IMG/VR virus record: IMGVR_UViG_3300023174_000121
Coordinates: 1 to 64,000 of that record
Reading direction: 5' to 3' (one strand)
Source of the DNA: a virus
DNA length: 64,000 bases
In this document: one piece after another, positions 1 through 64,000 of the stretch
Layout: each line of letters starts with the position of its first letter
How positions within the stretch are numbered: position 1 is the stretch's first letter
Notes under the pieces: generated by a model
What the model was told of the DNA's origin: nothing
The model's database searches: none
Seen by the model: only the letters and a program-made list of their open reading frames with translations
Translations under genes and position numbers: made by a program

Positions 1-3000
1 CATTGATCTTTGCAACGTCACGCATAGTAAATCTCTTGTTTTTCAACAATTTGATTTGAACGTCTTTTGGTTGCGAAGGATAAGCTGGAACAATGATTTC
101 TGCTAATTCTAAAGTGTCAGGCTTTGTTGGTGGTGACAATGGAAGCTGATTTCCAGAACTTGCTGGAACACCATCATTGATACCAAATACACCGCGATTA
201 TTGATATAGACTTTTGAAACTCTACCTTTGTAGAAAATTAAGTCAGCACCAAAGTCAGAACCAGATTGTGGAACACGAAGACCAAATGTTGGAATTTGAT
301 ATGTTGCATCATCAATAGGATTCAATGAAGTGTTTGCAGTCTTGATTGGTCTAAAGTCGATACAATCTCTAAGATTATAAATCGTTTTTGTTGATGGGCT
401 TTCAAAAGATGGAATATTTGCTGTAGAAATTGTAGTGTTTGATGTAGTAACATCATTTACTGGATAAGAATCTACAGAGCAATAACCAACACCTTGTGAT
501 GTATCATGAACGAAGTTATTGAAAACAGCAAGCAATCTTCCAGTAGGAACATAACCAGTGATTGGTTTGATTGTTCCATGCTCATATGCATAATCTCTTT
601 GACCATTATCTAGAGTGTAATATGCTGTTACATTTGTGTTGCTTGTTGTTGCAGGAATTGAGAATGAAGATGATTGATAGACGCCTTGAAGACTATAAAT
701 GTCGCCGTATCCTAAGCCAAACGGTCCAGACAATCCATTTATATGCGTGTTTGGATTAATGTTCGCTTGTGTTTGATAGCTAAGAGTTTTAATTTTTTCT
801 CTTGCAGTACCGCGATCCATCGAAACAATAACGTCAGCTGTGAACGTAGCTGGTTCTTTTATATCAATTACTGCCGTTCCTGGTGATGTAACAGAAACAG
901 TTCTTGCTGCTCCAGATCCACCATTTGTCGAAAGAGACAATACGCTTCCAGTTGGAAGAACTTTTGTAATTGCATTTGCAGACGCACCAGTAGGATGAAC
1001 TGCAGTCAATGTCAAATATGTGGAGTTTGCAATAGATGCAATCGCTCTTGTTAGACCATTGATTTTAATAAAGTCGCCGACACTAAACTGTGTAGTGAAT
1101 GCTGTACTTGATCCAGAAACAATGTTTGATCCAGCACTAATTGTTGCAGTTCCGCTTAATGAAGTTGTCTCTACGTTAGCGCCAGCATTGTTAATGACTA
1201 CCATATAGTAATCATTCTTTTGTGCGCTATTTAAAGTTCCAGTTCCAACGAATGATTCAGTAACAACGTCTGTCGCAATTGTAGCAAGACCAGAACTAAA
1301 CGAAACGGAAAACTTCTTCTTAAATCTAAATGATGTTTCAACGTTTTGTGAAGTATCGCGAAGTGTTTTAATTGAAGAATATGGAAGTTTAAAGATCATC
1401 GAATTGAACGATGTTTCTTGTAAATTCGCTTGTCCGTTTGTTAAAATAACGTCCGCATATCTCTTTGGAGTTGCAACGTCATAAATCGAACGAACGTCTG
1501 CAAAAGACTTTCCATTCAACATTACGATTTCGTATAGGTACAAATAATAAACTGCATCAGCAGAACCTTTTGTTCCACTTACATATTCAATTGATCTTAC
1601 TCTTGCTTCACCAATCTTTGTACCCGTTACGGTTGCTGTAGCGCAAACTAAGTTTGTAACAACCTGTTGTGCTGTGTCATAAAGATCAACTTTAGTTGTC
1701 TCCATAACATCCCACGCACCAACCATTTCTTTTACTTCAACATATTGTCCATAGTTAACTTGCGTCTTTGTCTGTTGCACATATTGTGTATCAAGACCTT
1801 TTAGCAAATCAACTGGTGTCTTTGTAATGATTTGATTACGATATCCAGAAACATATGAAACAAAAGGATCTACTTCAACTAGCAATAGACTATTGTTTCC
1901 GCCTTCTGATGATGAATATCTTCCACCATTACTTGATTGTGATAGATGCTCGCGAACTGTAACGATTGGATCTGAGACTGTATAGTTTCCAGATTCTTCG
2001 TTTGTTCTTTTTGCTAGAACTTCTTCTAATTTATTTTCAACAGTTATTTCTTTTCTCTTTCTCGCAATGCCAGCATCAATTTCTGTCATTGTCATGAATT
2101 CATTTTCATCTGTTGTCGTATTCAATGCAACTTTAGTAAGAACTGTTTCAATCTTAAATCTATCTGCACCTGGCGCAAGATAGTTTGGAGTTCCTTGTGC
2201 ATTGTCTACTAGACTTGAATCGCCAATGTAATCAACAAATGTTTTATATGGTACTAATCCAACTTTATAAGATGGAGTATTAGTATACTTGTCAAGAATT
2301 AAAGTCTGACCAGTATGCTTAACGAAATGATCTGCCATCCAAACAATACCATTCGCTACGCTAATCTTTGAACCGTAGAGATAAACTCTTTCAGTAGCTA
2401 ATCCTTCGTCAACAACGTTTCTTGTTGCATTTAATGTTGCAGCACTTGCATATGCTCTACCAGTTGTAGCAGAGGTGAAGATTGTTTCAGAGTTTCCAAA
2501 AGTTGTATTTGCTCTATAATCATTGACTGCAGTAACGTTTAAGTATATAACTCCACCACCAGTTGCATTTGTGCTTGCAGTAGTTGCGGTTAATGTGCCG
2601 CTAGAGTTTGAAACGAAGATTTTATTGACACCGCTAATTGGATCGGTATAAAACGATTCAATAGTTGCTGTGTTACCAGTAGAAAATGTAATCGTATTTC
2701 CTGGCGACAATGATGTTGATGCAGCATTGACAGTTAGAACTTGTGTTCCAGATGTAGCATAGCTAATGAATAATGTCTTTGGATCAGTTCCTTCAATGTC
2801 TGATACTAATCCACAATATGCTTTAATACCACTAGTCGCACCATAGATGATGCTTCCATTGAAATTTTGTACATTTACAGTTCCACTATTATATGTGGAT
2901 TGCAATTTAACAAAACTCATCGCTAAGTCTAAGTTTTGTTCGCATCCATCAATTAAAGCGCCCTGCTTGAAGAAGTATTCAGCGAAACGCTTTGTTTGAA

Positions 3001-3151
3001 CTTGCTGAAGAGTCTGTGCTTGCGTGAGTTCTCTAGCCTGAACTGCACGTCCAGGTCTATAGAGAACTCTTACAAACTTCTTATCTTCATCATAATCATC
3101 AAAATATGGACTGGTATTAAAGTCAATACCACCAGGATTTGTATTAGCCAT
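1..3151 (-). CDS. Large virion structural protein, VrlC-like/DUF4815 (runs off the left edge)
   Basis: ATG at 3151 gives MANTNPGGIDFNTSPYFDDYDEDKKFVRVLYRPGRAVQARELTQAQ..., with APGADRFKI later. This is the hallmark N-terminus of the VrlC-like protein that follows gp8 in T4-like phages. Confidence 0.85.
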   Translation of the reverse strand, partial: MANTNPGGIDFNTSPYFDDYDEDKKFVRVLYRPGRAVQARELTQAQTLQQVQTKRFAEYFFKQGALIDGCEQNLDLAMSFVKLQSTYNSGTVNVQNFNGSIIYGATSGIKAYCGLVSDIEGTDPKTLFISYATSGTQVLTVNAASTSLSPGNTITFSTGNTATIESFYTDPISGVNKIFVSNSSGTLTATTASTNATGGGVIYLNVTAVNDYRANTTFGNSETIFTSATTGRAYASAATLNATRNVVDEGLATERVYLYGSKISVANGIVWMADHFVKHTGQTLILDKYTNTPSYKVGLVPYKTFVDYIGDSSLVDNAQGTPNYLAPGADRFKIETVLTKVALNTTTDENEFMTMTEIDAGIARKRKEITVENKLEEVLAKRTNEESGNYTVSDPIVTVREHLSQSSNGGRYSSSEGGNNSLLLVEVDPFVSYVSGYRNQIITKTPVDLLKGLDTQYVQQTKTQVNYGQYVEVKEMVGAWDVMETTKVDLYDTAQQVVTNLVCATATVTGTKIGEARVRSIEYVSGTKGSADAVYYLYLYEIVMLNGKSFADVRSIYDVATPKRYADVILTNGQANLQETSFNSMIFKLPYSSIKTLRDTSQNVETSFRFKKKFSVSFSSGLATIATDVVTESFVGTGTLNSAQKNDYYMVVINNAGANVETTSLSGTATISAGSNIVSGSSTAFTTQFSVGDFIKINGLTRAIASIANSTYLTLTAVHPTGASANAITKVLPTGSVLSLSTNGGSGAARTVSVTSPGTAVIDIKEPATFTADVIVSMDRGTAREKIKTLSYQTQANINPNTHINGLSGPFGLGYGDIYSLQGVYQSSSFSIPATTSNTNVTAYYTLDNGQRDYAYEHGTIKPITGYVPTGRLLAVFNNFVHDTSQGVGYCSVDSYPVNDVTTSNTTISTANIPSFESPSTKTIYNLRDCIDFRPIKTANTSLNPIDDATYQIPTFGLRVPQSGSDFGADLIFYKGRVSKVYINNRGVFGINDGVPASSGNQLPLSPPTKPDTLELAEIIVPAYPSQPKDVQIKLLKNKRFTMRDVAKIN

Positions 3152-3165
3152 TTAATCTTCTAAAA

Positions 3166-4443
3166 TTAGAACTGGATGATCAACTTAATGTCTTCGATTT
3201 GATCCGATGCTCTCGAAATAGGTACTCTATTTTCAACATAAAGAATGTCACCAGTGTAAGGCTGAAGTCCTGGAGTAGCGATTGCAGCAATTGTACCAGT
3301 TGCACCACCAGCACCAGTAACGGTTGCTCCGTTAGCAAACGCTAGATTGCCTGGTAGAGTTGTGTACAAGTATGGTGAAGTAAATTCTACTAGAGATGCT
3401 GTGTTCGATCCACTTGTGACTGTTTCATCTGAGTTGAATGTTCCAGAAACACCAGATAGCTGATATCTAAATGTCTGTCTATACGAAGATGCAACAGCAC
3501 GGGAAGATGTTCCATATGCAAATGGATCGCGAACAATACCAACCTGTCTAAATTCGTTAGCAGTTGTAATTGTATTCGATTCAGTTCCATCTAAACGAAC
3601 GTTTAGCATTACATATTTTCCACCCAACTCTTCGACTGCATTCGCACCGTGTCCGCCTTTTGGCGAAATGACTGCCGTAGCAGTAGCAGCACCAGATCCA
3701 AACGCAACGCTTGCTCTTGTATATCCAGTTCCTGGGTTTGTAATTGTTACTGCAGTAACAATACCACCAGCAATTGTTGAGTTAGCAGTAGCACCAGTTC
3801 CGTCACCTGTGATTGTTACTGAAGGTGCAGATCCGTATCCAGATCCACCAGCAGTTACTCTAACAACGTGAATACCACCATCTACTGCTGCAGCTTGAAC
3901 CGCCCACTGTGATTCTCCGCCATCGGCAGTTAATGTCTGAACAGGAATATATGATGTTGTCAAAAATTTAATTGCTTTAGCTGTTGTTACGGTGTACATG
4001 TATTTCCAAATGTATCCGTCAGCAGTAGTAAATGGTGATGTACTTGTTCCAGTTGGCTTTGTTGTGGATGCCGCACCATTAACGTTCCAGAGACACTTAT
4101 AAACGTTATACTCATCGGTAACAACGTAGAAATTATCCGATTCAATTAGATTTGTATCTTGATCATCATAATAAATGTAAACTGTACCAGAAGTCCAGTC
4201 ATATCTTGGAATTGCATGGGTAACGTCAGAACTTGTGATTCTCTTAACGCCAAACATGTCTCTCCATGGAGTATACTCTACGTTTGCGGTAGAGTTTACT
4301 GGAGTCGGTGGTGAGTTATCATTTGGAAATGCTGAATTTCTTCCGACGAACATATACATGATTGTATTCGACGTTTCGGAAAATGCTTCAACAAACTGTT
4401 CTGCATTATGAACTCTAAATTTGCTAGTTACGATTGATGGCAT
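3166..4443 (-). CDS. gp8: Baseplate wedge subunit gp8
   Basis: IVTSKFRVHNAEQF, IPRYDWTSGTVY, YNVYKCL, DGYIWKYMY and C-terminal RASDQIEDIKLIIQF motifs. Confidence 0.9.
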   Translation of the reverse strand: MPSIVTSKFRVHNAEQFVEAFSETSNTIMYMFVGRNSAFPNDNSPPTPVNSTANVEYTPWRDMFGVKRITSSDVTHAIPRYDWTSGTVYIYYDDQDTNLIESDNFYVVTDEYNVYKCLWNVNGAASTTKPTGTSTSPFTTADGYIWKYMYTVTTAKAIKFLTTSYIPVQTLTADGGESQWAVQAAAVDGGIHVVRVTAGGSGYGSAPSVTITGDGTGATANSTIAGGIVTAVTITNPGTGYTRASVAFGSGAATATAVISPKGGHGANAVEELGGKYVMLNVRLDGTESNTITTANEFRQVGIVRDPFAYGTSSRAVASSYRQTFRYQLSGVSGTFNSDETVTSGSNTASLVEFTSPYLYTTLPGNLAFANGATVTGAGGATGTIAAIATPGLQPYTGDILYVENRVPISRASDQIEDIKLIIQF

Positions 4444-4472
4444 TTAAGTGTCTCCTGTTGGATAATTTTATT

Positions 4473-4480
4473 TATTTATA
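4473..4480 (-). promoter_or_regulatory. T4-type late promoter (TATAAATA)
   Basis: Perfect TATAAATA on the minus strand about 30 nt upstream of the gp8 start. Confidence 0.8.
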
Positions 4481-4542
4481 AAAAATGTTCTACAATCTCA
4501 ATGCTTGAGAATCAAAATTGTGTGATTATTGAATATCATTAT

Positions 4543-7500
4543 TTAGATTGAAATTTTATATGCGTTTACGCCACTAAACGAATTCGTCGGGAATCTATCA
4601 ATAAACATCAATGTTGTATTTGCTACTGATGAGACTTTGAAGTATTCGTTGTTTGCTAAGAACACACTACCAGAACTAAAATCGCTCACAAAGTTAGTTC
4701 CAGAGCCAATTACTCCAGATTGTGAGTCACTAAACATTACGCTTGCGAGATTTGCAATTGGTGTGCTTGCAAACGAACTGATCGGAAAGTCGCCATAAGT
4801 TATATTTGCTGAAGATACTGTTCCAGCAATTTTAATATATTTATTTATTTCACTTTCAACTAAAATTTCAGTTAAAGGTTGTGTGCTAGGATCTAAGAAT
4901 GTATAACTTGAATAATCAGAAATCAATTGATCAGCTATATATCCAACTGTAACATCTTTGTATTTTGCAGTTCCATACACACCAATCGATTGTTTCGGAA
5001 CAATAATAGAAGTCGAACTAGTAGAATTAGACTGAAGATTATTATTGCTTTGATAAGAAACAGTTAAATTGCTTCTACTATACGATGATTGATTATCAGC
5101 ATTAGAAGATAGAATCTTAGTATATTGGACGCTATTGTATGAAGAACTATTATCAAATGATGACGATAGTTTGATTATCAAACTCGTTTGATTTGATGTA
5201 GAAATATCTAAAGGAGCATTTGTTGAAACAACAGTCATTGCACTCTGTTGCGCTACCAATGATGTATTAACAACATTAGGTAGTGTCTTTATATACTGAC
5301 TACTAATATAAGAGAATTGTGTAGCAACATTAGACTGAGGGACATATACAGTTAGTTTGGAATCAGTTGATGTTGTACCTTCAACAAGCAATGATCCAGT
5401 AGTGCTGAAAGACTTATTGATAATAGAAGATACTTGATTTGCAGAAACGCTAATCAATCTAGAGCCAGTCAATACTCCATAGTTGGAAGATGTTGCAAAA
5501 TCATTTCTTGAATATACATCAGAGAATCTTGTTCCTGAGAATTCAGATATTGTATTGCTTGAATAGAATGATATTGGTCTATCACCAATGTATACTTCAC
5601 CGTATGCTCCAGTAGTATGCTCAATGATAACTTTAGTGATTTCACGAATATACGCTTCTGGATCTGGTTGTAAAGTAGTTACTCCAATACTTGTCGTAAT
5701 AACAGATAGCTGTGTTTGATTTGTTATTGTTGTAGAAGTATTACTAGGAAGAATTCTAACATATTTTGTGTTTGTACTAGCGATTAAATCTTTAGGTGGT
5801 GTTTGAATTATAATCTTATATGATGTTGGCTTTGCAGCATCAGTTACACCAACCGAAAGAGCATAAAGAATTTGAGCAACGACTTTATTAATTCCAGCAC
5901 TACCATTTTCACCAACACCATTAGCGCCGCCAGATAGAATGAATGCTTCGACGTTAATATTATTGAGAATTTGAATCTCACCAAATGGCTGCAATCCTGC
6001 TGGGTGAATAATCTTCTTTAGAGTAGACGAATATTCAGCAAATGTTAATCCGCTCTTTATGACATAAGAATAATCTTGATAGTAATAAGAATCTTGAATG
6101 ATTTTGTAATCAATCTTTCCATCATCATTTAACCAGACACCATCTTTGATACCTAGACCAGAAATGATTGGAATTAGATTTGCATTACCGTCACCAACAG
6201 AAGAGACAGATGCATTTGCACTTGTGTAGTTTACACCAAAATTTGTCACTTCGACAGCACGAATAGAACCGATACCAGTTCTATTGTTTGCAGAGTCTAC
6301 CGAAACATTTGCGCTTGTGCCTTGAATTCCAGTAACGACTAGATTTGCACTTGAACCAGTTGTCGTAGAAATTGAAATCGACGGCAAATTCGCAGACGTA
6401 TATCCAGATCCAAAATTTGTTAGTTCTAATCTCTTAATTGGTCCCTTAACTTTCCAGTCTTCATTTTTAATAATATCGTAATAGCTTCCATCAGCTTTCA
6501 TCTGAGAGCCGTCTTCAAATAGAAGATCGAATGTCGTGCTTTCAACAACAGAAGCAATAATACCAGCAGCACTTGTGCCAGAGCCACCAGTAAATATTAG
6601 AGTATTACCAACGCCGTAATTTGTACCTGCATTTGAAATTGTAATTAATTTGTCTGTTAAAAGACCAGCAGAAGAAACTACAGAATCTTGTAACGTGATT
6701 GTAGGCTTTTTATAATACCCAGATCCGCGATTGATAATTGAGACTCTTGAGATTTCACCAAGAGTATATGTGTTTGCTCCAATCGTAGCTGTGTATGTAT
6801 TAGCTAATCCTGTGACGCGAACAATTAATCCAGTTCCACCAGAATCGGTGTTATTAATCGAAGCTGTAGTGTTTAATCTATAGCCATGTCCAATTGTGTT
6901 TACTCTTAACGCACTAATTGGAGATTGTTGAATCGAAGAAACTTTTGCTACAGCAGCATATCCGTCACCAGTAATTGTTACTGGACTATTTACTTGATAT
7001 CCTGAACCACCGTCAACAATTGTAAACCCAGAAACAATTCCATAAAGTGTTGCAAACAGATTATCATCATCTGTTGCTACAATTCTTTCACCAGCATTAA
7101 ATGTTCCGCTAACCAACTTGAGAGTCATTTCAGCGACTTCAATTGATCCTACGAAAAACTTTTTAATGTCTACAACGTTTGCAAGTGAACCAGAAGTTTG
7201 ACCAACAACTGTTTTATTAATGAATAAGAAAATATCTCTATTGTATGCAACGTTCGATAAGTCATATCCAAACGCTGTTGGCGTTGTTCGTATAACTTCT
7301 GTCTTTTCAAAGTTACCAGCAGAAACACGAAGAATGTCTGTACCTGGATAATAAAATTCAATCTCTTGATCATATAAAAGTCTAAACAAGAATCTATAAG
7401 ATTGTTCAGTACCTTTAGATTGAAAGAAATCTTTAAATTGTTTTGCGATTAATCGCTTGTTACCATAATACGAAGCAGGTAAACTTGGATACAATTCATC

Positions 7501-7911
7501 TTTCAAATAAGAAATATACTTATCGATTGATGTATCAATTTGTTTATAGTTTAAAACATTACCGGACGCTCTTACTACGTTATCTTTAATTCCGTATACG
7601 AAAGATGTTGCGTTAGATGTTTGACCAGTAATTGTTTCGTATTGGTCAAAGACTTTTCTTTCGCTTGTAACTCTTACAATTAAAGTTGTCGATGTTACTT
7701 GAATTACTTTTCCAGTAGCGCCACTTTCGCTACCAAGAATAGTTTCACCAACTTGAAATGTTCCAACTGTAGTGTTTAATGTGATTGTTGTAGTTTGCAA
7801 CCACTCATAATATGCTTCTAAAAAGAGTTGGAATCTTTCCGCATCAATAGAACTATTTTCGTTTACAAGCGTGTTAACGCTTAACGAAGGTTTAAAAAAT
7901 ACATCGTTCAT
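4543..7911 (-). CDS. gp7: Baseplate wedge initiator gp7-like
   Basis: FLEAYYEWL, FFQSKGTEQSYRFLFRLLY and IQDSYYYQDYSYVIKS...IHPAG motifs; lies between gp6 and gp8. Confidence 0.8.
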   Translation of the reverse strand: MNDVFFKPSLSVNTLVNENSSIDAERFQLFLEAYYEWLQTTTITLNTTVGTFQVGETILGSESGATGKVIQVTSTTLIVRVTSERKVFDQYETITGQTSNATSFVYGIKDNVVRASGNVLNYKQIDTSIDKYISYLKDELYPSLPASYYGNKRLIAKQFKDFFQSKGTEQSYRFLFRLLYDQEIEFYYPGTDILRVSAGNFEKTEVIRTTPTAFGYDLSNVAYNRDIFLFINKTVVGQTSGSLANVVDIKKFFVGSIEVAEMTLKLVSGTFNAGERIVATDDDNLFATLYGIVSGFTIVDGGSGYQVNSPVTITGDGYAAVAKVSSIQQSPISALRVNTIGHGYRLNTTASINNTDSGGTGLIVRVTGLANTYTATIGANTYTLGEISRVSIINRGSGYYKKPTITLQDSVVSSAGLLTDKLITISNAGTNYGVGNTLIFTGGSGTSAAGIIASVVESTTFDLLFEDGSQMKADGSYYDIIKNEDWKVKGPIKRLELTNFGSGYTSANLPSISISTTTGSSANLVVTGIQGTSANVSVDSANNRTGIGSIRAVEVTNFGVNYTSANASVSSVGDGNANLIPIISGLGIKDGVWLNDDGKIDYKIIQDSYYYQDYSYVIKSGLTFAEYSSTLKKIIHPAGLQPFGEIQILNNINVEAFILSGGANGVGENGSAGINKVVAQILYALSVGVTDAAKPTSYKIIIQTPPKDLIASTNTKYVRILPSNTSTTITNQTQLSVITTSIGVTTLQPDPEAYIREITKVIIEHTTGAYGEVYIGDRPISFYSSNTISEFSGTRFSDVYSRNDFATSSNYGVLTGSRLISVSANQVSSIINKSFSTTGSLLVEGTTSTDSKLTVYVPQSNVATQFSYISSQYIKTLPNVVNTSLVAQQSAMTVVSTNAPLDISTSNQTSLIIKLSSSFDNSSSYNSVQYTKILSSNADNQSSYSRSNLTVSYQSNNNLQSNSTSSTSIIVPKQSIGVYGTAKYKDVTVGYIADQLISDYSSYTFLDPSTQPLTEILVESEINKYIKIAGTVSSANITYGDFPISSFASTPIANLASVMFSDSQSGVIGSGTNFVSDFSSGSVFLANNEYFKVSSVANTTLMFIDRFPTNSFSGVNAYKISI

Positions 7912-7913
7912 TT

Positions 7914-9728
7914 TTATCTATTGACTAAACTTATGGTTTTATCGTCAATCATAGATACCGAAATATCTTCATCTCTAATTGCTACAATTTGATTTCTTAG
8001 CGGAAGAACATCTTTATCAGCAGGAACTGCAGTCAATTTTAATGTCGTTCCGCCATCTGTAAACGAAGTCGGTGCAAAGTTGCTTAACACAATTTTTCCA
8101 GTAACGTAATTGATTGTACCAGCATTGTTTTGTACACCTACATTATCTACACCAGAAACACGATAGATTCGAATCAATCCAGCATTGTCTTCAAGATAAC
8201 AATTTGAATACCCACCGTAAGAGAATTCATTTGATGTTAACTTATTACCAGCACCGTACGGATGTGTTGCAGTTCTCAATTCTGTAGTATTGTCTAACGA
8301 ATTAGAAAAACTAATTTCATATCTAGCACCAACGTTTAACTGAACATTCAATTCTTTTCTAATGCTCATTGTCGTAATGTTACTCAAAATTGATCTTTCG
8401 CATGTGTCAATCAATCTTGATAATTTTGAATATCTAAAATACTTTGAGAATTGATTAATGTCGCTTGTGTTATAATTTTTAATTGTTGTCGTTACAATTG
8501 TTTTGATGTCATCAGCAGTTAAAGAAGTGGAGTCAGAGTCATACTTTACGGTAGTGCTTAGAATCACATAGATATATTCTGGATCTACAATTTCTGTAGA
8601 TACTGTAAGAATCTTCTTTGGACCAATAATTGAATCGATTAGATTTAATTTTTCTGTTGCAGTTAAAACGCTTCCTATAACTGGCTTCACAGCAATAAAC
8701 ACTTTCCCATAGTATGGCGGATCATTATCTTCTCCACCCCATACAACGACAGAATCGACAGAACTTTGCTTTAATAGTAATGATCTATAATCGTCTGCTG
8801 TAATTGCTCTATTTTGTGCTTCGTATGCTTTTGGTGCATTGAACTTAATGCTATTTGTCGATTCTCTTGTGTTACCACCAGCTGCTGGACTTGATGCTGT
8901 AAATGCAATTCTTGTAACCCAAGAAATTGAACCAGAGTATGAAAGAGTCTGAATATCATTTGCTGCAGTTCCATTTGTAATTAGATACTCAAACACTACA
9001 ATGTTTCCATTATCTAATGCAACACCAAATGTACCGTCACCAAATCGAACTTCAAATTGACCATCCTCAACTTCTTCTAAAAAGTAAACTCTAGATGTTG
9101 AAGTCACTTCAACTAAATTTTCTGGTCTTATAAATGTTCTTGATGTACTATCTGTCGAAGAGTTTAAAACTCTTACAGACAACGTTGTTGTGTCTACGTT
9201 GTAGTTCGGTATTAAAAATCTCTGTTGTGTATCAGAAGTATTGACAGTATATCGTCTTGTCAATAAACTACCTTCGACAAGATTAATTGTTCCAGTATAT
9301 CCGTCTGCTGAATAAACGATTGAAGACTCTGTATTTAAGAATGTGTATGTCTTTCCATCAATTGAACCAGAGAATGTAGTGTAAGTTGGAATCGTCACAC
9401 TTACTGGACTTCCTGTTACGCTTAATGTTACAGTTCCAGAAATTGTTGCAGCACTTGTTGATCTAGGAGTATAGTTTAAAGACTTAGCTAGATTGACAAC
9501 TGAGTTTCTTTTTTGTGCTGTCGAAAGAAATGCTTCCGACGAAACCATGTTCAAATAGAAAGAATTGTAATATGTGTTGTATGCTAGTAAGTCTAGCAGA
9601 ACACTCATTCCAGAACCGTCAAAATTATAATCTCTAAATTCGTCTTGGTTTCTTAGATAATTAATGAAATTACTTTTGATTCCATTAAAATCTAATTCAT
9701 CTACTTTTAGATTATTATCTGAAGCCAT
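7914..9728 (-). CDS. gp6: Baseplate wedge subunit gp6
   Basis: ELDFNGIKSNF, DYNFDGSGMSVLLDLLAYNTYYN, AQNRAITADDY and VWGGEDNDPPYYGKVFI. Confidence 0.95.
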   Translation of the reverse strand: MASDNNLKVDELDFNGIKSNFINYLRNQDEFRDYNFDGSGMSVLLDLLAYNTYYNSFYLNMVSSEAFLSTAQKRNSVVNLAKSLNYTPRSTSAATISGTVTLSVTGSPVSVTIPTYTTFSGSIDGKTYTFLNTESSIVYSADGYTGTINLVEGSLLTRRYTVNTSDTQQRFLIPNYNVDTTTLSVRVLNSSTDSTSRTFIRPENLVEVTSTSRVYFLEEVEDGQFEVRFGDGTFGVALDNGNIVVFEYLITNGTAANDIQTLSYSGSISWVTRIAFTASSPAAGGNTRESTNSIKFNAPKAYEAQNRAITADDYRSLLLKQSSVDSVVVWGGEDNDPPYYGKVFIAVKPVIGSVLTATEKLNLIDSIIGPKKILTVSTEIVDPEYIYVILSTTVKYDSDSTSLTADDIKTIVTTTIKNYNTSDINQFSKYFRYSKLSRLIDTCERSILSNITTMSIRKELNVQLNVGARYEISFSNSLDNTTELRTATHPYGAGNKLTSNEFSYGGYSNCYLEDNAGLIRIYRVSGVDNVGVQNNAGTINYVTGKIVLSNFAPTSFTDGGTTLKLTAVPADKDVLPLRNQIVAIRDEDISVSMIDDKTISLVNR

Positions 9729-9729
9729 T

Positions 9730-10113
9730 TTACGCTGACCTTGAAATTGTTGTTTCTAAAGTTGAAGTCGAGCCAACATTATTGATAGTATAACTCATAT
9801 TCAATGTGATGCCATGATCTTCAATTTTAACATCAACGTTTTTCAAAGTAACTCTAGGCTCAAATCTTTTAATCGTGCTCGATATACTCTCTTTTATATT
9901 ATGTACTGTAAATGCTGAGTTTGGTTCAAATAAAAAATTAAAAATCGTGCTTCCGTATTCTGGATAAAACGGTCGGCTACCTTTTTTTGTTAATAATAGA
10001 TTTAACAATGATCTACGAATCGCTGCCTCATTTATGATTGGACGAACGTCTCCACTCACAGGGTGAGGAATAAAATCTAACGGTAAATCTTTAAAAAAAG
10101 TTATAGTAGCCAT
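9730..10113 (-). CDS. gp25: Baseplate wedge subunit gp25
   Basis: AIRRSLLNLLLTKKGSRPFYPEYGS...FEPRV (GPW/gp25 family). Confidence 0.93.
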   Translation of the reverse strand: MATITFFKDLPLDFIPHPVSGDVRPIINEAAIRRSLLNLLLTKKGSRPFYPEYGSTIFNFLFEPNSAFTVHNIKESISSTIKRFEPRVTLKNVDVKIEDHGITLNMSYTINNVGSTSTLETTISRSA

Positions 10114-10122
10114 ATAACATAT

Positions 10123-10308
10123 TTATGCTACTTTTTCCACAACCTTTGCTTCTTGAATCTCTTTTCTACGCTCTTTTGCTAATTTTGAGAATTCAGCTAA
10201 TGCTTTTCTTGCTCTTGTACCAGCAGCTTTGTTTCCTTTCTCTTCAAACTTTTGATTTTCTGATACATAAGTTTCGAAGATGCTTAATAGATTATCGTGA
10301 TTCGTCAT
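10123..10308 (-). CDS. Hc1-like small basic (histone H1-like) protein
   Basis: KFEEKGNKAAGTRARKALAEFSKLAKERRKEIQE matches the Hc1 family signature. Confidence 0.75.
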   Translation of the reverse strand: MTNHDNLLSIFETYVSENQKFEEKGNKAAGTRARKALAEFSKLAKERRKEIQEAKVVEKVA

Positions 10309-10331
10309 GTGGTAATATTCCTATATTTAAT

Positions 10332-10360
10332 TTGACAAAGTGCTTGACAAGTGCTAATAT
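10332..10360 (+). promoter_or_regulatory. Putative sigma70 promoter, antisense to the baseplate operon
   Basis: TTGACA-17nt-TAATAT with an extended TG; the TTGACAA(A)GTGC unit is duplicated. Confidence 0.4.
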
Positions 10361-10374
10361 CAGTGTGTTGACCG

Positions 10375-10947
10375 TCAAGAGGGTAAAGGTAATGTCTTAG
10401 CTAATTCAATTCCTGAGTCGATAGAAGTTGGTGTAACTGATTTACTAGAGTCGCTAATAGTTACTGTTTTCCCAGTTATTGTAATGGAGTTTCCAGAAAT
10501 TGTCAAGTTCGAATTCGCAGTTATATTTAGATTACCATTATTGAGAATTTCAATCTTAGTTCCGTTGACATTTAAAACTACTGAATCTTTTTCTGTTACT
10601 GTTTCAAAGTTTCTAGTCAGATCTGGAGTGACTCCAAAATACTCTGATGCAGCTTGCGGTATACCTGGAATGTATCCAAGAATCGCTGGCTCTTGTGCTG
10701 CTAATGCATCAAGAAAAAATCCAAACACCCATTCTCCAACTCTTGGTGTACCATATAGATTTGGGGTGTTTAATGGATGAATTGCAAGTGCCCATGGCAA
10801 GTCTTCTGTTGGAACAGCATTCTCTTTAATTGCTGGATGATATCCAAAACATCTAACTTTGCATCGACCAAGAGTCAAAGGATCATCAATATCTTCAACT
10901 ACTCCGATCCACCAAATGAATCCGTCATGCCCAAGAAAATTTCTCAT
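10375..10947 (-). CDS. gp5: Baseplate hub gp5 (OB-fold N-terminal domain, short form)
   Basis: FIWWIGVVEDIDDPLTLGRCKVRCFGYH, DLPWA, GEWVFGFFLD...QEP; no lysozyme domain. Confidence 0.88.
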   Translation of the reverse strand: MRNFLGHDGFIWWIGVVEDIDDPLTLGRCKVRCFGYHPAIKENAVPTEDLPWALAIHPLNTPNLYGTPRVGEWVFGFFLDALAAQEPAILGYIPGIPQAASEYFGVTPDLTRNFETVTEKDSVVLNVNGTKIEILNNGNLNITANSNLTISGNSITITGKTVTISDSSKSVTPTSIDSGIELAKTLPLPS

Positions 10948-11183
10948 TAATGACCCATATGTTTGAAGTATTGAATTTCACGTTCTTGTTGTGCAACCCA
11001 TTCATCAGAAGGCTTTCCTTCACCTTTATAATATCTTAAAGGTCTTCCAGTTTTCTTAGAAACTAAAGCCCATCTACCATCCACTTGTTGTAGTGTTTCA
11101 AATAGTTCTGGTCCGTAGACTTGCTCTTCCCATTCTTCATTTGAAAGAGTAGTTCCTTTAATCATGTCTTTGTAGCGTTTCAT
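10947..11183 (-). CDS. Hypothetical protein, possible internal head protein
   Basis: Translationally coupled ORF with MKRYKDMI N-terminus and EREIQYFKH C-terminus. Confidence 0.6.
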   Translation of the reverse strand: MKRYKDMIKGTTLSNEEWEEQVYGPELFETLQQVDGRWALVSKKTGRPLRYYKGEGKPSDEWVAQQEREIQYFKHMGH

Positions 11184-12139
11184 AACTTATCCAATTCTGA
11201 TGTATCAACAGCTCCTTCTGGAGTGTTGTCTTTGATCCATGTAAGAAGCTGCTTTTTGATTTCAATTTCTTTCTTTGCTGGCTTGCCTGGATCTTTTAAA
11301 GTCAAGTATTTAAAATCTTTGACAACAATATTTCCATGCACATCTTTGTATGGCTTATTAGTCTTAGGATCAATAACGACAATTGTATTTTCAGGATTAT
11401 TTAGAATGACATAAACACCACCTTGAACTTCTTTAGGCATCGAATGCGTGACTAAACCATAGACTGTTTGTGCAGCACCTTTGTGTGTTGCAAGAAGAAC
11501 ATCATCTGGAACTACTCTTGCTCTTGATTTGTTGTTCTTGATTGCAATCTGATAGTTTGTCAAAACCCAAGTAACATGAATGTCTTTTTCTTGGTACCCA
11601 GCAGCAAATAGTTTTGGTAGAACATCAGTCATATCTGTAACATCTTTGAAAGTGCTATCAAAGATAATATTTGGAAGTGTTCCTTTTTCCGCACCATCTA
11701 GCATCAAGTCTAAAGTTTTATCTTTAACACCAGTTGCACGAACTAACACATGAAGAATATACACATGAGTTGGTGTCTTTAAATTAAGATCCGACATACC
11801 GAGACCTTTCTCGGTCAATTCTCTATCAATAATTGCTCTATCTTTATCTGAGATTTTATCGCCATATTTCGCTAACAAATCTTTAGTTGTAAACTTTTGA
11901 AGAGAATCGAGTTTTTGAAATGCGAGTTTCATTTCATCAACATCGCGAACTTTGAAATCACTTCCTGGCATAAAGTTCTTAATTGCGAATCCTTTACCAG
12001 ATCCAGCACCTCCAGCAAGAAACACTATTTGACCATATTTCTTTCCGTTGTTATAAAGAATCTGTTTCTCGCAAAGTTCATTTGCATGAAAGTCTTTCAT
12101 TAAAACAAATTCTGAAAAAGATAATTTTACTGAATTCAT
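11180..12139 (-). CDS. P-loop kinase (zeta-toxin/AAA_33-like)
   Basis: IVFLAGGAGSGKGF Walker A, IIFDST, and NKSRARVVPDDVLLATH. Confidence 0.7.
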   Translation of the reverse strand: MNSVKLSFSEFVLMKDFHANELCEKQILYNNGKKYGQIVFLAGGAGSGKGFAIKNFMPGSDFKVRDVDEMKLAFQKLDSLQKFTTKDLLAKYGDKISDKDRAIIDRELTEKGLGMSDLNLKTPTHVYILHVLVRATGVKDKTLDLMLDGAEKGTLPNIIFDSTFKDVTDMTDVLPKLFAAGYQEKDIHVTWVLTNYQIAIKNNKSRARVVPDDVLLATHKGAAQTVYGLVTHSMPKEVQGGVYVILNNPENTIVVIDPKTNKPYKDVHGNIVVKDFKYLTLKDPGKPAKKEIEIKKQLLTWIKDNTPEGAVDTSELDKL

Positions 12140-13653
12140 GATGGTATCCTATTGTTTCTCCAGTTGTCTACTATGGATGTGTTATCTAAATCTGCCTTCT
12201 TTTTAACATCGCCAATACTTGTTCTAATTGTTGCAATATCTAGCGAAAAATCAATTTCAGCTCCAGCTACGGTCTTATTGTGATCTATTGGTGATGATGC
12301 TCTACTTAATGTCAAACCTTTAACATATTCTCCTGGGCGAATTCTATGATCAACTGTAGTGACCAAATACTTTCCAGACTCTAATCGATTTGGAATTAAA
12401 TTTGAATTCGTAGGATTAGATAATCTTTCAGACTGACTTGGAGAATATAGATTGACAATATTTCCTATACCGATATTGTTAGTCCCGCCTTGTATTTCTA
12501 CGTCAATCTTAAATAAAGTTTTTGAAATTTGACCAACAATGTTGTCAGGTAACCAACTGCTTCTACTTGCGGTGTCATTGATAGATGAAGCAATTAATTT
12601 TCTTCCGGGGATTTCATTCTTAGCGTCATTATATACATTAAAAATATTATAATCATCAATCAATTTATAAGGATTGAAATCGTTAGTTACTGTGTCTTCT
12701 GTTGCATATCCAAACTTCTTTGTCGAATGAGTTCTTGAGATTGGATCTATAGTTGTCATTGTCGTATTATAGAATCCAAGAAGCATTGCTTGAACATGAT
12801 TAAAATTAGAATCTCTTTGTAACATAGGAGTTCTAATGATTGCTCCAGATTCAAGCCATAAATCTAATTTTTGATTAAAGTAAATTGTTTCTATTTTGCT
12901 CTTATTTGCTTCGTATATTAAAGACTCTATGCTTCCGAAGTAATGTGAAGCTGTGAATGGTTTGTTATCTGGATATGTTCCTGTGACTGGAACTAGTCTT
13001 TCAAAGAAAACAAAAAACTTGTCTTTTTTACATGCACGATTGCAAAGAAACTCCATTGCTTTGTGTGGCATCAATCCAGTTGAAATGAATGGCTTAGTTA
13101 GAGTTAGATTTGGATCATCTATAACTAAATCATTTACTGACATCTCTGAGTAAATTAACTTAGCAGCTTCTTTATATGAAATATTCTTATAACTTTTAAA
13201 TAGAGATTTCTTTAAAGAGTTTACATGTGATCTGGAAACAAATTGCAAATCAAATGTAGAACCTAGTGTTACTGGATCAACTGCGGATTCACTAATTCTA
13301 TGTACGATTAAATCTTCTCTCCAAATAATAATATCATTTGTTTGTGGTTTTGTAATCTTAATATTGATCTGTTCGCCGCCTTTGATTCGAAACGTTTCTA
13401 AAAATCCAACAGAATCAATGATAGTAATTGTTCCAGAAATACATGATGCAAAAATATCTTCATGAATCGAAATGTTTGAGTATTGACCAGCAAGTGTGAT
13501 TCTTTCTCCACTTCGAACTACAATACTTACGTCTGCAACGTTTACAGTACCACCAGCAATAGTTGCAGTGGTATTTCTAATATCTGTTAAACGATATTCA
13601 CCTTCCTGATCAATGTCAGTATAAGCATTAAATAGTTCTTGATTAGTTGTCAT
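12136..13653 (-). CDS. Baseplate hub / gp27-like tail protein
   Basis: ISIHEDIFASCISGTITIIDS N-terminus, FFVFFE, SGKYLVTTVDHRI; sits between gp53 and gp5. Confidence 0.7.
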   Translation of the reverse strand: MTTNQELFNAYTDIDQEGEYRLTDIRNTTATIAGGTVNVADVSIVVRSGERITLAGQYSNISIHEDIFASCISGTITIIDSVGFLETFRIKGGEQINIKITKPQTNDIIIWREDLIVHRISESAVDPVTLGSTFDLQFVSRSHVNSLKKSLFKSYKNISYKEAAKLIYSEMSVNDLVIDDPNLTLTKPFISTGLMPHKAMEFLCNRACKKDKFFVFFERLVPVTGTYPDNKPFTASHYFGSIESLIYEANKSKIETIYFNQKLDLWLESGAIIRTPMLQRDSNFNHVQAMLLGFYNTTMTTIDPISRTHSTKKFGYATEDTVTNDFNPYKLIDDYNIFNVYNDAKNEIPGRKLIASSINDTASRSSWLPDNIVGQISKTLFKIDVEIQGGTNNIGIGNIVNLYSPSQSERLSNPTNSNLIPNRLESGKYLVTTVDHRIRPGEYVKGLTLSRASSPIDHNKTVAGAEIDFSLDIATIRTSIGDVKKKADLDNTSIVDNWRNNRIPS

Positions 13654-14180
13654 AGAACTGGCTTAGATATGATTGATTTTAAACTCATGTCTACCGCATT
13701 AATCATGTCGCGTTTGACTAGTTTTATTTTAGATTTATTGATGTTTCTACGAAATTCATATTCGTATTGAGTCTCCGACTTTCTTTGACTAGTTGGTAAA
13801 CTTTGCCAAGTTGTTTGATCGATTATATCGTTATTTAAATTATAATAATATTGAACTGTACTGATAGCTGTTGCTACACTTCCATATTTTTCTTCAATAT
13901 AAGAATTCAATGTCTGAGTGTTTTTGGGCCAATCGTCGTAGATATTGTAAATTTCATTGACTAGTAAAACGATCCAGTCATACATTGGAGTTCCGTATGC
14001 TTTAAACGAAACATAATCTGGACGTTCGCCATCTTTTACAACGTAAGGATTAAAAGAGATTCCACGATATGTCTTAAAGAAATCTTTTATTTTTATTGAA
14101 GTTGTAATGTCGATTGCTTTGATGTAATCAACATTGTCAACTTTATAAGCAACTTTTGGATAGAATTGAAATATGCTCAT
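13650..14180 (-). CDS. gp53: Baseplate wedge gp53
   Basis: FQFYPKVAY, YVVKDGERPDYVSFKAYG...DWIVLLVN...DDWP, YEYE. Confidence 0.92.
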   Translation of the reverse strand: MSIFQFYPKVAYKVDNVDYIKAIDITTSIKIKDFFKTYRGISFNPYVVKDGERPDYVSFKAYGTPMYDWIVLLVNEIYNIYDDWPKNTQTLNSYIEEKYGSVATAISTVQYYYNLNNDIIDQTTWQSLPTSQRKSETQYEYEFRRNINKSKIKLVKRDMINAVDMSLKSIISKPVL

Positions 14181-14183
14181 AGT

Positions 14184-15203
14184 TTATAAGATTGTATTTC
14201 GACTATCTACAGCTATTGAAGTTGTAGTAAGGAGTCTGGTTTCTTTTAATCCAATATTTAAACTAACATCTGTTGGAAAATATTCGTTCGTGTTTGAGTC
14301 GAAGAATGTCATCTTATTTCCAGATCCATAGTCTACAGAAACAGATTCTATAACACATAATCCAGATTCAAATAGAGTAACTAATTCTGATTGATAACTA
14401 TACAACATCAATTGAAATCTACACATATCTGGATAATCAAATAATTTGCTTTGTCCACTTCCAGCGATTAATGCGTCAAATTCAGCTCCAGAGTATGTTG
14501 TATCAGCAACTGCTCCTGCACCCGATTCATAATCGCTTCCACTTAATCCCAATCCACTATTTGATAATGCCAATGATTGGTCATAACTATTTCCATCTTG
14601 TGCTAGTGATGGATCATCAGAATCTATAGCAGGACCTGTCCGAGGAGAAGATGCTAATCTAAATGTTTGTATAATATCTCGCATTGCTTGCGCTTCTACT
14701 AAACTAGTAGGTTTCATTGAAAATGGCAATGTAAATTGTCTAAACGTTGGTCCAGAATAAATCAACTGCTGAAAGTTGTTGAATACTTTTCTTTGCAAGT
14801 ATTCAAAGTTTGCTTTTCCAGATTGTCCAGCAGAAGCAAACGCACCAGCAGCAGAACCAACAGAGTTCATTATTTGTTTTTGTAATGCCTCATAGAATCC
14901 ACCACCCATTCTTTTAATAACTCCAAGAGCTGTATCATCTGTTGCTCCTGCTCCAGGACTTCCAAAAATGTTTGCTGTCGCGTTCCATGGATTGGATAAT
15001 CCAGATTGAAACGTGCCCCCCATTTTAATATAAATAATTGGAGCATTGATAAGATCATCGCCCAATGTATCTGCAAATTGAAATCTAACAACAGGAATTA
15101 CAAACTCTGAGCCAGCGTAATCTGTTCCAAAATTCAATTGGCTAGCTGATGGATAACTCCATCCTCCGCCATTAACAGTTACTGTATCTAGTTGTGTAGC
15201 CAT
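14184..15203 (-). CDS. gp48: Baseplate tail tube cap gp48
   Basis: YSGPTFRQFTLPFSMKPTSLVEA, FDYPD, CVIESVSVDYG...PTDVSLNIGLKE. Confidence 0.8.
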   Translation of the reverse strand: MATQLDTVTVNGGGWSYPSASQLNFGTDYAGSEFVIPVVRFQFADTLGDDLINAPIIYIKMGGTFQSGLSNPWNATANIFGSPGAGATDDTALGVIKRMGGGFYEALQKQIMNSVGSAAGAFASAGQSGKANFEYLQRKVFNNFQQLIYSGPTFRQFTLPFSMKPTSLVEAQAMRDIIQTFRLASSPRTGPAIDSDDPSLAQDGNSYDQSLALSNSGLGLSGSDYESGAGAVADTTYSGAEFDALIAGSGQSKLFDYPDMCRFQLMLYSYQSELVTLFESGLCVIESVSVDYGSGNKMTFFDSNTNEYFPTDVSLNIGLKETRLLTTTSIAVDSRNTIL

Positions 15204-15232
15204 TTTTTTCCTATCTAAATTATATTCTATTT

Positions 15233-15676
15233 ATGTCATACAAAGGTAAATTTAAACCACAAAACTATCAAAAGTATAAAGGTGATCCGACTAAGATTAT
15301 TTATCGAAGCCTTTTAGAGCGTAGATTCATGGTATATTGTGACACTAATGCTTCAATACTTGAATGGTCTTCAGAAGAAGTTGTCGTTCCTTATGTTTCT
15401 CCAGTTGACAATAGATATCATAGATACTTTGTTGATTTTTGGATGAGATATAGAGATAGAGATGGGAATCTAAAATCTGTTCTTATTGAAATAAAACCAG
15501 CGATTCAAACACAACCACCAAAAAGAAAAGACACTCCTACTGGTAGACCCACTAGAAGATTTCTAAATGAAGTAAAGACTTGGGGTGTGAATCAAGCAAA
15601 ATGGGAAGCTGCAACCGAATACGCTAAAGATAGAAATTGGGAATTTAGAATAATTACCGATAAAGATTTAAGATAA
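15233..15676 (+). CDS. gp4: Head completion nuclease gp4 (TnsA-like)
   Basis: YKGKFKPQNYQKYKGDPTKIIYRSLLE, HRYFVDF, IEIKP, NQAKWEAA. Confidence 0.95.
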   Translation: MSYKGKFKPQNYQKYKGDPTKIIYRSLLERRFMVYCDTNASILEWSSEEVVVPYVSPVDNRYHRYFVDFWMRYRDRDGNLKSVLIEIKPAIQTQPPKRKDTPTGRPTRRFLNEVKTWGVNQAKWEAATEYAKDRNWEFRIITDKDLR

Positions 15677-15685
15677 ATAGAATAT

Positions 15686-16285
15686 ATGGATATATTCGAC
15701 AAAATTATACAGCAAGGGTTAGCTAAGGGAATCGTGCCTGCAAAAAGCAAGGCTGCGAGAACTTGGTATAGAAACTCTGTTAAAAATTTAGCGTCAAATA
15801 TTCCGGCTTCGCAAATGGAGAGATTGACAAATCCAACAAGAAAAGTTGGAACAATGGAAATTGGTTATATGTACGCTTTTGCTTATGATCCAAAGATGAA
15901 AAAAGAATTGCCGTACTATGACACATTTCCATTAATCTTTCCTGTGAAGTTTGAGTCAGATGGATTCTTGGGTATTAACTTTCACTATTTGCCCCTAATG
16001 CTTAGGGCTAAATTGATGGATGCTTTGTATTCTACTTTGACAAATAAGAATTATGATGCTACGACAAGAGTTAAGATTTCGTATTCAATTTTACAATCAG
16101 CTTCGAAGTATAGATATTATAAGCCTACACTTAAAAAGTATTTGAGAACTCATGTCAGATCACAGTTTTTAGAGATAAACGTAAACGAATGGGATATTGC
16201 ATTGTTTCTTCCAACAGAATCATTTAGAAAAGCTGACACAAGAAGAGTGCATGAAGATTCTATTAGAAAAATATCGAGAGCATAA
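15686..16285 (+). CDS. gp2: DNA end protector gp2
   Basis: YDPKMKKELPYYDTFPLIF, GINFHYLP, WDIALFLPTESF; GATAAATA late promoter upstream. Confidence 0.95.
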   Translation: MDIFDKIIQQGLAKGIVPAKSKAARTWYRNSVKNLASNIPASQMERLTNPTRKVGTMEIGYMYAFAYDPKMKKELPYYDTFPLIFPVKFESDGFLGINFHYLPLMLRAKLMDALYSTLTNKNYDATTRVKISYSILQSASKYRYYKPTLKKYLRTHVRSQFLEINVNEWDIALFLPTESFRKADTRRVHEDSIRKISRA

Positions 16286-16909
16286 ATGGCAACTACAATA
16301 AATGGATTCTTTAATATATCCGCATTTAAGAATGCAGTAGGAGCATCAGTTCGTCCAAACTATTTTATTGCTGAATTGGGTGGATACGAACTAAAGTCAT
16401 TTGCTTTAGGCGCATATAAAATTAATGAAACATTTAGTTTTAGATGTGAAAAAGCAGAATTTCCTGGAAAAACACTTTCAACAAATGATGACGTTGGTGG
16501 TGGAGGAACAACATTAAAACTTCCATATGATGTAACGTATGGTGACATTCAATTGAGTATCATATGCTCTGAAGATAAAAAAGAAAGAATGTTCTTTGAC
16601 AATTGGATTGATAACATAATTAATCCAGCAGGATATGATGTTGCATTAAAAGATTCTGCTGGAAGATTCACTTCAGTTACATCAATCAATCCAGGACTTG
16701 TTCAATATTATGAAGACTATGCAAAAGGAGTAACACTTTCAGTTAAACAATTAAATGCAAAAGCTGAAGTAGTTATGAACTTTGTAATGCATGACATTTA
16801 TCCAATTGCAATTTCTCCTATGAATGCTTCTTGGGATGAAACTAATTCTTATCAACGTTTCTCTGTTACACTCAACTATCGCTATTATACACTACCTTTA
16901 GTGCTTTAA
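16286..16909 (+). CDS. gp54: Tail tube initiator gp54 (gp19-like fold)
   Basis: RPNYF, CEKAEFPGKTL, FFDNWIDNI, YPIAIS...FSVTLNYRYY. Confidence 0.75.
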   Translation: MATTINGFFNISAFKNAVGASVRPNYFIAELGGYELKSFALGAYKINETFSFRCEKAEFPGKTLSTNDDVGGGGTTLKLPYDVTYGDIQLSIICSEDKKERMFFDNWIDNIINPAGYDVALKDSAGRFTSVTSINPGLVQYYEDYAKGVTLSVKQLNAKAEVVMNFVMHDIYPIAISPMNASWDETNSYQRFSVTLNYRYYTLPLVL

Positions 16910-16933
16910 ATTATTTCTTTTTTGGAGATTATT

Positions 16934-17680
16934 ATGCCTTTACCGAAAATTAATTCGCCTATCTTTGAATTGACTTTGCCGTCAACAAAACAAACCGTCA
17001 AGTATAGACCTTTTCTAGTAAAAGAACAAAAGATTCTTTTGATGGCTATGGAATCAAACGATCAAAATGCAAGTTTAGTTGCAATCAAACAAATCATCAA
17101 CAATTGTTCGATCGATAAAGTTGATGTAGAGAAGATGCCAACATTTGATTTGGAATATTTCTTCATCAATCTACGAGCAAAGTCTATTGGCGAAAGTGTA
17201 GAATTGCGTATGCGTCATCGTACTGGATACAATGATGAAGGTGCAGAATGTGATCACACTACACTTGTAAATATCAATCTAACGGAGATTGAAGTGGATC
17301 AAGAAATTGGTCACACAGACAATATTGTCATTGACGAAGAGAATCAAGTTGGAATCAAAATGAAATATCCAACACTTGATGCTGCAAGTCTAAAGCATCT
17401 AAGCAAAAAATCAAAGAATCAAATGGATGCCGCAATGGAGTCTATTGTAAATTGTATTGAATACATTTATGATAAAGAAGAAATTTACAAGACTGAAGAC
17501 ATTACAAGAAATGAATTGATTGAGTTCATTGACAATCTTTCACAAGAACAGTTCATGAAAATCAATAACTTCTTCACTTCAATGCCTAAAGTCAAAAAAG
17601 AAATTGAATGGAAATGTGGTGGTTGCGGTTCACACGATAAAGTCACACTAGAAGGAATGTCAAATTTTTTCGTATTGTGA
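16934..17680 (+). CDS. gp26: Baseplate hub assembly chaperone gp26
   Basis: MPLPKINSPIFELTLPS...YRPFLVKEQKILL, LRAKSIGE, LEGMSNFF; GGAG RBS before ATG 16934. Confidence 0.93.
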   Translation: MPLPKINSPIFELTLPSTKQTVKYRPFLVKEQKILLMAMESNDQNASLVAIKQIINNCSIDKVDVEKMPTFDLEYFFINLRAKSIGESVELRMRHRTGYNDEGAECDHTTLVNINLTEIEVDQEIGHTDNIVIDEENQVGIKMKYPTLDAASLKHLSKKSKNQMDAAMESIVNCIEYIYDKEEIYKTEDITRNELIEFIDNLSQEQFMKINNFFTSMPKVKKEIEWKCGGCGSHDKVTLEGMSNFFVL

Positions 17681-17871
17681 TGGGCAATGATAATTTAGCA
17701 AATTATTATAAAACTAATTTTGCTCTTATTCAGCATCATAAATACAGTTTAGAAGTGCTGGAAGAAATGATTCCTTTTGAACGTGATTTATATTTAATGT
17801 TATTGGCTCAGCACATTGAAGAACAAAATAACAAGATAGAAGCACAAAATCAACAGGCGAGGAATCGATGA
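17677..17871 (+). CDS. gp51: Baseplate hub assembly catalyst gp51-like
   Basis: LANYYKTNFALIQHHKYSLEVLEEMIPFERDLYL. Confidence 0.9.
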   Translation: MMGNDNLANYYKTNFALIQHHKYSLEVLEEMIPFERDLYLMLLAQHIEEQNNKIEAQNQQARNR

Positions 17872-18308
17872 CAACTAAGCACCACCATAAAAAAGAAGAC
17901 TGGATGAATAGCAAATGGCGCCCAATGATGGGATGGTCATACATGGTAACTTGTATTGCTGATTTTATTATTTTTCCAATTTTATGGTCGGTTCTTCAAG
18001 CAATTCAACATGGTAATGTTTCAAGTCAATGGAATCCAATCACTCTTCAAGGCGCAGGATTGTATCATCTAGCAATGGGTGCAGTACTTGGAGTTGCTGC
18101 TTGGAGTCGTGGACAAGAAAAGATTGCTGGTGCTAGTACATTTCCAACAACTATTGGTTCCCCATCGCCAATTCAACAGCAAACTACTTTTAGTTCAGAA
18201 AAAATCACAGACACAGTAACTCCAGTCAATGATGTTAAACCATCAAGACCAGTAGTTAAAAAGCCTACGATTAATTCGAATCCCGATTCTGTTTTGGATA
18301 GAGGCTAA
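17868..18308 (+). CDS. Holin-like membrane protein (GTA 3TM holin family)
   Basis: WMNSKWRPMMGWSY, hydrophobic helices, GAVLGVAAWSRGQEK. Confidence 0.7.
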   Translation: MTTKHHHKKEDWMNSKWRPMMGWSYMVTCIADFIIFPILWSVLQAIQHGNVSSQWNPITLQGAGLYHLAMGAVLGVAAWSRGQEKIAGASTFPTTIGSPSPIQQQTTFSSEKITDTVTPVNDVKPSRPVVKKPTINSNPDSVLDRG

Positions 18309-21300
18309 TGGCATCAATAGGAAATTACGCAGCAGCTTTAGCTGAAGCTGCTAGAAACGCTGCAAGAGGTTCTGCTACTGGAATAGGCGCAGCGATAAGA
18401 GGCTCTGCAACATCTGAAATGCCTGGTGTAACTGGTGCATATTCATTTGCTCAAAGTTTGAGAAATAGTGCTAACTCTCGCGCTGGAAGTAGTGGTGGTG
18501 GAAAAGGTGGAGGCGGTGGATCAGCTTCATCTAGTGGACCATCAGATAGTTCAAACTTCAATACTGCTGTCGTTCGCGAATTGCAATTGATGAATGCGAA
18601 TATTCTTGAACAAACTAGACTATTGAGATATCAAGTAGATTCCAATAGATCGAAATCACAATTTGATGAAGAAAATGCTAGAGAACAAGCATTAAGAGAT
18701 AGTAGACTATTAGACGCAATCAATAACATTGGTGCTAGTAGTGGTGGAGGTCCAGCTGGAGGTGGTGGTGATAATAATGGCAAAGGACTTTTAGATAATC
18801 TTGGTGGTATAGGTGGTGGAGGAGGAGGCGGACGTGGTGGAAAGGGTCGCCGCGGAAGTATAAAGGGAAGACTAGTGAAGGGTGCTGGAATAGCTGGTCT
18901 AGGTCTTGGTGCACTATATGCATATAATAGAGTAGCTAATGGTGGAGAATCTATTTCTGAAGTCGCAAAGGATATGGCTCCAGGAGTTCTTGGTTCTACT
19001 ATTGGTGGTCTTGTTGGAATGATTGGTGGTCCGATTGGAGCTGCTATTGGCGCTGCCGTTGGTGGAGCAATTGGTGATTCTGATTTTGGTCATAAGATGT
19101 TTGAAAAAGTTCTTCCAAAATTTCAAGAGTTGGGAGATACGATAGCTGGAAAGTTTAACGTATTGCAAAATTGGTTTTCAAATTTTGATGTTGGTGCTAT
19201 GGCATCAGGAGCATATAAAAGTGTTGTGTCTGGTGCTAAAGCAGTTGGAAATGCAGCATCTGATGCGGCATCAAGTGCATATAAAAGTGTTGTGTCTGGT
19301 GCTAAAGCAGTTGGAAATGCAGCATCTGATGTGGCATCAAGTGCATATAAAAGTGTTTCTTCCGGTGTTTCATCTGCGGCAAGTTCAGTTAAAAATTATG
19401 TAACTGGATCTGCGACATCTGGAACTAGTGCAAATAAAGTTATAACATTTGGAAGTTTATCTAGAGAACAACAAGATGCAGTATTAGCTGAGCAAAGAAG
19501 ACAAGAAGGGTTTAAACCTGGAATGCTCACTTATGATTTAAATAATCCTGGTGCTATGCTCTATGATAAAATGACTGCTAAATTTGGCGCAGTGCCAGAT
19601 GATACTGGAAGGGGTGTTGATAAATTAAAAGGAAAATTTGCCAAATTCCCAACATTAGAACAAGGAATTGAAGCACAAAGATATAAGTGGTTAAATGGTC
19701 AAGGTGGAAAGTATGCGAGTCTTCCTTTAAATCAAGCATTGCAATTATGGATAACAGGAAAAGTAGAAGGTACTGGAGGTTCGCATCTAGGATCTAGATA
19801 TGAAAATTACATAAACAAAGTTTATGCTGCAGCTGGATCTACGCCACCAATAACACCATCAACTGTTTTAGCATCAGCTAAAGAAACATATGAAAATGTA
19901 AAGACTGGTGCTGGATCAATATTAGAAACTGCTAAAGCAAATGTAGATCCTGCTGTTCAAATTTTAGGACAAAAATTAGAAGAAGTTAGAAAAGAGATTA
20001 GAAAAGCATCAAATGTTGCTGTAGGCGTAGCAACAGCAATTGGTAAAGATACAGTAAATAATTTTAAAAGTCTTGCACGAAGTAGTGCAAGAACTGCAAA
20101 TGCGGTTGCTCCTCCAAACAAACCGATTCGTCCAATACTAAAGACACCAGAACAAATCATTGCAGAGACTAACAAGAACTTTGCAATGCAATTTCAAAAG
20201 ATTGCTCCAAAAGCAATTAGTCTTGCATTAAGACAAACATTGTTTCCTAAAGGTATTGGTGTAACTCAACAAGCAGCTGGTGGTGCATTATTCCGTGGAC
20301 AACAATTAAATAATATCTTTGGCGTCGGCAAGAGTGTAAGCAAATTAGCGACAAGTCTATTTGGTAAGCAATATGGTGGAATGCTTGCACCAGCACTTAA
20401 TAATTTAGCGACTGGATATCTTGAAGCAGGTGCCCGCGCTGGAGGAAGACTTTTATTCGGTATGATCGGTGGAATGGGTGCTGAACAAAGCAACATTCTC
20501 ACAGGACAAATTCTTGGTAATTATGCTAGAGGTAATAAGAAATTAGCAGTTGAGCAATTGCTATATGGCACTACTGGTGTAGCTAGTGGCTATGAGACTG
20601 TCTTTGCTAAGTATGGATTCAAGAATCCAATGGAAGGCATTAACTACATGGCCAACACTCTTGGTGCTGCCGTTAGTGATCCTGTTAATAGTCTCATGAA
20701 TCCTGGAGCAAAGCCTACAGAATATATTGATCCAAGAACTGGTAAGAAAGTTAGTTTAAATAGCGCAACGTCATTTAGTAAAGATGCTTATGGTAGAATT
20801 GATGATATAAGTTCGACTGGTGCTACGATTCAAACTGTTCCTGGTGGCGATAAAGCAATACTTTCAGTTGATCCAACATTAAACAAATTAACAGAGCAAC
20901 AAGTTGATCTTCAGAAACAATTAATTGATCAACAACAAGTTGATGCAGTTAGAAGAGCAACCGATGCGGCTGAAGCAAAAGCTGTAAGTGTGCAAGGTGA
21001 TCAGGGAATCATCGGTAAATTACAAGAACTTATAACTGAAATATCTACTGGTAGAGTTGGTTCTGGTTCAACTGCTGGTGGATCACTCGCTGTTCCAGGT
21101 TTTTTTAATCCAAAAAATCCATTAGGTCAAGTCGGCAATATGGCACTTGATCTTGGTAGAGTCGCTGCGACTAGTGCAATTTATAAAGGATTAGGTGGAA
21201 AAGGAACAAATCCATACACAGCAGCGCTTGCAAATTTTGCAATTAGTTCTGCATTAAAATATGGTGGACAACTTGCATATCAATATGCTGCTCCATATCT

Positions 21301-22822
21301 TGCTGCAGCTGGTAACGCACTTGTTTCTGGTGCTCAAATGGCTGGTGGTTATGTTCTAAATGCAGCAGGACTTACGGGTTATTCCGCTACTAATGTTGCT
21401 GCACCAATAGTATCTGGAGTATCAACAACGACAGCATCAACTGCTGCTACTAGTGCCGCTGGAACTACTGGAACTATTAGTGAAGTATTGGGACCTACTG
21501 CAGCTGCTTCTTCTTTAGCTTCTAGTGGAGCTGCCAGTTATGCTGGTGGTCTTAGTGCTGGTACTACAATTGGATTTGAAGGCAGTATAGGAGCCATTGG
21601 TGGTAGTGCTGCTGGTACTGGATTTTTAGCAGGTGCTAGTGAATTTATACCTATTATAGGCGCTTTAGTCGTAGGTTATAATATAGGTAAAACTATTGCA
21701 AGATGGTTAGGATTTGGAGGCAATGATGAGCCGCAATATCAACCAACTCCGATACTTGAAAGAATACTTTATACAAGTAAAAACAATAACATTACACAAA
21801 TATCAACCATTTATACTAAAGAGTTAAACTATCTGCCAAGCGGTCAACCCGCAGTATGGGCAGCAATTTGTGATCAATTACTAAGAATTGCATTTAATGC
21901 AGTAAAAGCAATGGAGGTGAAAAGAAGACAGATTGGTAAACCTGCAACAAATCCTGGATTTGATTATCTTGGAGCACACGTTTCATCTAATAGAGTATCT
22001 ATCTATTTTTATAAAGGAGAACCAACATCACCTTTACCAAATAATACCGAAGGAAATAATTCATATTTGACAGGCAATGATTTTGGAACTTTGGAAGAGT
22101 TTTCTAAAAAAGATGCTAATTCTATTGCTAGACAAATTATTGAATTGGTGGGATGGATTTATAGGGGCGAATTCGAATCGGGTCCAAGAGATGAAAATAT
22201 TCGAACTGAAGTTGCAAAAACTGTAGAAGCACTACAAAAACTTAATTATAAAACACTCGGTTCAGGATTACTCTCTGCAACAGCAGATCAACTTGATACT
22301 TCTATAACTAAATTCAATTACATAAAGCCTGTTTTCTATGATAAAACAGATGAACAATACATATATGATACACAAGTCGCGAGCAAATTGGCTGCTGGAC
22401 ATGATATAGCAAGAACTGTATATAATGCTCAAACCGGAACATATGTAGGCGGTGCACCAGCAAATGTGTTTGGATATGATTCTTTTGGAAGACCTATCTA
22501 TGATTTAAATAATGATAATATGATTAATGATGCAGACTTTAAAACAAGTCTTGCTGATATTCAAAAAATTATTCCTACAGCAACGGCGACAAATGTTGGA
22601 AATCTTGGAAGTTACGTTTCTTCTAATTCGGCTTATCCAGATTATATTTTGCGTGGATCAACCGCAACGTCTGGATCATCGGGTGCTTCAGGTGGAAGCA
22701 CCGTTGTAGCTGGAAACAATAGTAATAATACAACAAATAATACTACTGTCGTTCGACAAGTATCTAGTGTTGATGTTTTAAGAGGAATGACTACTCAAAC
22801 TGCACTTCCAGTAACTGGATAA
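18308..22822 (+). CDS. Tape measure / gp29-like protein with an internal lysozyme-like domain
   Basis: 1504 aa, Ala/Gly-rich, follows gp26/gp51; contains 22-aa repeats and an EG...NNPG...FPTLEQG segment. Confidence 0.75.
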   Translation: MASIGNYAAALAEAARNAARGSATGIGAAIRGSATSEMPGVTGAYSFAQSLRNSANSRAGSSGGGKGGGGGSASSSGPSDSSNFNTAVVRELQLMNANILEQTRLLRYQVDSNRSKSQFDEENAREQALRDSRLLDAINNIGASSGGGPAGGGGDNNGKGLLDNLGGIGGGGGGGRGGKGRRGSIKGRLVKGAGIAGLGLGALYAYNRVANGGESISEVAKDMAPGVLGSTIGGLVGMIGGPIGAAIGAAVGGAIGDSDFGHKMFEKVLPKFQELGDTIAGKFNVLQNWFSNFDVGAMASGAYKSVVSGAKAVGNAASDAASSAYKSVVSGAKAVGNAASDVASSAYKSVSSGVSSAASSVKNYVTGSATSGTSANKVITFGSLSREQQDAVLAEQRRQEGFKPGMLTYDLNNPGAMLYDKMTAKFGAVPDDTGRGVDKLKGKFAKFPTLEQGIEAQRYKWLNGQGGKYASLPLNQALQLWITGKVEGTGGSHLGSRYENYINKVYAAAGSTPPITPSTVLASAKETYENVKTGAGSILETAKANVDPAVQILGQKLEEVRKEIRKASNVAVGVATAIGKDTVNNFKSLARSSARTANAVAPPNKPIRPILKTPEQIIAETNKNFAMQFQKIAPKAISLALRQTLFPKGIGVTQQAAGGALFRGQQLNNIFGVGKSVSKLATSLFGKQYGGMLAPALNNLATGYLEAGARAGGRLLFGMIGGMGAEQSNILTGQILGNYARGNKKLAVEQLLYGTTGVASGYETVFAKYGFKNPMEGINYMANTLGAAVSDPVNSLMNPGAKPTEYIDPRTGKKVSLNSATSFSKDAYGRIDDISSTGATIQTVPGGDKAILSVDPTLNKLTEQQVDLQKQLIDQQQVDAVRRATDAAEAKAVSVQGDQGIIGKLQELITEISTGRVGSGSTAGGSLAVPGFFNPKNPLGQVGNMALDLGRVAATSAIYKGLGGKGTNPYTAALANFAISSALKYGGQLAYQYAAPYLAAAGNALVSGAQMAGGYVLNAAGLTGYSATNVAAPIVSGVSTTTASTAATSAAGTTGTISEVLGPTAAASSLASSGAASYAGGLSAGTTIGFEGSIGAIGGSAAGTGFLAGASEFIPIIGALVVGYNIGKTIARWLGFGGNDEPQYQPTPILERILYTSKNNNITQISTIYTKELNYLPSGQPAVWAAICDQLLRIAFNAVKAMEVKRRQIGKPATNPGFDYLGAHVSSNRVSIYFYKGEPTSPLPNNTEGNNSYLTGNDFGTLEEFSKKDANSIARQIIELVGWIYRGEFESGPRDENIRTEVAKTVEALQKLNYKTLGSGLLSATADQLDTSITKFNYIKPVFYDKTDEQYIYDTQVASKLAAGHDIARTVYNAQTGTYVGGAPANVFGYDSFGRPIYDLNNDNMINDADFKTSLADIQKIIPTATATNVGNLGSYVSSNSAYPDYILRGSTATSGSSGASGGSTVVAGNNSNNTTNNTTVVRQVSSVDVLRGMTTQTALPVTG
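19202..19358 (+). repeat. 66-bp (22-aa) tandem repeat in the tape measure gene
   Basis: ASGAYKSVVSGAKAVGNAASDA / ASSAYKSVVSGAKAVGNAASDV / ASSAYKSV, near-identical at the DNA level. Confidence 0.9.
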
Positions 22823-22849
22823 AAAAAAGGAGAGCATTCGCTCTCCTTT
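22821..22849 (-). terminator. Rho-independent terminator between the convergent tape measure and gp32 genes
   Basis: AAAGGAGAGC-ATTC-GCTCTCCTTT stem with a T8 tail on the minus strand. Confidence 0.85.
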
Positions 22850-22869
22850 CACATAATATAAGTTTGAAA

Positions 22870-23772
22870 TTAGTCTTCTGCTAATTTCTCAAAGTAACTT
22901 AAAGATTCGTCATCGTCATCTTCTGATGCATCAGCAACAGTCTTCTTTGCTTTACTTGCTACTGGAGCTGCTGGTGCGCTCTTTGCAACGATAGAAGAGA
23001 TTGAATCTCCATCGCTACCGCTATCAAGACCAAGAACTTTATTGAGTTTAGCTTTCAATTCGTCATACGATTTGAAATTCTTTGGATCAAGAAACTCTGA
23101 CAATGCGTGTTCTTGTTTCCAAATGTTCTCAAGGTCATCATCATCTTGCGACAAAGGACCTGGACGATCAAACTCAGACTTGTCGTAGTTTTGATAGCCT
23201 TCAACTTTACGAATCTTCAGTTTGAAGTTAGCGCCTTCCCAAAGATCGAATGGGTTCGTTGGTGCTTCATCTTCAAATTCAGGATTCATCAAATCGTTTA
23301 GCTTGTCGAAGATTTTCTTACCAAATTTATATAAAAATACTTTGCCTTCGTTCTCGGGATTAGAAGGATCTTTAATGACATAGATGTTGCTGATGTACTG
23401 CAACTTACGCTTCTGTTTACGCGCAACGTCTTTGTTTGAATCGATACCAGAGTTCCAAAGAACAGTATTGTGTTCTGAGACTGGATCTTTTTTGTTTATT
23501 GATGTGAGGGAATTTTCAATATACCATCCACCTGGACCCTGAAAGGAGTGTGTATAATATTGAATCCAGGGAACGTCTTCGCCTTCTGGTGCAGGAAGAA
23601 AGCGGATTGTTGCGAAACCGTTGCCAGCTTTATCTACTGTGGGTTTCCAGAATCGAAGGTCTTCGTATGATTTTTTACCTTCTTCTTTGTTTGAGAGTTT
23701 AGAAACTTCTTGTGTTAGTTTCTCTAAGTCCTTGTTGCGGGACTTCTTTAGATCTGCAAATGATGATGCCAT
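22870..23772 (-). CDS. gp32: Single-stranded DNA-binding protein gp32
   Basis: FWKPTVDKAGNGFATIRFLPAP, GKVFLYKFGKKIFDK, NYDKSEF, acidic tail LSYFEKLAED. Confidence 0.97.
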   Translation of the reverse strand: MASSFADLKKSRNKDLEKLTQEVSKLSNKEEGKKSYEDLRFWKPTVDKAGNGFATIRFLPAPEGEDVPWIQYYTHSFQGPGGWYIENSLTSINKKDPVSEHNTVLWNSGIDSNKDVARKQKRKLQYISNIYVIKDPSNPENEGKVFLYKFGKKIFDKLNDLMNPEFEDEAPTNPFDLWEGANFKLKIRKVEGYQNYDKSEFDRPGPLSQDDDDLENIWKQEHALSEFLDPKNFKSYDELKAKLNKVLGLDSGSDGDSISSIVAKSAPAAPVASKAKKTVADASEDDDDESLSYFEKLAED

Positions 23773-23858
23773 AGTATGTTACCTCGTATTGAAATGTATA
23801 AATGTGTATTTACTGCGTACTTAAAGTATATGTAGATTTCTCTACAACTTTATTTATA
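23773..23858 (-). promoter_or_regulatory. gp32 leader: late promoter, hairpin and AT-rich translational-operator-like tract
   Basis: TATAAATA (23851-23858), then TGTAGA-GAAA-TCTACA hairpin, then an unstructured A/T tract to the GAGG RBS; analogous to the T4 gene 32 autoregulatory leader. Confidence 0.6.
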
Positions 23859-23970
23859 AGGCTTTGTGCCTTATTCTTTGGCAATACTAATGCACAAAGT
23901 GTTTTGTTGCTTTTAGTCTTAGTATTGAGTTGTCGTTTTGTTGGAGTTGTTGATTGTAGAAGAACTGGAA

Positions 23971-24399
23971 TCATTGCTCTTCGATTTTCAATGGACCAGA
24001 AACATTGATTTCGCAATCAACAGACACCCATCCATCTTGCTCTAATCCCCATGTACCATCTTCTTCATATATTGAATTGAATGCTTCTCTATCTTCTTCT
24101 GGCATGTTGCTTGGAAATTCCCAATCTTCCCAAACACCATCTTGTGTTTCGAAATCATATACATCACCAAAGTCTTCGTATAGATCAGTTCCGACATCCG
24201 AATGATATGATGCTAACCATTGTTCGATAGTATAATCATCTGGTGCTGGTACTGTAAACGTTCCCCATCGCCAACCCATGTTTTGTTGAACCATGTAGTC
24301 GCCTTTTCTCCAATAACAAATGTCATTGATGCACTTTTTGTGTTCTGGAGTAATTACCCAAACTCTGTCATTTACTTCTGGTTCCATAAGTTTAATCAT
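23971..24399 (-). CDS. Hypothetical acidic protein
   Basis: Coupled ORF between gp33 and gp32. Confidence 0.7.
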   Translation of the reverse strand: MIKLMEPEVNDRVWVITPEHKKCINDICYWRKGDYMVQQNMGWRWGTFTVPAPDDYTIEQWLASYHSDVGTDLYEDFGDVYDFETQDGVWEDWEFPSNMPEEDREAFNSIYEEDGTWGLEQDGWVSVDCEINVSGPLKIEEQ

Positions 24400-24631
24400 C
24401 CTCTTCTAGTGGTAATCTTGCTTTTTGTGGAATCAATCTAGCTTTCATTGCTTCGCTTTCAATCGTCGCTTTCATCTTTGGCGTAATGAGTGCTGCCGCA
24501 GTTTCTACTTCGATTTTCTTCCGTTCGCAATATTCTAGAATTGTGTCTAACATTGTAATCGGTTGTAGCTGTTTTTGCAAGGATTTGATTTCTCCTTCAA
24601 ACTCTTTCTGAGTTAGAATTTTAAGATTCAT
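24392..24631 (-). CDS. gp33: Late transcription coactivator gp33
   Basis: MLDTILEYCERKKIEVETAAALITPKMKATIESEA...KARLP. Confidence 0.88.
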   Translation of the reverse strand: MNLKILTQKEFEGEIKSLQKQLQPITMLDTILEYCERKKIEVETAAALITPKMKATIESEAMKARLIPQKARLPLEEDD

Positions 24632-24655
24632 AGTTTTCCTATTGAAGAAAGGACA

Positions 24656-24684
24656 AGTATAACAGACTCTTACGCTGAAGTCAA
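24656..24684 (-). promoter_or_regulatory. sigma70 promoter upstream of gp33
   Basis: TTGACT-17-TATACT with an extended TG. Confidence 0.7.
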
Positions 24685-25656
24685 CATTGCGTTTACCACG
24701 CGAGTGTAATCTTGCCAGACACTCTCTTTGCTATACGTTTTATATAATGGCTCTAGAGGAGTAGTTCCATTTGCAATAATCTGCTTGATACTACTATTCT
24801 CAATCAATACGCTTGGTTCCAGATCCCAATAGTTCCGCATCTGATGGCTTCTTGTTACCGCGATTGGTCGCTTCGCTGCCAATGCATAGTCTGGGCTGCT
24901 TGCTAATCCGCATCCATCTAAGTAATCATAGAAATAACAATTAATTGTGTTTTGTGCTAATAGATCGATAATTTGTTGCGTATCTAAAAGGTCGTGCGTA
25001 ATAATAACATCAATTCCTGGTTTTGTGATGATTTGCTTCACTTCGTTTGCGCGAGCATATGCATTGCTGCCTTTGTAACCGTGAATCAAATCTTCATAGA
25101 ATCCTAAAGGAATATGCAATCTTAGTGTTGCTTCATCAAACTCTTCTTGCACCTTATGTGCGAGTCTAGCGATACCTTTGTGTGGAGGTCCGAAGCCTTG
25201 AAATCCAATGATTGGTTTTTCTGGTTCAACATAAGATACTGTTGGTGCTCCGGGCAATAAACGATTCGTTGTAAATACATGCTTCGTTTCTTTCACGCTA
25301 GGATCATCTGCGATGATAAATTGCCAACCATGATTTGCTTCTGGTCTAAACGAATCAGCGATTGGCTGACTCATATCATGCATGATTCTCGCATGTTTGA
25401 TATGTGGAAATGGCGCTCGCATTTGAGGATGATCCATCCACGGAGTAGTACCTGGAGCATAATTGTAAATGACAACTTGCGGATCAAACGACAAAATTCT
25501 TTCTTGCGTTTCATGCATACTATCTGTGTAGATCATATCGAAATGCAATCCTGGATGTTGCAATAGCACTTTACCCGTAACGTCACCCATCAAGCCAATT
25601 CCACAAGCAGCTTTTGCTCCAAGTGTTTGTGTAACAAATAGAACTTTAGTTTTCAT
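24670..25656 (-). CDS. Glycosyltransferase-like protein (GT-B)
   Basis: CGIG N-terminus, IGFQGFGPPHKG, SSPDYALAAKRPIAV; paralog of 26618-27562. Confidence 0.65.
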   Translation of the reverse strand: MKTKVLFVTQTLGAKAACGIGLMGDVTGKVLLQHPGLHFDMIYTDSMHETQERILSFDPQVVIYNYAPGTTPWMDHPQMRAPFPHIKHARIMHDMSQPIADSFRPEANHGWQFIIADDPSVKETKHVFTTNRLLPGAPTVSYVEPEKPIIGFQGFGPPHKGIARLAHKVQEEFDEATLRLHIPLGFYEDLIHGYKGSNAYARANEVKQIITKPGIDVIITHDLLDTQQIIDLLAQNTINCYFYDYLDGCGLASSPDYALAAKRPIAVTRSHQMRNYWDLEPSVLIENSSIKQIIANGTTPLEPLYKTYSKESVWQDYTRVVNAMLTSA

Positions 25657-26621
25657 TTTTGTTTTCCCACTTGCTCATAAATCCAGCCGTATGTAGTCTC
25701 TAGACCTTCGCGAAGATTTTGTTCTGGAGACCAATTCAATTTTTCTGCGATCAATTCATTGTTGCTATTGCGACCACGAACGCCAGTCGGACCATCAATG
25801 TGTTTCTTACGAATTGTCTTGCCAGCAATTTTCGCAACAAGATCGACCGTATCATTAATGCTAATCATTTGATCTGCGCCAATGTTTACTGGACCATGAA
25901 ATGTTTCACTCTGCATCAAACGGCGAACAGCTTCAACGCATTCTCCAATGTATAGAAAACTTCTTGTTTGTTCTCCGTCACCCCAAATTTCAATTTCATC
26001 ACCGTCTTTTGCTTTTGCAATCTTTCTACAAACAGCAGCAGGAAACTTTTCTTTACCGCCATCCCATGTGCCGTACGGACCAAAGATATTGTGAAACCGT
26101 GCTACTTTGTTTTGCATTCCATGTTGACGATTATATGCATGGAATAGTCTCTCTGAGAATAGTTTCTCCCAACCATACTCTGAGTCTGGATGTGCTGGAT
26201 AAGCACTTGCTTCTCTGCAGTCTGGATTCTCATTCGTAGACTGCAACTCTTCGTTATAGACGCAAGCACTACTACTAAAAAATACTTTTTTGATTCCCAT
26301 CTCTTTGCATCGATGGAGTACGTTTAGATTAATGCTTGCGCTATTATGCATAACGTCTGCGTCATAAAGATTCGTATTGATGTATCCAGCACCACCCATG
26401 TCTGCAGCCAGCTGATACACTTCATCGAAATGTCTATTGATGACACGCCGAACTTCGCTTTGTTCTGTTAGATCCGCAAGAAAAAATTCATCTGCATTTA
26501 GATTTTTATATTCGTGTGTTTTCTTATCTGCAGCACGGACATAATAACCTTCACTCTTCAGTCGGCTAACCATATGCCCGCCGATGAATCCTCCACCACC
26601 TAATACTAATGCATTTTTCAT
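25653..26621 (-). CDS. NAD-dependent epimerase, GDP-mannose 3,5-epimerase-like
   Basis: GGGGFIG, YQLAADMGGAGYI, SSACVY, YGWEK, GGKEKFPAAVCRK, GVRGRNS. Confidence 0.9.
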   Translation of the reverse strand: MKNALVLGGGGFIGGHMVSRLKSEGYYVRAADKKTHEYKNLNADEFFLADLTEQSEVRRVINRHFDEVYQLAADMGGAGYINTNLYDADVMHNSASINLNVLHRCKEMGIKKVFFSSSACVYNEELQSTNENPDCREASAYPAHPDSEYGWEKLFSERLFHAYNRQHGMQNKVARFHNIFGPYGTWDGGKEKFPAAVCRKIAKAKDGDEIEIWGDGEQTRSFLYIGECVEAVRRLMQSETFHGPVNIGADQMISINDTVDLVAKIAGKTIRKKHIDGPTGVRGRNSNNELIAEKLNWSPEQNLREGLETTYGWIYEQVGKQK

Positions 26622-27562
26622 TTTTCGATTATATCCTCATAAAGATTTAAAAGATTAGTTGGATTCCATGCGTCATAGAATTCCTGAAGTGGCTCAACAC
26701 CAGCAGTAATTATATCTTTAATTGATACTTTTGTCAAATCATTAAAATCTCTTCTCACATGTGAAAGGAAACTAGAATGATTCACACCAAAAGGCTTTCT
26801 TGATGCTAATGCACGATCAACAGATCCAGAGACACCAGGAACATCTGGCGTCTGATACCAATAAAGATTGATATCATTTTGATTTAGCCATGAGATTAGA
26901 TTTCTTTTTGAGAGAAAATCTCTAGTGAAATTAATTTTCACATTGCTATTTGCAAGTTCCAAACATTGATCCACTAATGCGCCAGAGAGTTTTCCGCTTG
27001 GATCAACAAACACTCCATCAGAAACATGCAGATTTAGAATTACATCTTCTGTGAATTGTTCATTGATTAATCGAATCAATGTTGGCAAGTCTTTAGTTCG
27101 ATTACCAATTCCACTAGTTCCAATTCGAATCGTTCCTTCGGGCTTGCTATATTGAATGTCATCATAGTATGTAATTGGAGGAATTCCAGCAAACTCGCCC
27201 GATGCAAGAAAATCATTATGACCAGCATTTGGATCTGTATGTATGTAATGATCAACACCAGTGAATGTGTTTAGATGCTCATGCCCAAAGATTACAATCT
27301 GCTTTACAAGACCAGAATTTTTAATTGGACGAGTGATTCCACTATTCAACCAATTCATTGTGTGTGGATGATGATTGTAGATGATTGCTACTGTATTATT
27401 TTCTTCGTTTTCTATGTGATTGAACAAATCATCTTTGTTGTTTGTCGCAAGAAAAGTAAATTCGTATTTCTTTGAAGTCTTTAAAATTTCGAAGACAGAA
27501 TCAGCATATTGATAGATGCCACACTCTTTAGATTCACCAGTAACTAATAATACATTTTTCAT
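26618..27562 (-). CDS. Glycosyltransferase-like protein (GT-B)
   Basis: CGIYQY, IGTSGIGNRTK, SGSVDRALASRKPFGV; paralog of 24670-25656. Confidence 0.65.
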   Translation of the reverse strand: MKNVLLVTGESKECGIYQYADSVFEILKTSKKYEFTFLATNNKDDLFNHIENEENNTVAIIYNHHPHTMNWLNSGITRPIKNSGLVKQIVIFGHEHLNTFTGVDHYIHTDPNAGHNDFLASGEFAGIPPITYYDDIQYSKPEGTIRIGTSGIGNRTKDLPTLIRLINEQFTEDVILNLHVSDGVFVDPSGKLSGALVDQCLELANSNVKINFTRDFLSKRNLISWLNQNDINLYWYQTPDVPGVSGSVDRALASRKPFGVNHSSFLSHVRRDFNDLTKVSIKDIITAGVEPLQEFYDAWNPTNLLNLYEDIIEK

Positions 27563-28476
27563 TCAAATAACTCCACAGTGGGCTTTTTATAATTTGCATA
27601 TGATGGGTATTGTATCAAATTTTCACAGATTTCAATTGCTTTCGTATCATCAACAGTATCACTAAAAAATGAATTCGCTAAGTATTCTCCTTCACCCATC
27701 AAACAATCTCTCATCTTATGCGAAAAGCACATGAACGTCTTTTGATAGTTATTCATGTTTTCTTTGATATGTGCATAAGTGAATGGACCACTATTCTTAC
27801 CAATAATCAACTTAACGAACATGCTTAGAAATGCAATTTGATTTAGATTTCCAGTAGGAGCAGAAAACAAATAATCAGTACATGTTACGTTTGGCAAATC
27901 AACATCAACTTTATGTGTAATGAGAAACTCTTTTTCTGGAAACTTTGTAGCAAGTCCAATAATAATATTTCGCATATCACCCATGCTACTTTGTTCGCTT
28001 TGTTGAACGCCGTTACAAACTAAAATGATTTCTTTAGGATCAACTCTAAACAAATAGTTATTTGCTTCTGTAAGATCAAACTTTCTAAAATCTATAGAAG
28101 GATGATAGTATGAATAATCACCCTTCATTTCTAAATTCAATGCTTGATAGAATTCTTTCCACATGTCATGCAAACAATAAAAGTTTGCATGATCCTTTTC
28201 TTTTAGATGTTTACCAATCCAGCAACCAACCCAAGTGTTGATGTAAAGAATGTTCTCTACTTGTGCGAGTGGAGTAAACGTACCAATCGGATGAATTGAA
28301 CTTAAAGAAACATGCTCACAATTCAAATCCGAAACAATGTTCGGATGATTATCATGAGCATATCTAAAAGTTACTCCGTTGGGATATCTGCTAATGATAT
28401 CCCTAACGTATTCCTTATTAATGAAACAGTCACCATTTCTCCAACGATTGAAGAATGTTATGTTGGTGATGTTCAT
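27559..28476 (-). CDS. Glycosyltransferase-like protein (GT9-like)
   Basis: N-terminal NGD and C-terminal LIIGKNSGPF motifs resemble GT9. Confidence 0.55.
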   Translation of the reverse strand: MNITNITFFNRWRNGDCFINKEYVRDIISRYPNGVTFRYAHDNHPNIVSDLNCEHVSLSSIHPIGTFTPLAQVENILYINTWVGCWIGKHLKEKDHANFYCLHDMWKEFYQALNLEMKGDYSYYHPSIDFRKFDLTEANNYLFRVDPKEIILVCNGVQQSEQSSMGDMRNIIIGLATKFPEKEFLITHKVDVDLPNVTCTDYLFSAPTGNLNQIAFLSMFVKLIIGKNSGPFTYAHIKENMNNYQKTFMCFSHKMRDCLMGEGEYLANSFFSDTVDDTKAIEICENLIQYPSYANYKKPTVELFE

Positions 28477-29702
28477 TTAGAGATGATTTCGAAGATTGGA
28501 CAAGGAACAATAAACGCTCCACCTCCATCTAAAAATGCTTTCTCTCTTACTTGAAATTCGCTAATGAAGTGCCAAGGCAACACCAATGCATAGTCTGGTT
28601 TTGCTTTTCGCATTTCTTCTTCGCTAATGATGGGAATGTTTGATCCGATTGTTTTGTAACCAAACTTATATGGACTACGTTCTGCAATTGCTTTAACATG
28701 TGTATTGTCAATGCCAAAGTATTGAAGAAGTGTATTACCTTTGGTGCTTGCGCCATAGCCATATACGCTCTTACCGCTATGCTTTGCTTTCTCAATGAAT
28801 TCAAGAACATCAATTTTCAAATCATCAAGTCGGTGCTTGAATGAATTCCAAATGACTGGACTTGAAATGTCTACCACATTGTTCTCATAGTTTAGAATTG
28901 TTTCGACACGATAGTCGCAAACATCACGCAAAGGTGAGCTGCCGAAACTACTGACTGGCGCACTTTCTTTTTGGAAATAAATTCTAAAACTTCCGCCGTT
29001 GGTGTCATTCAAACTACAGTCAACAACTTTAAAGCCATGCTGAGAGAACAACTTGTTAATACTCTTCAGATCATAGTAATAAACATGCTCATGGCAAATG
29101 TTATCAAATGCTAGTTGATTAATCATCAAAGGAGTATAACTCATTTGAAGAACTGCAACACCATCATCATCAAGAACATCATACATGTCTTGAACAAATG
29201 GATGCGGATCATCTAGGTCATAAAACATTGCAATGCAAGTAATGACTTTTGCTTTCTTGCCAGAAAATCCAGCTTCAATCCATGCATCTTTGCTAAAGTA
29301 ATCTTGCACAACTGTTGCGACTTTGCTGCTCTCTGCATAGAATGAATCGTCGCAAGGATCGATACCAACTTTTTTTAGATTATCTGGAACAGCTTTCAAT
29401 AGAGTTCCGTCATTACATGCAATGTCAAGCCAAACGTCATTGTCTTTCAACTTAACGCGGGATGTGATTTCTTTTACGATACCTTGCAATTCAAGCGTCA
29501 TGCTTGTATTGATTGCACTACGATACCAATACCTACCCCACATAGTAGATGGTGGTGCAATGTCTGCTGGATTCAAGCGTGGTGCGCCCAACTCTTCGTC
29601 AAGATACAAATCTAGACTATACTTTTGGCGACCTTCCATTTCGCTATCATCTTTGATGAAATCACTTACATAATGATTTCCAAGTTCAAGTAATTTTTTC
29701 AT
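28473..29702 (-). CDS. SAM-dependent NDP-sugar C-methyltransferase
   Basis: YWYRS, LDIACNDGTLL, FDNICHEHVYYY, GYGASTKGNTLL, PDYALVLPWHF (C-methyltransferase family); GGAG RBS before ATG 29702. Confidence 0.88.
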   Translation of the reverse strand: MKKLLELGNHYVSDFIKDDSEMEGRQKYSLDLYLDEELGAPRLNPADIAPPSTMWGRYWYRSAINTSMTLELQGIVKEITSRVKLKDNDVWLDIACNDGTLLKAVPDNLKKVGIDPCDDSFYAESSKVATVVQDYFSKDAWIEAGFSGKKAKVITCIAMFYDLDDPHPFVQDMYDVLDDDGVAVLQMSYTPLMINQLAFDNICHEHVYYYDLKSINKLFSQHGFKVVDCSLNDTNGGSFRIYFQKESAPVSSFGSSPLRDVCDYRVETILNYENNVVDISSPVIWNSFKHRLDDLKIDVLEFIEKAKHSGKSVYGYGASTKGNTLLQYFGIDNTHVKAIAERSPYKFGYKTIGSNIPIISEEEMRKAKPDYALVLPWHFISEFQVREKAFLDGGGAFIVPCPIFEIISK

Positions 29703-30180
29703 TAGTTTCTCCATGGTAAGACTTTTCTTCAATCAATTCAGAATTGCAAAGTAGATTAATTTCTTTCTTAATTCTTGCACGTTCATCATTAGTTTTTGGA
29801 ATCAATCTAGCGACATTGATAAAGTGTTCGCCATAAGATTGTGCAGCAATCAGATCACGAATATCATCTTCAAGATTCCAGATTTTGTAATTGACAACAA
29901 ACAGTTCATTGAAAAGTTTATTAACAGTATCTTTCGTTTGCTTGTATATATCTAGGGAAATTAAAAGACGATGTTCTTTATCAATATTGATTAGCTTCGC
30001 TTCATCTTTGATTTCAATCATTTTGATTTGAAGAATCGTAATTCGATCAAACAAATCACCAATGCTTCCAGGAATATACACAGCTCCAGCAGGTGGAGAT
30101 TTGATTAGAGTTTTTTCCAATGAACCAAATTCTCTTTTGTAAACTGTTTTACCTTTATCTGGACTTTCGTAGATTTGCAT
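29686..30180 (-). CDS. DUF6165-like protein with an N-terminal small phage domain
   Basis: [15 protein letters not shown]...[13 protein letters not shown]...[12 protein letters not shown]...IEEKSY. Confidence 0.7.
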
Positions 30181-31198
30181 TTTTTTGTTTCTCCATTTCA
30201 CTTTCACACATTTCGAATACCAAGTCTTTGAACGTGTACTCTGGCTTCCAGTCTAACACTTTCTTAGCTTTACTGCAATCACCGAAAATTGTTGGCACTT
30301 CTGCGGGACGATAGAAGTCTTTATTAACTTCAATAATTTTCGCACCAGTAGAAACATTGATACCGATTTCGCTAAGACCTTCGCCACGCCATTCAATTTT
30401 GAATCCGAGATACTCTGCAACATCTTCGCAAAAATCGCGAACCGAATGCTCTTCATCGCTGGAGATAACATAGTCATCTGGTTTATCTTGTTGTAGCATC
30501 GCCCACATTGCACGGACATAATCTTTAGCGTGACCCCAATCACGGCGAGCATTTAGATTACCTAATTGAAGAATTGATTGCAAGCCTAGATGGGTACGAA
30601 TCATTCCCTGAACGATCTTTCGAGTAACGAACTCTGGTCCACGTCGCGGACTTTCATGATTGAATAGAATGCCATTACATGCGAAGAGATTAAAACTTTC
30701 GCGATAGTTTACAACAATCCAGTAGCCGTAGAGTTTAGCAACAGCATATGGCGAGCGTGGATAGAATGGTGTGGCTTCAGTTTGTGGAGTCTCTTTTACT
30801 TTGCCATACAATTCACTTGTTGATGCTTGATAAAATTTTACTTGTTTCTCTTTTGAGAGAGTCTTAACTGCTTCAAGCAATTTTAAAACACCGATTGCGT
30901 TTGCGTCACCAGTGTATGTTGGGCAATCATAGCTTACGCTAACGTGGCTTTGTGCGCCGAGATTATAAACCTCATCTGGCTTCACTTTAAAAACAATAGA
31001 CTCTAGATTTGCAGAATCAGTCAAATCGCCATAATGAAGTTTAAGTCTATGTTGAATGAATTCAATGTTGCCGGCATTGATTCCTGTACTTGAACGTCTA
31101 ACAATTCCATGAACTTCGTATCCTTTATCAAGTAGAAGTTCTGCGAGATAGCTTCCGTCTTGACCAGTAATACCAGTAATCAATGCAACTTTACTCAT
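30155..31198 (-). CDS. gmd: GDP-mannose 4,6-dehydratase
   Basis: [54 protein letters not shown]. Confidence 0.97.
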
Positions 31199-31291
31199 AA
31201 TTTTTCACCTCTAAAGAAAAACATTATTCTAACATACAACTATATATCTAGCAAATTTTCTCAAACAATAAATAATAAAAACGGAGAAAAT

Positions 31292-31576
31292 ATGGAATTT
31301 ACCGACATTACTACTATCGTCGCTGATGTTGGATTTCCAATCTCAGCAGCAATTGCTGCTGGTTATTTCGTATTACTCTGTCTCAAATTCATTCTAGCTG
31401 GAGTCACCTCTTCTATCAAGTCATTAGAAGAGATTACAAAAAGCCTAGACAAAAGAATTGACATAATGAATTCCGAAGTAGAAAGAATTGACATTAAAAT
31501 ATCTCATGCTTTAGGATTACAGCCCAATTTTGGAAGAATTGCTCGGGCTAATCATAATGATGTTAGAAAAGATTAA
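31292..31576 (+). CDS. Small membrane protein (YvrJ-like GFP motif), TM plus coiled coil
   Basis: VADVGFPISAAIAAGYFV; GGAG RBS; AATAAATA late-like promoter upstream. Confidence 0.7.
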   Translation: MEFTDITTIVADVGFPISAAIAAGYFVLLCLKFILAGVTSSIKSLEEITKSLDKRIDIMNSEVERIDIKISHALGLQPNFGRIARANHNDVRKD

Positions 31577-31597
31577 AAACACTAGGGTCATTAGTCA

Positions 31598-31771
31598 ATG
31601 CCAAATACTAAAAGGCAAACGCATCATAGACAACCACATAAGTCTTCTTCCCCACAGGAGTCTGACAAAAAAGCACACACTGCTGGGATTGGCATACTTT
31701 TAATTTTACTCACCAACTATCAGGCTGAAATTAAACAAATTGTTTCGGCCCTACTAAAGGGTATAACATGA
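31598..31771 (+). CDS. Small single-TM protein
   Basis: 57 aa, MPNTKRQ...AGIGILLILLTNY...; ATGA overlap with the next gene; absent from the ORF track. Confidence 0.5.
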   Translation: MPNTKRQTHHRQPHKSSSPQESDKKAHTAGIGILLILLTNYQAEIKQIVSALLKGIT

Positions 31772-32502
31772 CTGCATTATTAAATAAAGTTTTTGAATAT
31801 AAGAAACTACCTTTTATTCTTGGTGGTTTAATATTTGCATCTTCTCTGACACTTCTTTCTGTCTTTAAGACTGCTGAGACACAACTCACACAACTTGATA
31901 ATGCACGAAAAGTTGCAAAAGAAATGTCTAAGAGTTCAGATGATCTAACTGCATATGCAAGATATTATGTCACTACTAAAAACGATAAATGGAAAATTGA
32001 ATTTGAAAAAGTCTTAGCAATTCGTTCTGGTGAAATTCCAAACGATGATGGACTAAAAAAATCTTTTAAAGATAAAGTCAAAGAAGTTGGATTTGAACAG
32101 AACGAACTCGATATGATTCTAAAGTCAGAACTCTTATCTAATGAACTTGCAAAACTTGAAATCAAAGCATTTAAGAATATTGAAGATTATAAAGCAGAGA
32201 AAGAACCCGAAAAGAACGCAGAGAAATTAGGCATTCTTGCAGTACAGGCAGAAATGGCAATGTTTGGAGAAGATTACCAAAAGCATAAATTTCTTGTCAT
32301 GGACGCTGCAAACGAATTCTATAATATTGTTCATGGTCGATTGAACTCTGCATATAACAAATCAATGACGATTGCATGGGCTTTGATTTCTACAATTAAT
32401 GTGTCTCTCCTAATGTTAATGATCTTCATTCAACATGGAAATAAAATTGTAAAGAAACCAGTGCGTAAACCAAGAAAAGTAATTCCAAAAAAGGTAGAGT
32501 GA
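31768..32502 (+). CDS. Two-TM protein with a chemoreceptor/histidine-kinase-type extracytoplasmic sensor domain and no output domain
   Basis: TM, then SSDDLTAYARYYVTT...LAIRSGE...GFEQNEL...SNELAKLEIKAF...MFGEDYQKHK, then TM and a short basic tail. Confidence 0.65.
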   Translation: MTALLNKVFEYKKLPFILGGLIFASSLTLLSVFKTAETQLTQLDNARKVAKEMSKSSDDLTAYARYYVTTKNDKWKIEFEKVLAIRSGEIPNDDGLKKSFKDKVKEVGFEQNELDMILKSELLSNELAKLEIKAFKNIEDYKAEKEPEKNAEKLGILAVQAEMAMFGEDYQKHKFLVMDAANEFYNIVHGRLNSAYNKSMTIAWALISTINVSLLMLMIFIQHGNKIVKKPVRKPRKVIPKKVE

Positions 32503-32786
32503 TGTATATTGTAGAGTTGATTAACAAGTATGGGTTTCCAATCATTGCTGCATTTGGACTAGCATACTTTGTTCACTACACTTGGATTTGGGTAACACTA
32601 GAAATAAAACCTGTTATTTCTAGTGCAAATAAATCACTCATCGATTTGATCGATAGAATAAGAACTCTTGATAATGATTTAATTCGACTCAATGAAAAGA
32701 TCGACACAGTTCTACAACTTCGCGGCAGAACAATTGACGCAGAAAGAATAGCAGTAGACAAACAAATCAATAAAAATCAAGCATAG
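32499..32786 (+). CDS. Small membrane protein (YvrJ-like GFP motif), TM plus coiled coil
   Basis: LINKYGFPIIAAFGLAYFV...LIDRIRTLDNDLIRL; paralog of 31292-31576. Confidence 0.7.
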   Translation: MMYIVELINKYGFPIIAAFGLAYFVHYTWIWVTLEIKPVISSANKSLIDLIDRIRTLDNDLIRLNEKIDTVLQLRGRTIDAERIAVDKQINKNQA

Positions 32787-33268
32787 AAAATGTGTTTGCC
32801 TATTTTGGTAATCACTTTCTTATTCCATCTAGGATTTACATAATTAGCATGATAATAAAGGGCATTGTCTAGCTTCTTTATTCTATGCCCACCAACAAGA
32901 ATTCTATACGCAGCTTCTTTAGATGCGATAAATTCTTGTGAATCATATCTCATAAGCCGACTCTTCTTTTCACATACCCAAGAGAATTGACATGTTTTGT
33001 TAACTTTTTGATAGACTGTTTTGCAAACAGTATTACCAAACTTACCAGATTTAACTCTATTAAGAGTCACTTGCGCTACTGCAAGTTTACCCTCAAAAGA
33101 TTCTGTTGCTGCTTCGTAATATATGTTTTGTGCTAAACAATTGATTTGTTGTTCTGTACTAGGAGTTATCAACTGATATTTGCTCTCTACAATTCCACTA
33201 TCTACCGATAATATCAAACCAAAAAATAAAAAAGATCCTAGTAAGACTTTTATAGTCTTTAGTATCAT
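32777..33268 (-). CDS. Cell wall hydrolase (SleB/Hydrolase_2)
   Basis: N-terminal TM; CLAQNIYYEA, AVAQVTLNRV, QFSW, ALYYHANYVNPRW, IGKHIFY. Confidence 0.93.
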   Translation of the reverse strand: MILKTIKVLLGSFLFFGLILSVDSGIVESKYQLITPSTEQQINCLAQNIYYEAATESFEGKLAVAQVTLNRVKSGKFGNTVCKTVYQKVNKTCQFSWVCEKKSRLMRYDSQEFIASKEAAYRILVGGHRIKKLDNALYYHANYVNPRWNKKVITKIGKHIFYA

Positions 33269-33290
33269 CTACTTCCTTATCGAGTTTTGA

Positions 33291-33635
33291 AAGTGGTAGG
33301 TTATTCTGTTACGAGGAAACCTACCGAAACCCTAAGTGGTTATCACGCCACTAATCTGTATTCGCTATCGTTTGCGTTTACTTGATTTGCTTCTACGGCC
33401 GAGTTGCCTCAACTCTACGGCTTTCGCATTGCCGTGTTGTCTGCATCGATACTCTTTGCTCTGTCGAACCTAATTCGGGCCCATCATAAACATAATGTTT
33501 GGAACTTTTATTATGAGCATTATTATCTCATTCACCAGTAGACAATATGTTTATGGTGGACCCGGGGGAGAACTGCCCTCCCCGTCCAAAACTCATTTTT
33601 CTTTGCTTCTTTCCTTTCAGAGTTTACAACAATAC
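33291..33635 (-). ncRNA. ssrA: Circularly permuted (two-piece) tmRNA, tag ANDSEYRLVA*
   Basis: Acceptor piece ends ...GGGGAG-GGCAGTT-CTCCCC-CGGGTCC-ACCA (3' end 33554). Coding piece starts GGGCCCG at 33482 (G3.U70 Ala identity). Tag ORF 33375-33343. Ends with the GTAGGTTTCCTCGTAACAGAATAACCTAC structure. Confidence 0.9.
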
Positions 33636-33638
33636 TTT

Positions 33639-33672
33639 TATTTAGTATATCATTATTTTACAAATGGTGCAA
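33639..33672 (-). promoter_or_regulatory. Overlapping early (TTGCAC-17-TATACT) and late-like (CTAAATA) promoters for the tmRNA
   Basis: Both motifs are visible immediately upstream of the acceptor piece. Confidence 0.55.
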
Positions 33673-34009
33673 GGTTGGGTGATTTCCATCCCTCTGGCTT
33701 TAGCACTTTGCCATCTTCACGCTTTCGAACCTTTCCTGTGTCTTTATCTATCTTGTCAAAATTGCTTCTTGCGACTTCACCCCATGCACCATTAACATCA
33801 TAGCCTTTCATGTAGCAATAGCCAAGAATAACCCAAATCATATCCATACATGCATCAAGTTTTTCTACTTCATCATCTTTATTGTTTGCTTGAATGAATT
33901 CATTAAACTCTTCAACAATTAGATTTCGATATAGACTTGCATTTGCTTTAGTCTTTTCTTGATCACACGCATCAATAAAAATTCGAACATCATCATACAT
34001 TCTATTCAT
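33653..34009 (-). CDS. MazG-like NTP pyrophosphohydrolase
   Basis: LIVEEFNEF...LDACMD...EVARSNFDK...REDGKVLKPEGW; RBS before ATG 34009. Confidence 0.85.
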   Translation of the reverse strand: MNRMYDDVRIFIDACDQEKTKANASLYRNLIVEEFNEFIQANNKDDEVEKLDACMDMIWVILGYCYMKGYDVNGAWGEVARSNFDKIDKDTGKVRKREDGKVLKPEGWKSPNLAPFVK

Positions 34010-34670
34010 ATAAAACTCCATCATATGCTTCACGGTAAGAAATAAACTCTTTGATATAGTCATCGCGCTTTTTAATAAACACTTGCGGATGATCTGAATC
34101 AACTGCAATCATAATAACTAATTGAGTAACTGGAATTCCAGTACGCTCTTCATACATTACTGCATAAGCAGAGCATTGCATGAAATAGTTTTTAATATTA
34201 GCTTCTTTCTTTTGTTTAGAAGATGTTTTAAAATCAATGATTGAAAGTTTATTGTCATACTCTGCAATGCAATCAACACGACCAGCGACTTTCAAATGAT
34301 GCGAATAGAGCGGAATCTCAATCGCATGGATGTTATTGATATGCTCATCCATCAAAGGCTGCAATGATTTGAACATTACAAACGAATCTGGAATTGCTTT
34401 CTCTGCATACTTTTCTGAATTATTCAGATAGTCTTCACAGATTTTATGCACTCTTGTTCCGCGACTCGATGCTTTAGTAGATATTCGATTTGCTTCCTCT
34501 TCACCAACTCTTTTACGCCAAGCAATAATATCTGCTTTGGTATGCTGTGATGTAATAGTTGTCACCGACGGATATAATTGTCCGTCGGGAGTTTTATAGA
34601 ATCTTTTACCATTTACGGTTTCAGTTTCTAAGTCATAGTCAATTGCACATGGCACATGATTAAATTTCAC
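34002..34670 (-). CDS. PD-(D/E)XK exonuclease (Cas4/RecB-like)
   Basis: YPSVTTI, RGTRVHKICEDYL, AGRVDCIAEY...IIDFKTS, YFMQCSAYA. Confidence 0.9.
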   Translation of the reverse strand: MKFNHVPCAIDYDLETETVNGKRFYKTPDGQLYPSVTTITSQHTKADIIAWRKRVGEEEANRISTKASSRGTRVHKICEDYLNNSEKYAEKAIPDSFVMFKSLQPLMDEHINNIHAIEIPLYSHHLKVAGRVDCIAEYDNKLSIIDFKTSSKQKKEANIKNYFMQCSAYAVMYEERTGIPVTQLVIMIAVDSDHPQVFIKKRDDYIKEFISYREAYDGVLYE

Positions 34671-34683
34671 TTTGCATAATCCA

Positions 34684-35466
34684 TTAATTTTGTATTGTGT
34701 CTTCGTATTGTAGTTTTGCTAATATGTAGTCTTTAACCAAAGAGGATCGAACAATATCATCAGCAGTAAATTCGATTCTGGTGAATGCTTTCATGTGCAT
34801 AGCAACGTCAAAGAATTTTAGAATACCTGTCTTGTCGTTTGATTTCCTTAGATCTGTTTGTCTATAGTCGCCACACCAAATAATTTTAGAGCGATATCCA
34901 ACGCGAGTCATTACGGTATCAATCTCTTCGAAATTCATATTCTGCATTTCGTCAACGATAATGATAGCATCATCAAATGACATACCGCGAATGAATGAAG
35001 TAGAAATGAATTCTACATAACCTTGCTCTGAAAGTCTAGCCCATGCATCTTTACGTCCAAAGATTGTTTGGCAAATCTGTTGATATGGTTGCTGATAGAT
35101 TTCCATCTTTTCAGTAACGTCACCAGGCAAATGACCAATCTCTCTTGATTGAACAGCGGAACGAACAACAATGATTTTATCAAATGGATTGTTCTTGTCG
35201 AGAACTTCCATTAATGATTTATACATTGCAATAAATGTCTTTCCTGTTCCAGCAACACCATGCAATGCTACGAAATAATCACCTCTATCATATGCATCAA
35301 AGAATAATTTTTGATTCTCTGTTAGTGGCTCAAACTTCTTTACATCATCAAGTTTCAACTTCAATGTGTTATTAACTTGTCTTGGAGTTTTTGTTGACGT
35401 TTGTGGACCAGAAATTTCCAATTCATCAGATTGTGGAATTTTTGGTACAGCAGGTTTTCTAGCCAT
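34684..35466 (-). CDS. phoH: PhoH family protein
   Basis: GVAGTGKT, IGHLPGD, FIRGMSF, IVDEMQN, CGDYRQTDL, DIVRS. Confidence 0.95.
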   Translation of the reverse strand: MARKPAVPKIPQSDELEISGPQTSTKTPRQVNNTLKLKLDDVKKFEPLTENQKLFFDAYDRGDYFVALHGVAGTGKTFIAMYKSLMEVLDKNNPFDKIIVVRSAVQSREIGHLPGDVTEKMEIYQQPYQQICQTIFGRKDAWARLSEQGYVEFISTSFIRGMSFDDAIIIVDEMQNMNFEEIDTVMTRVGYRSKIIWCGDYRQTDLRKSNDKTGILKFFDVAMHMKAFTRIEFTADDIVRSSLVKDYILAKLQYEDTIQN

Positions 35467-35506
35467 TGAAGACCTCTTTCTAGTATTGTAATGAAGGGCT
35501 CCAACA

Positions 35507-35743
35507 TTAGAATGTATTTACATTCCCCTTAGGATGTGCAGCTTTAGCCTTAGCTAGAACTTCTCTAAATCCATTGTCTGGTTTACGAACTCCCAATCGG
35601 ATTGGATCACCTAATGCTGGAGGGCTTAACATAACAGATTCGAATTGAGGATTCTCTTTTAGAAAATCATCTTTCTCACTCATTTTAAAGATTCTTTCGA
35701 TTATCTCTCCAGATTCTTTATTTCTAAAATTATAAGTTGGCAT
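35507..35743 (-). CDS. Conserved T4-like hypothetical protein (FmdB-like N-terminus)
   Basis: MPTYNFRNKESGE...DFLKENP...KPDNGFREVL; precedes phoH. Confidence 0.7.
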   Translation of the reverse strand: MPTYNFRNKESGEIIERIFKMSEKDDFLKENPQFESVMLSPPALGDPIRLGVRKPDNGFREVLAKAKAAHPKGNVNTF

Positions 35744-36260
35744 TATTAATTCCTTGCGTAAACCAATTTGGCGCAGGACGTTTAGTCCATCTTGCAATGC
35801 GCGCCTTTTCATGTATATAGTATTTTTTGTAGGATATAATTGCGTCGCCGTTCACCTTGTATATATCTGGCATTGCAGGAGTTGGCTCAGACCAACCTTC
35901 TGTACCAATATTCTTAGGCACATTCTTATATAGAACAAAGCATAAACCTGTACGTTCTACTTTATGCACCTTTTCATATCGATAAGTATACTCTTCGCAT
36001 AGATCAATTAGAAGATTACTTAACCAAATGTAATTCTCTTTAGACTTTCTTGCCCATATAGCAGATGGATGATTCTTGTGGGTTGCTTTGTACATGATTG
36101 AATCATGTAGAGGATCAGCAAGCACATTATCAATGCCATCTAATGTACGATGCGCTGTTGATAACAATTGTCCATATTCAAGAATCATCTTGACAACATG
36201 CTTGTCCAGATGCATTCTAGCGCAATTCACTGTGTCTTTATCTAAGTAAAAGATATTAAT
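35730..36260 (-). CDS. Pyrimidine-dimer DNA glycosylase / DenV-like family protein, probable ATT start
   Basis: (M)NIFYLDKD...HLDKHVVKMILEYGQLLSTAH, YKATHKNHPSAIW; SD AGAGGA 7 nt before ATT at 36260. Confidence 0.8.
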   Translation of the reverse strand: MNIFYLDKDTVNCARMHLDKHVVKMILEYGQLLSTAHRTLDGIDNVLADPLHDSIMYKATHKNHPSAIWARKSKENYIWLSNLLIDLCEEYTYRYEKVHKVERTGLCFVLYKNVPKNIGTEGWSEPTPAMPDIYKVNGDAIISYKKYYIHEKARIARWTKRPAPNWFTQGINNANL

Positions 36261-36281
36261 TTTGTTTTCCTCTTACAAATG

Positions 36282-36305
36282 AAAAGTGGCGAATGAATCG
36301 CCACT
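36282..36305 (-). terminator. Rho-independent terminator
   Basis: AGTGGCGA-loop-TCGCCACT followed by a T tract on the minus strand. Confidence 0.6.
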
Positions 36306-36314
36306 GGTGTCTCA

Positions 36315-36515
36315 TCAATAGTTGTCATCAATAAATTTCGCGACTATTGGGTGAATAACACCTTCAGCTAATCCGGTAGCAGCAATGATGTACTCAATAA
36401 CTTCATTGCCGGTTAAACCGAGATCCCAAGCAGTTAGTATCAGGCTTTCAACTAATGGTACTGTGTCTTCTTTACGTCGTAGCAACATAATCTTCTGCGT
36501 ACCGACGATCTTCAT
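36315..36515 (-). CDS. Hypothetical protein
   Basis: Overlaps the upstream ORF; ends just before the terminator. Confidence 0.5.
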   Translation of the reverse strand: MKIVGTQKIMLLRRKEDTVPLVESLILTAWDLGLTGNEVIEYIIAATGLAEGVIHPIVAKFIDDNY

Positions 36516-37017
36516 AGTCGGTTACGTCCGTGTCAATTTCATCCAAAATATCGATTGGTCCGCTTACGCTAACCATGTTCGACATAGCTGTTTCGAGCGA
36601 ATCCTCTTCGAACTGAGGAATCTCTACAACCTTAGCTGGCTTCACTTTAGCAACTTTGGGTGCTTTCGCAACCTTCGGTGCTTTGGGAGTAACAGCTTTA
36701 GGCACTTTGGGCTGAACTGACTTCGGATTAGATTCTACTTTCGTAAATGTTTCTGCATCAAAACCTCGAGCAGCAATCCATTCACGCATTTCTTGCACAT
36801 TCATTAGTTCGTAACCAACGACATTACGACCATCGCGGTGTGTTTTGATTATCGCACCACGCTTCTTTGCTCGCCAGAGTTCTGTCGAAATCCGATACAT
36901 GCAATCATATTGCAAATCTGTTTCAATCTGATTTGGACTACAAACCCAACCGTCACCACATTTAGCCATAAGGATGATTAGACGTTCGCAAGTACGGGGT
37001 GCTTTAACTTTAGCCAT
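36472..37017 (-). CDS. Early protein with possible wHTH N-domain and a Lys/Ala/Pro-rich linker
   Basis: PKVPKAVTPKAPKVAKAPKVAKVKPAK basic repeat, acidic tail, AAGGA RBS. Confidence 0.7.
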   Translation of the reverse strand: MAKVKAPRTCERLIILMAKCGDGWVCSPNQIETDLQYDCMYRISTELWRAKKRGAIIKTHRDGRNVVGYELMNVQEMREWIAARGFDAETFTKVESNPKSVQPKVPKAVTPKAPKVAKAPKVAKVKPAKVVEIPQFEEDSLETAMSNMVSVSGPIDILDEIDTDVTDYEDRRYAEDYVATT

Positions 37018-37236
37018 GATTAAATTCCTTTTCTCAAAAATATATAAATTACATCAAGCCGTAATGTACGGCGTCAAGATCATAAAAATGCTCGGCTTCA
37101 ATCTGCGGGTTCTGATGAGGAACCTCTACATCTTCTTGGGCTTGAAGTAGAGCAACATGCAGCGCTTCGTAATTAACTAACTGAACAATCAACTGGTCGA
37201 GGGTCATTTCAATCTCCTTTCTCATCCAATACAATC

Positions 37237-37295
37237 ATTATAACACTGTGGATCTGCGAAGTCAAGGCTTTTCTGTCTGTTGTTTTTTTACGACA
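37237..37295 (-). promoter_or_regulatory. Early promoter with upstream palindrome
   Basis: TTGACT-17-TATAAT; TGTTGTTTTTTTACGACA at 37278-37295. Confidence 0.75.
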
Positions 37296-37533
37296 AAAGG
37301 GCGTCAAAATCGAACTTCCGCATGACAGTCTTGCCTTGTACAACCACTGGAAACTGCTCAGGATAGAACGTATCGCCGTATTCATCAATCTCCAGAAGTT
37401 TACCAGATGCGATCCAATCTTCAATTGAAAGTTTCATTTCAGTAAACTCATTTAGGTATTGTCGGCATTCTTGCATTGAATCAAAAGTTTTTGATTTCAA
37501 ACCATTCTTAAAGTAAGGCTTTGCTAAAAACAT
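37288..37533 (-). CDS. Hypothetical protein
   Basis: ORF with GGAG RBS. Confidence 0.6.
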   Translation of the reverse strand: MFLAKPYFKNGLKSKTFDSMQECRQYLNEFTEMKLSIEDWIASGKLLEIDEYGDTFYPEQFPVVVQGKTVMRKFDFDALLS

Positions 37534-37607
37534 TTTATGCAGCTCCAGTCAAAACTAATGTAATAACCGCTAACCAACCAGCAACAATAAATCCCAATAC
37601 AATACGA

Positions 37608-37796
37608 TCACTCATTTACATTTTCCTCTTTATATTCCCATTGGCGAACATAAAAATGCACACCAAATGATTTCATAACATCTTCTGGATATCCAGCCCA
37701 AACAATCCATTCTTCAAAATTTTTATGTTTCTCGGAATCCCACACTTTAGGAAATCCGTATTTCCATCCAGAAGGTGGATCAACCCATACTTTCAT
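37608..37796 (-). CDS. Conserved small phage protein
   Basis: WVDPPSGWKYGFPK motif. Confidence 0.7.
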   Translation of the reverse strand: MKVWVDPPSGWKYGFPKVWDSEKHKNFEEWIVWAGYPEDVMKSFGVHFYVRQWEYKEENVNE

Positions 37797-38011
37797 TATT
37801 TAACTCCAAAATGATTTTTAATTGCACTTGCTGCACCAGAACTTGTCGTTTGGGTCGCATTACCTAATTCACAAACTGTAATGCATTCGTTTATAAGCAA
37901 ATTAGCAAATTGCAATATAACTTTTTCATTTGCTAATACTGGTTCGCCTTTAGAGAATCCAGCAGAAAGAAATCCAGCTTCAAATGCCAAGTCTTTAATA
38001 TTTTTATTCAT
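37796..38011 (-). CDS. MNERIKEL/FAELIV paralog family protein
   Basis: MNKNIKDLA...FANLLINEC...IKNHFGVK. Confidence 0.7.
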   Translation of the reverse strand: MNKNIKDLAFEAGFLSAGFSKGEPVLANEKVILQFANLLINECITVCELGNATQTTSSGAASAIKNHFGVK

Positions 38012-38342
38012 ATACTAACTCCATAAAATTTGTTTCCGCAGGGAGAATTTCAACAACACAATCATGCACTTCTAATCCAGATACAATAAATTCTTTCAAT
38101 ATATTTTCTCCGTATTCAGTGGTACCGTACGCAAGTTTATTGCACATGTAAACTGAACCAGAGTAGCCTTCAAAATAATATGACCGTGGATCTTCAGTAA
38201 TTTTGATCACTCCAGAATTCAATCTCCAGCGCATATCAATATTACGCCATGATCCGAAGATTTTGTAAAGAATCTTGTCTCCTTCTGGAAGAACATTCCT
38301 CGTCACCTTAATCATCACCCATTTGTCTGGATAATACTGCAT
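38004..38342 (-). CDS. Conserved phage hypothetical protein
   Basis: YYPDKWVMIK...YKIFGSW...WRLNSGV...FEGYSGSVYMC. Confidence 0.75.
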   Translation of the reverse strand: MQYYPDKWVMIKVTRNVLPEGDKILYKIFGSWRNIDMRWRLNSGVIKITEDPRSYYFEGYSGSVYMCNKLAYGTTEYGENILKEFIVSGLEVHDCVVEILPAETNFMELVYE

Positions 38343-38359
38343 TATTTTTTCCTTATTTT

Positions 38360-38590
38360 TTATTCTTTAATTTCAAATCTATACTTGATCATCTCAATAC
38401 ATTTACCAACAGTCCAAGAAATATCACCAAAATCATCATTCTCGAAGTTTGAAACTCCAACCATTGCAACTTGTGCGAGGCAATCTTGTATTATCAGTTC
38501 GGCGAACCTTTGAAAATTATCACCTTGGATGTGTAGTTCATTTTTCGAAAATTCAGCCTGTTTAGCAAATTGTTTAATTCGTTCGTTCAT
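38360..38590 (-). CDS. MNERIKEL/FAELIV paralog family protein
   Basis: MNERIKQFAKQA...FAELIIQDC...IKYRFEIKE. Confidence 0.7.
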   Translation of the reverse strand: MNERIKQFAKQAEFSKNELHIQGDNFQRFAELIIQDCLAQVAMVGVSNFENDDFGDISWTVGKCIEMIKYRFEIKE

Positions 38591-39407
38591 GATTTTTCCT
38601 TGATTTTCGCTCTTTGATTGCTCCATCCAATTCTTCAATCTGTCTCAATCGTATATCGTCCATAATATTCCAACCAATATATTCGCATGTTATATTTCGT
38701 TGTGTCATTTTCCATAACGTATCACGATACTTTTGTAATGCATCAATCACAACATCATAATCTCGTTCTGTGGATCGGGTGTTCTTCTCCTTGAGTTTGG
38801 CTTCTACTGTTCGGACTAATTCGTAACGCGCAAACCTTTTTACAATTTCATCCATCTCTTCCTCCGTCAGCCCGACCCACTGGCGGCGCGGGTTGGTGTA
38901 CAAGTCAACAATGCGTCTTGCCAGTTCTCTGCGGCTACGCTTACCGCCGCACTCATCCCAGTCAATAATGATTTTATAAACAGTCTCCAACGCATCCAGT
39001 CCGACCCACGGGCGCGGGGCGGTGTAGAGCGATGCAATCTTTTTCAGACGCGGATTGCCTTTCTCAAAACCCGATTCAAGTTGCTGCGCATCAACACACA
39101 TGGTGCGCCCAGTTTCTTCGTGCTGAAACATCCACGCCACCGGCTCCTGCTGAGTCGCTTGCGTCTCCCTGAATTGCTCCGCCGTGTCGCACCCGGTTGC
39201 TTCTTGGAATTCAAACAGTTCTGTTAAGCCAAATTCTACTACCGTCTTTCCGTCGATAGTTAACTCTGGTTGCGCCAGCCTATCGCGTAGGGCGGTGATG
39301 GCCTTGTGCTGTCTTTGGGATTGTTCTTTGTTCCCGTAATCTTCAATGACCGGCAGATTCCATTCCAACGCTTCCAGCGCCTGTTGCATAAGTTCGCGGT
39401 CAGTCAT
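38574..39407 (-). CDS. Mosaic hypothetical protein (GC-rich N-terminal part fused to an AT-rich C-terminal part)
   Basis: MTDRELMQQALEAL...EPVAW...LYTAP...WVGLTEEE...LKEKNT, then an AT-rich tail. Confidence 0.65.
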   Translation of the reverse strand: MTDRELMQQALEALEWNLPVIEDYGNKEQSQRQHKAITALRDRLAQPELTIDGKTVVEFGLTELFEFQEATGCDTAEQFRETQATQQEPVAWMFQHEETGRTMCVDAQQLESGFEKGNPRLKKIASLYTAPRPWVGLDALETVYKIIIDWDECGGKRSRRELARRIVDLYTNPRRQWVGLTEEEMDEIVKRFARYELVRTVEAKLKEKNTRSTERDYDVVIDALQKYRDTLWKMTQRNITCEYIGWNIMDDIRLRQIEELDGAIKERKSRKNHERTN

Positions 39408-39667
39408 GATTCAACTCCAAAATGTTCTTTAATCAATTGAGCATCAACTCCAAAATGTTCTTTAATCAATTGATCAGTTTCCCAAAGTGGATCAGCTTCA
39501 TGATAACTGTACTCGTGTCTATTAACAATGTCCAAACAGTCTCGCACAATCAACTCGGCGAATTTATATAAATGATCCATATGATGGCCAGGATTCAATT
39601 CATTAGGCGCAGTCTTGTATTTGAAACTAAACACTTCTTGCGCTAATTCTTTAATTCGTTCGTTCAT
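39404..39667 (-). CDS. MNERIKEL/FAELIV paralog with a duplicated C-terminus
   Basis: MNERIKELA...FAELIVRDC...QLIKEHFGVDAQLIKEHFGVES. Confidence 0.75.
   Translation of the reverse strand: MNERIKELAQEVFSFKYKTAPNELNPGHHMDHLYKFAELIVRDCLDIVNRHEYSYHEADPLWETDQLIKEHFGVDAQLIKEHFGVES
39411..39473. repeat. 33-bp-period tandem duplication
   Basis: TCAACTCCAAAATGTTCTTTAATCAATTGA occurs twice. Confidence 0.9.
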
Positions 39668-39933
39668 CTTGGATCCATTCCTCCGTTACTAACAATGTCA
39701 GTATAACACGGATTATCTTTATTTTTCAAATAGTTCATAGCCTCTTCCCAACCTTCTTGAAAAGTATTCCAATGATCTTCCAAACTATCACTTACATATT
39801 CGCCACTAGGTTTGCGGCGTAAACTGTGTCCTGATGTTATTCCAAAGTTGGGATAACATACAGTTTCAAACACATGACGAATCGGGTCTTTGGGAAAGTC
39901 AACAGGATTACTTGTGTTTGTGTAATGTCTCAT
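39664..39933 (-). CDS. Hypothetical protein
   Basis: ATGA-coupled ORF. Confidence 0.65.
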   Translation of the reverse strand: MRHYTNTSNPVDFPKDPIRHVFETVCYPNFGITSGHSLRRKPSGEYVSDSLEDHWNTFQEGWEEAMNYLKNKDNPCYTDIVSNGGMDPR

Positions 39934-40127
39934 TCTTCCTCCGAGATATCAATATCAAAGTGTATAGCAATGCGTTCAGCATCACCATCAGTAAAGCATT
40001 GGTCAATACATTCACTGACAATCAACCGGGCGAATCGTTCAATAAATTCTTCTTGCGTATCCCACTTATCATCGGAATCTTCTCTAGCAGCCTTTAACCA
40101 ACATTCTCTAATTTGTTTGTTCATCAT
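39930..40127 (-). CDS. FAELIV paralog family protein
   Basis: MNKQIRE...FARLIVSECI...IHFD. Confidence 0.65.
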   Translation of the reverse strand: MMNKQIRECWLKAAREDSDDKWDTQEEFIERFARLIVSECIDQCFTDGDAERIAIHFDIDISEEE

Positions 40128-40504
40128 TAAGTCCTTACAGCCCGAGCCCGAGCCTCTAATACATTTTCAATATTGCCTTTAACAATCACATTGGTATAGG
40201 TATCTACACAACCGCTGGCATGATCTACCACACGATTATCAGGTTCATGATAAGTTCTAATGCGTTCATTACCGGCAAGAAATCTTTCTTTGTCTTTGTG
40301 GAAATGCTGTTGAATTCGTGCCATACACACAGCCATAGCATTGCGTTTATTATCTTCACGACTGCGACTGTTAGTACCATTAGCACTGATGCCAGTAGGT
40401 TCGTGAATACAGCGGCAACAATTTTGGTGTTTATTCCTATGTTGGCCTCCTTTACCCGTACCACTGAACCATTCAAACCTAAATTGATCCTCGGTGATTT
40501 TCAT
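40127..40504 (-). CDS. Truncated class I peptide release factor homolog (GGQ peptidyl-tRNA hydrolase domain)
   Basis: SGTGKGGQHRNK...IHEPTGI...RSREDNK and ERIRTYHEPDNRVVDH; no codon-recognition domain. Confidence 0.88.
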   Translation of the reverse strand: MKITEDQFRFEWFSGTGKGGQHRNKHQNCCRCIHEPTGISANGTNSRSREDNKRNAMAVCMARIQQHFHKDKERFLAGNERIRTYHEPDNRVVDHASGCVDTYTNVIVKGNIENVLEARARAVRT

Positions 40505-40797
40505 TATTCAATCCCAAAGTGTTGTTTAATCATTCTTGCAATTCCACCATCTTGTAGAGGGTCACCAGAGTCACCGACTTCTGCACATTCACTGACAATC
40601 AACTCAGCGAACTTTTCTAATTCATCGTAGCCTACAGTAGTAGCAGGTTTATTGCCAAACCGAAAACACTCTGCTCTAGCCTGCGCTAAAAGTTGTTCAA
40701 TTCGTTCGTTCATCATTCGTCCTTTATGTACAACAGTGGCGGAATCGTGAATGGCATCAACCAGTATTTTATGTTCGTCTGATGTAAGTTCATTCAT
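40504..40797 (-). CDS. MNERIKEL/FAELIV paralog family protein
   Basis: MNERIEQL...FAELIVSECA...IKQHFGIE. Confidence 0.7.
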   Translation of the reverse strand: MNELTSDEHKILVDAIHDSATVVHKGRMMNERIEQLLAQARAECFRFGNKPATTVGYDELEKFAELIVSECAEVGDSGDPLQDGGIARMIKQHFGIE

Positions 40798-41018
40798 TTA
40801 ATTTGTTCCCATGTCAATCGAAATGCTTTGTAACAGAGCCATCGTTGGAATCGATTAGGTGGATTCTCAAGATATACATTGTAATGGATATTGTTTTTGA
40901 TGCTATCGCCGAAATAGAATTTCCAATTTGGTTCTGGTGGAAGTTCAAATCTGTGAGTTTTGATACCCGTAGGTTGTATTTTACTCAAATCAACAATTAC
41001 ATCATTTTCTTTATCCAT
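40794..41018 (-). CDS. Hypothetical protein
   Basis: Coupled ORF with PNRFQRW motif. Confidence 0.6.
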   Translation of the reverse strand: MDKENDVIVDLSKIQPTGIKTHRFELPPEPNWKFYFGDSIKNNIHYNVYLENPPNRFQRWLCYKAFRLTWEQIK

Positions 41019-41021
41019 GAT

Positions 41022-41378
41022 TCAATCCCACTTGATCTTAGAATTAACACGTTCGTATAGTTCGACTAGTTGATCCAATGTCCAAACATCATCAGTTTCA
41101 AATGTTTCAAGCCAATTACCAAATCTAGCCCAATCCTCACTCTGCATAGGAGGTACACCTATTTCCTCACCATGCGGATCGTCAGTTCCTCTTACATCAA
41201 TTCTACCACAACTATAATGTGTGGTAATTTCTTTAGACTCATATTGATCACCAGCCTTAAGTCCACTAAAAGTAGAGTCCTCCTCCAGTGTGATCATTTT
41301 AGTTTCAACAAGGCCACGTTGTTCATACCAATTCATACTAACTGGACCCATCCAATTAGTGCTATATCTGATTTTCAT
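41022..41378 (-). CDS. Hypothetical protein
   Basis: MKIRYSTNWMGP..., coupled ORF. Confidence 0.65.
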   Translation of the reverse strand: MKIRYSTNWMGPVSMNWYEQRGLVETKMITLEEDSTFSGLKAGDQYESKEITTHYSCGRIDVRGTDDPHGEEIGVPPMQSEDWARFGNWLETFETDDVWTLDQLVELYERVNSKIKWD

Positions 41379-41478
41379 TCTTCAACTTCTACTGATTTAC
41401 ATTTGTGAAATGGCATAATTCGACCAAACCATCCAACGAGTTCACCGCAATTTTGGCAACAGTATGATGGATATTTCT

Positions 41479-41658
41479 TCATTCTTCAACTCCAAAATGT
41501 TGTTTGACCGAGCCGGGCGTAATCCAGGCGTTTTGTGGATCCATATTATCCTCAACTAGTTGGGCAAATTCCCGGACCAGCAACTCGGCAAACTTGAAAT
41601 CATCATAGTGTGCTGAGCCATATACTTGTTCAGCAAGTTCTTTAATTCGTTCGTTCAT
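41479..41658 (-). CDS. MNERIKEL/FAELIV paralog (not in the ORF track)
   Basis: MNERIKELAEQVY...FAELLVREF...VKQHFGVEE*, 59 aa. Confidence 0.7.
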   Translation of the reverse strand: MNERIKELAEQVYGSAHYDDFKFAELLVREFAQLVEDNMDPQNAWITPGSVKQHFGVEE

Positions 41659-41816
41659 TCTTTATACACCAATGATTTCGATTTGTTCTGAGTTTCGGGA
41701 CATACAAAATACATAATGTCCCGACCAATATAATCCTCTTCAACATCAAGGAATTCTACGTCTTTGACCGAATGCTTATTCTGACATTCAGCACAATGGA
41801 CATAAAAATTAGTCAT
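41655..41816 (-). CDS. Small Cys-containing hypothetical protein
   Basis: MTNFYVHCAEC...FVCP. Confidence 0.55.
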   Translation of the reverse strand: MTNFYVHCAECQNKHSVKDVEFLDVEEDYIGRDIMYFVCPETQNKSKSLVYKE

Positions 41817-42225
41817 GTCGTTTGCCCGAAAAGTAACCGTAATTGACGCCGAGATTATATTCCAAATACTCGATGTCGCCGTTTGTTTCGTAAGCCTCAT
41901 GCAGCCAACGAATCGCCATCTCACGATTTCGACAACCACAATCCATCATCTTATAGATGGTTTCCTCTAGCCGCTGACCTGCTCGGATTTCATCTTCGAT
42001 TCTATCATCTTCCTCGCGCTTGATGACCATAGCGAGGTACTTCAGCTCAGCTTCAAGCTGCGCCTCTGTCATCTTTGAAGTGTCCACGTGCCTAGGGCGA
42101 AAACCATGTGCATCTTTGTATGCATCCCAGAAGGTGCATGACAATTGCTCATGGCGTGACAGTTCTTCCCACGGAGTGTACTTGTATTCCATTACAGCAT
42201 CGACGGTTTGATTAGCTTGGGTCAT
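41809..42225 (-). CDS. Conserved phage hypothetical protein
   Basis: WDAYKDAHGFRPRH motif; AAGGA RBS. Confidence 0.75.
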   Translation of the reverse strand: MTQANQTVDAVMEYKYTPWEELSRHEQLSCTFWDAYKDAHGFRPRHVDTSKMTEAQLEAELKYLAMVIKREEDDRIEDEIRAGQRLEETIYKMMDCGCRNREMAIRWLHEAYETNGDIEYLEYNLGVNYGYFSGKRHD

Positions 42226-42590
42226 TTTGATTTCCTTAAAGATTAGCCGAGAGTTTTCAAATACAACATTAACTAGTCGAACCTGCTTTTGATAGACCAG
42301 CATTTCGAAGATTGGTTGCTTGCCTACCAATGTTAGCAATAGTATACTTCATTGCTGGAAATGTTTGATTCCGCTTAGGAGTCTTTGGTTTAAATACGGT
42401 GACAAGAATGCCTTCTTCTGTCATGTACTGATGATCAATTAGTTTTGTCATTGCCCATCTCCCAAGAGGAATTCTAGCATATCCAAATCGTATTCGTAAA
42501 ATTCTTCTAGCATTTCGTAGAACTCTTCGCCGATTTGGCTGACATATGCATTAAACACTTTTTTCTCCAGTTTCTCTCACCACAAGATCC

Positions 42591-42648
42591 ATTGTACGCT
42601 GATCTCCAGAAAAGTCAAGGCTTTTCTTGGTGTTGCGCTGACGCAACA
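42591..42648 (-). promoter_or_regulatory. Early promoter with upstream palindrome
   Basis: TTGACT-16-TACAAT; TGTTGCGCTGACGCAACA at 42631-42648. Confidence 0.75.
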
Positions 42649-42971
42649 AAATCGTCGGTGTCGGCGTCATCCCAGTGGTTTTCACACCAAGTTCGGTCAA
42701 GACCGTAGCTGACGCAATCGCGAACGTATTGGGCTTTTAGTGGATCAATTTTAGCAATTACTTGTTGCACAATTGACGTTTGAATTGGAATTTCTAATTG
42801 CTGTTGTCTTTGCTTTTCGTGTTCAAAGTATGCACCCAATCCGCAAAAGATTACAACAAATCCAATCGCACCAATTAAAACAATTCTCCAGCAATAATAT
42901 AACAAAAGTCCAACTATTGCTGATGCAAAAATGATTTCCACATTAATTCCTATTGGAGATATGGCTCGCAA
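42615..42971 (-). CDS. Membrane protein
   Basis: Two N-terminal hydrophobic segments and a C-terminal Cys pair. Confidence 0.6.
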   Translation of the reverse strand: MRAISPIGINVEIIFASAIVGLLLYYCWRIVLIGAIGFVVIFCGLGAYFEHEKQRQQQLEIPIQTSIVQQVIAKIDPLKAQYVRDCVSYGLDRTWCENHWDDADTDDFVASAQHQEKP

Positions 42972-43267
42972 TGCACATTAACTGGTACCATAACTTTAGA
43001 TCCAGTATCAGTTCGAACTGAAATGTATTCTACATTAGGACGCATCTTTGCAAATAAACATTGTTTTGCTGCTTGAATTGCTTCATTACGATCCATTGCA
43101 TCTGGACCATTGTAATTATTTAGTTTGTATACTGGATTTACAATTGCAGCAACCTTTTGTGGTTCATTTCGCCCAATTGAATTGCCAATTTTAGATGAAG
43201 TCTCAAAGGTTGAAGCACAGCCAGTAAGTAGCGACACAACTAGAGTAGACGCGATCAATTTCCTCAT
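42950..43267 (-). CDS. Lipoprotein
   Basis: MRKLIASTLVVSLLTGC lipobox; AAGGAG RBS. Confidence 0.8.
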   Translation of the reverse strand: MRKLIASTLVVSLLTGCASTFETSSKIGNSIGRNEPQKVAAIVNPVYKLNNYNGPDAMDRNEAIQAAKQCLFAKMRPNVEYISVRTDTGSKVMVPVNVHCEPYLQ

Positions 43268-43301
43268 TTCGAACTCCTTTTCGGGTTTATTTGATTCTAC
43301 T

Positions 43302-43364
43302 ATTGTCTAACAAATTTCCAGGAAAGTCAAGGACTATTCCACGTTTTGTTGTGTAAAAACAACA
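43302..43364 (-). promoter_or_regulatory. Early promoter with upstream palindrome
   Basis: TTGACT-17-GACAAT; TGTTGTGTAAAAACAACA at 43347-43364. Confidence 0.6.
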
Positions 43365-43458
43365 AAAACCAGCTCTATAGGACGCTCTATAGGCTGGTTT
43401 CGGCTCATAGGTGAGGGGTAAGTAAGGGGTCTGTTCTAAAACGCTCCTATGGCGCGTC

Positions 43459-43890
43459 CTAGGACTGGTCCATCGTGCGCCATTCGTCCGCCATTTTGTT
43501 AATCGCCAGCGGATCGTATGCATATGAGGTTGTGGATCCAGCCAGAAAAGAATCGTGCCCATGCAAATCTGCAGTTGTCAATGCACTAAAGTTTGTTGTA
43601 TTCAATGCAGGAATTGGATCTTGAGGTTTCATAAAACTTTGTTGAAATCCTGCTGTAACAAATGTATTGTTATCTTCATCGCGAACTGCATTCCAAACTG
43701 TATTTAAAGATTCATTTAATGAATCAGAAGCATCTACGATAGTTTGCTCCAAAGAATATAATACTGATTTGATAACTTTCAATTCAACATCACTTTCAAG
43801 TCCAGCAATAACAAGTTTAAAAATATTCTTAAAATCTTCGACTTTATGAATACTTTCTTCAAGACTACTTAATTCATCATAGTGTTTCAT
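43459..43890 (-). CDS. Hypothetical coiled-coil protein
   Basis: AAGGAG RBS before MKHYDELSS. Confidence 0.65.
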   Translation of the reverse strand: MKHYDELSSLEESIHKVEDFKNIFKLVIAGLESDVELKVIKSVLYSLEQTIVDASDSLNESLNTVWNAVRDEDNNTFVTAGFQQSFMKPQDPIPALNTTNFSALTTADLHGHDSFLAGSTTSYAYDPLAINKMADEWRTMDQS

Positions 43891-43903
43891 AGCAAACTCC
43901 TTT

Positions 43904-44176
43904 TTAATCATCATCGCCAATTGCATAAGTCACATCATATCCACCTTTACGATCTGTCCAACAATCGTCGTATGTCCATTCCCATCCAAGATCGAAGCCA
44001 TTGTCTTCTGCGTAATCAATAACATCGATAGGATCAAGTGTTCCATCTTCAAATGCTTTCAAATGCAATTCCATTTCATCTTCATCATCCGAATAAACGT
44101 CACGAATCAAATCTTCTGTAATTTCGATTTCATATTGTTTTTCGACTTGATGCCATTCTGATTTAATCACTTTCAT
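43904..44176 (-). CDS. Hypothetical acidic protein
   Basis: KSEWHQVEK...WTDRKGGYDVTY. Confidence 0.7.
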   Translation of the reverse strand: MKVIKSEWHQVEKQYEIEITEDLIRDVYSDDEDEMELHLKAFEDGTLDPIDVIDYAEDNGFDLGWEWTYDDCWTDRKGGYDVTYAIGDDD

Positions 44177-44188
44177 AATGAACTCCTT

Positions 44189-44665
44189 TTAAGCTAATTT
44201 CAAACTTTTCAATCTATCAGCAGCGTAAGAAGCAGCAAATGCTTTGGGCTTTATCATCGGAATCACATTGCATGTTCCTTTTATAAATCCAATCGCTTCA
44301 TTTATAACGCAAAAACTTCCATGCAAATCACTTGGATTAATATCCAAATGCACTTCTACATATCTATCTTCCAACACATCAGCAAGTTTTAAATATAACT
44401 CAGAAACTTTATAAACTTCATTCATTAAACGATATCTAGGTTTAGAAACTTTCTGATCGAAATCTCGTTCTCTTTGCACTTCACCAAATAGTTTGCATCC
44501 ATGCTTACCATCTAGATGAATCACAATAGCAAGAATGTAATCCGCGTGCCATACTCCATTTACGTTAACTCTTTCAGAATCACAACCAACATAGATTTTT
44601 GTTTCTTCAGATTGATTTAAAATAAATTCTTTGACTTCTTCTATATTGAGTTTATGATGATACAT
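44189..44665 (-). CDS. RNase H-like YkuK (DUF458) family protein
   Basis: KIYVGCDS, RLMNEV, EVHLDIN, KPKAFAASYAAD. Confidence 0.85.
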   Translation of the reverse strand: MYHHKLNIEEVKEFILNQSEETKIYVGCDSERVNVNGVWHADYILAIVIHLDGKHGCKLFGEVQRERDFDQKVSKPRYRLMNEVYKVSELYLKLADVLEDRYVEVHLDINPSDLHGSFCVINEAIGFIKGTCNVIPMIKPKAFAASYAADRLKSLKLA

Positions 44666-44679
44666 TTTTCTTTTTAAAT

Positions 44680-44754
44680 TGGTGGGCCCACTAGGAATTG
44701 AACCTAGACTCAATCGATTATGAGTCGAACGCTTTACCATTAAGCTATAGGCCC
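44680..44754 (-). tRNA. tRNA-Ile2/Met (CAT)
   Basis: GGGCCTA...CTCATAA...GGGCCCACCA; acceptor resembles Ile2; own TTGACA-17-TATAGT promoter at 44767-44795. Confidence 0.9.
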
Positions 44755-44803
44755 GTGAAATTTATTACTATAACACTAAATTTATTTAATGTCAATGTAA
44801 TTT

Positions 44804-44886
44804 TGGTGGGGCTGGAGAGACTCGAACTCTCAAGCCGAAGCGTCTGGGCTTAAACCAGATGTGTTTGCCAATTTCACCACAGCCCC
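44804..44886 (-). tRNA. tRNA-Leu (TAA)
   Basis: GGGGCTG...TCTGG-TTTAAGC-CCAGA, long variable arm, CCA end. Confidence 0.92.
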
Positions 44887-45510
44887 ATGTAATAATTCGT
44901 TAGCCCTACTATAATTAGCTCCTTTTGGCGTCAATCCAAGTTTTAACAATGCTTGTCTAATATTTTTAGTTGTATTTAATGCTTGCAAAAAATCATCATC
45001 AGAAACATATTGATCTTTTCTTTTATGTATGTTTTTCCCTTTCCAAGTTTCGGTAAATGAATGACAGTTAGGACATAATAGTTTCAAATTCTCCTTAACA
45101 TTATTTTGATTATTCCCGTCTATATGTTCCAATTCTAATGTTATAGGTTTATCCAGCCATTTAGATAAACCACAATTTTCACAATTATGCCCACGTTCAT
45201 TAATCAAAAATCCTTTATGATTTCCCAATTTACCATATTCGAATTTTGTATTTAAAAATTTATTTTTACTCCAAGCCATTCTTTTTTTAGTCTCTTCTGG
45301 TAGATTTTTATATCTCTCTGATCCAGAAATTCTTAAACCATTTTCATATACTTTTTTTGTCGATTCTCTATTTTTAGATTTTATGGCTGGACAAGATTGT
45401 GATCTTTGTAAACACATTAAATTTCCCGAACCATTTTTATATGTGGCTACATTCCCACATCCATACGAGCATAAATCAGTAGTAATTATTGGATTTGCTA
45501 TAAGTTTCAT
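44830..45510 (-). CDS. HNH homing endonuclease whose ORF reads into tRNA-Leu
   Basis: CENCG...LELEHIDGNNQNNVKENLKLLCPNCHS; N-terminal CSYGCG; CAGGAG RBS; stop codon lies inside the tRNA. Confidence 0.9.
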   Translation of the reverse strand: MKLIANPIITTDLCSYGCGNVATYKNGSGNLMCLQRSQSCPAIKSKNRESTKKVYENGLRISGSERYKNLPEETKKRMAWSKNKFLNTKFEYGKLGNHKGFLINERGHNCENCGLSKWLDKPITLELEHIDGNNQNNVKENLKLLCPNCHSFTETWKGKNIHKRKDQYVSDDDFLQALNTTKNIRQALLKLGLTPKGANYSRANELLHGAVVKLANTSGLSPDASA

Positions 45511-45527
45511 AAAGCGACTCCTGTTAA

Positions 45528-45568
45528 AACGGTATACTTTATTTATAAAAAAACAAATGTATACCGTT
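45528..45568 (-). promoter_or_regulatory. Late promoter TATAAATA inside a 10-bp inverted repeat
   Basis: AACGGTATAC...TATAAATA...GTATACCGTT. Confidence 0.75.
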
Positions 45569-45581
45569 CCACCACTCTCGC
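45558..45581 (-). pseudogene. 5' remnant of a tRNA-Leu-like gene
   Basis: GCGAGAGTGGTGGAACGGTATACA is an acceptor 5' strand plus D arm, then abruptly truncated. Confidence 0.6.
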
Positions 45582-45590
45582 ATTTTTGTA

Positions 45591-46085
45591 TCATATCACA
45601 ATGTTTCCGTCGTTGTCAACTTCAATCCAAGTAGAGTCGCCCATGTAGCGAACTCTGCTTATGTATTCGTAATGTTCTGGTGCACCACAAGCCCAATCAC
45701 TTGGACCATTGATGGTTAATCCAATGACGTTTGTTTGTTTGTTTAAGAATAGCCAATAGCATTGACCATGAAAGACTTGAAAGCTGTATTCAGCAGAATG
45801 TACTGCATCAGTAATATACAATCGACGTTTGATTTGTTCTGCTTGCTTTTGAAGCACGTTGACCATTTCCATGATTCGATCATATTCTTGTTGGGCATGC
45901 ATTCTCGCAACATTAAGCATTAAATCTTTCTGCTGCTTTACTGGAACTAACTCAAACTTTGGTGCACCTGCTTCTGTTGGATACTCTGTGATATTTCTAT
46001 TCAAGAAGGTGACAAGACTATCTCCAATTTTACTATCAAAACTAGTTCTACCTTTGGATATATTAGACTTGTCACCCATTATCAC
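45591..46085 (-). CDS. DUF2452-like protein
   Basis: YPTEAGAPKFELVPV...AQQEYDRI...W. Confidence 0.7.
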   Translation of the reverse strand: MIMGDKSNISKGRTSFDSKIGDSLVTFLNRNITEYPTEAGAPKFELVPVKQQKDLMLNVARMHAQQEYDRIMEMVNVLQKQAEQIKRRLYITDAVHSAEYSFQVFHGQCYWLFLNKQTNVIGLTINGPSDWACGAPEHYEYISRVRYMGDSTWIEVDNDGNIVI

Positions 46086-46219
46086 TCTTGTTCTAGGGGA
46101 ACGTATTCGTCTTTATGACAACCGCAACTAGGGCAAAGATAAAACATTGGCAAGTCTTCAAACTTACCATCAACTTCTTCATCATGAATATGGTTACACA
46201 CTTGACATTCGTATTTCAT
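46082..46219 (-). CDS. Rubredoxin
   Basis: MKYECQVCNHIHDEEVDGKFEDLPMFYLCPSCGCHKDEY (two CxxC); AGGAG RBS; not in the ORF track. Confidence 0.85.
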   Translation of the reverse strand: MKYECQVCNHIHDEEVDGKFEDLPMFYLCPSCGCHKDEYVPLEQE

Positions 46220-46243
46220 AAAAAAACTCCTAAAAAAATAAAG

Positions 46244-46319
46244 TGGCGCGGCTGGAGAGATTCGAACTCCCGACAGACCGGGTAGAAGCCGGTTACTCTA
46301 TCCACTGAGTTACAGCCGC
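46244..46319 (-). tRNA. tRNA-Arg (TCT)
   Basis: Cloverleaf with ACCGG-CTTCTAC-CCGGT and CCA. Confidence 0.92.
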
Positions 46320-46341
46320 ATTGTGAAAACATTATATAACA

Positions 46342-46992
46342 CTAATTCCTGGAAATCAAGTCATCCACGAACTCTATCAATAACTGATGATGTTTGTAGT
46401 CATGCCATTTGGATTCTAAATATTGCCAAGGCTCTTCGTACCAATATTTCATACTTTCTGGATGACAACCAATTAAGCCAACTCGCCGTTGTATGATTGC
46501 CATCGGATCTCCATTTGCATACCTAGCAATAACATCAAATTTTGATTCGTCGCCTATGATAGCACATCCATCATAGAAAAACATATCTTGTTCAGAACCT
46601 TTCCAATTCACTTTTGCTATAGTAGCATATGATCGCTTTATCTCAGCATTGTCTCGTTTGATATATTGCACAACATCCATATCATTCACTATGTCAAAAT
46701 ATCTTGGAGCTGCCCAATACGCACCCATGCATATGCCTAGATAACGTCCACCCCAGAATACATAATCTGCAACTTTGTTTGCAACTTTTCTTTTGAAAAG
46801 ATGATGATAAGAATTACTGTCGCCAATTCCACCAGGGAATATTACGCAATAGAATTGATTTAGATTTAATTCGCCAGCTAATTCGTTTATGTCAAATACT
46901 TGAACTTCATACTTTGAAGATAGTATTGCTGAGATTGCGACACAGCAATCTTGAGAACACTCTGGATGATTAATGAATAGTCCGACTTTCAT
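46342..46992 (-). CDS. BPL_N / class I glutamine-amidotransferase-like protein
   Basis: FPGGIGD, GGRYLGICMGAYWA, GCHPE. Confidence 0.8.
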   Translation of the reverse strand: MKVGLFINHPECSQDCCVAISAILSSKYEVQVFDINELAGELNLNQFYCVIFPGGIGDSNSYHHLFKRKVANKVADYVFWGGRYLGICMGAYWAAPRYFDIVNDMDVVQYIKRDNAEIKRSYATIAKVNWKGSEQDMFFYDGCAIIGDESKFDVIARYANGDPMAIIQRRVGLIGCHPESMKYWYEEPWQYLESKWHDYKHHQLLIEFVDDLISRN

Positions 46993-47065
46993 GGAGCGGG
47001 ATATCGGAATCGAACCGATGACCGAAGATTGGAAATCTGCTGTTTTGCCATTAAACTAATCCCGC
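46992..47065 (-). tRNA. tRNA-Gly (TCC)
   Basis: GCGGGAT...TTTCCAA...ATCCCGCTCCA. Confidence 0.92.
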
Positions 47066-47072
47066 ATTCACT

Positions 47073-47468
47073 TTATGCAATAAGTCTTTTCTGCTTCACT
47101 TTCTCTGCTGTTTCTTTTAATACAACTTTTAAATTTTCAACGTTTTTTAAAATCTCTGCTGCATCTTCCCGGACATTTGGATTGAATGCTTTAAAATTAT
47201 CTCCATGACCAATCAATAGATGACAATCATTGTCCATGCATAGGGTGATTAGATTGCTTTCTTCCAATTCTAATTCTGGATGCAAATGAAATGGCTGAAC
47301 GTGATGTACATTTAAATGCTCTTTAGAACCACACGCTGCACAAGACGGATGCTTTTTAATAAATTTATGTTGAACAGTAGGCCAATGTGGACTTCTTTCT
47401 TGCGTGATTCCTTTGTCTTTATTGTCTAATTTCTTTTGACTCTTTTTTCTCCGCGCGGTTGTTGTCAT
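47073..47468 (-). CDS. HNH endonuclease
   Basis: CAACG...LNVHHVQPF...NLITLC...CHLLIGH. Confidence 0.85.
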   Translation of the reverse strand: MTTTARRKKSQKKLDNKDKGITQERSPHWPTVQHKFIKKHPSCAACGSKEHLNVHHVQPFHLHPELELEESNLITLCMDNDCHLLIGHGDNFKAFNPNVREDAAEILKNVENLKVVLKETAEKVKQKRLIA

Positions 47469-47492
47469 TTTTATTATCCTTTTTTAATTGTA

Positions 47493-47563
47493 TGCCCCTT
47501 GACAGAATCGAACTGCCAATTGATGATTACAAATCAACTGTTATACCATTTAACTAAAAGGGC
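47493..47563 (-). tRNA. tRNA-Thr (TGT), CCA not encoded
   Basis: GCCCTTT...TTTGTAA...AGGGGCA. Confidence 0.85.
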
Positions 47564-47583
47564 TTCGAAAACACACACATTGT

Positions 47584-47658
47584 TGGCTCCCCGACCTGGG
47601 ATCGAACCAGGGACCGACGGATTAACAGTCCGGCGCTCTACCGCTGAGCTATCAGGGA
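47584..47658 (-). tRNA. tRNA-Asn (GTT)
   Basis: Cloverleaf with CTGTTAA loop and CCA. Confidence 0.93.
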
Positions 47659-47691
47659 ATGTATAGTATATAGCATTAAAAAAGAACAATT

Positions 47692-47779
47692 TGGCGGATA
47701 GTATAGGATTCGAACCTATGCGCCGATTTCTCAGCGACAGTTTAGCAAACTGCTCCTTTAACCACTCAGGCAACTATCC
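47692..47779 (-). tRNA. tRNA-Ser (GCT)
   Basis: Long variable arm, TTGCTAA loop, GCCA. Confidence 0.93.
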
Positions 47780-47784
47780 TCGTC

Positions 47785-47874
47785 TGGCGGAAGCGGTGAG
47801 ATTCGAACTCACGGAGCCTTTGCAGACTCTTCAGTTTTCAAGACTGACGGATTAAACCACTCTCCCACGCTTCC
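47785..47874 (-). tRNA. tRNA-Ser (TGA)
   Basis: Long variable arm, CTTGAAA loop, GCCA. Confidence 0.93.
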
Positions 47875-47880
47875 TGAAAT

Positions 47881-47957
47881 TGGTTGGTCTACCCGGATTC
47901 GAACCGGGAACTCTCAGATTAAAAGTCTGATAATCTGACCAATTGAGTTATAGACCA
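47881..47957 (-). tRNA. tRNA-Lys (TTT)
   Basis: CTTTTAA loop, ACCA. Confidence 0.9.
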
Positions 47958-47962
47958 GTTGT

Positions 47963-48039
47963 TGGTGCCTCCACCTGGATTTGAACCAGGGACTTCCACC
48001 TTATCAAGATGGCACTCTGACCAACTGAGTTATAGAGGC
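47963..48039 (-). tRNA. tRNA-Ile (GAT)
   Basis: TTGATAA loop, ACCA. Confidence 0.9.
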
Positions 48040-48042
48040 AAT

Positions 48043-48117
48043 TGGCGGTCCCAGCGAGAATCGAACTCGCCTCTACGGCGTGACAAGCCGTTATACTAAC
48101 CGATATACTATGGAACC
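48043..48117 (-). tRNA. tRNA-Asp (GTC)
   Basis: TTGTCAC loop, GCCA. Confidence 0.92.
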
Positions 48118-48122
48118 AATTA

Positions 48123-48197
48123 TGGTGGATCGTGACAGGATCGAACTGCCGACATTCGCCGTGTAAAGGCGCTACTCTACCTCTGAGTTAACGATCC
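48123..48197 (-). tRNA. tRNA-Val (TAC)
   Basis: TTTACAC loop, ACCA. Confidence 0.92.
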
Positions 48198-48203
48198 AAA
48201 ATT

Positions 48204-48286
48204 TGGTGGAGGATGGGAGGATGGGAGGATCGAACTCCCACTAAAGGCTTGCAAAGCCCCTGTGCTCCCATTATCACTAATCCCCC
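48204..48286 (-). tRNA. tRNA-Ala (TGC) with an 8-nt 3' duplication
   Basis: GGGGGAT/ATCCTCC acceptor with G3.U70; TTTGCAA loop; extra CATCCTCC copy before ACCA. Confidence 0.75.
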
Positions 48287-48303
48287 AATACTGTTAAAGA
48301 ACA

Positions 48304-48380
<77 letters not shown>

Positions 48381-48391
48381 AAATTTGTCAA

Positions 48392-48465
48392 TGGCTCCGG
48401 TGGAGAGAATCGAACTCCCACTAGTGGTTTTGGAGACCACCGCACTGCCATTATACTACACCGGA
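48392..48465 (-). tRNA. tRNA-Trp (CCA)
   Basis: CTCCAAA loop, GCCA. Confidence 0.92.
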
Positions 48466-48470
48466 ACAAA

Positions 48471-48539
48471 CCATATGGAAACACACTCCTCTCTTTGTTG
48501 TCGCCGCCTAGGTTCGGCTCAGAATGTGTTTCCATATGG
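48471..48539. repeat. Long inverted repeat 3' of tRNA-Tyr
   Basis: CCATATGGAAACACA...TGTGTTTCCATATGG (15-bp perfect arms). Confidence 0.85.
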
Positions 48540-48623
48540 TGGGTAGCCAGGGAATCGAACCCCGTTGCCGCTAAGGACCACAGATTTACAGTCTGCTGCA
48601 TTCACCAATGATGCTCGCTACCC
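48537..48623 (-). tRNA. tRNA-Tyr (GTA)
   Basis: GGGTAGC/GCTACCC, CTGTAAA loop, long variable arm, ACCA. Confidence 0.9.
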
Positions 48624-48658
48624 ATATTGAAACACACTAATTCTAATGTGCTTGAATA

Positions 48659-48710
48659 TGGTGTCACTCTCCTGACCACTTTTAACGGAGGGGGTAGAGC
48701 CTTGAGTGAC
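48659..48710 (-). ncRNA. Candidate CCA-ended mini-RNA with a 7-bp acceptor-like stem
   Basis: GTCACTC-(34 nt)-GAGTGAC-A-CCA inside the tRNA operon. Confidence 0.4.
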
Positions 48711-48749
48711 TTGTCTTAGACAGGCTTTATTCCTGGTTACTAACCATTT

Positions 48750-48827
48750 TGGTGCCCAAGGTCGGATTCGAACCGACACGACCTTGCTTCTAAGGCAAGT
48801 ACCTCATACCAATTGGGTTACTTGGGC
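48750..48827 (-). tRNA. tRNA-Leu (TAG), short variable loop
   Basis: GCCCAAG...CTTGC-CTTAGAA-GCAAG-GTCGT...ACCA. Confidence 0.88.
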
Positions 48828-48844
48828 TTGTTTATATAGTCTTT

Positions 48845-49024
48845 TTATCTAAATTGATTTTTAATATACTGATTTACCCGATTCGAATCTTCTGCATACA
48901 TTTCTAATGGAGTCTTCATATCAAATGCTTTGTTTTTAGAAACCCACCACTTTTCAACCAATGATTCTTTTCCAAGTAAAGCCATCAACATTCTATCGTA
49001 CTTTGCTTTCATTTCAGAATTCAT
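48845..49024 (-). CDS. Small protein resembling the Xre/MbcA/ParS antitoxin C-terminal domain
   Basis: LMALLGKESLVEKWWVSKNKAFDMKTPLEM...VNQYI; not in the ORF track. Confidence 0.5.
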   Translation of the reverse strand: MNSEMKAKYDRMLMALLGKESLVEKWWVSKNKAFDMKTPLEMYAEDSNRVNQYIKNQFR

Positions 49025-49290
49025 TTACTATACTCCGACATAAACTTCTCTAAGGGAATTTCACGAATTTCCGTTGAGTTAGCCCATCGATCAAAATTAG
49101 CAGCTGGTTCTGATACATCAACTACCCATGTACTTCCTGGACCATTACCGCGAAGTCGAAAGTAACGACCATTTCTACTAAAACAACCACAATTATATTT
49201 TATAACATTACGCCAATTATCTCGATATGTTAATCCAAATCCATTTCTTTTGAACCAAGTTTTTATATCACTTTTCGACATTTTGCTCAC
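49021..49290 (-). CDS. Hypothetical protein
   Basis: Coupled ORF. Confidence 0.6.
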   Translation of the reverse strand: MSKMSKSDIKTWFKRNGFGLTYRDNWRNVIKYNCGCFSRNGRYFRLRGNGPGSTWVVDVSEPAANFDRWANSTEIREIPLEKFMSEYSK

Positions 49291-49561
49291 TCCCGAAAAT
49301 CTTAGACCAGCATTTCAATTTTTGAAGTTTGTTTTCAATTGCACGATCCACTGCTGCACCCTCAATCAATTGGCGTTCAGCCATCAATTCAATCATGCAA
49401 AGCAAATCACCGATTTCTTCTTCCAATCGTTCTTTGTTTGTTTGAATTTCTTTTGGGTGTTTTGAGTCAAAACCAAATCGAAACACTTTACTGATTGCTT
49501 GTGTCACTTCAGCACATTCTTCCAATGCAATGAGCAACACTTCTTTATCAATTTCATTCAT
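49268..49561 (-). CDS. MazG-like nucleotide pyrophosphohydrolase
   Basis: EECAEVTQAISKVFRFG...LEEEIGDL. Confidence 0.8.
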   Translation of the reverse strand: MNEIDKEVLLIALEECAEVTQAISKVFRFGFDSKHPKEIQTNKERLEEEIGDLLCMIELMAERQLIEGAAVDRAIENKLQKLKCWSKIFGSEQNVEK

Positions 49562-49562
49562 A

Positions 49563-49874
49563 TCATAATCCAGATTGTATAAAACGCTTCACAATGTATT
49601 CTTTTGCTTCACTCAAATTTCGCACATTCACATTATGCGCTTCGTCGTTTAGCTTGTATCGAATATTAATCTTTCCTGCTGAATAAATTACAACTGCGCC
49701 ATAAAAATATTTGTTCTGTCCAAACGGAACTACATAAGCATCCTTGTCTTCGAACCTACGCTTGTAGTATGTACCAGCACCATTGATTTTGTCAAGAGAA
49801 CCAAAGCGGATAGTATCCAACAACTCTGATGCAATTGATTCTCTTGGGCCCATACCAGGTTTAAATGACTGCAT
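49563..49874 (-). CDS. Hypothetical protein
   Basis: ORF from MQSFKPG. Confidence 0.55.
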   Translation of the reverse strand: MQSFKPGMGPRESIASELLDTIRFGSLDKINGAGTYYKRRFEDKDAYVVPFGQNKYFYGAVVIYSAGKINIRYKLNDEAHNVNVRNLSEAKEYIVKRFIQSGL

Positions 49875-49996
49875 AAAAATCACCGTGTTTATGTTTAGGG
49901 TTCTTTTTACGCTTATCGCCAACAACCCGCATACGATACTTAGGACTTCTGAGATCCTTAGAAACTAAGTTTCTAGGTTTACCAGAAGCTGGAATT

Positions 49997-50245
49997 TTAA
50001 AATTCATCACCATAATGTCCATAATCCTCGTCGGTTCCCCAACCAATAGATGCTAGTGCATTAGCATCTGCTTCAGCATCGGAGAGAAAAGTTTCTTCCT
50101 CAAAAAAGATTTCTTCTTCCAAATCAGTCTTTATCGATTCAACCCAATCAAGAGGCACACAGAACTTTGCTGCTACCTCTTCGACAGTATACTCTGCTTC
50201 AAGCATTTCCACAATGTCTGACCACAATTCTTTCATCTTACTCAT
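49997..50245 (-). CDS. Acidic hypothetical protein
   Basis: DADANALASIGWGTDEDYG-type motif. Confidence 0.7.
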   Translation of the reverse strand: MSKMKELWSDIVEMLEAEYTVEEVAAKFCVPLDWVESIKTDLEEEIFFEEETFLSDAEADANALASIGWGTDEDYGHYGDEF

Positions 50246-50260
50246 TTCTTCAATTCCTAT

Positions 50261-50608
50261 TTAAGCACCAGTCCAAGCAACTTGACCGAAGTCCCGAGCC
50301 ATCGTGTTACCGCGAGCAAAATTCTTCGCAGGAGCATTCCAGCCAGCAGCCTTGAGAATGTCACCTTTAGTAAACTTACCCATGTCACGCAAACAAACAA
50401 ACGAATGGACGCTACGCGATCCGCCGTTAGTCGTAATGATCTTAGCAAACTTGGTGCCGTACTCAATCGAAAGACCCATGCAAAACTGGATGCAACCTTG
50501 CTGTTTCCAAGGATCGTTATCTTCTGGTTTCACCCACTGAATGTAGTTCATACGGATGTGATCAAGATACTCTTCAAGGCCGTCGATTTTGAATTCGTTT
50601 GTCATCAT
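50261..50608 (-). CDS. Conserved T4-like early protein
   Basis: GTKFAKI...SVHSFV...GDILKAAGWNAPAKNFARGN. Confidence 0.75.
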   Translation of the reverse strand: MMTNEFKIDGLEEYLDHIRMNYIQWVKPEDNDPWKQQGCIQFCMGLSIEYGTKFAKIITTNGGSRSVHSFVCLRDMGKFTKGDILKAAGWNAPAKNFARGNTMARDFGQVAWTGA

Positions 50609-50639
50609 TTCTTCCTGTTTATTCCCTACCACAAGATCC

Positions 50640-50698
50640 ATTCTACGCTGGTTTGGGTTTACTGTCAAGGCTTTTCTCGGTGTCGTATTTTTACTACG
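50640..50698 (-). promoter_or_regulatory. Early promoter with upstream palindrome
   Basis: TTGACA-17-TAGAAT; TGTCGTATTTTTACTACG at 50681-50698. Confidence 0.75.
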
Positions 50699-50831
50699 GT
50701 TCAACCGAGGGTCTTGACAGAGCCGCCAACGGCAACCCCACACAAGACTAGAGCAACAAAACCAACCATCACAACTGCTAAAAACGTAATCATCTCAAAC
50801 TCCTATCAATTTCTCTCTCACCACAAGATCT

Positions 50832-50889
50832 ATTATACTCTGATCGCGGCAAAAGTCAAGGCTTTTCTTGGTGTCGTTTTTTCGCAACA
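50832..50889 (-). promoter_or_regulatory. Early promoter with upstream palindrome
   Basis: TTGACT-16-TATAAT; TGTCGTTTTTTCGCAACA at 50872-50889. Confidence 0.75.
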
Positions 50890-50891
50890 AT

Positions 50892-51206
50892 TCAAAAGGT
50901 GTTTAGGCTGGGCACTAGTTCAGCAATCAACTGACGCTCGCGCTGGTGTGCTGGCTTGCGTCCACGCACAATTTCGACAACCTCATACTTCCAGTCGCAT
51001 TGTGCTAGTTCGCGGATTGCTACACACATAGCCCAGTCTTTGTTCTCACACTTTGCTCGGCTCACATGCTTCTGCCACCGTACTTTGACGGCGCGGAGGA
51101 ATGCTCGTCCTGTTGCTACGGTGATACCGATGTAGGTGTCGCCCGTGTCTACGCAAGTCACGCGGTAGACCACGTGGTTTCTGTCTGATCGTTTCTTTCT
51201 TTCCAT
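50892..51206 (-). CDS. GIY-YIG nuclease domain protein, probably leaderless
   Basis: VVYRVTCVDTGDTYIGIT...RWQKH...E...LN. Confidence 0.8.
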   Translation of the reverse strand: MERKKRSDRNHVVYRVTCVDTGDTYIGITVATGRAFLRAVKVRWQKHVSRAKCENKDWAMCVAIRELAQCDWKYEVVEIVRGRKPAHQRERQLIAELVPSLNTF

Positions 51207-51213
51207 ACATACA

Positions 51214-51295
51214 AGTATACGCTGATCTCCAGGAAAGTCAAGGACTTCCTGGGTGTTGCGAAAAAACGACACTTTTGTGTTGCTAAAAAGCAACA
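51214..51295 (-). promoter_or_regulatory. Early promoter with two tandem palindromes
   Basis: TTGACT-16-TATACT; TGTTGCGAAAAAACGACA (51254) and TGTTGCTAAAAAGCAACA (51278). Confidence 0.75.
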
Positions 51296-51313
51296 AGTAT
51301 GGATTTGTTTTAA

Positions 51314-51505
51314 TTACTCCGCAAAGTCTTCGTATTCGTCCCATTCATCTTCACGGATATTGTTGGGATCAATAAACTTTGTCTGATGCTTGAACTTTGT
51401 TTTTTGTTTTTTTGATTCGTTCAATCTAGGCTTTCCATGTGAACGACCATCTTCGTTCTCATAAAAGTCCCTAAAGCCGCTATACTTTTTATTTGTCTTG
51501 GACAT
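51314..51505 (-). CDS. Hypothetical protein
   Basis: Basic/acidic small ORF downstream of the rnh cluster. Confidence 0.55.
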   Translation of the reverse strand: MSKTNKKYSGFRDFYENEDGRSHGKPRLNESKKQKTKFKHQTKFIDPNNIREDEWDEYEDFAE

Positions 51506-51509
51506 GGCG

Positions 51510-51950
51510 TTACTTTGATTCTCCAACAAAAAGTTCTGGTAGTGCTTCCTCGACTAATTTTCGAGTGATGCCTTTGTAAGTTAGTTTTTTATTCTTGACC
51601 ATAAGAACTAGCTTTGCCTCTTCTGGAGAAACTGTTTCCAACAATTCAATGAAAAGTTTTTCTCGTTTGATTGTATTCAGATTGCTTTCTTTAAAGAAAT
51701 ACTGAAACTTTCGCATTTCCCTAGGCAATCGATTGTGACCCATGTTTTCTGGAGTTTCCATTTCTTTGTATGGAGGATCTCCTTCAGGCAAATCAAATTT
51801 AACGTCTTTATGATATGCGTACTTCAAAAGAGTTTTCAAGTCAGGTGTTAAGTTTGCAATCTGCTTTAAAGCATTCGTCCTCTTTTCTGTCGGTAATCCA
51901 GATACATGGATTAACAACTCTGGCAATGTCATCTTACTAATGTCCATCAA
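51510..51950 (-). CDS. Conserved T4-like protein (DUF6433-like)
   Basis: FDLPEGDPPY...KREKLFIELLE...EEAKLV; adjacent to rnh. Confidence 0.75.
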   Translation of the reverse strand: MMDISKMTLPELLIHVSGLPTEKRTNALKQIANLTPDLKTLLKYAYHKDVKFDLPEGDPPYKEMETPENMGHNRLPREMRKFQYFFKESNLNTIKREKLFIELLETVSPEEAKLVLMVKNKKLTYKGITRKLVEEALPELFVGESK

Positions 51951-52813
51951 AATTCCTGTATGTGATCCATGAGCATTTTCATGCGATGTTGAATAAAATA
52001 ATTAAAAATCTTCTCTCTTCCACGCTTTGGAGTAGTCTCGTATGTATCTATGATTTTGCTTTGATATTCATCGGGAATCTTTGATAGATCGATTAGGAGT
52101 TCATTCCGTCGATAATTCCGCAATGTGATTTCATTACAAAATGATTCTGGTTCTTGAGTCAACCAAGTATTTAGTTTTTTCTCTGTTACAGGCTTCTGAC
52201 GGGCTTCGCTAACGAATGTATCATCTGATGATAGAAAATTAGGAATACCGTCAGAACGATCACCTTTAATGATATGTTCTTTTAGAAACTCCGACGGACT
52301 ATTAGTTCTAAGAAACTTCTTCGCCATTGGGCTATATTGCTCGACATTGACAAACTTTTGCAATTGTAAAAAATCTTTGTCTGAAGATAGAATGAGTATA
52401 TTCTCTGTCGCGTCGTTTTTGATGTATGTACCATACTTATGGCAGAGTGTTGCGATAACATCATCTGCTTCGGTTTTATCAACCTGGACAACTTTATATG
52501 GAAAGTATTCCTTGATTTCATCTCTGACTCGATTAAGGGTTTCGAATATTAGATTCCAATCAAACGGTGATGCTTCTCGGTCTTTCTTGCGACTTGCTTT
52601 ATAGTATGGAAAAAAGTCTCGGCGCCAATAACCTTTGTCATCACAACAAATCGTTATGTCGCCATACTTTTCTTTGAATTTAACATTGTACATGCGAATG
52701 CTATTTAGCACCATGTGCCTTATCAAATTCTCGTCAATCGCATTTGATGCATTTGAATTCACTTGCATCATCAGGTTAGAAATCATAACCTGATTCATAT
52801 CAATCAGAATCAT
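51947..52813 (-). CDS. rnh: T4-type RNase H (5'-3' exonuclease)
   Basis: ILIDMNQ, WRRDFFPYYKASRK, EADDVIA, SSDKDFLQL, GDRSDGIPN. Confidence 0.95.
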   Translation of the reverse strand: MILIDMNQVMISNLMMQVNSNASNAIDENLIRHMVLNSIRMYNVKFKEKYGDITICCDDKGYWRRDFFPYYKASRKKDREASPFDWNLIFETLNRVRDEIKEYFPYKVVQVDKTEADDVIATLCHKYGTYIKNDATENILILSSDKDFLQLQKFVNVEQYSPMAKKFLRTNSPSEFLKEHIIKGDRSDGIPNFLSSDDTFVSEARQKPVTEKKLNTWLTQEPESFCNEITLRNYRRNELLIDLSKIPDEYQSKIIDTYETTPKRGREKIFNYFIQHRMKMLMDHIQEF

Positions 52814-52956
52814 AGCATTCCTTCAAGAAACTCTTTTAGTTCTTGCTTGTGCTTTTTTTCAAGATCGGTTGCAATGCCGAATTTGATTTCAGCATTCAAC
52901 CACACAATCCACTTTTCAATCAACTCTTTGTTGTCCATGATATATTCTTCCATTTC

Positions 52957-54084
52957 TTACGCTACCCTAACGATGATGGTATCAGAGTTTAGGCGACCTG
53001 TCAACAACGATTCCTTCGTGGAGAGTTCGCTCAGAATTTTCTTGAGTTTGATTTTACCAGCTTCAAGAAGTTCTTTGATCGTCACCTCAGGCTTTCGCAG
53101 TCGCTTGCCAATTGACGTTTCGACATTGAAGTTTTGTAGTGTGCTACCTTTGACCGTCAAGCCTTTTGCATTCTCTGCATTGTACACACCAAGCAATTTT
53201 GTCTTAGTATTGTAAGCCCACACTTGACTTGCTCCAATGATCTTTTCTGGTGCAATCGACTTCAATCCTAACTCTGCAAATTCTTGTAAGTAATTGAGTT
53301 TTGCAACAACTACAGATGCTGGCTTTTCTTTTACAGTACGCTTCTTGCGAATTGGCTTGTTTGCAACTGCACTACGATTTGTTTCTGAAACCAAGGAATC
53401 GTAGAATTCTTTCACCTTACGCAATTGAACCTTAGTAAAGTTCGAATAGCCTTCTTTGATATCAGCATCAGTAGAGTTCATCACATCTTCGAATTCTTTA
53501 GCTTTTCGAATGAAGAATTCGCACATGCGATTCAGTACAACAGTAGAGAGATTCTTCCCTTTAAAGTATGCACTAACATCAACTGATGATTTACATCCAT
53601 TAGTAATGAAGTCATCAACGAGTCCTTCGACTTCACCAACTTCATCTTCTGCTTTTTCTTTAATCCGATCTTGAATCGATACAGTATGCACTGGCGCAAC
53701 TGGTTGTACAGCAACTACTGTATCTTTAACTTGTTTCTTTGCAGATGCGAGAATCGATTTGAATTCTTTAACGAACCGCTCTTTCACCTCTGGAGGCGGA
53801 ACATAGCCCATGCATAGCATCCGAGCAATCCAACCAACTTGATTGGGAATTTTACCTTCAGCAATGATCAATGCAATTTCATCTTTTGGTCGATTTACAC
53901 TTGTCATGTAATCGACCAGAAAATTCTTTGCTTGCTTGTTATCACAAAAATAGTTATACCAAGTCAATGCTCGCATTAGATCAATGCGCTCATAGGTTTG
54001 ACCAGCTACCCAAGTTGGTTCTTTACCAATTTGGGTTGCATCAGCACCAGGATTAACTTTAGTAAATTTCATAGTGTATATCAA
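52957..54084 (-). CDS. Conserved T4-like hypothetical protein
   Basis: ALTWYNYF...IIGASQVWAYNTKTKLLGVY...KRLRKPE...GRLNSDTII. Confidence 0.8.
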   Translation of the reverse strand: MIYTMKFTKVNPGADATQIGKEPTWVAGQTYERIDLMRALTWYNYFCDNKQAKNFLVDYMTSVNRPKDEIALIIAEGKIPNQVGWIARMLCMGYVPPPEVKERFVKEFKSILASAKKQVKDTVVAVQPVAPVHTVSIQDRIKEKAEDEVGEVEGLVDDFITNGCKSSVDVSAYFKGKNLSTVVLNRMCEFFIRKAKEFEDVMNSTDADIKEGYSNFTKVQLRKVKEFYDSLVSETNRSAVANKPIRKKRTVKEKPASVVVAKLNYLQEFAELGLKSIAPEKIIGASQVWAYNTKTKLLGVYNAENAKGLTVKGSTLQNFNVETSIGKRLRKPEVTIKELLEAGKIKLKKILSELSTKESLLTGRLNSDTIIVRVA

Positions 54085-54407
54085 CCACCAATGTTAAATG
54101 AAACCGAACGAATAGCATCATAGCGAAACGCTCGCCATTCTTTCTTTTCTAAGTCTACAACAGCAATCGATTCTTGAGGCACAGCTCGCTTTGGAGCATC
54201 CTCAGCTTTCTTTGCAAACAGATTCGTTGGAATTAGATTCTCTTGCAATGTGCAAGTCATCTTACGAACCGATCCATCTTTCTTTAAAAATTCTACAACG
54301 ACTTCGCCATGTTTCAATTGCGCTTTAAGCCAATCGCGGAATACTTGTTTCTCGGATTCGTTTGCAACCAGGTAATATGAGCCATCATTCTTCATCAAGT
54401 TCTCCAT
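54081..54407 (-). CDS. SH3/WYL-like beta-barrel protein
   Basis: VEFLKKDGSVRKMTCTL...VVDLEKKEWRAFRYD. Confidence 0.75.
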   Translation of the reverse strand: MENLMKNDGSYYLVANESEKQVFRDWLKAQLKHGEVVVEFLKKDGSVRKMTCTLQENLIPTNLFAKKAEDAPKRAVPQESIAVVDLEKKEWRAFRYDAIRSVSFNIGG

Positions 54408-54433
54408 AAAATATTCACCTCATCAGTATAGTA

Positions 54434-54709
54434 TCACGCTCCGCTTTCGCTGTCAACCCCACGTTCTCCGGGAGACGGCTGCTTAACGTGGACGTTCAGA
54501 TATTCAAACAACTCCCGCACACCACCAATATACTCTAGTCCGTCGTAAATGTGTGGCAAATGATTTGTGTCTGGAATCAATCTTAGCAATTGCTGCAACG
54601 TATAGTCTTCACCCAGAATAAAAACTTTGTAAGGTCTTCTACACATTGATAATATCATTTCGACATTATTTGTCGCTTTGCTATTGTATGCTCCGTAGAC
54701 ATAAAACAT
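54434..54709 (-). CDS. Glutaredoxin-like protein lacking CxxC
   Basis: LPHIYDGLEYIGGVREL; the active-site region reads SKAT. Confidence 0.6.
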   Translation of the reverse strand: MFYVYGAYNSKATNNVEMILSMCRRPYKVFILGEDYTLQQLLRLIPDTNHLPHIYDGLEYIGGVRELFEYLNVHVKQPSPGERGVDSESGA

Positions 54710-54713
54710 ATAT

Positions 54714-54914
54714 CTATTTTCCTCGAACGTCTTTCACAATTGCACCAACTATAAAACTCAACCAAGACATTGCAGCAATTGATTCAAATTCAATAGGAAT
54801 CGAAGTTCCAAATATAACGTTAATCGAAAAAATTGTTATCGTTGAAACAATAATGCTTAGTGAAGCAAATCCTAAAATCAATCCAATTGCTGCGCCCCAA
54901 CTATCAATTTTCAT
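54714..54914 (-). CDS. Small membrane protein
   Basis: Two hydrophobic helices. Confidence 0.55.
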   Translation of the reverse strand: MKIDSWGAAIGLILGFASLSIIVSTITIFSINVIFGTSIPIEFESIAAMSWLSFIVGAIVKDVRGK

Positions 54915-54928
54915 ATTTTCACCTTTTG

Positions 54929-55552
54929 TCATGCTAAAACCTCTAGTGCGTTGTTGTAATGTGCAAGTCTATCTTCTAAGCCTATGTAGCCACCATTGAT
55001 TCTCTTTGTCATTGTCTTTATGTCGCCAGAGTCGGCTAATGCATTTAGATGACTAGCATTCCAGAACCAACATGCAGAGTGTATTGCATAGTGTGGCTCT
55101 AGCAACAAGTCTGGGTTCTCTAGTAAATGTGTTTCATCTTCAAATAATGCAATAGAACATTTAGAGTAATTGTTTTTTCCAGTAATTTGTACGATACCGC
55201 GACCACGATACATGTAGCCGTCACCAGAGTCTTCGTCGCCATTACCCATCCGATTTGCATAAACTCTATTTGCAATCATCTCTGGTTTTCTTGCATATTG
55301 CTTTGCAAGTTCTGCTGTTGGAAAGTATTTACCGAAAATCTTTTTTAGTCCGTCTGCAGAGTAATTTAGATTTTCTTGTAGAACTGTGAATCCTGCTGAT
55401 TCGTGTCCACATTGTGCAATGAATGCTGCAACTCTATTTGGTGTATCAATTTCATATTGAGGTAACACATCCAATAACTGCTCATGCCACTCTTGTAAGT
55501 TTTTTACTTTTGGTAGCAACTGTTTTGTAACATCTTCTGTTAGAAACTCCAT
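54929..55552 (-). CDS. GH19 endolysin (chitinase-like)
   Basis: AAFIAQCGHES, ENLNYS, YRGRGIVQITGKNNY, TKRINGG. Confidence 0.93.
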   Translation of the reverse strand: MEFLTEDVTKQLLPKVKNLQEWHEQLLDVLPQYEIDTPNRVAAFIAQCGHESAGFTVLQENLNYSADGLKKIFGKYFPTAELAKQYARKPEMIANRVYANRMGNGDEDSGDGYMYRGRGIVQITGKNNYSKCSIALFEDETHLLENPDLLLEPHYAIHSACWFWNASHLNALADSGDIKTMTKRINGGYIGLEDRLAHYNNALEVLA

Positions 55553-55601
55553 GATCTTTTTCCCCTAATAAATAATAGACTATTCTTTAAAAGGAAGAAT
55601 C

Positions 55602-55796
55602 ATGTCAACAGTTTCTGAACTAAAAACATTTATAGATTGGATTCAAATTTCGAAACGAGATTTTGTTCAAAAATTTATTCCAGGAAATGCAAACAAGGTG
55701 TTTTTAGAGAGTCTCATCAACGCAGAAAATGATTTTAATAATAAATGGATTGACGCTTCCTATCAATTATTTATAGATTCCAGAAAGTCTTATTAA
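55602..55796 (+). CDS. Small late protein on the opposite strand
   Basis: AATAAATA promoter and AAGGA RBS; contains the endolysin late promoter in antisense. Confidence 0.6.
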   Translation: MSTVSELKTFIDWIQISKRDFVQKFIPGNANKVFLESLINAENDFNNKWIDASYQLFIDSRKSY

Positions 55797-56431
55797 TCCC
55801 ATAGACCTTCGTAGTATTTCCCAAAGAGTCGATATCCGTTTCTGTTTCGTTCGGAGTGCGCTTTAAGTGCTTCCCAATCTGTTTTCATAGTATGATTAGG
55901 ACCTTCTACCATTTTTGAAATATTTGGATCAGATTCTTCTTTGACGAAAATATAATTACATTCGCCAGTAGAGTATTGATCTTCCCAATCTTGATTCAAC
56001 TTGCATTCAAATGCTTGAATCATTTCATCAAGAACCCAATCCCAACGCTTGAAATGATTGTCATCAATACCATAGTCATCTTCTTTTTTGGGTACTGCTG
56101 TGCTTCGTAATTCTTCTGGAACGTCTTCATCATCAACAAATGGAGCGCCATTCTTAGTATCTTTTAATTGCTTGAGCATTGGAAGAATGATCTGTGCAAG
56201 TGTGCTATCCATTGACCAAGTATCCCACTTGTCAATCTTTATATAATTAATTTTTGGATGCAAAAAATCTAAAAACTTTAGAAGTGCTTTGCTTGCTGGT
56301 TCAAGTCTATTAGACCATTTGACAATCATTGGATCATCGTAATCGATTTCTTTTTTCCAAAAGAAAACCTTCTCCAAAATTGTGTATGGAGATAGCCAAT
56401 GATCGCGATAATTATTAATATAAACTTTCAT
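55793..56431 (-). CDS. Conserved phage hypothetical protein
   Basis: DKWDTWSMDSTLAQIILPMLKQLK...RWDWVLDEMI...FGKYYEGLWD. Confidence 0.8.
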   Translation of the reverse strand: MKVYINNYRDHWLSPYTILEKVFFWKKEIDYDDPMIVKWSNRLEPASKALLKFLDFLHPKINYIKIDKWDTWSMDSTLAQIILPMLKQLKDTKNGAPFVDDEDVPEELRSTAVPKKEDDYGIDDNHFKRWDWVLDEMIQAFECKLNQDWEDQYSTGECNYIFVKEESDPNISKMVEGPNHTMKTDWEALKAHSERNRNGYRLFGKYYEGLWD

Positions 56432-56877
56432 TCTTTATCTTCCCAAGGAGTATAGAATGCTTTCACTTTCATATCATCATTCCAATTACTTGCATATTCA
56501 TTGTCCGTATCGCATAGCGTCATTGCTTCTTTTCTAGAAACAACTCGATGACTAACAATTGTCTCACCCAAATGCTCTTGACTAAATTCTTTAGCTTCAT
56601 TGCAAGTTACTGTATCAAGTGCCCATAGAGATTTGTCGTTTCCTTGTTCATCTGTGCCGACAGGAACTTCTACCATGTACCTTTGTCGAAACATAGAAAC
56701 AGTTTCAACAAGAACTAATTGAGTTTCTTCAACTTTTTTCATAGTCCAACTCCCATCTTTATTATCAATCCATTGAATTGTGTCGCCGATTTTCCAACCC
56801 AATCCGTCAAAAATCTCATCAGAAAGCGGAAGAATTAAGTCTCCTGTTTCTGGATCTTTTATGAGTTCAACTATCAT
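56428..56877 (-). CDS. AbrB/SpoVT-like N-terminal domain protein
   Basis: DPETGDLILPLSDEIFDGLGWKIGDTIQW. Confidence 0.65.
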   Translation of the reverse strand: MIVELIKDPETGDLILPLSDEIFDGLGWKIGDTIQWIDNKDGSWTMKKVEETQLVLVETVSMFRQRYMVEVPVGTDEQGNDKSLWALDTVTCNEAKEFSQEHLGETIVSHRVVSRKEAMTLCDTDNEYASNWNDDMKVKAFYTPWEDKE

Positions 56878-56907
56878 GGTACATTCTCCAAGGAAAAAAG
56901 TCAAAAA

Positions 56908-57195
56908 TCAGAAAATCATTCTTACCAAGCCTGTGGCGTCAATGGTGACAAGCAGAAGGTAGTTAGCGAGCATACCAAATGAGCGGCGAGACCAAGAACA
57001 CCAGGCATAGATAGCACAACCAGTAATCCAAGCGGGATAAAGAGCCATAAGTGGAGGGTTTGGTACTGTTCCAGCCATCGTAGCAGCACACCCAATACTA
57101 AGAGCCCAAGCAAGTAACTCCATAACAAACCTAACACGATTTGATTTGTAATCATCTCTGATCCAGTTTATTGTAGGTCCGAAAATGTTATTCAT
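56908..57195 (-). CDS. Multi-TM small membrane protein
   Basis: Hydrophobic helices. Confidence 0.65.
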   Translation of the reverse strand: MNNIFGPTINWIRDDYKSNRVRFVMELLAWALSIGCAATMAGTVPNPPLMALYPAWITGCAIYAWCSWSRRSFGMLANYLLLVTIDATGLVRMIF

Positions 57196-57200
57196 AGCAA

Positions 57201-58016
57201 TCAATCTAAATGAAATACTCTTGGATGATCAATTAAAATTCGTTCTCTTAAACCATGCCAACGTTTATATGTGTCTATGTCTTTAGTCTCTATAGACTGT
57301 CTTTTCAAATGATTTAGTGTTTCTAATACACTTTCAAACTCAGGAACTTGATATACAGAGTAATCATAAGGATTGCTATAAACCTTATACTCTTTATTTA
57401 GATGAAGAAAGGTAGAAAACAATCTTTCAACAATGAATGGAAACATCGTCAATTCTTTGTCTCTGCTATAGTTTGCTGATGAACCATATATTCTAGCATC
57501 TTCACCAGTCAAATCTTCAAGTCTGGATTTCATATCATCTAGAAAGTCTAAGTAATCGCGCCAGAACACTTTTTTAGCAACAAAATAACTTGAATAGCAA
57601 ACATTGCTTCCCATTACTTCATTTAAAACTTTTGTGTCATATCCAGCAGCTTTCAATGCTGATTCAGTCACTCGCTGAATTCCTTTGTGAAAGACTTCAC
57701 CATGCTCCCACACGTTATGCGTCAATGCATCTACAACTCTAGCATGATTGAAAACGTAAACATGATATCCGGGATTGTTATCAATCGCATTAGTAATTGT
57801 TTCAGCACTAAACCTTAGCTTCTCTTGCCATCTTGGACCAAACACACCAAATGCATCTAGTCCCTTCGCATGGCCTTCTTCATAAATTCTTTTAAATGAT
57901 TGATACTCTCTCAACTCAGGATGAAGATTCTCTGTATTGTCGAATGGAGTAAACAAAGGATCAACTCTTTCGATTTGATCCTTCTCAAAACAAATTTGAA
58001 AAACTTTGTAGTTCAA
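57201..58016 (-). CDS. Glycosyltransferase-like (GT-A) protein
   Basis: FQICF...ELREY...GVFGPRW...PFIVERLFS. Confidence 0.5.
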   Translation of the reverse strand: MNYKVFQICFEKDQIERVDPLFTPFDNTENLHPELREYQSFKRIYEEGHAKGLDAFGVFGPRWQEKLRFSAETITNAIDNNPGYHVYVFNHARVVDALTHNVWEHGEVFHKGIQRVTESALKAAGYDTKVLNEVMGSNVCYSSYFVAKKVFWRDYLDFLDDMKSRLEDLTGEDARIYGSSANYSRDKELTMFPFIVERLFSTFLHLNKEYKVYSNPYDYSVYQVPEFESVLETLNHLKRQSIETKDIDTYKRWHGLRERILIDHPRVFHLD

Positions 58017-58816
58017 TCTGAAATCCTCACGCCATTGGGTGCAATATTACCATCAAGACCTAGCTTACCAATATTCTCAATTAGAGACAGATCCAAATGA
58101 TGGAATAGCAAATGCTCAATATCAATATAACCTTTTTTCGCAAGCTGATCATTCATATGCTGAAACATGTCAACATAAATGTCCCGAATGTACGGCAATA
58201 GAAATGCATCAAAACTCCAAAGCCGTGACATATACTGTAGAGTCACTCCACCAGTTGTGTCTGGACTAAATTGACTAGTGAATGGACCACGAATGATAAT
58301 CTTATCTTTAGCATCCATGTGCTTTTGATAATTAAAAGTATCATTCAAAGTATAACGACCAGACATTTTAAAGATTCGTTTATATTTCTCTCGCCAACCT
58401 TCTTCAGCAACTCTATCGTAAAATGATCCATACATGACTAGTTCAATCATGTTCTTTACGATATCGTGATTAGGAATGCTTTGAATCTGTTTAACAATCT
58501 CTTCTTCACTAAACGTGTAGAATTCGTCAATGTAATCTACAAGTTCAGCTTTCTCTTCAGAAGTTAAATCTTTGTATCCGCCATCAAGAATGATGATTTT
58601 AGTATCACACCTTTCGCGAATTGATTTACAAGTTTCAATCGTTTGTTTGAATCTTGTTTCTGTGTCATAGACTCCATGCTTTGCATGAATTGCTGATGAC
58701 ACTAGAAAAACACTTTCAGGATTGCTTTGGCTTTTTTGCTGGTCGCTTTGTTGCTGGAGCGACTGGTCCGTCGTTTGTAGGTTGTTTGTCTGCAACTGGT
58801 TCTGGTTTAACGTCAT
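58013..58816 (-). CDS. Glycosyltransferase-like (GT-A) protein
   Basis: FLVSSAI...RFKQTIETCKSIR...IFKMSGRY...DIEH. Confidence 0.55.
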   Translation of the reverse strand: MTLNQNQLQTNNLQTTDQSLQQQSDQQKSQSNPESVFLVSSAIHAKHGVYDTETRFKQTIETCKSIRERCDTKIIILDGGYKDLTSEEKAELVDYIDEFYTFSEEEIVKQIQSIPNHDIVKNMIELVMYGSFYDRVAEEGWREKYKRIFKMSGRYTLNDTFNYQKHMDAKDKIIIRGPFTSQFSPDTTGGVTLQYMSRLWSFDAFLLPYIRDIYVDMFQHMNDQLAKKGYIDIEHLLFHHLDLSLIENIGKLGLDGNIAPNGVRISD

Positions 58817-59405
58817 CTTTTTTCACCTTAGTTTTATTAGCAGACTTCTCTGCCTTTTTACCTTTCAATCGTTTAATTACTTCTTCACCGCTCATCCAGA
58901 TATCTTTGTTGTTCAATATGGACTTGATTTCTTCTTCGGTTAAGAATCCTTCATATGATCCGCGTAAAATCTTTTCAGACCACTTGCGTTCGTGCGTAAT
59001 GTTGTCGTACATTTCACCACCCTTACCCATAGTGATACCAGAGTAATTGTGAAACATGAACATGGAATGTTCTGAGATTTCATGTGTATCTGCTGGTAAG
59101 AATATCATAGTTGCTGCAGACATGCAAGCGCCTTCTACGGAACAAATCACATGTGCTTGCGTTTCTCCAAGAACTCTCAAAAATTGAATTGCGGTAAACA
59201 GATCGCCGCCTTGAGAATTGATGTGAATTTTAACAATGTCCATCTGAGATGCATTTCGAATAGTTTCGAACCATTCGATATAATCTTCTGGACTAGTGAT
59301 TTGACCAGTAAGATAGAATGTATATAATTGCGCTACTGCTTTTGGCTGTCTGGCTTTTTTGTTGTCGTTAAAATTAAAAATTGAAACGGGTTTATCATCT
59401 TCCAT
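58716..59405 (-). CDS. ClpP-like protease
   Basis: HINSQGGDL, EGACMSAAT (catalytic Ser), MFH (His), DIWMS. Confidence 0.85.
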   Translation of the reverse strand: MEDDKPVSIFNFNDNKKARQPKAVAQLYTFYLTGQITSPEDYIEWFETIRNASQMDIVKIHINSQGGDLFTAIQFLRVLGETQAHVICSVEGACMSAATMIFLPADTHEISEHSMFMFHNYSGITMGKGGEMYDNITHERKWSEKILRGSYEGFLTEEEIKSILNNKDIWMSGEEVIKRLKGKKAEKSANKTKVKKDDVKPEPVADKQPTNDGPVAPATKRPAKKPKQS

Positions 59406-59413
59406 AATGTACC

Positions 59414-59968
59414 TTATTGTAGTGTGTTATCATTCAAACCATATTTACATATGTAGTATGCATCTATTAAATCTGATGATGGATTCCATTGCTTATCGGT
59501 CATATTAAATAATTGTTTTAGTTTCACCTCATTCTGTTCTTCAAACACTTCTTGCATACGCTCTTTGTTAGCATTTCCTTTTCCGCTTGCAAATTTCTTA
59601 ATGACTGTTGGCGGAATCGTTTGAAATGGAATTCCAAAACTCCACATGCGATATTTCAAAACTCCTGTGTTCTCTGCAATGTGAAACACTCGACCCTTTG
59701 ATCCCATAGAATAGTCTTCCATGTATACTTTGTCAACTTCATTCTCCATTATTCTATCAAGAAAATAACTGGAGATTGTATCATATCTCTGCATTTCGTT
59801 GTCGTATTCGAAAAGCATTCCATGAATATTTTCTGAATCTATTTCATACTTCTTACTTTGTGTAAGAAAATAGAATGTACAATTATCAAATGAAAATTCT
59901 CCAGATTCTGTATTGTAAACACACAATGCTGGAGAAGTCATCGAATAGTCGATTCCAGCAACAATCAA
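59414..59968 (-). CDS. RuvC-like (RNase H fold) nuclease
   Basis: GIDYSMTSPA, EDYS, IAENTG, PTVIKKFASGKGNANKE, DLIDAYY. Confidence 0.75.
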   Translation of the reverse strand: MIVAGIDYSMTSPALCVYNTESGEFSFDNCTFYFLTQSKKYEIDSENIHGMLFEYDNEMQRYDTISSYFLDRIMENEVDKVYMEDYSMGSKGRVFHIAENTGVLKYRMWSFGIPFQTIPPTVIKKFASGKGNANKERMQEVFEEQNEVKLKQLFNMTDKQWNPSSDLIDAYYICKYGLNDNTLQ

Positions 59969-60198
59969 TTATCTTCCCAGTCTTCAGAATTATCTTTAAA
60001 AGATTCTTCAACTAGTTTTTCCCAATCCTCTTCGTCTTCATCAAAGTCTAATTCTTCTTGACTATCGACAGCATTATTTTTATCTAAATCTGATCCACAA
60101 AATGAACATACTGTTGGCGGATCTCTAAATTCATCTCCCATCGGAACTAACTTATATTCCGTATCACATGATTCGCAAAAAACTATAAAATTTGACAT
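59965..60198 (-). CDS. Zinc-ribbon acidic protein
   Basis: CESC...CSFC. Confidence 0.7.
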   Translation of the reverse strand: MSNFIVFCESCDTEYKLVPMGDEFRDPPTVCSFCGSDLDKNNAVDSQEELDFDEDEEDWEKLVEESFKDNSEDWEDN

Positions 60199-60208
60199 AT
60201 GTGTCCCT

Positions 60209-60844
60209 CTATTCGTAAGTAACTATGTTGGTGTCACCTAAAGCCCATTTTGAATTTTGTTCGACAATATATTTCTTAGTGCAAACTTTAAAGTCTGGAA
60301 AACTCAATTCTTTAGGATTCGAAGCTGCATCCAAAAATATTGTACGATTATTTGGTTGTGCCGCATATTGCCCATTATCTAGTTCGATAAAATTAAAAGA
60401 CTTGTGGTCTTCAGGCCATTCTGCGTATGTAGTATCTAAAATATTTGAATCTGGAGCACCATTATCTACCGTGAATAGATATCCACCACTATGCCACTCT
60501 TTGTTCTTTGCGTAAAACTTTGCTGTCAAATTTGAAAGAAATGATTTCTTAATCACAGTAATATCGTGACTAAAGCAATCCCAAATCTGAAGATAATCTA
60601 AAGGAAGAAACTTCTTAGCATCTAAATTCTTATTTCGCGAAACGTATGCATGAAGAGGCAACTTATCATATAGCGCACCATATCTTGGAAGATATGCTTC
60701 TATACGAAATGCTTGTCCGCGAATTGATTTGATTGAAACCCAAATGCAAGGCTCGTATTCAAAAAATCCTTTTTCAAAGTCATAAAGAAATTCTTTCCTA
60801 ACATAACAATGTACTGGAGGAAGATTTGCTACGAGAAATGCCAT
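60209..60844 (-). CDS. Conserved phage hypothetical protein
   Basis: MAFLVANLPP...YGALYDKLPL...AAQPNNR. Confidence 0.8.
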   Translation of the reverse strand: MAFLVANLPPVHCYVRKEFLYDFEKGFFEYEPCIWVSIKSIRGQAFRIEAYLPRYGALYDKLPLHAYVSRNKNLDAKKFLPLDYLQIWDCFSHDITVIKKSFLSNLTAKFYAKNKEWHSGGYLFTVDNGAPDSNILDTTYAEWPEDHKSFNFIELDNGQYAAQPNNRTIFLDAASNPKELSFPDFKVCTKKYIVEQNSKWALGDTNIVTYE

Positions 60845-60845
60845 A

Positions 60846-61079
60846 TTATTCCTTAATTACTTTTAAGTTTAGAACAAAATTTTCTACAACTAATTTTGTA
60901 ATTGTTGCAAGCATTGCTACTTGATTTTCAATTTGCCATGGCTCATTGAATTTTTCTAGAATAGATGCACCAATCAAACGATATGCATCTTCTTCATTAA
61001 TAGTTAGCATTCCCCAATCGATCGGATCTTCCATTTCGATTTCTTTTGCTAAAGTCACAAGTGTTTCAAGTGTAATCAT
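60846..61079 (-). CDS. Hypothetical protein
   Basis: EDPIDWGML...LVVENFVLNL; coupled to nrdB. Confidence 0.65.
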   Translation of the reverse strand: MITLETLVTLAKEIEMEDPIDWGMLTINEEDAYRLIGASILEKFNEPWQIENQVAMLATITKLVVENFVLNLKVIKE

Positions 61080-62062
61080 GCTGCTTTGCCCCATACGTCA
61101 TCCCATTTACCGCTCAATGCACCCTTTGCATAGTCGGTAGCACGGTTTTCAAAAAAGTTAGTGTGTGTTGGTGCATTAATCATTTCTTCAACCCATGGTA
61201 AAGGATTCTTTTTACGTTTAAAGATTCCTTTCATGCCAAGTGAAATAAGTCTACGATCAGCAATGTATCTAATATATTCTTTAACGTCTTCTGAAGATAA
61301 GTTCTCCATCGGACCCATGCTAAATGCTAAATCAATAAACTTATCTTCTAGCTGAACCATTTTCTCTGCGATAGTATATATCTCTGATTTTAATTCATCA
61401 ACCCAAATTTCTCTGTTTTCTTCAATGTAAGTTCTAAACAATTTAATCATAGACTCAGCGTGTTGTGTTTCATCAACAATCGACCATGTAATGATTTGTC
61501 CCATGCCTTTCATCTTTCCATGTCTAGGAAAATTTAATAGCATAATGAACGAAGAGAACAATTGCATACCTTCTGTGAATGCAGAAAACACAGCAATGTG
61601 CTTTGCGATAGATCCTTTGTTTCCATTCTTTGATGAAATATCTAAAATATATTCGTGCTTCTCGCGCATTTGTTGATACTCTAGAAACTCACTATAAGTT
61701 GTTTCTGGTAGTCCTAGTGTTTCAATCAAATGTGAATATGCAGCAACGTGTAATGCTTCTCTTGCTGCGAAGCCAAGCAACATCATTCTTACTTCTGGTT
61801 GAGGAAAATATGGCAAATAATTCCCAACATAACCACCAGCAACGTCAATGTCGCCTTGCGTGAAAAATCGAAATATATGTGTAAGAAATGACTTTTCTTG
61901 TTCTGTTAGCTTCTTCTTCCAATCTTTTACGTCTTCTGCCATTGGAACCTCGGTATGCAACCAATGCGACTGCTCATGCTTTAGCCATGCGTCATATGCC
62001 CAAGGATAATTAAATGGTTTAAATTCATCTCTTCCCAACATTACGTTTTTTAACTTTGACAT
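61076..62062 (-). CDS. nrdB: Ribonucleotide reductase class Ia beta subunit
   Basis: FFTQGD, EALHVAAY, EGMQLFSSF, DETQH, NFFENRATDY. Confidence 0.96.
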   Translation of the reverse strand: MSKLKNVMLGRDEFKPFNYPWAYDAWLKHEQSHWLHTEVPMAEDVKDWKKKLTEQEKSFLTHIFRFFTQGDIDVAGGYVGNYLPYFPQPEVRMMLLGFAAREALHVAAYSHLIETLGLPETTYSEFLEYQQMREKHEYILDISSKNGNKGSIAKHIAVFSAFTEGMQLFSSFIMLLNFPRHGKMKGMGQIITWSIVDETQHAESMIKLFRTYIEENREIWVDELKSEIYTIAEKMVQLEDKFIDLAFSMGPMENLSSEDVKEYIRYIADRRLISLGMKGIFKRKKNPLPWVEEMINAPTHTNFFENRATDYAKGALSGKWDDVWGKAA

Positions 62063-62063
62063 T

Positions 62064-63062
62064 TTATCTCGCTCTAATTAAGTTATCTTTAAAAATATCC
62101 CAGCAACTCTTCCAAGTCCATCTCTTTGAAGACTCTTGTACTTTAACTCTATTTAAATACAAACAGCCTTCAATGCATTCGTATAAACTATTTCCCACAT
62201 ATCCATTCACACTATTTAAAATAATATCTTTTGGTCCAGTAACATCATATGCTGCAACTGGTGTACCAAGACTCATTGCTTCAATCATTACTATTCCAAA
62301 TGTATCGTTTCTACTTGGAAAACAAAATACATCTGCAGATGCGTAATGATTAGCTAATTCGACTCCAATCTTATATCCAACAAATTCTACTCTAGAATAT
62401 CTCTTCTCTAATTCTTTTCTATATGGCCCATCACCAACAATGACAATATTAAATTCATTTTCATATTGGCAAAGATCGTCTAAATTCTTTTCTTTTGAAA
62501 CTCTACCAACATAAAGAACTTTTGGAACAATTTGTTTCAGATGTCTTACGCTTGGATTCAACTGTTCTCTATTTACACCTCTAGTCCATGGGATTATATC
62601 AGATCTAAAGCCTCTTGTCTTTAATTCATCAACCATAGAATTTGTGGTAGTTAAGACTCTACCAGAATGTTTATGAAACCATCTAACATAACGATAGGTT
62701 AATTTTGTGGGTATCTTATATATCGTATTCAGAAACTCTGGAAACTTCGTATGATAGCTTGTATTATAAAAGTATCCATTTCTGTCGCACCAAATTCTTG
62801 CTGCTAAACCTACGGGCCCTTCCGTAGCAATGTGAATGTGATCTGGATTAATCTCTTCAATTCTTTTTCCGATTCCTCTAGGCCAAGCGATTTTAACTTC
62901 AGCATAACCAGGACAATTAATATAATGGAACTGCCCGGGATCAATATAAACAAAATCGTACCCATCAGAATCAGCGCATATTTCAATATTGTTAAAAGTC
63001 GAGACAACCCCATTTATTTGATCCTTTAGATTGTCTGTGACAATTAAGATTTTTTTACGCAT
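62064..63062 (-). CDS. GT4 glycosyltransferase, Agt-like (diacylglycerol glycosyltransferase)
   Basis: ILIVTD...QINGVV, PDHIHIATEGPVGLAAR, SYHTKFPEF, WTRGV, YVGRVSKEKNL, DTFGIVMIEA. Confidence 0.85.
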   Translation of the reverse strand: MRKKILIVTDNLKDQINGVVSTFNNIEICADSDGYDFVYIDPGQFHYINCPGYAEVKIAWPRGIGKRIEEINPDHIHIATEGPVGLAARIWCDRNGYFYNTSYHTKFPEFLNTIYKIPTKLTYRYVRWFHKHSGRVLTTTNSMVDELKTRGFRSDIIPWTRGVNREQLNPSVRHLKQIVPKVLYVGRVSKEKNLDDLCQYENEFNIVIVGDGPYRKELEKRYSRVEFVGYKIGVELANHYASADVFCFPSRNDTFGIVMIEAMSLGTPVAAYDVTGPKDIILNSVNGYVGNSLYECIEGCLYLNRVKVQESSKRWTWKSCWDIFKDNLIRAR

Positions 63063-63217
63063 TTACCTTCTACCTTAAATGTATCAAATTTTAACCAATA
63101 TTTTAAAGTGCTTAAACTATGTTCACATGATTCTTTTGTTTCAAATTCTAAAGATAATCTACCAGGTATGTCATTCGGATTCGTCGAGTGTACCGCTATC
63201 AATAGTAGTAACCACAT
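63044..63217 (-). CDS. Small exported/membrane protein between the plcP-like and agt-like genes
   Basis: AAAGGAG RBS; MWLLLLIAVH...C...C, 57 aa; not in the ORF track. Confidence 0.55.
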   Translation of the reverse strand: MWLLLLIAVHSTNPNDIPGRLSLEFETKESCEHSLSTLKYWLKFDTFKVEGKCVKKS

Positions 63218-63962
63218 TTGAGTCTCCTTTAGTATATGTTAAGATTTCCCATCTTCCATCTACATGTTCAACTAATGCAGTCAATGATTCAACCCAGTCA
63301 CCATCATTCATATAGATTATACCATCTATTGTTTTAATCTCTGCATGATGTATATGCCCACATATAACGCCATCGAATCCACGTTTCTTGCAATACTCTG
63401 CTAAATTTCTTTCGAATTGAAAGATAAAGTCTACTGCTTTCTTTACTCTATGCTTAAGGTATTTGCTAAGACTAAAGTACCCAAAACCAAGACGATGGCG
63501 TATCCAATTGTATTTGCTATTAATCGATAAAATAAAGTCATATGCTTTATCCCCTAAAAATGCTAGCCAAGGTGCAAGTCTAGTAATACCATCAAATAGA
63601 TCACCATGAGTTACTAGATATCTTTTACCATCAACACCTAGATGTTCATATTGATTATGAATCTCGATACGACCAAATGCAAGTTTATATTGCATGAATG
63701 GACGTAAGAATTCATCATGATTACCAGCAATGTAAATTACTTTACTGCCATCTTTGCTATAGTTTAAAAATCTACGAATTACATTAGAGTGACTTTGTTT
63801 CCAATGTAATTTGTTTTGTTGTATTTTCCATCCATCAATGATATCACCAACAAGATATAATGTATCACAACTATTTTTTTTTAGAAAATTGTTTAGTCTA
63901 TCAGCCTTACATTCTTTAGATCCCAAATGAACATCAGATATGAAGATTGATTTGTAATGCAT
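63171..63962 (-). CDS. Metallophosphoesterase, PlcP/LpxH-like phospholipase C
   Basis: FISDVHLG, LVGDIIDGW, GNHDEFLR, HGDLFD, WLAFLGDKAYD, CGHIH, NDGDWVES. Confidence 0.88.
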   Translation of the reverse strand: MHYKSIFISDVHLGSKECKADRLNNFLKKNSCDTLYLVGDIIDGWKIQQNKLHWKQSHSNVIRRFLNYSKDGSKVIYIAGNHDEFLRPFMQYKLAFGRIEIHNQYEHLGVDGKRYLVTHGDLFDGITRLAPWLAFLGDKAYDFILSINSKYNWIRHRLGFGYFSLSKYLKHRVKKAVDFIFQFERNLAEYCKKRGFDGVICGHIHHAEIKTIDGIIYMNDGDWVESLTALVEHVDGRWEILTYTKGDSNVVTTIDSGTLDESE

Positions 63963-64000
63963 TTTACTCCTTTGTTACCAGTGATGCCATGCGTTGAGTA

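Follow-up and report, generated by a model that had tools for sequence, protein, structure and literature searches.

Introduction

Homing endonucleases are thought to enter essential genes by way of introns or inteins, or by settling beside a gene that carries a resistant allele. In the collaborative homing of cyanophages, the free-standing nuclease F-CphI is encoded beside an ORF-less group I intron of psbA. Integrase-borne islands and prophages insert in tRNA genes and restore the displaced 3′ end by means of site-specific recombinases. The F-Tfl enzymes of phage T5 are reportedly treated by Akulenko et al. 2004.

The tRNA gene cluster of phage T4 harbors SegB, a free-standing GIY-YIG homing endonuclease which cleaves tRNA genes of phages without segB and drives its own gene together with neighboring tRNA genes (PMC2330249, PMC13096335). 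The second of these papers describes SegB as multiplying the tRNA-Tyr gene, an anti-defense measure (PMC13096335). In the first, the segB stop codon abuts tRNA-Arg, so that tRNA maturation would truncate the message, which sets a precedent for a non-stop mRNA (PMC2330249).

Other T4 endonucleases, SegF, SegG, and MobE, home without introns. They cut a nearby conserved gene in phages that lack the endonuclease, and repair copies the endonuclease gene along with the cleavage-resistant target allele of the donor (PMC2988022). The same review describes the I-TevI type of control, in which a late promoter lies inside a hairpin that sequesters the ribosome-binding site (RBS) and the operator mimics the homing site, and presents the hairpin and late-promoter design as established for T4 endonuclease genes, including segB (PMC2988022).

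Here, we describe a locus at which a free-standing HNH gene and a complete tRNA-Leu(UAA) gene together occupy the place of most of a resident tRNA-Leu(UAA) gene. The locus lies in the window, a 64,000-nt stretch of viral DNA (positions 1 to 64,000 of IMG/VR record IMGVR_UViG_3300023174_000121).

Results

Layout of the locus

The features of the locus, in the order of transcription, are as follows.

45590..45619, minus strand: predicted resident promoter, sigma-70-like, TTGACA-18-TATGAT, TG-extended, score 11/12
45558..45581, minus strand: 24-nt 5′ stump (nt 1-24) of the resident tRNA-Leu(UAA), GCGAGAGTGGTGGAACGGTATACA, assigned by identity to the gene of relatives, and proposed left homology arm of the cassette
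44755..45557, minus strand: mobile cassette of 803 nt, comprising a leader, the HNH ORF, the carried tRNA-Leu(UAA), and a promoter-bearing spacer
45528..45568, minus strand: hairpin or inverted repeat, consisting of two arms and a TATAAATA loop
45518..45522, minus strand: Shine-Dalgarno (SD) sequence AGGAG, 7 nt 5′ of the ATG, by direct reading
44830..45510, minus strand: HNH endonuclease ORF of 226 aa, ATG at 45510
44804..44886, minus strand: carried tRNA-Leu(UAA), complete (ARAGORN; Rfam, 58.3 bits)
44767..44795, minus strand: predicted spacer promoter, sigma-70-like, TTGACA-17-TATAGT, TG-extended, score 11/12
44680..44754, minus strand: tRNA-Met(CAU), the right flank and homology arm, outside the cassette

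A preliminary description of the window had read this region as an HNH element that broke a resident tRNA-Leu gene and supplies a replacement. The parts it listed are all present: the 24-nt 5′ fragment of a tRNA-Leu gene on the minus strand (45581-45558), a perfect 10-bp inverted repeat around TATAAATA with one arm formed by the D-loop of the remnant, an RBS (AGGAG, 45522-45518) with its HNH ORF (45510-44830), and a complete tRNA-Leu(TAA) gene into which the ORF reads for 57 nt, so that the stop codon (44832-44830) lies inside the tRNA. A longer ORF of 254 aa, from an ATG at 45594, was rejected in favor of the 226-aa frame; homologues begin with MK(L/R)I.

The stump GCGAGAGTGGTGGAACGGTATACA matches the first 24 nt (nt 1-24) of the intact tRNA-Leu(UAA) in two relatives (L002/L082) at 100% identity, and with up to 3 mismatches allowed it has no second occurrence in the 85.9-kb record. 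The remainder of the resident tRNA-Leu (nt 15-84) is absent from the 85.9-kb record at up to 5 substitutions. We considered and rejected an origin as a group I intron: Rfam gave no intron hit across 44000-49200, and the record lacks the resident tRNA's 3′ half. In addition, the downstream tRNA is complete by itself. A split or trans-spliced tRNA was rejected on the same two grounds, the lack of an intron model match and of the resident 3′ half.

The carried tRNA-Leu is the sole tRNA-Leu with a UAA anticodon among the 17 tRNAs of the window; the phage also has a tmRNA of its own. It differs from the resident tRNA-Leu in the D-loop and the anticodon stem, and its sequence encodes the last 19 codons of the HNH ORF, corresponding to the 57-nt overlap.

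The ORF product matches PHROG 14736 ("HNH endonuclease") at 4.8e-33, and its match to Pfam HNH scores 18.7 bits, under the 21.4 cut-off. The protein comprises an N-terminal Cys-rich module, an HNH core, and a C-terminal three-helix module. Within the core, all 33 of the 33 homologues aligned keep C110, C113, H129, N141, C146, C149, and H150, the catalytic and zinc-ligand positions of an HNH (His-Me finger) endonuclease. The structural model shows strands at 126-129 and 142-145 followed by a helix at 147-150, in the order of a beta-beta-alpha-metal core, while the tail (residues 211-226) has a pLDDT below 50. Foldseek returned weak matches to the HNH nucleases McrA, TagI, and Cap5 (best E = 0.078), and a profile search of PDB sequences gave no match to the HNH protein.

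Two sigma-70-like sites flank the coding part of the locus. The putative promoter at 45590..45619, judged by its sequence, would once have driven the original tRNA-Leu and would now lead into the stump, the hairpin, and the HNH gene; the same sequence also precedes the intact tRNA-Leu in relatives without the HNH gene. The putative promoter in the 3′ spacer of the cassette (44767..44795) would drive tRNA-Met and the genes downstream. Both of its hexamers are kept in the cassette copy of contig L003 and appear in that of L009 as TTGACA-17-TAGAAT, and the sequence between them varies. Sigma-70-like sites as such are not enriched in 44500-46300 (6 found, 6.9 expected), and only the two scoring 11/12 were used, as leads.

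Filled and empty sites

In four close relatives that lack the HNH gene (L002, L004, L005, and L006), exactly this site is occupied by an intact tRNA-Leu(UAA) of the GCGAGAG type, which begins 12 nt past the same upstream gene, with 66 nt in place of the 803-nt cassette. None of the four carries a tRNA-Leu of the GGGGCTG type. This is the outcome that the preliminary description had proposed to look for, and the pattern it named as refuting was not seen; its core reading is supported by these empty sites, by a second genomic context, and by the conservation of the cassette.

The same junction, between nt 24 and nt 25 of the tRNA-Leu, occurs in four distinct contigs (the window, L003, L009, and L244) representing two genomic contexts, while nine distinct contigs among the loci compared keep the intact gene. 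In the second context, that of L009 and L244, the cassette follows tRNA-Gly(ACC), and L008 is the empty counterpart. L244 belongs to the L009 lineage, so the four known copies represent two clearly independent contexts. The junction was found in 0 of 80 further loci retrieved by the target motif, and the element is therefore rare.

Relative to the window, the HNH gene is 99.7% identical in L003, 94.4% in L009, and 97.1% in L244. The upstream flank, by comparison, can be aligned in L003 alone of these three, at 92% identity. The cassette (94-99.7%) is thus more alike than its flanks (92% or none), as expected of horizontal spread, and its presence or absence is polymorphic at one fixed site among collinear relatives. 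All 83 nt of the carried tRNA-Leu are the same (100% identity) in L003 and L009 as in the window, and the portion available in L244, 74 nt, also matches fully.

The stump follows the recipient. It is of the GCGAGAG type in the window and L003 and of the GCGGTAG type in L009 and L244. At nt 16, a T is shared by L003 with its HNH-less kin L004 and L005, and a C by the window with L002 and L006, which places the left crossover within 8-17 nt of the junction. On the other side, every lineage keeps a tRNA-Met of the recipient type: one variant is common to the window and the HNH-less L006, and the other to L003 and the HNH-less L004 and L005.

Taken together, the comparison of filled and empty alleles shows that an 803-nt unit has taken the place of the resident tRNA-Leu(UAA) from nt 25 to nt 84 and of the 6 nt that separated it from tRNA-Met. 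It likewise shows that the unit moves among diverged phages and from one genomic context to another, and that its only constant flanks are tRNA sequence, with nt 1-24 of tRNA-Leu preceding it and tRNA-Met following it. The identical junctions could go back to one ancient event followed by shuffling of the flanks.

Filled and empty alleles also occur together in the lake metagenome runs X9 and X13, where some contigs span the cassette and others join 44754 to 45558, skipping the 803 nt. One contig of X15 runs beyond 45558 into the reverse complement of nt 25-35 of the resident gene. Contigs from the RNA library cover the HNH ORF; such contigs neither prove transcription nor map transcript ends. 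The stretch 45507-45895 is free of RNA-library contigs.

A family of HNH genes in phage tRNA clusters

The HNH protein has 1059 homologues and belongs to a large phage family that resides in tRNA clusters. A scan with the single protein gave two loci in viral contigs and one in metagenome contigs, and the wider family was reached with an alignment query. From 82 family loci, 68 were scorable, 14 being dropped because the ORF was truncated, frame-shifted, or implausibly called. A tRNA lies within 1 kb of the HNH gene in 67 of these 68 viral loci, and the ORF ends in or abuts a tRNA on the same strand in 35 of the 68; in 22 of those 35, the tRNA is tRNA-Leu. Homologues 65-69% identical to the window protein, including P0002, P0004, and P0014, have tRNA-like tails, the tail classes being defined by our own regular expressions rather than by a classification tool.

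Other cases of a stump, an HNH gene, and a full tRNA were found in L177, L200, L179, L231, and L203/L221, and in L007 for tRNA-Thr; in these further cases, the stump junctions fall at nt 19-26. A different arrangement is seen in L165, L166, L171, L172, and L174, where the HNH gene lies directly upstream of a tRNA-Leu(UAA) with an ORF-less group I intron, and in L238, where an intron-bearing tRNA-Leu(UAA) lies just upstream of the HNH gene. Some family members are apparently located inside tRNA-Leu(UAA) group I introns.

Among cultured phages, megablast with the locus gave no match, and a search in distant mode recovered the HNH core and tRNAs only. In T4-like coliphages, a homologue lies 6 nt upstream of an unchanged tRNA-Leu, and a tRNA-Gln has been replaced without a substitute; the family therefore does not always target or replace tRNA-Leu.

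A second HNH gene of the window (47073-47468) was considered as a further example of the same design and rejected, being a plain intergenic insertion without stump or replacement. The phage tRNA clusters compared here are highly mosaic, and further insertions and deletions are found near the cassette site.

Hairpin and leader of the HNH gene

The motif TATAAATA is located at 45547-45540, in the loop between perfect 10-bp arms, AACGGTATAC at 45568-45559 (5′) and GTATACCGTT at 45537-45528 (3′). A repeat search extended the arms to 13 nt with 92% complementarity. The 5′ arm is the D-loop end of the stump, and the 3′ arm belongs to the cassette. The inverted repeat is kept in L003, with one G·U wobble, and in L009 and L244, with a 1-nt insertion in the loop. 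In three unrelated sequences, the D-loop of a stump forms the 5′ arm of the hairpin.

RNA covering 45600-45495 folds at −29.7 kcal/mol (z = −4.5), and 0 of 200 shuffled sequences were as stable. In the predicted fold of this long leader, the SD sequence is unpaired, occupying an internal loop of 4 nt with helices on both sides, and part of the AUG is paired. When the leader begins at 45536, it is predicted to be unstructured (−3.2 kcal/mol, z = 0.39). Among ten family leaders that we folded, five have strong hairpins (z ≤ −2.6), and four have no significant one.

As a word, TATAAATA is not enriched in the window (5 found, 5.3 expected). Six of its seven genomic copies are on the main coding strand, and four lie 29-78 nt upstream of ORFs. 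Across the family, 22 of 68 leaders contain ATAAATA no more than 45 nt from the ATG.

By analogy with T4, the HNH gene of the cassette appears to be under hairpin and late-promoter control. The preliminary description had suggested autoregulation through the repeated target; an RNA hairpin that hides the RBS in read-through transcripts would explain the inverted repeat at least as well. Transcripts from the resident promoter would hold both arms of the stable hairpin, burying the RBS region, while transcripts starting at the TATAAATA loop would lack the 5′ arm and become translatable late. Since the stop codon lies inside the tRNA, each transcript would yield either a mature tRNA or a complete HNH message, a choice that would limit the enzyme further. 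Processing of the tRNA could leave a non-stop HNH mRNA, as the preliminary description proposed, and segB with its tRNA-Arg offers a precedent in print (PMC2330249).

A model for invasion of the tRNA gene

We think it probable that the 803-nt unit acts as a homing-endonuclease cassette of the free-standing HNH kind, entering a tRNA gene by "cut and rescue"; cleavage, immunity, and regulation are proposed parts of this model. During co-infection, the enzyme would cut or nick the resident tRNA-Leu around nt 20-35, in the region separating the D-arm from the anticodon arm, and the break would be repaired from the cassette-bearing genome, with short tRNA segments serving as homology arms. The carried tRNA, differing in the D-loop and anticodon stem, would escape cutting, and because it keeps UUA decoding, the invasion would be costless to the phage.

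A reading in which the cassette is a passenger of ordinary recombination appears unlikely. Here, the conserved tRNA segments would act as portable homology, and the HNH enzyme would cut elsewhere, be non-site-specific, or have lost its drive. The mosaicism of tRNA clusters, the independent assortment of tRNA-Met variants and cassette, the rarity of the cassette (4 filled contigs against many intact targets), and the coliphage homologue that leaves tRNA-Leu unreplaced are all in keeping with it. However, identical junctions with recipient-type markers 8 nt away fit repair started by a break better than random crossovers, and stump ends recur at nt 19-26 of different tRNAs in the family. The enzyme is also under strong purifying selection: among cassette copies, dN/dS is 0.03-0.065, and the differences all fall in codons 1-207.

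Selection for the tRNA swap itself we regard as improbable. On this account, the divergent tRNA-Leu(UAA) would be beneficial cargo, either escaping a host nuclease that cleaves tRNA or decoding better, and the HNH enzyme would deliver or amplify it. The carried tRNA is invariant across copies while the HNH gene has drifted by 3-6%, the phage devotes much to translation, encoding 17 tRNAs and a tmRNA, and amplification of a tRNA gene driven by SegB has been published as an anti-defense measure (PMC13096335). Nevertheless, a host nuclease aimed at tRNA-Leu is without evidence, and the filled allele is not better covered in X15, where the intact-allele contig has a depth of about 43 and cassette contigs of 3-10, contig depth being a poor measure. 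Moreover, this account is compatible with the cut-and-rescue explanation rather than a true alternative to it.

Although tRNA genes are repeats at which metagenome assemblers can mis-join, a chimera of two phage variants joined inside tRNA-Leu is effectively refuted, because the same junction recurs across different samples, in the independent contigs L003, L009, L244, and the window, and again in Logan contigs of other runs, including X9 record 27 (863 nt, 44725-45587, 0 differences) and X13 record 6 (1424 nt).

A family-wide extension of the cut-and-rescue reading is possible but doubtful. It would make these genes intron-less HNH invaders of tRNA genes that destroy the target, carry a divergent substitute with the same anticodon, and co-opt the stump as the 5′ arm of a translational switch, so that the target site would supply half of the regulator of the element. 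Maturation of the tRNA and production of the enzyme would be mutually exclusive on each transcript, the stop codon lying inside the carried tRNA, truncated messages would pass to the tmRNA of the phage, and such elements would be a main engine of tRNA-repertoire turnover in large phages.

Discussion

Our search of the literature, which covered the papers themselves, turned up no account of an endonuclease cassette that brings along a replacement tRNA. Cassettes of this type could explain the mosaicism of phage tRNA clusters, the tRNA fragments in them, and the accumulation of HNH genes there. The family also offers natural pairs of enzyme and target, in which the stump ends point to the likely cleavage region, for new sequence-specific nucleases.

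SegB resembles the cassette in being a free-standing endonuclease in a phage tRNA cluster, with a late promoter and hairpin and a stop codon at a downstream tRNA. It is of the GIY-YIG rather than the HNH type; it recognizes the conserved T-psi-C motif of many tRNAs and lies between intact tRNA genes without a stump. At the locus described here, by contrast, the target is destroyed, a non-homologous substitute with the same anticodon travels along, and the ORF extends 57 nt into that substitute.

The "TflIV-like" HNH protein of Escherichia phage vB_EcoM_ACG-C40 (T5 F-TflIV-type) belongs to the same HNH family, with 46% identity over residues 90-220 and the same PHROGs. Its gene also lies in a tRNA cluster, on the strand of the tRNAs and 6 nt upstream of tRNA-Leu, and is polymorphic for presence or absence, with 64 of 526 records covering at least 80% of the query. 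In the coliphages, however, it sits in the place of tRNA-Gln without a replacement, the adjacent tRNA-Leu being the ordinary T4 one; reading through positions 1330-1480 of the coliphage locus, we saw no tRNA-like stretch.

For SegF, SegG, and MobE, the resistant allele of the donor is a homologous variant, and gene conversion is clean. The copy carried by the cassette, presumably resistant, is too divergent to recombine with the target, so a stump remains and unrelated contexts can be reached. As with F-CphI, the family members that adjoin an intron physically pair a free-standing nuclease gene with the means of protecting the donor allele; in the window, protection would come from a substitute gene instead of an intron that splits the target, and no splicing would be needed. 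The leader recalls the I-TevI type of control in that a stable hairpin with TATAAATA in its loop immediately precedes the RBS and the repeat is partly target-site sequence, but half of the cassette hairpin comes from the stump of the invaded gene, and the SD sequence is flanked by helices and unpaired.

Integrase-borne islands, too, are mobile elements in tRNA genes that keep tRNA function by bringing tRNA sequence with them. They duplicate only the identical 3′ part, whereas the cassette comes with an entire tRNA of different sequence, and what stays behind is a dead 5′ stump. With short tRNA segments alone serving as homology arms, the unit can pass from one phage genome to another that is otherwise unrelated. 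Compared with introns or inteins and with placement beside a resistant allele, the cassette would represent a third route into an RNA gene, in which the target is destroyed and a working, non-homologous substitute is brought along, and it would be a natural analogue of engineered "cleave-and-rescue" gene drives.

Architecture of the HNH cassette and its insertion site

The record is an 85.9-kb IMG/VR entry (CheckV completeness 52%), and the window is its first 64 kb. The majority of its genes are on the minus strand, as is an array of 17 tRNAs. On this strand, an HNH gene lies between a fragment of one tRNA-Leu gene and a complete second one.

Features of the cassette and its flanks, all on the minus strand
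46085-45591 (-), DUF2452 gene, to its end
45619-45590 (-), candidate promoter, sigma-70-like site TTGACA-18-TATGAT
45581-45558 (-), 24-nt tRNA-Leu stump, GCGAGAG...GGTATACA
45568-45559 and 45537-45528 (-), inverted arms of 10 bp
45547-45540 (-), TATAAATA motif in an A/T-rich leader
45522-45518 (-), AGGAG (Shine-Dalgarno, SD)
45510-44830 (-), HNH ORF, 226 aa
44886-44804 (-), complete tRNA-Leu(UAA)
44795-44767 (-), candidate promoter, TTGACA-17-TATAGT, within a 49-nt spacer
44754-44680 (-), tRNA-Met
44665-44189 (-), RNase H-like gene

The HNH stop codon falls 57 nt into the carried tRNA-Leu(UAA). This and the listed features therefore confirm, on reading the window sequence, every element named in the preliminary description, each in its place.

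Relatives were retrieved via two flanking proteins, and their tRNAs and sequences were then compared. The HNH gene is absent from four close relatives: L002 (DUF2452 protein 98% identical), L004, L005 and L006 (93%). All have an intact 84-nt tRNA-Leu(UAA) with the 5' end GCGAGAGTGGTGGAA(C/T)GGTATACAC, located 12 nt past the DUF2452 stop, with tRNA-Met another 6 nt on. A further relative, L003 (DUF2452 protein 93%), has the insertion as in the window. Set against the window and L003, the layout of the HNH-less relatives indicates that an 803-nt unit substitutes for nt 25-84 of the resident tRNA-Leu plus the 6-nt spacer, 66 nt in all. The earlier proposal that the element broke a resident gene and brought its own replacement is supported here, as the four HNH-less relatives carry the GCGAGAG-type tRNA and not the GGGGCTG type. 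No remnant of nt 15-84 of the resident gene was found in the 85.9-kb record with up to five substitutions allowed.

Several other differences were seen nearby. Two clearly distinct tRNA-Met(CAU) sequences swap at one site (window 44680-44754 versus L002:4595-4671), one in the window and L006, the other in L002, L003, L004 and L005, independently of the cassette. A second, unrelated HNH gene of 131 aa (47073-47468, minus strand) lies between tRNA-Thr and tRNA-Gly; it is missing in L002, present in L004 and L005, and has neither stump nor replacement. The window tRNA-Thr ends in CATACAA in place of CACACCA, so its encoded CCA is lost. In the region 48204-48286 (minus strand), ARAGORN calls a tRNA-Ala of 72 nt, against 75 nt in L002, with a low Rfam score (47.8 bits). 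Its end is overlapped by 19 nt that match the L002 tRNA-Ala 3' end; a small indel or miscall may account for its length.

The enzyme and the carried tRNA

The ORF matches PHROGs HNH endonuclease families (4.8e-33), with a Pfam HNH score slightly under the cut-off. Across 33 aligned homologues, its zinc cysteines and H-N-H residues are invariant. The AlphaFold model (mean pLDDT 81.6) predicts a Cys-rich N-terminal module, an HNH core and, after a disordered linker, a C-terminal three-helix module; pLDDT stays under 50 over residues 211-226, the tail encoded by tRNA sequence. Between cassette copies dN/dS is 0.03-0.065, with differences confined to codons 1-207, and the carried 83-nt tRNA does not differ at all. 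Purifying selection thus acts on the enzyme and on the tRNA it travels with.

Mobility of the cassette

Among the compared loci, four distinct contigs have the cassette and nine an intact resident-type tRNA-Leu. L009 carries it with an identical left junction, at a tRNA-Leu preceded by tRNA-Gly(ACC) instead of the DUF2452 gene; L008 is its collinear empty-site partner. L244, a metagenome contig, belongs to the L009 lineage. Here, about 700 nt with no equivalent in L009 or L008 (L244:1237-1935) separate tRNA-Gly(ACC) from the stump, and may represent a further insertion.

In comparison with the window, HNH identity is 99.7% in L003, 94.4% in L009 and 97.1% in L244; upstream of the cassette, the L003 flank is 92% identical, and those of L009 and L244 cannot be aligned. 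The stumps are of recipient type: GCGGTAG in L009 and L244, as in L008, and, at nt 16, T in L003, L004 and L005 and C in the window, L002 and L006. The tRNA-Met on the right is likewise of recipient type. Together with the differing flanks, these observations show that outside the cassette the filled genomes have only tRNA sequence in common.

Leader and expression

From the resident candidate promoter, the long leader is predicted to fold at -29.7 kcal/mol (z = -4.5), with the arms paired, the SD in a small internal loop and the AUG partly paired. A leader starting downstream of TATAAATA is predicted to be unstructured (-3.2 kcal/mol, z = 0.39). Perfect inverted repeats of at least 8 bp occur in 21 of 68 family leaders and 21 of 340 shuffles, and 22 of the 68 have ATAAATA no more than 45 nt from the ATG. 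Ten leaders were folded; z is at most -2.6 in five of them and -1.9 in L200. Three cassettes unrelated in sequence, namely the window type, L179 and L200, take their 5' arm from the D-loop end of the stump. The putative late-promoter motif TATAAATA is not enriched; six of its seven genomic copies are on the coding strand, four of them 29-78 nt ahead of ORFs. By analogy, the HNH gene may be under T4-type hairpin and late-promoter control. The repeat may also act as the operator suggested in the preliminary description, for which I-TevI is the precedent in a review of T4 endonucleases (PMC2988022).

For the proposed non-stop HNH message, a published parallel is SegB/tRNA-Arg: the SegB paper points out that maturation of tRNA-Arg would separate the final codon of segB from its stop codon (PMC2330249). 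The phage encodes a permuted, alphaproteobacterial-type tmRNA (33295-33676, minus strand; Rfam tmRNA_permuted 81.9 bits, alpha_tmRNA 51.2 bits), for which ARAGORN gave no call.

Targets and alleles in nature

When the target motif was sought more broadly, at least 115 viral stretches matched, 80 of which were inspected. The motif lies within an ARAGORN-called tRNA-Leu in 76 (71 UAA, 3 UAG, 2 CAA); of the four without a call, one is at a contig end and three are interrupted farther downstream. None of the 80 has the cassette junction. Target sites are abundant, the cassette rare.

The window stretch was found in runs of 11 freshwater metagenome studies, and contigs from four runs were compared against 44000-46200. 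Contigs spanning the cassette occur in X13 (1424 nt) and X9 (863 nt, zero differences), and each of these runs also has a contig joining 44754 to 45558, skipping 803 nt. A 725-nt contig of X15 crosses 45558 and then continues with eleven letters that equal nt 25-35 of the resident tRNA in reverse complement. The metatranscriptome X17 has contigs at 45010-45506 and 44648-44811; RNA-library contigs neither prove transcription nor show ends.

The HNH family and related cassettes

The HNH protein has 1059 homologues (E <= 1e-3); among 120 listed, 37 have C-terminal peptides that resemble, by our own pattern, a translation of the 5' portion of a long-arm tRNA. An alignment search gave 82 viral loci, with the ORF scorable in 68. 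A tRNA lies within 1 kb in 67 of these, and 35 ORFs terminate in a same-strand tRNA or no more than 15 nt from one (tRNA-Leu in 22). Three arrangements recur. The first is window-like (stump, HNH gene, complete tRNA), with stumps ending at nt 19-26 in L177, L200, L179, L231 and L203/L221 and at about nt 35 in L175. In the second, the HNH gene adjoins a tRNA-Leu(UAA) interrupted in the anticodon loop by an ORF-less group I intron (RF00028, 50-66 bits, at the gathering score; L165:954-1148, L166:1512-1710, L171:2108-2311, L172:2108-2311, L174:2106-2292 and L238:1024-1201). The ORF extends into this tRNA, directly downstream, in all but L238, where the tRNA is just upstream of the gene. In the third (L183, L185, L209), the HNH gene is flanked by two tRNA-Leu(UAA) halves split at the anticodon and is probably inside an intron; Rfam gave no intron call in these three. 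The family thus spans free-standing, intron-adjacent and probably intron-borne states.

In L007, from the phage group of the window, a related HNH gene and a new tRNA-Thr interrupt the resident tRNA-Thr at nt 23. The order at L007:5401-6204 is reversed: resident nt 1-23, the new complete tRNA-Thr (5432-5507), the HNH ORF (to 6149) and resident nt 57-75. L008:2822-2896 is the empty counterpart, and in L009 the HNH gene and the 5' part of the adjacent tRNA-Trp were later deleted. Besides its tRNA-Leu cassette, L009 has another one of like design (6976-7695), which has a different endonuclease (PHROG 15137) and breaks the resident tRNA-Met after nt 34. It comprises a 181-aa ORF (7044-7589), a divergent complete tRNA-Met (7580-7654) and the old 3' stump (7671-7695). 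A 3' stump is thus also retained in both the L007 tRNA-Thr and the L009 tRNA-Met cassettes.

Comparison with known systems

The closest annotated relative in a cultured phage is the "TflIV-like" HNH of T4-like coliphages (locus L360, NC_019399.1 67694-71059). A gap of 6 nt separates it from the downstream tRNA-Leu, and it occupies the place where T4, T2 and RB51 have tRNA-Gln; as a query, it is at least 80% covered in 64 of 526 matching GenBank records. A T5-like phage has a related HNH core in its tRNA region. Free-standing homing endonucleases act in phage tRNA clusters, where SegB cuts tRNA genes (PMC2330249), and intron-less homing brings along a resistant donor allele (PMC2988022). The general kind of system is already known, and full-text literature searches found no account of an endonuclease cassette of this design. 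We consider it likely that the HNH cassette homes by "cut and rescue". Unlike the known systems, it destroys its target RNA gene and leaves a stump behind; its linked substitute is non-homologous, has the same anticodon and is overlapped by the nuclease ORF; its predicted leader hairpin uses the stump; and its homology arms are short tRNA segments only.
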